A DNA stretch of 19,624 nt from Fimbriimonadia bacterium. Lineage in GTDB: Bacteria > Armatimonadota > Fimbriimonadia > Fimbriimonadales > JABRVX01. Shown piece after piece: positions 1 through 19,624 of this stretch. Positions within the stretch are counted from its first letter, which is position 1; each line of letters begins with the position of its first letter. The DNA lies in the NCBI GenBank assembly GCA_041483895.1, contig JBGPGO010000031.1, positions 1 to 19,624 of the forward strand, in the 5' to 3' direction. The notes under the pieces are model-generated. The model had not been told where the DNA came from. It ran no database searches and saw nothing but the letters and a program-made list of their open reading frames with translations. A program made the translations under genes and the position numbers.

Positions 1-137
1 AAGCCGGCAAAGCAAAAAAGCAGGTCAACATCGCCGTCATGCGCAAACTCGCCAGCGCAATCGCGGCAGTCCTGAAGACAAAGACACCCTATGACCACAA
101 ATTGCTATTTTCCCCTTGACAAATCAAGACAGCATCT
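1..137 (+). mobile_element. Right end of an IS110-family (IS621-like) insertion sequence; the rest lies outside the window
   Basis: Transposase C-terminus ends at 119. It is followed by a very short non-coding end with TTGACA (116-121) and terminal ACAGCATCT (129-137), which resembles the IS621 donor ACAGTATCT with its CT core. Confidence 0.8.
3..119 (+). CDS. IS110-family transposase, C-terminal fragment (5' truncated by window edge)
   Basis: Manual translation of frame 3 gives AGKAKKQVNIAVMRKLASAIAAVLKTKTPYDHKLLFSP*, matching the GK.KK.A..A.MRKL....AVLK...PY tail of IS110 transposases. Not in the ORF track. Confidence 0.85.
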   Translation, partial: AGKAKKQVNIAVMRKLASAIAAVLKTKTPYDHKLLFSP

Positions 138-237
138 ACCGGAGTGGTGGCGCGAGGAATAGCGGCTATCGGCGTCCGGGTACAATTCCACCCGAATTCG
201 GCCCGGCAGCGACGCCGGCATCTTTGGAGGAAATCGT

Positions 238-2574
238 TTGGCGACATCGTCCAACCACGTCGTGGTGATTGGCGCGGGTGTGATGGGCTCCGGCATCGCC
301 GCCCACATGGCAAACCTGGGCTGGAAGGTCTCCCTGCTCGATATCGTTCCCCATGAGCTGACCGAAGAAGAAGCTGCGGCGGGACTCACGTTGAACTCGG
401 AAACCGTACGGGACCGCCCTGTGCGCACGCTCTGGGAACGCGCGAAAAAGGCCCGGCCTCCCCATTTCTATCTCCCCCCAACCGCAGATACCGTGCGGCT
501 CGGTAACGTGGACGATAACCTGGATTGGGTCTCGGAGGCGGACTGGGTGGTCGAAGCCGTGGCAGAGAAGATGGACGTGAAGCGGGCGCTCTACGAGAAG
601 TTAGAGCCGCTTCTGCGAGAGGACACCCTGATTACGACCAACACCTCCGGCCTCATGATCGGCGAGCTGTGCGAGGGCCGGTCCGAGAGTTTCCGGAAGC
701 GTTTCGTCGGCACCCACTTTTTCAATCCCCCGCGCTATCTAAAGCTGCTGGAGATCATTCCGACGCGGGACACCGACCCCGCAGTCCTAGCGCGCATCGA
801 GCGCGATGCCGAAGACCAATGGGGCAAGCGGGTGGTTGTCGCTCGCGACACGCCGGGATTTATCGCCAACCGGATCGGCATGTGGATCATGGTGCAGGCG
901 GTGCATGCCGCGATGGAGACCGGCCTGACGGTGGAAGAAGTGGACGCGATTACCGGCCCGCTCATCGGTCGGCCCAAGACGGCAAGTTTTCGCCTCAACG
1001 ATCTGGTCGGTCTGGACATCATGGAGGACGTCGCCGGTAACCAATACCGCCGCCTTCCCGACGACAAATATCGCGACGCTCTCCAACTCCCGCCGCCGGT
1101 TCAGGAGCTGATTCGGCGGGTATGGCTGGGCAACAAGAGCGGCCAAGGATTTTACAAACGCGAAGGCAAGAGTTTTCTCGCATTGGACCTGAACTCACTC
1201 GAATACCGCCCGGCAGAAAAAGTCGAGTTCGATGGCCTAGCCGATCTCAAACGATCCAATTGGCACGACAAGCTGAACCATCTACTGATGCGCGACGACA
1301 AAGTGGGGAAGTTCATGCGCGCCCACCTGATCCCGGCGCTGACCTACGCTCTTACCACCGCGCCGGAGATCTCCGACACCCTGGTCGGCGTGGACAACGT
1401 GATGAAGTGGGGATTCGGCTGGGAAATGGGTCCGTTCGAAATGGTGGACGCCATCGGGATCAAGCCGTTTACGGACTATGTCGCCGCACAGGGCCTGGAG
1501 CCGCCGCAGATTTTGACGGACCTACGCGATAGCAGCCACGCCAGCTTCTATCGGCACGCAATTGGAACAACGTCTTACTACGACTACTCCAAGAAACTTG
1601 AGGAGACCCTGCCGGAGGACCCCAGATATCTGATCCTCGCCGACATCAAGGAAAAGCACAAGCCCCTCGGCGGAAACGCCGACGCCTCCATCGTGGACCT
1701 CGGCGACAAAGTCCTCTGCGTCGAATTCCACACAAAAATGAACGCCCTCACGCCGGATGTTCCACCGGTGATCCTCGAGGCGTTGGAGCGGGCGGAGAAA
1801 GATAACTGTGGACTGGTACTGGGCAACCAAGGACCGTGTTTCAGCGCCGGCTTCAACCTAAAAGCGTTCCTCGACGCGGCGGAGGCGGAGGACTGGGCCA
1901 AAATCGACGCTTACATCGCCGGCCTGCAAAAGGCTGCCGTCGCGATGCGCCAAGCGAAGGTGCCCGTCGTTGCCGCGATTCATGGATACACGCTCGGCGG
2001 CGGCTTCGAGATGGCGCTGCATACGGCGATGATCGTGGCCGCGCCGGAGAGCGTCGTCGGCTTGCCGGAGACCAACGTCGGCGTTATCCCGGCCGGCGGC
2101 GGCACGGCTACCATGACGCTGCGCAACCCGGCGCTCGAGGATCGCCTGAGAGCTTTCCAACGTCTTCGATCCGGCGCCATCTCCGCCAATGCCGATGATG
2201 CCCGCGCGCTTGGCTACCTCGGCGAAAACGATCAGACCTGCTACAACGCCGACCAGATTCTAGCGACAGCCAAGGCCCTCGCCAAGCAGCCCGTCCAACC
2301 AAGGCAATTCGAGCCGGTCCCCGGACTGGGTTGGGTGTTCAAGGACGAAGTGGAACGATGGCTGGAGGCAGAGCACGCCGCCGGAAACCTGACCGATCAC
2401 GATTGCTTGCTGGCCAAGGCCCTTGTGGATATCATGTCCAGCTCCCAAGAGCATCTGACGGAAGAGCGCATGCACCACCGTGAGCGATACCAATTCGTCG
2501 AGGCCATCAAGCATAAGAAATCGCAAGAGCGAATGCGGCACATGCTCGAAACCGGCAAGCCGCTCAGGAATTAA
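238..2574 (+). CDS. fadN: 3-hydroxyacyl-CoA dehydrogenase / enoyl-CoA hydratase fusion (FadN-type)
   Basis: Rossmann VIGAGVMG, VVEAVAE, TNTSGL, GTHFFNPPRYLKLLE and PGFIANRIG motifs; C-terminal crotonase domain (FSAGFNL, GYTLGGGFE, LPETNVGVIPAGGG). TTG start with GGAGG at 226-230 and candidate -10 TACAAT at 181-186. Confidence 0.92.
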   Translation: MATSSNHVVVIGAGVMGSGIAAHMANLGWKVSLLDIVPHELTEEEAAAGLTLNSETVRDRPVRTLWERAKKARPPHFYLPPTADTVRLGNVDDNLDWVSEADWVVEAVAEKMDVKRALYEKLEPLLREDTLITTNTSGLMIGELCEGRSESFRKRFVGTHFFNPPRYLKLLEIIPTRDTDPAVLARIERDAEDQWGKRVVVARDTPGFIANRIGMWIMVQAVHAAMETGLTVEEVDAITGPLIGRPKTASFRLNDLVGLDIMEDVAGNQYRRLPDDKYRDALQLPPPVQELIRRVWLGNKSGQGFYKREGKSFLALDLNSLEYRPAEKVEFDGLADLKRSNWHDKLNHLLMRDDKVGKFMRAHLIPALTYALTTAPEISDTLVGVDNVMKWGFGWEMGPFEMVDAIGIKPFTDYVAAQGLEPPQILTDLRDSSHASFYRHAIGTTSYYDYSKKLEETLPEDPRYLILADIKEKHKPLGGNADASIVDLGDKVLCVEFHTKMNALTPDVPPVILEALERAEKDNCGLVLGNQGPCFSAGFNLKAFLDAAEAEDWAKIDAYIAGLQKAAVAMRQAKVPVVAAIHGYTLGGGFEMALHTAMIVAAPESVVGLPETNVGVIPAGGGTATMTLRNPALEDRLRAFQRLRSGAISANADDARALGYLGENDQTCYNADQILATAKALAKQPVQPRQFEPVPGLGWVFKDEVERWLEAEHAAGNLTDHDCLLAKALVDIMSSSQEHLTEERMHHRERYQFVEAIKHKKSQERMRHMLETGKPLRN

Positions 2575-3314
2575 TGAAGATACTCGTTCCAATAAAGCGG
2601 GTGCCGGACCCGTACGCCAAAATTCGCCTTCTGCCCGACGGAAGCGGCATAGATATCAACGGCTTAGCCTTCGAAATCAACCCGTTCGATGAGATCGCGA
2701 TTGAGGAGGCCGTTCGGACCAAAGAGGCCGGCAAGGCGACAGAGATTGTGGTGATTTCCATCGGACGGGACGAGTGCCTAGAGCAGTTGAGAAAGGCGCT
2801 CGCCATCGGTGCGGACCGCGCAATTCTTCTGACGCATTCGGGCGCGATCGACCCGCTGGACACGGCGAAGCTGCTCAAAGCAGTCTTCGAAAAGGAGCGG
2901 CCCGATGTGGTCTTGATGGGCAAGCAGGGAATTGACGGCGACTACAATCAGACGGGGCAGATGCTTGCCGGGCTGCTTGGCATTCCCCAGGCGACATTTG
3001 CTTCCAAAATCGAGTGGCTGGCCGGCGAGGCCAAGGTGGAGAGGGAAGTGGACGCGGGTATTGAGACGATTATTGTGAAGGTGCCCGCCGTCATCACAAC
3101 GGACCTGCGCCTCAACGAACCGCGCTATGTGCCACTGCCCGGTATCATCAAAGCGCGATCGAAACCCTTAGATGTTTCGCCGGCGATTGAGGTTGGGCCG
3201 GCAAAGATTCAGGTTCTACGCATGGATAAGCCGCCAAGCCGCCCGCCGGGACGCAAGGTCTCATCGGTTGCCGAATTGGTGACGGCTTTACGCGACGAGG
3301 CGAAGGTTCTATGA
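2574..3314 (+). CDS. etfB: Electron transfer flavoprotein beta subunit
   Basis: MKILVPIKRVPD, INPFDEIAIEEA, GKQGIDGD..QTGQ and LNEPRY motifs; TAATG overlap with fadN. Confidence 0.96.
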   Translation: MKILVPIKRVPDPYAKIRLLPDGSGIDINGLAFEINPFDEIAIEEAVRTKEAGKATEIVVISIGRDECLEQLRKALAIGADRAILLTHSGAIDPLDTAKLLKAVFEKERPDVVLMGKQGIDGDYNQTGQMLAGLLGIPQATFASKIEWLAGEAKVEREVDAGIETIIVKVPAVITTDLRLNEPRYVPLPGIIKARSKPLDVSPAIEVGPAKIQVLRMDKPPSRPPGRKVSSVAELVTALRDEAKVL

Positions 3315-4267
3315 GCAAACTGCTTGTTATCGCCGAAACGGACGGTTCTCGCGTCCTGCCTTCAACTTCGTCGGCCATCGCTTTCGCTCAGCAGTCCGGC
3401 CTCCCGTTCGATCTTTTGTGCCTCGGCGGATCGGTGGACCCATCGGACTATGCCGACTATGGCGCGGGATGCGTCTATGTGGGCAACGATGCGCGCTTGG
3501 AGCACCCGATTGCGGATCGGTTCGCCGCCGCGTGCCGCGAGGTGGCATCCCGCGGATATTTCCACATCGCCTGCGCTTCCTCCACCTTTGGCCGGGACCT
3601 GCTCCCGCGCTTGGCGGCGCTTCTCGATGCGCCGATGCTGAGCGATGTCCTCTCCATCATTTCCATCGAGGAAGGGACATATACGCGGCCCATGTATGCC
3701 GGGGCCGCCACCGCGACAGTCCAAATTAAAGGCAACCCCATTCTGCTCTCCGTCCGGACGACCGCGTTCGAAAAACCGGAGCGGCGGGAGCGCTCCAAGA
3801 CCGAGCCCATAACAATCGGCGATTTGCCGGAAGGTTCCGTATGGGAATCGGCCACAACGAGCGCCACCGGCCGCCCCGATCTGACCCAGGCGCGAGTGGT
3901 GGTCAGCGGCGGCCGGCCTTTGCGCGATGCCGCGACGTTTGAGGAGTACATCGGAGGCTTGGCGGACCTGCTTGGCGGCGCGGTCGGGGCAACCCGGGCG
4001 GCGGTCGATTCGGGACTTGCTGGGAACGATTTGCAGGTGGGCCAGACCGGCAAGACCGTCGCGCCGGACCTGTACATAGCGGCGGGGATTTCCGGATCGA
4101 CTCAGCACCTTGCCGGCATGATCGGTTCGAAGGTGATTGTGGCGATCAACAAAGACCCGGACGCTCCGATTTTTGAGGTCGCCGACTACGGCATCGTCGC
4201 CGATCTGTACGACGCGATTCCGGCGATGAAGACTCTTTTGCAACGTAGCCGCGGTTCCTCGCTCTGA
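3311..4267 (+). CDS. etfA: Electron transfer flavoprotein alpha subunit
   Basis: VVVSGGR, VGATRAAVD, QVGQTGKTVAPDLYIAAGISG and AINKDPDAPIF FAD-binding motifs; ATGA overlap with etfB. Confidence 0.96.
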   Translation: MSKLLVIAETDGSRVLPSTSSAIAFAQQSGLPFDLLCLGGSVDPSDYADYGAGCVYVGNDARLEHPIADRFAAACREVASRGYFHIACASSTFGRDLLPRLAALLDAPMLSDVLSIISIEEGTYTRPMYAGAATATVQIKGNPILLSVRTTAFEKPERRERSKTEPITIGDLPEGSVWESATTSATGRPDLTQARVVVSGGRPLRDAATFEEYIGGLADLLGGAVGATRAAVDSGLAGNDLQVGQTGKTVAPDLYIAAGISGSTQHLAGMIGSKVIVAINKDPDAPIFEVADYGIVADLYDAIPAMKTLLQRSRGSSL

Positions 4268-4417
4268 CCTGCCCAGGAGTTGCCACGAACAAGAACCGCG
4301 CGTGACCACGGTGGAATTTCCAATACGATATCGGCCCTTGCGACGTGGTCTCTCGCACGTCTTGGAGGTCGCGAATCGACCAAGGCGTCAGAACGAGGAC
4401 CTGCGGCTACAGGAATT

Positions 4418-4909
4418 TCAACCGTCGATCAACACGGTCCTCTGCCCACACTGCGAACACCGGTACTGATATTCGTGCGCGTGATATGCCGTATCTTCAT
4501 CCCCCGTCTCAAACGACCGCTCCAAAACAAGTTCCCCCCTGCAATACGGACACACCTTCGACTGCCGCGCGCGTTTCTTGAGCTCGAAAGCCGTCACACC
4601 CAACCCCAACGCCAAAATCACCAAAACCAGCGCGCACGGCAGCCCAAGAACGGCAAACAGCGGCATCATCGGCCCTCGCCACAAACAGGGAATCAAGACA
4701 TTCAGCACACCCACAGCCAAGAACGCAATCGCCACGCCCGTGCAGACCTTCGCATAATGAATACTGTTCTTCGTCAAATCCGGCGAAGTGACCACGGTCT
4801 TTGCCTCCCGCCCTTTCTCCACGTCGAGATGGGCGCCACACCATTCGCATGCAGTGAGGTAAGCCAGCGTATCCTTGCCGCACGACGGACACGGCTTCTT
4901 GTCTAGCAT
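4418..4909 (-). CDS. Hypothetical membrane protein with N- and C-terminal zinc ribbons (163 aa)
   Basis: MLDKKPCPSC..CEWC, two hydrophobic segments, then CPYC...CSQC. ATG 4909 is chosen by alignment with the upstream paralogue and overlaps its stop codon. Confidence 0.8.
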   Translation of the reverse strand: MLDKKPCPSCGKDTLAYLTACEWCGAHLDVEKGREAKTVVTSPDLTKNSIHYAKVCTGVAIAFLAVGVLNVLIPCLWRGPMMPLFAVLGLPCALVLVILALGLGVTAFELKKRARQSKVCPYCRGELVLERSFETGDEDTAYHAHEYQYRCSQCGQRTVLIDG

Positions 4910-5400
4910 CGCTTCACCACCTGCTGGCCGCACCGCATGCAGCCGTACAGAAATGCCTCGTGACCGCCGGGATAGTCATGCTCGTCGAGCAGCCGCAATT
5001 TCGCTCTGCACTTCGGACATTGATCCCAATGAGCCATGATCCAAGCGCGCCGAATATATTCGAGGCCCCCTAGAAACATGGCGCCCATTGCGTAGATGCC
5101 GCCCGCAATCCCCCTCCCCGAACGATAACTATGATAATGGTAACCCGCTGATGATGGATTGTAGTGCATGATGGCATACACCACGGCTGTGACAACGAGG
5201 CCAACGAGGCCGATGTAGAAGATGCCATGAAGCACATAGCCAACGATGGGCGGTCCCTTAACGGGGACCATTGGCAAACGGATGGGAGGCCGGGGATCGA
5301 TGATCTTGCCGCTGAGGGGAGCATTGCACCACTCGCAGCATCCGCCGTTCCCAACCGCCATCCGACCGCATGAAGGGCACTTGACTTCGTTTAGCAGCAT
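4903..5400 (-). CDS. Hypothetical membrane protein with N- and C-terminal zinc ribbons (165 aa), paralogue of 4418-4909
   Basis: MLLNEVKCPSC..CEWC, two hydrophobic segments, then CPKC...CMRC. The ORF-track extension to 5889 is antisense to the dcyD-like gene, so ATG 5400 is the likely start. Confidence 0.8.
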   Translation of the reverse strand: MLLNEVKCPSCGRMAVGNGGCCEWCNAPLSGKIIDPRPPIRLPMVPVKGPPIVGYVLHGIFYIGLVGLVVTAVVYAIMHYNPSSAGYHYHSYRSGRGIAGGIYAMGAMFLGGLEYIRRAWIMAHWDQCPKCRAKLRLLDEHDYPGGHEAFLYGCMRCGQQVVKRC

Positions 5401-5407
5401 CCTACGG

Positions 5408-5417
5408 TAGAATTGTA
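5408..5417. promoter_or_regulatory. Overlapping divergent -10 elements
   Basis: TAGAAT (+, 5408-5413) lies 6 nt before ATG 5420; TACAAT (-, 5417-5412) lies 11 nt before ATG 5400. The intergenic gap is only 19 nt. Confidence 0.55.
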
Positions 5418-5419
5418 AC

Positions 5420-6421
5420 ATGCTCCCACAGGAATTGCGCGGGCGATTGGCAAGACTTCCCAGTGTCCCGCTCATTCTTGAGCCGACGCCATTGCACAGA
5501 TTGGAGCGCCTCAGCGGCAAATTGGCTGGACCGGAGATATGGATCAAGCGCGACGATCTGACGGGCTTCGGCGGCGGCGGCAACAAGGGCCGCAAGCTGG
5601 AATTCCTGATGGGCGCCGCGATAAAAGCCGACGCCGACCGGATCATCACCTGCGGCGCCCAGCAGAGCAACCACGCGCGCCAGACCGCCGCTGCGGCAGC
5701 TGTGCTCGGCCTCCCATGCCTGCTGATGCTCACCGGTGGACCGGAAACCAAAACAGGCAACCAGGTCCTCGATCGATGGTTTGGCGCGGAAATCGAGTTC
5801 CTCGGCGACATTTCGTGGGGACAACTGCGGCAGGCCACGGAACGGCGGATGGAGGAGTATCGCGCCCAGGGCAACCATCCGTATCTCATACCGGTCGGCG
5901 GATCGACCCCGCTGGGCGCGCTGGGGTTCGTTACCGCTGCCGCTGAGCTGGTCGAGCAAGGTCCGCACTTTGACGCGATCTATTTCGCCAGCTCGAGCGG
6001 AAGCACGCAGGCAGGCCTTGCCGCTGGATTGGCCTACTTGAATCAAGACACCCGTGTTCAGGGCATCATGGTGGACAGCTCGCGAAACGAGCCGGCTGCC
6101 GATTTTGCGAAGCTGGCAAACGGGGTATCTGAGCTTCTCGGTATCGATCGGCGATTTGCCGCCGCCGAAATCAATTGCGAACCTAACCATGTCGGCGAAG
6201 GCTATGCCATCCCTTCATCGGAAGGGGTTGCTGCCATACGGCTTCTGGCTCAATCGGAGGGGCTTCTCCTCGATCCGGTCTACACCTCGAAAGCATTCGC
6301 CGGGATGGTCTCCGACATCAAGAGCGGAAATTGGCGCGGCGGCCATCGCGTTCTGTTCTGGCACACGGGGGGCATCCCCGGTCTTTTTGCCCAGGGATAT
6401 ACGGTCCTGCCCCTGCCATAA
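5420..6421 (+). CDS. dcyD: D-cysteine desulfhydrase family PLP enzyme (ACC deaminase/DcyD/CuyA superfamily)
   Basis: PTPL, IKRDDLTG, GGNKGRKLEFL (PLP lysine), QSNHARQTA. LDPVYTSKA and HTGG have Thr/Thr where ACC deaminases have Glu/Leu (DPVYE, HLGG). Confidence 0.85.
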   Translation: MLPQELRGRLARLPSVPLILEPTPLHRLERLSGKLAGPEIWIKRDDLTGFGGGGNKGRKLEFLMGAAIKADADRIITCGAQQSNHARQTAAAAAVLGLPCLLMLTGGPETKTGNQVLDRWFGAEIEFLGDISWGQLRQATERRMEEYRAQGNHPYLIPVGGSTPLGALGFVTAAAELVEQGPHFDAIYFASSSGSTQAGLAAGLAYLNQDTRVQGIMVDSSRNEPAADFAKLANGVSELLGIDRRFAAAEINCEPNHVGEGYAIPSSEGVAAIRLLAQSEGLLLDPVYTSKAFAGMVSDIKSGNWRGGHRVLFWHTGGIPGLFAQGYTVLPLP

Positions 6422-6461
6422 TATCCGCCGATAACGCTTGAACACTAATGAGGTTTTGCAG

Positions 6462-7574
6462 ATGAGAGTTGGAGTGCCGCGCGAGCGAAAGACGGACGAA
6501 TACCGGGTCGGCATGACTCCCGCCGGGGTAGAAACGTTGGTTAAGCGGGGCCATGAGGTGTTCGTGGAGGAAGGGGCCGGGGCGGGCACCCACGTTACCG
6601 ACGAGGAATATCGCGCCGCCGGCGCCCAGATCGGCGCAGTGGATCAGGTTTGGCAAAGCGGGGACCTGATCGTCAAGGTAAAGGAGCCGCTGGAAGACGA
6701 ATATCCCCGCATTCGATCCGGCCAGATTCTGTTCACCTATTTCCACTTTGCCGCAAGCGAATCGCTGACCCGAGCGATGGTGGATAGCGGGGCTACCTGC
6801 ATCGCCTACGAAACCGTCGAGCTGCCGGACGGATCGCTGCCGCTCTTGATCCCCATGAGCGAGGTCGCGGGCCGACTGGCGGTTCAGGCTGGAGCCAAGT
6901 ATTTGGAGCGGCCGTTCGGGGGACGCGGGGTGCTTTTGAGCGGCGTTCCCGGTGTAAAACCCGCGACCGTCACGATTATCGGCGGGGGTGTGGTGGGTGT
7001 GAATTCCGCGAAGGTCGCTGCCGGATTCGGCGCCAATGTGTACATTCTCGATGTCGATCTGCCCAGGCTGCGATATCTCGACGACATCATGAGCCACAAC
7101 GTTTCGACGGTCTTCTCAAACGCTCAAACGGTCCGAAAGCTCCTGCCGGAGACCGACCTGCTGATCGGCGCGATCTATCTGACCGGCGCCCGAACGCCGA
7201 CACTTGTCACGCGAGAAATGCTTAAGCTGATGCGGCCCGGTTCGCTGCTCGTCGATGTCTGTGTCGATCAGGGGGGAATGGCGGAGACAACCCGTCCGAC
7301 GACGCACACGAAACCAACCTACGTGGAAGAAGGGGTCGTTCATTACTGCGTCGCGAATATGCCGAGTGCGGTATCGCTTACCTCCACCTATGCCCTCACG
7401 AATGCGACGCTGCCCTATGCCGTGCGGTTGGCGGACAAGGGTTTCCCGGCGGCCCTGCGCAATGATCCCTCGCTGAAACTAGGCCTCAATGTCTCCGCAG
7501 GCAAAGTATCACTCGCCTCGATTGCTGAACAGTTTGGGTATTCGTACATACCACCAGACGAGATTGTCGCTTGA
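6462..7574 (+). CDS. ald: Alanine dehydrogenase
   Basis: [39 protein letters not shown] and HYCVANMP motifs; GAGG at 6450-6453 supports ATG 6462. Confidence 0.96.
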
Positions 7575-7948
7575 AATATATGTTGCAGTAATAGAGACTA
7601 TTATTTCTACCAAGCATTAATATCATAGTTGTTCTGTGGTTATCTTGCCATCAAAACCTAGCAGCCGCTACAGTTGCAAACTGCTATCCAGAATCTACAC
7701 AATCCAGGTCAATACAGTAGTTCGAATTGCGATCCAGGCCAAGTATCGCAGTACCGAACATTGCAGTGTTGATCTTGGATACTGCGAGAAATAATTGCTG
7801 CGTTGCGAAATGTGAACCGTATTAGTGGGAATGAATATTGGCCTAACCAGTATTGCGCTTATATTGAACCAGTTGCGAAATCAAATGAGAAAGGCGAATC
7901 GCTTTCTTTCCGTATCTTAACTGTCAAACGGAAGTTGTTCGAAAATCA
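7575..7948. other. AT-rich intergenic region with several short inverted and direct repeats
   Basis: GC is visibly lower than in flanking genes. Inverted repeats at 7589-7603, 7746-7787, 7834-7854, 7888-7907 and 7908-7933; GTTGCGAAAT occurs twice (7802, 7872). Confidence 0.5.
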
Positions 7949-8737
7949 ATGGAAACCACCCAATACGATATTTCGTTTGACGATTTTGCAAACATGGATC
8001 CGCTGTTGATTCGCGATAAGATTTGGAAAGACTTCACAAGGCAGCATCGGATACCGGAAGCGTATCGCATTTCCACCTCTCAATGGGCGGCCGCCCTCGC
8101 ACATGCGAAGGTGCGTGTTGCCAATGTATTGATGTCAGCGGCCTCGCCGGATCTGCGATCCAAGATCGCTTCAATCGTGATCTACCATCCGACGGCGTTG
8201 AATGAGAGTCTCGAGGCGCAGGCACAGATCGCGAATCTCTATCGATTCGATTTAATTCCGGTTCGCTATCCCTACGCCATTCATGAATTGAAAACCCAGT
8301 ACGATGTGCCGTCGATTGCTTCAGAGATTTCTAAGCATGTGAACTTCCGAGATGCGGTCTTACTAGAATCGAGTGGAGTCGCGGCCGCGACGCAGTTCCG
8401 AGAAGCGAGCCTGATCTTTGCAATCGAGCAAGATTACGAGCAGATCCAGCGCGCCTACCGAATGGTTATGGATGATCCTGACGACGTTTTGCGCGTCATC
8501 GTCTTCGATTCCGACCCATTGGATATTGCCACCGGAAGGTTGGACTTTGTTCACGCCCGACCAGAGGACTTTCGGGGCGATGGCGCAAAATTCCATATGT
8601 CCGAGTTCATCCGCGTCCTGCATTCCGGCGGCAAATTGTGCGTGGAAGGCGCCCGGGCAGAGATTGAAAAGGTGCTGCAGCGGCATTCGGAGTTTGTAGG
8701 GCTCAGCCCGACATTTGCATGTGTCACCAAGGCCTGA
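7949..8737 (+). CDS. Hypothetical protein with a degenerate class I SAM-methyltransferase-like C-terminal domain
   Basis: EFIRVLHSGGKLCV resembles the E..RVLKPGG.L motif. AVLLESSG, IFAIEQD and LDFVHA fall in the order expected for motifs I, post-I and II, but the Gly-rich loop is degenerate. Confidence 0.6.
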   Translation: METTQYDISFDDFANMDPLLIRDKIWKDFTRQHRIPEAYRISTSQWAAALAHAKVRVANVLMSAASPDLRSKIASIVIYHPTALNESLEAQAQIANLYRFDLIPVRYPYAIHELKTQYDVPSIASEISKHVNFRDAVLLESSGVAAATQFREASLIFAIEQDYEQIQRAYRMVMDDPDDVLRVIVFDSDPLDIATGRLDFVHARPEDFRGDGAKFHMSEFIRVLHSGGKLCVEGARAEIEKVLQRHSEFVGLSPTFACVTKA

Positions 8738-8766
8738 GCGGCAGATTCTGGTATATAATGTCAGCA

Positions 8767-11505
8767 ATGAAAACGCCATCAATTGTGCTCCCAATTGCCC
8801 TCATAGCGATCGCATCCCAGGCCCAAATCGCCCCAGCGCCGTATCTCTGCAAATATGAGGACGTCCACAACCTCATGAGACAACCGACCGGCGATCTACG
8901 GATGCAGACTAGCGGTTTCCAATTCCCAGCCAAGATCAAGGTGCATCCGGCTCGCGGATGGTTCCATGGTCAGGACGCTGATTTCCTCAATCCCGGTCCG
9001 GGCCTCGAAGCCACCAGCTACCCAGGGACTTTGCGCCTTGCCCCAGTCTCAACGAGTACGGCTCTTTCGCGCGATTTTGAGAGCGGCCTACAGGGAATGA
9101 CCGCGACGGGCGCATTTCGAGTCTATTCGGATTTGGCCTTTGGATACGGCTCAAATCGCAGCGCGCGGATTGAGTGCAATTCGACCGGCACCGGAAACAT
9201 CAATCTAATAAATACCCAGACAGATACGGCCATATACCGTGAATTTGAAATGTACTATTACGCGGATCCCGATTTCCCTGGCTTCGCGCTGATCGCAAAG
9301 GTCAAGATAGGTCTCGCCACTACCGACGTATCCCTCATCGATATTCGGTTTGACCGCGGCGAAGACGGAGCGCCCTCGTATAATAACGAGTGGCGCCAGC
9401 TGCGGCTGGACATCAACGGCCTGCTTGCCGCCCGCGGCCATCCCAACGCGGTGATCACGAACCTGAGAATTACCAATTCAGTAACCGCGACGGGACCGAA
9501 GATGTGGATCGACAACATGCGCATGTTCGGTGGGGCATATCCCGACTTTACCGACTACCTATCTCCGCCGCGCCGCATGGACCAACCATATCCGTTCGAC
9601 ACTTTCTACTGGTCCAAATCGCGCACGTTCTGGTCGCCGTTCGCCGCGGTTGAGTTAGGACAGAGCGGCACCGGCCTCCAGTTCCAGATCCGATCCGGCC
9701 CTACTCGAGTGGAGTGCGAATCCGCTCCTTGGTACGGACCAACTTCGGATACAGACTGGTACACCACCGACGATTTGCTTTGCGGCTTCCAGGCGATCAA
9801 CCCGGTCCACAACGGCGACACGTGGGTTCAGGTTCGAGCGCGATTGATCTCCTCCCCGGACCACTTGCACACGCCCGTGTTGGAGGACTTCTGCGTCACT
9901 TGGGGAGACGCGAATACATGGGACATTATGGGGCTCATCCTAAAAGCCGTCGACGCCGATTATCAGGATGCCAATGGCGTGACGCAGCACGAGACGTCAA
10001 GCATGACCCAGGCCGACGTAGACGACCTGAGCAACCAATGGCAGTTCTTCATCCGCTACGCACCCCGTTTCATGTCCTACAACCTAAAGTTGCGCTCCGA
10101 ACTTCATGTCGTCGACAGCCCATTGACGACACCCATGATATCCGGTTCGAACAACTCGTACACGATCGATCCGAGCGGGGCCTTGCCGCTTTACCAGCAA
10201 TGGGTCGGCACGAACAAATGGGACTCTATCACGTTCAACTTCCGATGGACCAAAATCGGTTTCCCTGCGTGGGGACTCGCTTGGTACGGAAATTGGATTC
10301 CCGGCAATGCGATGATGAACCAGATCATCTACATCGGTTCCTGGGCCCAGCATCATGAAGTCATGCTCCATGAATGGATGCACTCGCTTGCCTGGACCTG
10401 CACGGATCGCACCGACGACGTCATCCCGCATCCGCATTCGGACCAAGACCCCCATTGGGCGACTGCGGGAATCGGCCTAGCCAGCATGGACTATTATTAC
10501 CATTGCCTGGCGTGGCATGGCTTCCGCCAAGTGTACGACAGCATCGACGCCGTCGATCCCGTTAACTCGAATCACGAGCGGGTCTGGGGAACGTTGGGCG
10601 CATTTACGTTCAGTCCGATCAACGATGACGGCCTTTTCACGGATTACATTGGCGAGGCATTCGCCAATCCCTGGTACAACGAGCCGTTGGGAGGCAAGAA
10701 TTGGTCTTCCATCACATCCTCCAGCGACTTCATCAATCTCGGCGCAAAGTACGGCGGTACGGGGGGCCGCGTCGCCTACGGAAGCCTCTACTTCAAGCTC
10801 CCCAAGGACCAGACCGTGAGGCTTTGGACCGGCTCCGATGACGGTTTTCGGCTTTGGTTCAACAATGACCTGATGCGGAGCCGCCACGCGCATCGCGGCG
10901 CGGCGCCCGGGACGGATGCCACAGCGCTAGACGCAGGCGAGGGATGGAACCACCTCTTGATGAAGGTCGAAAACTATTCCGGCTCTTGGGGCTATTACGC
11001 GCGGCTGTCGGACTATCAGGGCAATGCCATCCCAGGCCTTGAGACCGCCTATATCCCGCCTGGATACAGCGGATTCGAAAATCTGACCGGCAAGGTCGAC
11101 CTGTCGCCGTTCCAGGATCCAACCACGGTGAGGCTTCAGTTCGTGATCACCGACCCCTCATCCGGCGAAGTCCAGCTGTCCCGTTGGATATTTCCCTCGG
11201 CGGACGGTTCGTACAAGCTGAGCCCGGTCCCCAGAGGAACATATAAATTGCAGGTCCGCGGTCCGCACTGGCTTTCGAAAACCGTGCCGATTACCGTTGG
11301 AACCGGCGACTTGGGCAATGTCGACATCGAACTGGTGAACGGTGACGTGGATGGAAGCAATTCGATTGACCTCGTTGACATGAACCAGTTCTTTGCTGAT
11401 TACGGCTCGAACAAGTACCCGGAAACCGATTTGGACGGGAACGGGATTGTGGGAATAGAGGATTTGACGATTATTCTCTTGAATTTTGCGCAAGTAGGCA
11501 CGTAG
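8767..11505 (+). CDS. Large secreted multidomain protein: putative zinc metallopeptidase (HExxH), PA14-like domain and C-terminal dockerin-like Ca-binding repeats
   Basis: Signal peptide MKTPSIVLPIALIAIASQA; HEWMH at 10369-10383; PA14-like GSDDGFRLWFN and GWNHLLMKV; NGDVDGSNSIDLVD...DLDGNGIVGIEDL duplicated Ca-binding loops. TATAAT (8754-8759) lies 7 nt before ATG 8767. Confidence 0.8.
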   Translation: MKTPSIVLPIALIAIASQAQIAPAPYLCKYEDVHNLMRQPTGDLRMQTSGFQFPAKIKVHPARGWFHGQDADFLNPGPGLEATSYPGTLRLAPVSTSTALSRDFESGLQGMTATGAFRVYSDLAFGYGSNRSARIECNSTGTGNINLINTQTDTAIYREFEMYYYADPDFPGFALIAKVKIGLATTDVSLIDIRFDRGEDGAPSYNNEWRQLRLDINGLLAARGHPNAVITNLRITNSVTATGPKMWIDNMRMFGGAYPDFTDYLSPPRRMDQPYPFDTFYWSKSRTFWSPFAAVELGQSGTGLQFQIRSGPTRVECESAPWYGPTSDTDWYTTDDLLCGFQAINPVHNGDTWVQVRARLISSPDHLHTPVLEDFCVTWGDANTWDIMGLILKAVDADYQDANGVTQHETSSMTQADVDDLSNQWQFFIRYAPRFMSYNLKLRSELHVVDSPLTTPMISGSNNSYTIDPSGALPLYQQWVGTNKWDSITFNFRWTKIGFPAWGLAWYGNWIPGNAMMNQIIYIGSWAQHHEVMLHEWMHSLAWTCTDRTDDVIPHPHSDQDPHWATAGIGLASMDYYYHCLAWHGFRQVYDSIDAVDPVNSNHERVWGTLGAFTFSPINDDGLFTDYIGEAFANPWYNEPLGGKNWSSITSSSDFINLGAKYGGTGGRVAYGSLYFKLPKDQTVRLWTGSDDGFRLWFNNDLMRSRHAHRGAAPGTDATALDAGEGWNHLLMKVENYSGSWGYYARLSDYQGNAIPGLETAYIPPGYSGFENLTGKVDLSPFQDPTTVRLQFVITDPSSGEVQLSRWIFPSADGSYKLSPVPRGTYKLQVRGPHWLSKTVPITVGTGDLGNVDIELVNGDVDGSNSIDLVDMNQFFADYGSNKYPETDLDGNGIVGIEDLTIILLNFAQVGT

Positions 11506-11573
11506 GCGACCGGCTGTGGCTGTGGGTCCGAGCGCCGGAAGCCATGATTACCGGTCGAGGGGACCCCGTGTCT

Positions 11574-11602
11574 TTGACATTCTGAAGAAGCTCTGATATA
11601 CT
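11574..11602 (+). promoter_or_regulatory. Sigma70-type promoter for the prepilin-like gene
   Basis: TTGACA (11574-11579), 17 nt spacer, TATACT (11597-11602), with extended TG at 11594-11595. Confidence 0.75.
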
Positions 11603-11639
11603 GTATGTATTCATTCTATACTCGGTGAGGAGGCACATA

Positions 11640-12509
11640 ATGAAACTAAGGGGCTTTACCCTTATCGAACTGCTCGTAGTCATCGCTATTATCGCAATTC
11701 TTGCCGCCATTCTTTTCCCCGTATTCGCGAAAGCGCGCGAGACCGCCATGAGAGTTAAATGCACCGCCAGCGGCAAACAGATGGGCCTCGCAGGCCTCAT
11801 GTACGCCGACGACAACAACGGCACGCTCCACTATGGCCGCGTCTATGTCGGCGATCCAGACTCGCACCCCAGTGGCCTCATTTGGTCTGGCCTCGAACAG
11901 CCCTATCTTAAAAGCAAGGAGGTTCTTCTTTGCCCGACACTGGATAGGAACCAGGACCCGCGGCTGAACAACCCATCCCACTTCGCACAAACGTGGTCGC
12001 AATCTCATTATGATAATCACGGTTGGTTGAACATAGGTCTGAACGTAGGCATCGGTGGCTGGTACAGCGGCAATGTCGCGATAGTTTGCAAGATAAAGAA
12101 AGTGCGCTCGGTGGCGAAGAACGTCTTCTTCGCTGATTCAGTGCCAGGCGACCATCTAGGAGCTGCCATTTCGGAATGCAATAATGTGTCTGGTCACATC
12201 CACTTTAAGGGCTATGAGACCGACAACGTTTGCGTCAATTGTGCCGGAATCTGCGCTTCAACGCGTCACAACGCGGGACATCAGGACCCCAATTTCGGCG
12301 CGTACAATGAGAACGAAGGCGGTCTTACGATCACGTTCCTCGATGGCCATACGAGGTTCTACAACTACACTGCCGTGAAACCGTCGCAGAACCTGAGCGA
12401 CGTTCCGGTTTCGTGTGGTGACACGGCAACCCGAACCTTCTGCCTGCGCGATGCAAACGCTGCCAAAATCAAATGGCATACGTGGGTTTACGGCTGTTTG
12501 GCAGACTAA
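11640..12509 (+). CDS. Prepilin-type N-terminal cleavage/methylation domain protein (DUF1559-like, H-X9-DG family)
   Basis: [38 protein letters not shown] and C-terminal RH...TFLDGH; RBS GAGGAGG at 11627-11633. Confidence 0.92.
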
Positions 12510-12512
12510 TCG

Positions 12513-12683
12513 ATGAAACAACAGATAAAGCCTGGCGTAGCGATCGTCATCATCGCCGTTGTCGTTCTCGGCGCGGTGTGGTACATCTTTTTTCGCGGAG
12601 GCGGCCCGTCTGGGACGACTACTCCCGCGAAGTATGGTGAACCCGCAGGGTCTGTCGCACCGGGCGCCGGGCCAGGCAAATAG
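12513..12683 (+). CDS. Small single-TM protein (56 aa) cotranscribed with the prepilin-like gene
   Basis: Manual translation MKQQIKPGVAIVIIAVVVLGAVWYIFFRGGGPSGTTTPAKYGEPAGSVAPGAGPGK*. It starts 3 nt after the upstream stop and is below the ORF-track length cut-off. Confidence 0.75.
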   Translation: MKQQIKPGVAIVIIAVVVLGAVWYIFFRGGGPSGTTTPAKYGEPAGSVAPGAGPGK

Positions 12684-12689
12684 CTGTTT

Positions 12690-12711
12690 GGGCGGGCCAC
12701 TCGGCCCGCCC
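12690..12711. terminator. GC-rich hairpin between convergent genes, probable terminator
   Basis: GGGCGGGCC-ACTC-GGCCCGCCC is a perfect 9-bp stem; U-tracts are weak on both strands. Confidence 0.6.
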
Positions 12712-12720
12712 GAATTCCAT

Positions 12721-15324
12721 TTAGCCCTCGATCACGATCTTCGAAAAGTCCGCAATCCGGATGTACATCCCGGCGATTGCTGCCAGCAGACGAAGCCGGT
12801 TATCCCGAATCTTCTCGTCATCCACCATCACCATCACTTTGTCAAAGTAGGCCCCGATCGGACCGGCCAATTCTTCGTGCAGCTGAGCGAACGCCGGATG
12901 ATAGTCGCCCTTTCGGCATGAATCCGAAAAGAACGATTCGATGCCGATCACCACGCTGTGAAGTTTGCGCTCTTCATCCAACTCCATCAATCCAACATCC
13001 ACGGAGGCCAACGCGCCGGCGATGTCTTCCGGAGAGGGAACACCGCCCGCCGCGATGCCTTTTTTGACCGCCGCCGCCGCGATGTTTCCCGCGCGCATGG
13101 AGGTCCGGGCCACATCCACAAAGTCAGGCTTCTTGGACAGTTCGGTTAGCAGTTCCAACCGCGCGGCGACTCGCCACGCATCATCCCATCCCGCGCCAAG
13201 GACCGCTTCCAGCAGATCCTTTCGTGCACCTTCATACAGCACATCATAGCGACCGAGCGCCAACTCTGCCATCGCTCTCCGGATGGCGTCCTGCGCAAAA
13301 TCATGGCCCTGCTCGCCATATTCAGCGCATGCCCATGAGAGCATCATCCCGATCGGCGGGAACGATTGATCGCTGCCAAAGGCCTGCCCATTGAGAATCA
13401 GCATGTGCACCGCGCGCCGAAGCCCGAACGGATCGCTCGACCCAGATGGCACCAGGCCTAAACCAAGGTACCCGCAAAGTGTATCCACCCGGTCCGCCGC
13501 CATCAGGATGCGCGCCAGCTTCGCGCCGAGACAGGCCGGCGGTTCCGTCGGGTGGTAGTGCGTCCGAATGGCCCAGCAGACCTCGTCCACCTCGCCATCG
13601 CGCCGCGCGTACTCGCCGCCCACAATTCCCTGCAGCGCCGGCAGCTCCACCACCAGGCCGCTCGCCAAATCCGCCTTCGCCAGCTCCGCCGAGCGCCGGG
13701 CCAACCGCCGCTCCTCGTCGCTCAACCCCAACGATGACGCAACCTTGTCGCACAGACCGATCAACCGCCCGGTCTTGTCCGCCAATGTCCCCAGCTTTTC
13801 TTGGAAAACGATCCGATCCAGCCGCTCGGCGAACCAAGAAAGCGGATGCTTGCTGTCGTCATCGAAGAAGAACTTAGCGTCGGCAAATCGCGCGCCGAGC
13901 ACCCACTGGTTGCCCCAAATCACAGTCTCCTCATCGCCGCCGTTTCGGACGCTGACAAATCGATTGGTTATCTTCCCATCGGCATCGCGAATCGGCAGAA
14001 ACTTCTCGTGCTTCTTCATCGCGACGATCAGCACGTCGGGCGGTAGCGCCAAATACTCTTCATCAAATGTCCCCAAGCTCGGCATAGGCCACTCGGTCAG
14101 ATACACATTCTCATCCACGTTTGCCTCGTCCAGGTCCACACCGGGATCGATGGCGAGCGCGGCCTCCTCGATCATCCGCTTTCGGACGGTCCCGTCAAAT
14201 TCGACACGCGACTCGCGTAGCGTTGTGGACAGGCTAGTGAAGTCTCGGACCAAGGATCTCTGTTGTCCAGAAGGTACCATCTTCTCCAGCTCAGCGTAAA
14301 TGCAATTGACGTGCAAGCTCAGATCAAAATTCTGTAGGTGCTTGTGGTTTTCACAGATTCGATCCGCATGGACTGGGTTTCCATCTTTCAGCGCAAATAT
14401 ACATCCACAGCAGGCGGGGTACCAAAGTTGCTCTGGCCTGCCATGTGTCGCCGCAGCGGCAGATACATTTCCGATCCTCATCACACCAGAACCAGGAGGC
14501 GTCGTAATCTTTACAATGACATTAAATTGCTCGCTAGGCATATCTACAAGCTGTGCAGCATAGCAATATCCGGTAACACCGCCCGCTATGGTCGCCGAGG
14601 AGAGTTCCTTTCCTCCGCTACAAATCGCTACCCTGGCAATATCCGATAATGTGTTTTCTGGAACGTAGAGGTGGATGTCAATCGTGTCGGTTTCTTGTGA
14701 CACGGAAATTCGTTGTATCAATGGGAACTCGAGCATCTTGCCCGCTTCGATGAGTAGAGGTGCTCCGAGTACCCGCTTGCCGCATGTATAGCTATCGGAG
14801 GCCACACCTTCAATATCAAACGGCACAACCGACCCGCCGAGCAAGGCCACGATCCAGCGAATCGGGCGCGCGAATCGCATCCGCCCCTCGCCCCAACGCA
14901 TGGACTTCTCAAAATTCAGCGCCCGGATCGATTCCGGCAGAAGTTCGGACAAGACCTCGGCTGCGGGCCGCCCGACGATCTGCTTGGTCACCCAGACATA
15001 CTCGCCCTCTTGCCGCACCTGATCCGGCTGCACGTCGTTGCCTTTGCAAAACCCAATCAGCGCGGGCGTCGGATTGCCCGAAGCATCAAAAGCCGCCGAA
15101 ATGCGCGGGCCCCTTTGTTCCTTCTCACTATCGGGTTGCCTCACCGCAACATCTTCCACAACTACAATCAGTCGCCGCGGCGTGCCATAGCACCGTGCCG
15201 ATCCGTGAGCCAAATTCGACTCGTCCAGTCGCTCAACAACCTCATCCCGAAGCTGATGAAACGCCTTCTCGACAAACGATGCGGGCAGCTCCTCGCAACC
15301 GACCTCCAAGAGCAGCTCAGGCAA
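12721..15324 (-). CDS. glyS: Glycine--tRNA ligase beta subunit carrying a ~165 aa insertion
   Basis: [69 protein letters not shown] and IRDNRLRLL motifs; 867 aa against the usual ~690-700. Confidence 0.96.
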
Positions 15325-16204
15325 TGGCGGCCTCCCGCGCTTCCAAATATTTCACGCAGCAGGCCCGCACCCGCCCCCTCACCCGATTGATGTACACGGC
15401 CCGCTCGGTCACCGAAATGCTGCCGCGCGAATCCAACAGATTAAAGGCGTGAGAACACTTGAGCGCCATGTCATAAGCCGGAGCGATCATCGGACCGTCC
15501 GGAGTCTCGATCTCGATGACACGCCGACTCTCCGCCTCATAGATATCGAAAAGTTTGAACAGCATCTCCGTGTCGGCATGGTCAAAATTGTAGTAGTTGT
15601 TTTCCAACTCCGCCTGATACTCGGCAAATTTGTAGGTCACGGGCTCCCCGTCCGGTCCAAAGTTCCAGACCAGATCCCAGACGCTGTTCTTTTTCTGCAG
15701 CATCATGCAAAGCCGCTCCGGTCCGTATGTGATCTCCGCTGACACGGGCTTGCACTCGATCCCGCCCATCTGCTGGAAAAAGGTGAACTGGGTGATTTCC
15801 GTCCCGTCGATCCAGACCTCCCAGCCCACGCCGCTCGCCCCCAGCGTCGGCGCCTCCCAATCGTCCTCTACCAGGCGGATATCGTGTAGTAGCGGGTCTA
15901 TGGCGATCTCCGTCAGGCTGTTCATGTACAGGTCCACGATGTTGTCCGGTGATGGCTTCATGATCACCTGATATTGGTAATAGTGCTGCATGCGCATGGG
16001 GTTGCGCCCATATCGGCCGTCCGCCGGCCGCCGGGAAGGTTGGACGTAGGCGACGTTCCACGGATCAGGCCCCAGGCAGCGCAAGGCGGTGGCAGGGGCC
16101 ATCGTGCCGGCCCCGACCTCCATGTCGTACGGCTGGACGATGAGGCAGCCAAGACGGCCCCAGTATTGCTGTAATTTCAGCAGCAGGTCTTGAAAAGTCA
16201 GCAT
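15317..16204 (-). CDS. glyQ: Glycine--tRNA ligase alpha subunit
   Basis: [55 protein letters not shown] and SH.FNLLD.RG motifs. An alternative GTG start lies at 16210. Confidence 0.97.
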
Positions 16205-16234
16205 CTCCACGGCGCTAAGAATACCCGCGTGGCT

Positions 16235-16399
16235 TCGTAGACGCGGGTCGTCTTGGTGGAGGTTCCCTCGTGCCGGCAACCAAGACCAGCGTGGCAACCT
16301 TGCATCCATCGATCCCGGCCGCCACGAACGGAAATCGTAGACGTGGGTCCTTCCGGTGGAGGTTCCCTCGTGCCGGCAACCAAGACCCGCGTGGCAACC
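16235..16399. repeat. Two 65-nt direct repeats (period 100 nt), REP-like hairpin elements starting with GTAG
   Basis: 16235-16299 and 16335-16399 are 59/65 identical, with a 33-nt identical core. Internal inverted repeats are GTCTTGGT/ACCAAGAC (copy 1) and ACGTGGGTC/GACCCGCGT (copy 2). Confidence 0.85.
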
Positions 16400-16415
16400 C
16401 TCCTGAGAAAACAAT

Positions 16416-16438
16416 GCCGCCTGGAAGGCAGCGTTACC
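16416..16438. repeat. Short REP-like palindrome
   Basis: GCCGCCT-GGA-AGGCAGC imperfect hairpin followed by GTTACC. Confidence 0.45.
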
Positions 16439-16511
16439 GGAAACCTGGCAATTTTCACCCAAAACCGGATATCCTTGAATGACGTACTATTAAGTAGGAT
16501 ATCCGAACAAT

Positions 16512-16871
16512 ATGAGTGAAGCCCAAGCCACAACCCAACCGCCCGTCGATCTGACCGACGAGGCCGTGGAGCGAGTCCGGCGCCTGATCGAAAAGGATGG
16601 GCGTGAGGGTATCCGGCTCCGGCTGGGCGTGCGCGGCGGCGGCTGCTCCGGGTTGGAATATGTTTTGAAGCTAGATGACACGAAGACCCCCTATGATGTC
16701 GAATACGAAATCAAGGGGATCCCGGTGGTGGTGGATGCCAAAAGCGCGCTCCACCTTCAAGGCAGCATCTTGGAGTACACAACCCAGCTCATCTCCGGCG
16801 GCTTCCGCATCAAGAACCCGAACGCCGGCCGCACCTGTGGTTGCGGTACCTCTTTTACTCCCAATCAGTGA
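16512..16871 (+). CDS. iscA: A-type Fe-S carrier protein (HesB/IscA family)
   Basis: [14 protein letters not shown] and [12 protein letters not shown] motifs. Confidence 0.93.
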
Positions 16872-17665
16872 ATTCCGTAGGTGTACCAATACTGCAGCCG
16901 GGGTTCCGGCCAGTGGGTCCACACTTTGGCGTGTCCATCAACAAAGATGACCGAATGGCCCGATCTGTGGCTCCCATAGAGCTTTCGACCCATTTCCCCG
17001 CCATTTTGCGGGGTAGTCATGCAGAGGCAATACGGCGCGCAGTACCAGCCCGTGCGCTTCCAGCCGTTGAACGATAGATCCGGGTCCGGCTCGATGGCGT
17101 TTTCGTTCGTGGGATCTGGATCGCCCGCGATCGGGTCGTCCAGCGCCCCACGGAAGAAGCAGCCCTGCGTGTTCTCGCGGCTCGCCTCCCGGCCGTCCCG
17201 CTTCCCGGTGTCGAAGGCATAGATCGCCTTCGCCGCGTCGCCCAGCATAGAAGGCGTCTTCATCCCGCCGCCGATCACGACGTGCCCGGCATCATCCCGC
17301 AACTGCCGCCCTGGATAGGACATCGCCCACGCGCTGCCGATGAAGCCGTATTGATAGTGGGATGATGGGCACCGGAACACGCCCAGGTCGGATTTCGTCT
17401 TTGTCTTTATGTAGGGGTTTATCTTGTTCGTCCAGCCCCAAATTTCGGGCGGACCCTCGAAGTCGTTGATAACGATGAACCGGTCATTGTAGTTGCTGAT
17501 GTACAGGATGTGGGCCACGCCGATCTGTTTGGCGTTGCTCATGCACATGGTGGCTTTAGCGGATTCTTTCGCCGAAACGAACACGGGAAACAGAATACTT
17601 GCCAAAATGGCGATAATGGCTATCACGACGAGCAGCTCGATCAAAGTAAAGGCCGATCGGTTCAC
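16865..17665 (-). CDS. Prepilin-type N-terminal cleavage/methylation domain protein (DUF1559-like, H-X9-DG family)
   Basis: [44 protein letters not shown] and [16 protein letters not shown] start lies 6 nt after TGT-TAAAAT. Confidence 0.92.
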
Positions 17666-17679
17666 ACGGTTATTTTAAC

Positions 17680-18231
17680 ATGACTTTCGTAATCATCCTT
17701 CTTTCCGTGCGAAATCTACTGCTCACGGCGAGCGCGGTGGCTCCGGTGAAGCTGGACCTCGGCCCCGCCGATGCCAAACCGGCCGCAGGCTATCACCGCG
17801 TTTCCGAATCCACTAAATATGACAAGAAGCTCGGCTACGGATGGCTTGCCATCCCCGATGCGAAGCCGATGGCCCGCAAAGAGCCCGCCGATCAACGCGG
17901 GGACGCGATTGCCGGCCACCAGTACGCCGAGATGCGCATTGACATTCCAGACGGCCTGTACCGGCTAACCCTCCAGGTCGGCGACGTGGATTCGGATGAA
18001 TACTCCCTCAATCTCGATATTGATGGCCTTCGCGTCCTGACCCGCCTCCATACCCGCAAGCGCGAATTCGCGACGGTCCGGATTACCACGGCGGTCCAGG
18101 AGGGCCGGCTCCGCATCACATTCTGTTCGGATACCGAGAACTGGATGGTCTCATCCATAACCGTCGAACCCATCCAAGAGGACGAGCCACGAACGATCAG
18201 CCGAACGGTATTGCCGAAAAGCGGACAGTGA
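17680..18231 (+). CDS. Secreted protein with a galactose-binding-like beta-sandwich (resembles the N-terminal domain of rhamnogalacturonan acetylesterase/YxiM-type proteins)
   Basis: KLDLGP......GY..V.....YD...GYGW and RIDIPDG.Y..TL..GD pattern; hydrophobic N-terminus. The start could instead be GTG 17707. Confidence 0.65.
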   Translation: MTFVIILLSVRNLLLTASAVAPVKLDLGPADAKPAAGYHRVSESTKYDKKLGYGWLAIPDAKPMARKEPADQRGDAIAGHQYAEMRIDIPDGLYRLTLQVGDVDSDEYSLNLDIDGLRVLTRLHTRKREFATVRITTAVQEGRLRITFCSDTENWMVSSITVEPIQEDEPRTISRTVLPKSGQ

Positions 18232-18255
18232 TCGTCAAATGCCAAAATCGGCACC

Positions 18256-19542
18256 GTGGAAGCCAAGATACACCGTCTCGGACCCTGCTCGATCCGTTCA
18301 CCGCTCGCAGAGACGCCCTTCGTTCGTGACGACGCGAAAGTTCTGTATCATTCCTGCCCGGATGAGCTGATGGAGGCAACGAAGGAAGGCGCAGCGCCCC
18401 CGGCCTTCGAGCGCGCTGGGCCACGCGAGATGCTCTTCTTCGACCCAAAGACTGTCCGAGTGGGCATCGTCACGTGCGGCGGCCTGTGTCCCGGCACAAA
18501 CGACATCATCCGGTCAATGGTGCTGGAGCTATGCATTCGGTATGGAGCGCCATCGATCACCGGCTTTCGCTACGGGCTCCAAGGCCTTGTCAGGGAATGC
18601 GGCCACACGCCCTTGGTACTGGATCCGGTATCAGTCAAGGGGATCCAGCGTCTCGGCGGTTCCATTCTGGGATCTTCGCGCGGCTACCAGGATATTGGAA
18701 CGATGGTAACGGACATCGATGCCCTCGGCATGCAAATCCTGTTTATGGTCGGGGGAGATGGGACGCATCGGGCGGCGGAAAAGATTGCGAACGAAATCTA
18801 TCGCCGCAAAAAGCCGATCGCCATTGTCGGGTTGCCGAAAACGATCGACAACGATCTCCACTATGTTTCCCGCACCTTTGGATTCTCGACTGCCGTGTCG
18901 GAAGCCCGGTCAATCGTTCAGGCCGCTCATGTCGAAGCGCACGGGGTACCCAACGGCATTGGCATCGTCAAACTCATGGGTCGTACCTGCGGATGGATTG
19001 CCGCCCACGCGGCGCTCGCAAACAGCGAAGTGGACTTCTGTCTGATACCCGAGGTCCCGTTCCGAATGGAGGGAGCAGACGGCCTGCTGGCATCCCTGGA
19101 AGCCGCGCTGGAGCGAAATAACCATGCGGTGATCGTCGCGGCAGAGGGAGCAGGGCAGGACCTTGCGCCCGGCGAACCGGATCGCGACGAATCCGGCAAT
19201 CTGCTGCTCAAAGACATTTGCGCGCACTTGAAGGACGAGATCAAGCGCCACTTTGCCGCTGCCGGCATTCATATCCGAATCCGATACATCGATCCCAGCT
19301 ACATTATTCGTGGGGTTCCGGCCAACCCCGAGGACGCGGTGTTCTGCCAAATGCTGGCTCAAAACGCGGTCCACGCGGCGATGTCCGGCCGAACGAACAT
19401 GCTGGTCGGATATTGGAGCGACCGCTACACGCACGTCCCGCTCCACTTGGTGACTCACAAGCGCAAACGCATCGATCCGACCGGCAGCCTGTGGCAGGCG
19501 GTCCTCTCGATGACCGGCCAACCTCCATCCATGGGGACCTAA
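18256..19542 (+). CDS. pfkA: ATP-dependent 6-phosphofructokinase (clade X type)
   Basis: FERAGPRE, IVTCGGLCPG, GGSILGSSRG, GGDGT, PKTIDND, KLMGR and YIDPSYIIR motifs. GGDG rather than GGDD indicates ATP dependence. Confidence 0.92.
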   Translation: MEAKIHRLGPCSIRSPLAETPFVRDDAKVLYHSCPDELMEATKEGAAPPAFERAGPREMLFFDPKTVRVGIVTCGGLCPGTNDIIRSMVLELCIRYGAPSITGFRYGLQGLVRECGHTPLVLDPVSVKGIQRLGGSILGSSRGYQDIGTMVTDIDALGMQILFMVGGDGTHRAAEKIANEIYRRKKPIAIVGLPKTIDNDLHYVSRTFGFSTAVSEARSIVQAAHVEAHGVPNGIGIVKLMGRTCGWIAAHAALANSEVDFCLIPEVPFRMEGADGLLASLEAALERNNHAVIVAAEGAGQDLAPGEPDRDESGNLLLKDICAHLKDEIKRHFAAAGIHIRIRYIDPSYIIRGVPANPEDAVFCQMLAQNAVHAAMSGRTNMLVGYWSDRYTHVPLHLVTHKRKRIDPTGSLWQAVLSMTGQPPSMGT

Positions 19543-19544
19543 GG

Positions 19545-19620
19545 ACTCCCTCCCCCGCTTGCGGGGGAGGGCTGGGGGTCATCAAAAACTCCCTCCCCCG
19601 CTTGCGGGGGAGGGCTGGGG
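19545..19620. repeat. Two identical 33-nt palindromic REP-like repeats (period 43 nt)
   Basis: ACTCCCTCCCCCGCTTGCGGGGGAGGGCTGGGG at 19545-19577 and 19588-19620; stem CCCTCCCCCGC/GCGGGGGAGGG. Confidence 0.9.
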
Positions 19621-19624
19621 TGGG

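Follow-up and report, generated by a model that had tools for sequence, protein, structure and literature searches.

How does the beta subunit of an essential synthetase come to carry, inside one of its domains, a block of protein that has no counterpart in any of the relatives compared? The window, by which we mean the whole 19,624-nt stretch of DNA that was analyzed (contig JBGPGO010000031.1 of the Fimbriimonadia assembly GCA_041483895.1), contains the glyQ and glyS genes of a heterotetrameric glycyl-tRNA synthetase (GlyRS), and it is the product of glyS, GlyS, that is interrupted in this way. The features discussed here are collected in Table 1.

Table 1. Features of the glyQ–glyS locus, in window coordinates; residue numbers refer to GlyS.
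Feature	Position	Strand	Basis or remark
glyQ, alpha subunit, intact	15317..16204	(-)	PF02091, 432 bits, full length
glyS, glycyl-tRNA synthetase beta subunit, 867 aa	12721..15324	(-)	PF02092, 510 bits, and DALR_1; TTG start overlaps the end of glyQ
Eroded host motif (S-x-GHRF-x-x-P in relatives) directly before the insert	14758..14799	(-)	Column losses at 180–188
In-frame orphan insert, residues ~190–356, net 165 aa	14257..14757	(-)	Ends uncertain by ~5 codons
Beta-strand-rich part, residues 201–292	14449..14724	(-)	Six strands, low-confidence model (pLDDT 38)
Cys/His-rich part, residues 301–341 (C305, C306, C308, H319, C324, H327, H329, H338, C341)	14302..14424	(-)	
Host sequence resuming (VRDF...VEFD), of the family's own type	14194..14256	(-)	Sequence as in P0007, the closest homologue, and in family relatives

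Against all 40 relatives, GlyS aligns in two matching blocks, about residues 1–187 and 359–867, and the middle is without counterpart. A first-pass annotation made from the letters of the window had described an in-frame insert of ~165 aa, with homology stopping near residue 189 and resuming near 357, and both the size and the limits hold up. The insert is absent from all 119 close homologues (674–709 aa) as well, and the corresponding stretch of orthologues is only about 5 residues long. Since the MRWG and EWP motifs lie 269 residues apart in GlyS and 104 apart in 113 of the 119 homologues (range 103–107), the net insert is 165 aa. Rather than being conserved across its relatives at genome-typical GC, the insert is thus confined to this lineage.

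The reading frame of glyS is free of stops from end to end, and its openness through the insert, also pointed out earlier, is hard to obtain by chance: Markov simulations at the insert's composition gave an open frame of 167 codons in 4 of 20000 cases, and each of the remaining five frames is broken by 3–9 stops. Codon periodicity in the insert is seen in the glyS frame only, with G at 0.34 in position 1 and 0.18 in position 2, and its amino-acid composition scores above 99% of random stop-free sequences. On a protein-likeness scale where real protein scores 0.049 and random sequence −0.050, the N-terminal half reaches 0.022 and the Cys/His half −0.033. Promoter-like sites within the insert are at chance level (3, against 1.5 ± 1.2 expected). 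The base composition is also distinct, with a GC content of 49.1% against 60.4% in the rest of glyS; the insert is therefore lower in GC as first noted, but the initial figures of ~43–45% against ~68% overstated the contrast, having been taken from extreme lines (60-nt lines of the insert range from 42 to 58%). GC3 gives a clearer signal than overall GC (0.50 against 0.72), and the internal drop in codon usage caused by the insert ranks first among the 1602 long ORFs of the genome. The best bounds of this low-codon-usage segment are residues 185–356, and codon usage begins to fall at residues ~171–189, upstream of the insert.

The insert is real and not a product of misassembly. All or part of the stretch occurs in 18 sediment metagenome runs, with no RNA run among those listed, and 7 of them contain at least half of its words. 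Contigs were compared at the junctions for 4 of these 18 runs, and among the pieces listed, the junction at 14257 is crossed by contigs of X1, X2 and X3. X7 contigs cross that at 14757, as do those of X1, which extend exactly 31 letters past it (X2 reaches only 21), and the whole insert is spanned by one X2 contig. None of the listed pieces from these four runs shows a differing letter or a joint that skips the insert. Coverage of both junctions, which had been named as a point to check, therefore comes from contigs of several runs, to be read in the light of the facts that contigs drop rare variants, that X1 may be the source sample and that the runs may belong to one campaign.

The host gene appears functional as far as its conserved positions allow one to judge. 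GlyS belongs with the beta subunits of heterotetrameric GlyRS, having PF02092 and a DALR-type anticodon domain, an adjoining glyQ and the key residues of the family. It retains 136 of the 144 conserved columns in an alignment of 29 orthologues, which themselves lose 0–12, and four of its eight losses cluster at residues 180–188. According to sections of PMC8464048, W150 and R159 of E. coli GlyRS beta serve in tRNA binding, and R326 and D329 contact ATP; by alignment, all four are retained in GlyS, as W144, R153, R479 and D482. In a tree of 36 sequences from which the insert had been removed, GlyS lies within the family clade (support 1.0) on a branch of ordinary length, indicating vertical inheritance of glyS. 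The adjoining glyQ is 74–79% identical to that of two family relatives, which share the gene order glyQ–glyS. The genome has a single copy of glyS, no dimeric GlyRS scored over the cut-off in the 95% complete assembly, and GlyS thus appears to belong to the sole glycine-charging enzyme found in this sediment bacterium. The tRNA genes form an ordinary set, including three tRNA-Gly with G1 and U73; at G000:C10:46245-46330, tRNA-Phe(GAA) is called a second time, at 86 nt, which is longer than usual. One unpublished genome (G036) is included among the 40 genomes counted, in the alignment of 29 orthologues and in the comparison of AlaRS given below; the conclusions do not depend on it.

By alignment, the insertion site is the loop after the GHRF motif in the B1 domain, at E. 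coli residues ~193–197. In sections of PMC8464048, this part of B1 is described as two short hairpins and two helices against one face of the B1 sheet, and we infer that the loop is surface-exposed. GHRF reads GKRV in GlyS, and all of the 119 homologues have GHR; the His of the motif is missing from two solved enzymes too, those of T. daxensis and of a plastid. When a 152-aa query spanning the junction was run against 400 other genomes of the phylum, 210 matched. At least eight genomes had two matches to the query among the matches listed, and all eight were inspected. In two of these (G256 and G228, at L080 and L081) this loop of GlyS carries unrelated inserts, of ~18 and ~26 aa respectively. 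A contig break, a second copy or a duplication farther along accounts for each of the remainder, and no other large cargo was found at the loop among the inspected matches in the phylum sample. The ~18-aa insert of G256 looks repeat-derived. With the site empty in 40 of 40 relatives, an intact host and short unrelated inserts in the same place, the B1 loop is a permissive site, in agreement with the initial proposal that a foreign-looking coding segment is tolerated in a surface loop. As a separate observation, 190 of the 401 genomes in the phylum sample, whole families included, gave no match to the GlyS query and probably use a dimeric GlyRS.

To trace the insert, we searched for it in protein, genome and metagenome collections. 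With the insert alone, a word-indexed search of 5.8 billion proteins (candidate lengths 91–293 only) returned 17 candidates, none credible, and within GlyS-sized proteins of the same collection only GlyS itself was recovered among 1375. A library of 1.84 billion representatives, through which alone proteins longer than 1518 aa were covered, yielded GlyS and four weak repeat proteins (E 1e-4 to 6e-4), again none credible. Two of the 227 genomes of the class matched, both at E near 0.008 with internal stops and neither credible, and the single locus obtained from the metagenome contigs overlies a histidine kinase gene and matches in the wrong frame. Viral contigs, GTDB genome contigs, phages and plasmids held no credible homologue, nor was there a credible match in Pfam, NCBIfam, PHROGs, PADLOC or PDB sequences. 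The ESM Atlas offered no usable match (0.76 for the N-terminal part; recognition 1956, below the mark of 2300), and a six-frame search of the genome itself found no paralogue (best E 0.10). GlyS with its insert is on record from one contig only. The stand-alone or phage homologues that the first-pass annotation proposed to look for were therefore not found in protein, phage, plasmid or viral-contig searches, and of the proposed horizontal acquisition it is the differing composition that stands: since neither donor nor homologue was found, it is by composition that the block is called foreign.

Two leads concern the nature of the insert. A single-sequence fold of it reaches a pLDDT of 38, too weak a model for a fold search, with a best Z of 3.8 and no viral match at E 0.001, and a second model, from a three-sequence alignment (pLDDT 37), is too shallow to show even the host fold and is uninformative. 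The strand pattern of residues 201–292 is alternating, and this part aligns at 33% over 96 aa with a single repeat of the Big_13 type, but the score of 38 bits falls short of significance in a library of 1.8 billion proteins; the 18 bits obtained with a profile of the same protein's repeats are circular. Neither Ig nor zinc families of Pfam match the insert, and we treat an Ig-like sandwich as a lead. The second lead is the Cys/His string ending in 13-CENHKH, which is found as described, at residues 301–329. Nine of the insert's 13 Cys and His residues fall within 41 residues, a clustering with p about 0.01 against shuffles in a window chosen after the fact. The insert holds 7 Cys, more than the 1.2% of the proteome predicts (p 0.004) but ordinary for translated random DNA of the same composition (p 0.25). 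The metal site first proposed here, lying in the less protein-like half, is accordingly reduced to a weak candidate.

We favor, at a probability of about 0.58, the reading that a captured foreign coding segment is translated and tolerated as a passenger in the permissive loop of GlyS. Roughly 495 bp of foreign protein-coding DNA would have joined glyS in frame, in this lineage alone, entering at the loop that follows the GHRF motif of B1, and the block would be translated within the beta subunit and remain there, with the neighboring motif relaxed. The synthetase would still work because the residues contacting tRNA and ATP lie elsewhere and are retained. A stop or a shift of frame anywhere in the block would knock out a gene that is essential and present only once; host selection would therefore keep the frame open, and the block would for that reason require no function of its own. 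Fast local evolution could produce the same composition signal. A neutral block of 165 aa might also be expected to shrink by deletion, and no deleted or variant form was seen in the 4 runs compared, whose contigs would drop rare variants.

The strand pattern and the Cys/His cluster could instead mark a folded, selected domain. The add-on would then consist of a beta-sandwich and a small Zn-binding Cys/His unit that give GlyRS a new surface, with partner binding, a shield against a phage or toxin protein, or metal or redox sensing as its proposed roles. We consider this unlikely, though it survives better than any other alternative: the block is domain-sized and protein-like, its strands are predicted consistently in two models, two of the four weak library matches are Ig-like repeat proteins, Cys is enriched over the proteome, the adjacent motif is remodeled and the AlaRS of the same genome also bears a low-GC3 insert. 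Set against these points are a Cys count that translated random DNA would also give, a Cys/His half that scores nearer to random sequence than to protein, the low confidence and Z of the model, and the lack of Pfam matches to Ig and zinc families. Also against it, no collection searched yielded a homologue of the insert in which conservation could show. A broader version, in which selection led this lineage to equip GlyRS with a folded and previously unseen beta-sandwich and zinc module, alongside the insert-bearing low-GC3 patch of AlaRS and as part of a wider bacterial refitting of synthetase surfaces with captured domains (for phage or toxin defense, or for a new partner), strikes us as more doubtful again.

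It is improbable, to a further degree, that the glyS of an unsampled, lower-GC relative supplied the block as a ready-made cassette, GKRV included, through homologous recombination, a route compatible with either a passenger or a function. The fall in codon usage ahead of the insert would fit such an exchange, as would the low-GC3 patches in other core genes of the genome (AlaRS 271–540 and aconitase 601–750). The glyS flanks, however, have a family-typical GC3 (0.59 against 0.56–0.67, and 0.70 against 0.74–0.78) and a sequence of the family's own type, and the at least four loci recovered with the junction query are, among the matches listed, all empty and all with GHRF.

Patches, inserts and repeats occur elsewhere in the genome as well. 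Its AlaRS (G000:C16:32513-35455, (-); L039/L047) is 981 aa long against 903–904 in family relatives, and includes a single-copy orphan insert of ~53 aa (residues ~385–441) inside the patch at 271–540, where GC3 is 0.46 against 0.76–0.82 in relatives and identity drops to 46–57% from 66–69%. A second AlaRS insert, of ~29 aa (607–637), is derived from a multi-copy repeat. In aconitase (G000:C14:21090-23819, (+); L044), an insertion-free stretch at residues 601–750 has a GC3 of 0.52 against 0.75–0.82 in two of three relatives and is possibly a mosaic segment. A motif survey of the other synthetases caught some of them only. Internal codon-usage drops mark a membrane pyrophosphatase-like ORF (G000:C24:17854-20646, (+)), an ORF of unknown product (C13:9349-12078, (+)) and a glycoside hydrolase-like one (C1:495360-498542, (-)), all of which may hold inserts or patches. 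Apparent repeat-derived in-frame stretches are present in genes that we named by eye as a DnaE2-like polymerase, a HemN-like protein, a large unknown protein and ClpB (G000:C8:64721-69253, C5:46740-48167, C11:38398-41607 and C26:21222-23867). Within the window, a 65-nt sequence without an Rfam match occurs twice in direct orientation (91% identity, spacing 100) at positions 16235–16399, directly upstream of glyQ, with two weaker copies elsewhere in the genome, and positions 19545–19620 hold two copies of a 33-nt GC-rich hairpin repeat that has 67 BLAST hits in the genome.

Removal of the block as an intron or intein, which would restore a normal beta subunit, is very improbable. C181 precedes the block and an Asn-Cys pair, N340–C341, lies near its end, yet excision at these residues would take out the GKR motif and put 18 residues in the place of the 12 found in orthologues, such that this lone pair fails to restore the orthologous sequence and no splice residues stand at usable positions. 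Within the limits of HMMER's filters, no HINT or intein family of Pfam or NCBIfam matched at E up to 10; a group I or II intron is opposed by the lack of an Rfam intron match at E up to 5, by an RNA folding z of −0.55 and by codon periodicity in the host frame. An IS, MITE or palindromic repeat was likewise rejected, since the insert is single-copy and has neither terminal repeats nor a target duplication; with nothing marking mobility, the mobile in-frame passenger that had been entertained is set aside.

Slighter still are the prospects of a decayed homing endonuclease (HNH or His-Cys box) whose in-frame insertion altered its own target site. The block adjoins a conserved motif that is altered, and contains the pattern H-x4-C-x-N-x2-H-L, which arises in 29 of 100000 shuffles and was chosen afterwards. 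Against a profile of 80 phage CxNPxHL-type HNH domains the insert nevertheless scores −0.4 bits, which ranks it 350th when set among 2000 shuffles and level with its own reversed sequence; its score with a mixed HNH_3 profile is −1.1, hhalign assigns a probability of 0.6%, PF13392 and PF05551 find nothing in the genome, and no profile of an HNH or His-Me finger nuclease matches with the catalytic His and the metal-binding Asn/His in register. Elsewhere in the phylum, HNH_3 domains lie within open frames of 1500–2100 aa (L102, L103, L104, L107) that are probably inteins. An assembly chimera or a dying gene, to which the record from one contig and the possible identity of X1 with the source sample might point, has a negligible probability, given that contigs of other runs cross both junctions with zero differences and that the conserved host gene has no back-up in the assembly.

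The locus shares with known heterotetrameric GlyRS its glyQ–glyS pair, the domain order B1-B2-B3-HD-anticodon and the retained tRNA- and ATP-contacting residues. It differs in the change from GHRF to GKRV and in the 165-aa block inside B1, unseen in solved structures or in the homologues listed. Lineage-specific segments in synthetases are already known, as sections of PMC387263, PMC9908026, PMC10464925 and PMC5388404 relate. Like synthetase insertion domains (the YbaK-like domain of ProRS, Ins1 and Ins3 of human GlyRS) and segmentally variable genes, the GlyS insert is a variable segment of more than 70 aa between conserved parts; those segments, as far as the relevant sections describe them (PMC387263), are family-wide, similar in length and in several cases of known role, whereas the GlyS insert occurs in one species and its orthologous site is empty, with ~5 residues in place of a similar family-wide length. 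Inteins, too, sit in frame beside a conserved motif of an essential enzyme, but the GlyS insert is without splice-junction residues at usable positions and without a HINT match.

Rickettsia palindromic elements and intragenic REPs are in-frame palindromic repeats in proteins. They likewise amount to translated DNA tolerated in the loops of housekeeping proteins, and such repeats are found in other genes here; the GlyS insert, in contrast, is much longer, single-copy and non-palindromic, and has coding periodicity. Full-text literature searches, in which subscription journals were largely absent, turned up no description of a GlyS beta subunit with an insert the size of a domain. According to sections of PMC8464048, B1 cannot be deleted without loss of the tetramer. 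Although the weight of a single species with no homologue found is limited, the locus indicates that the B1 domain of heterotetrameric GlyRS can bear a domain-sized graft, adds, together with the AlaRS insert of the same genome, to a recurring pattern of synthetase inserts, and provides both a naturally occurring point at which to engineer insertions and a case in which the entry of orphan domains into essential enzymes can be tested cleanly.
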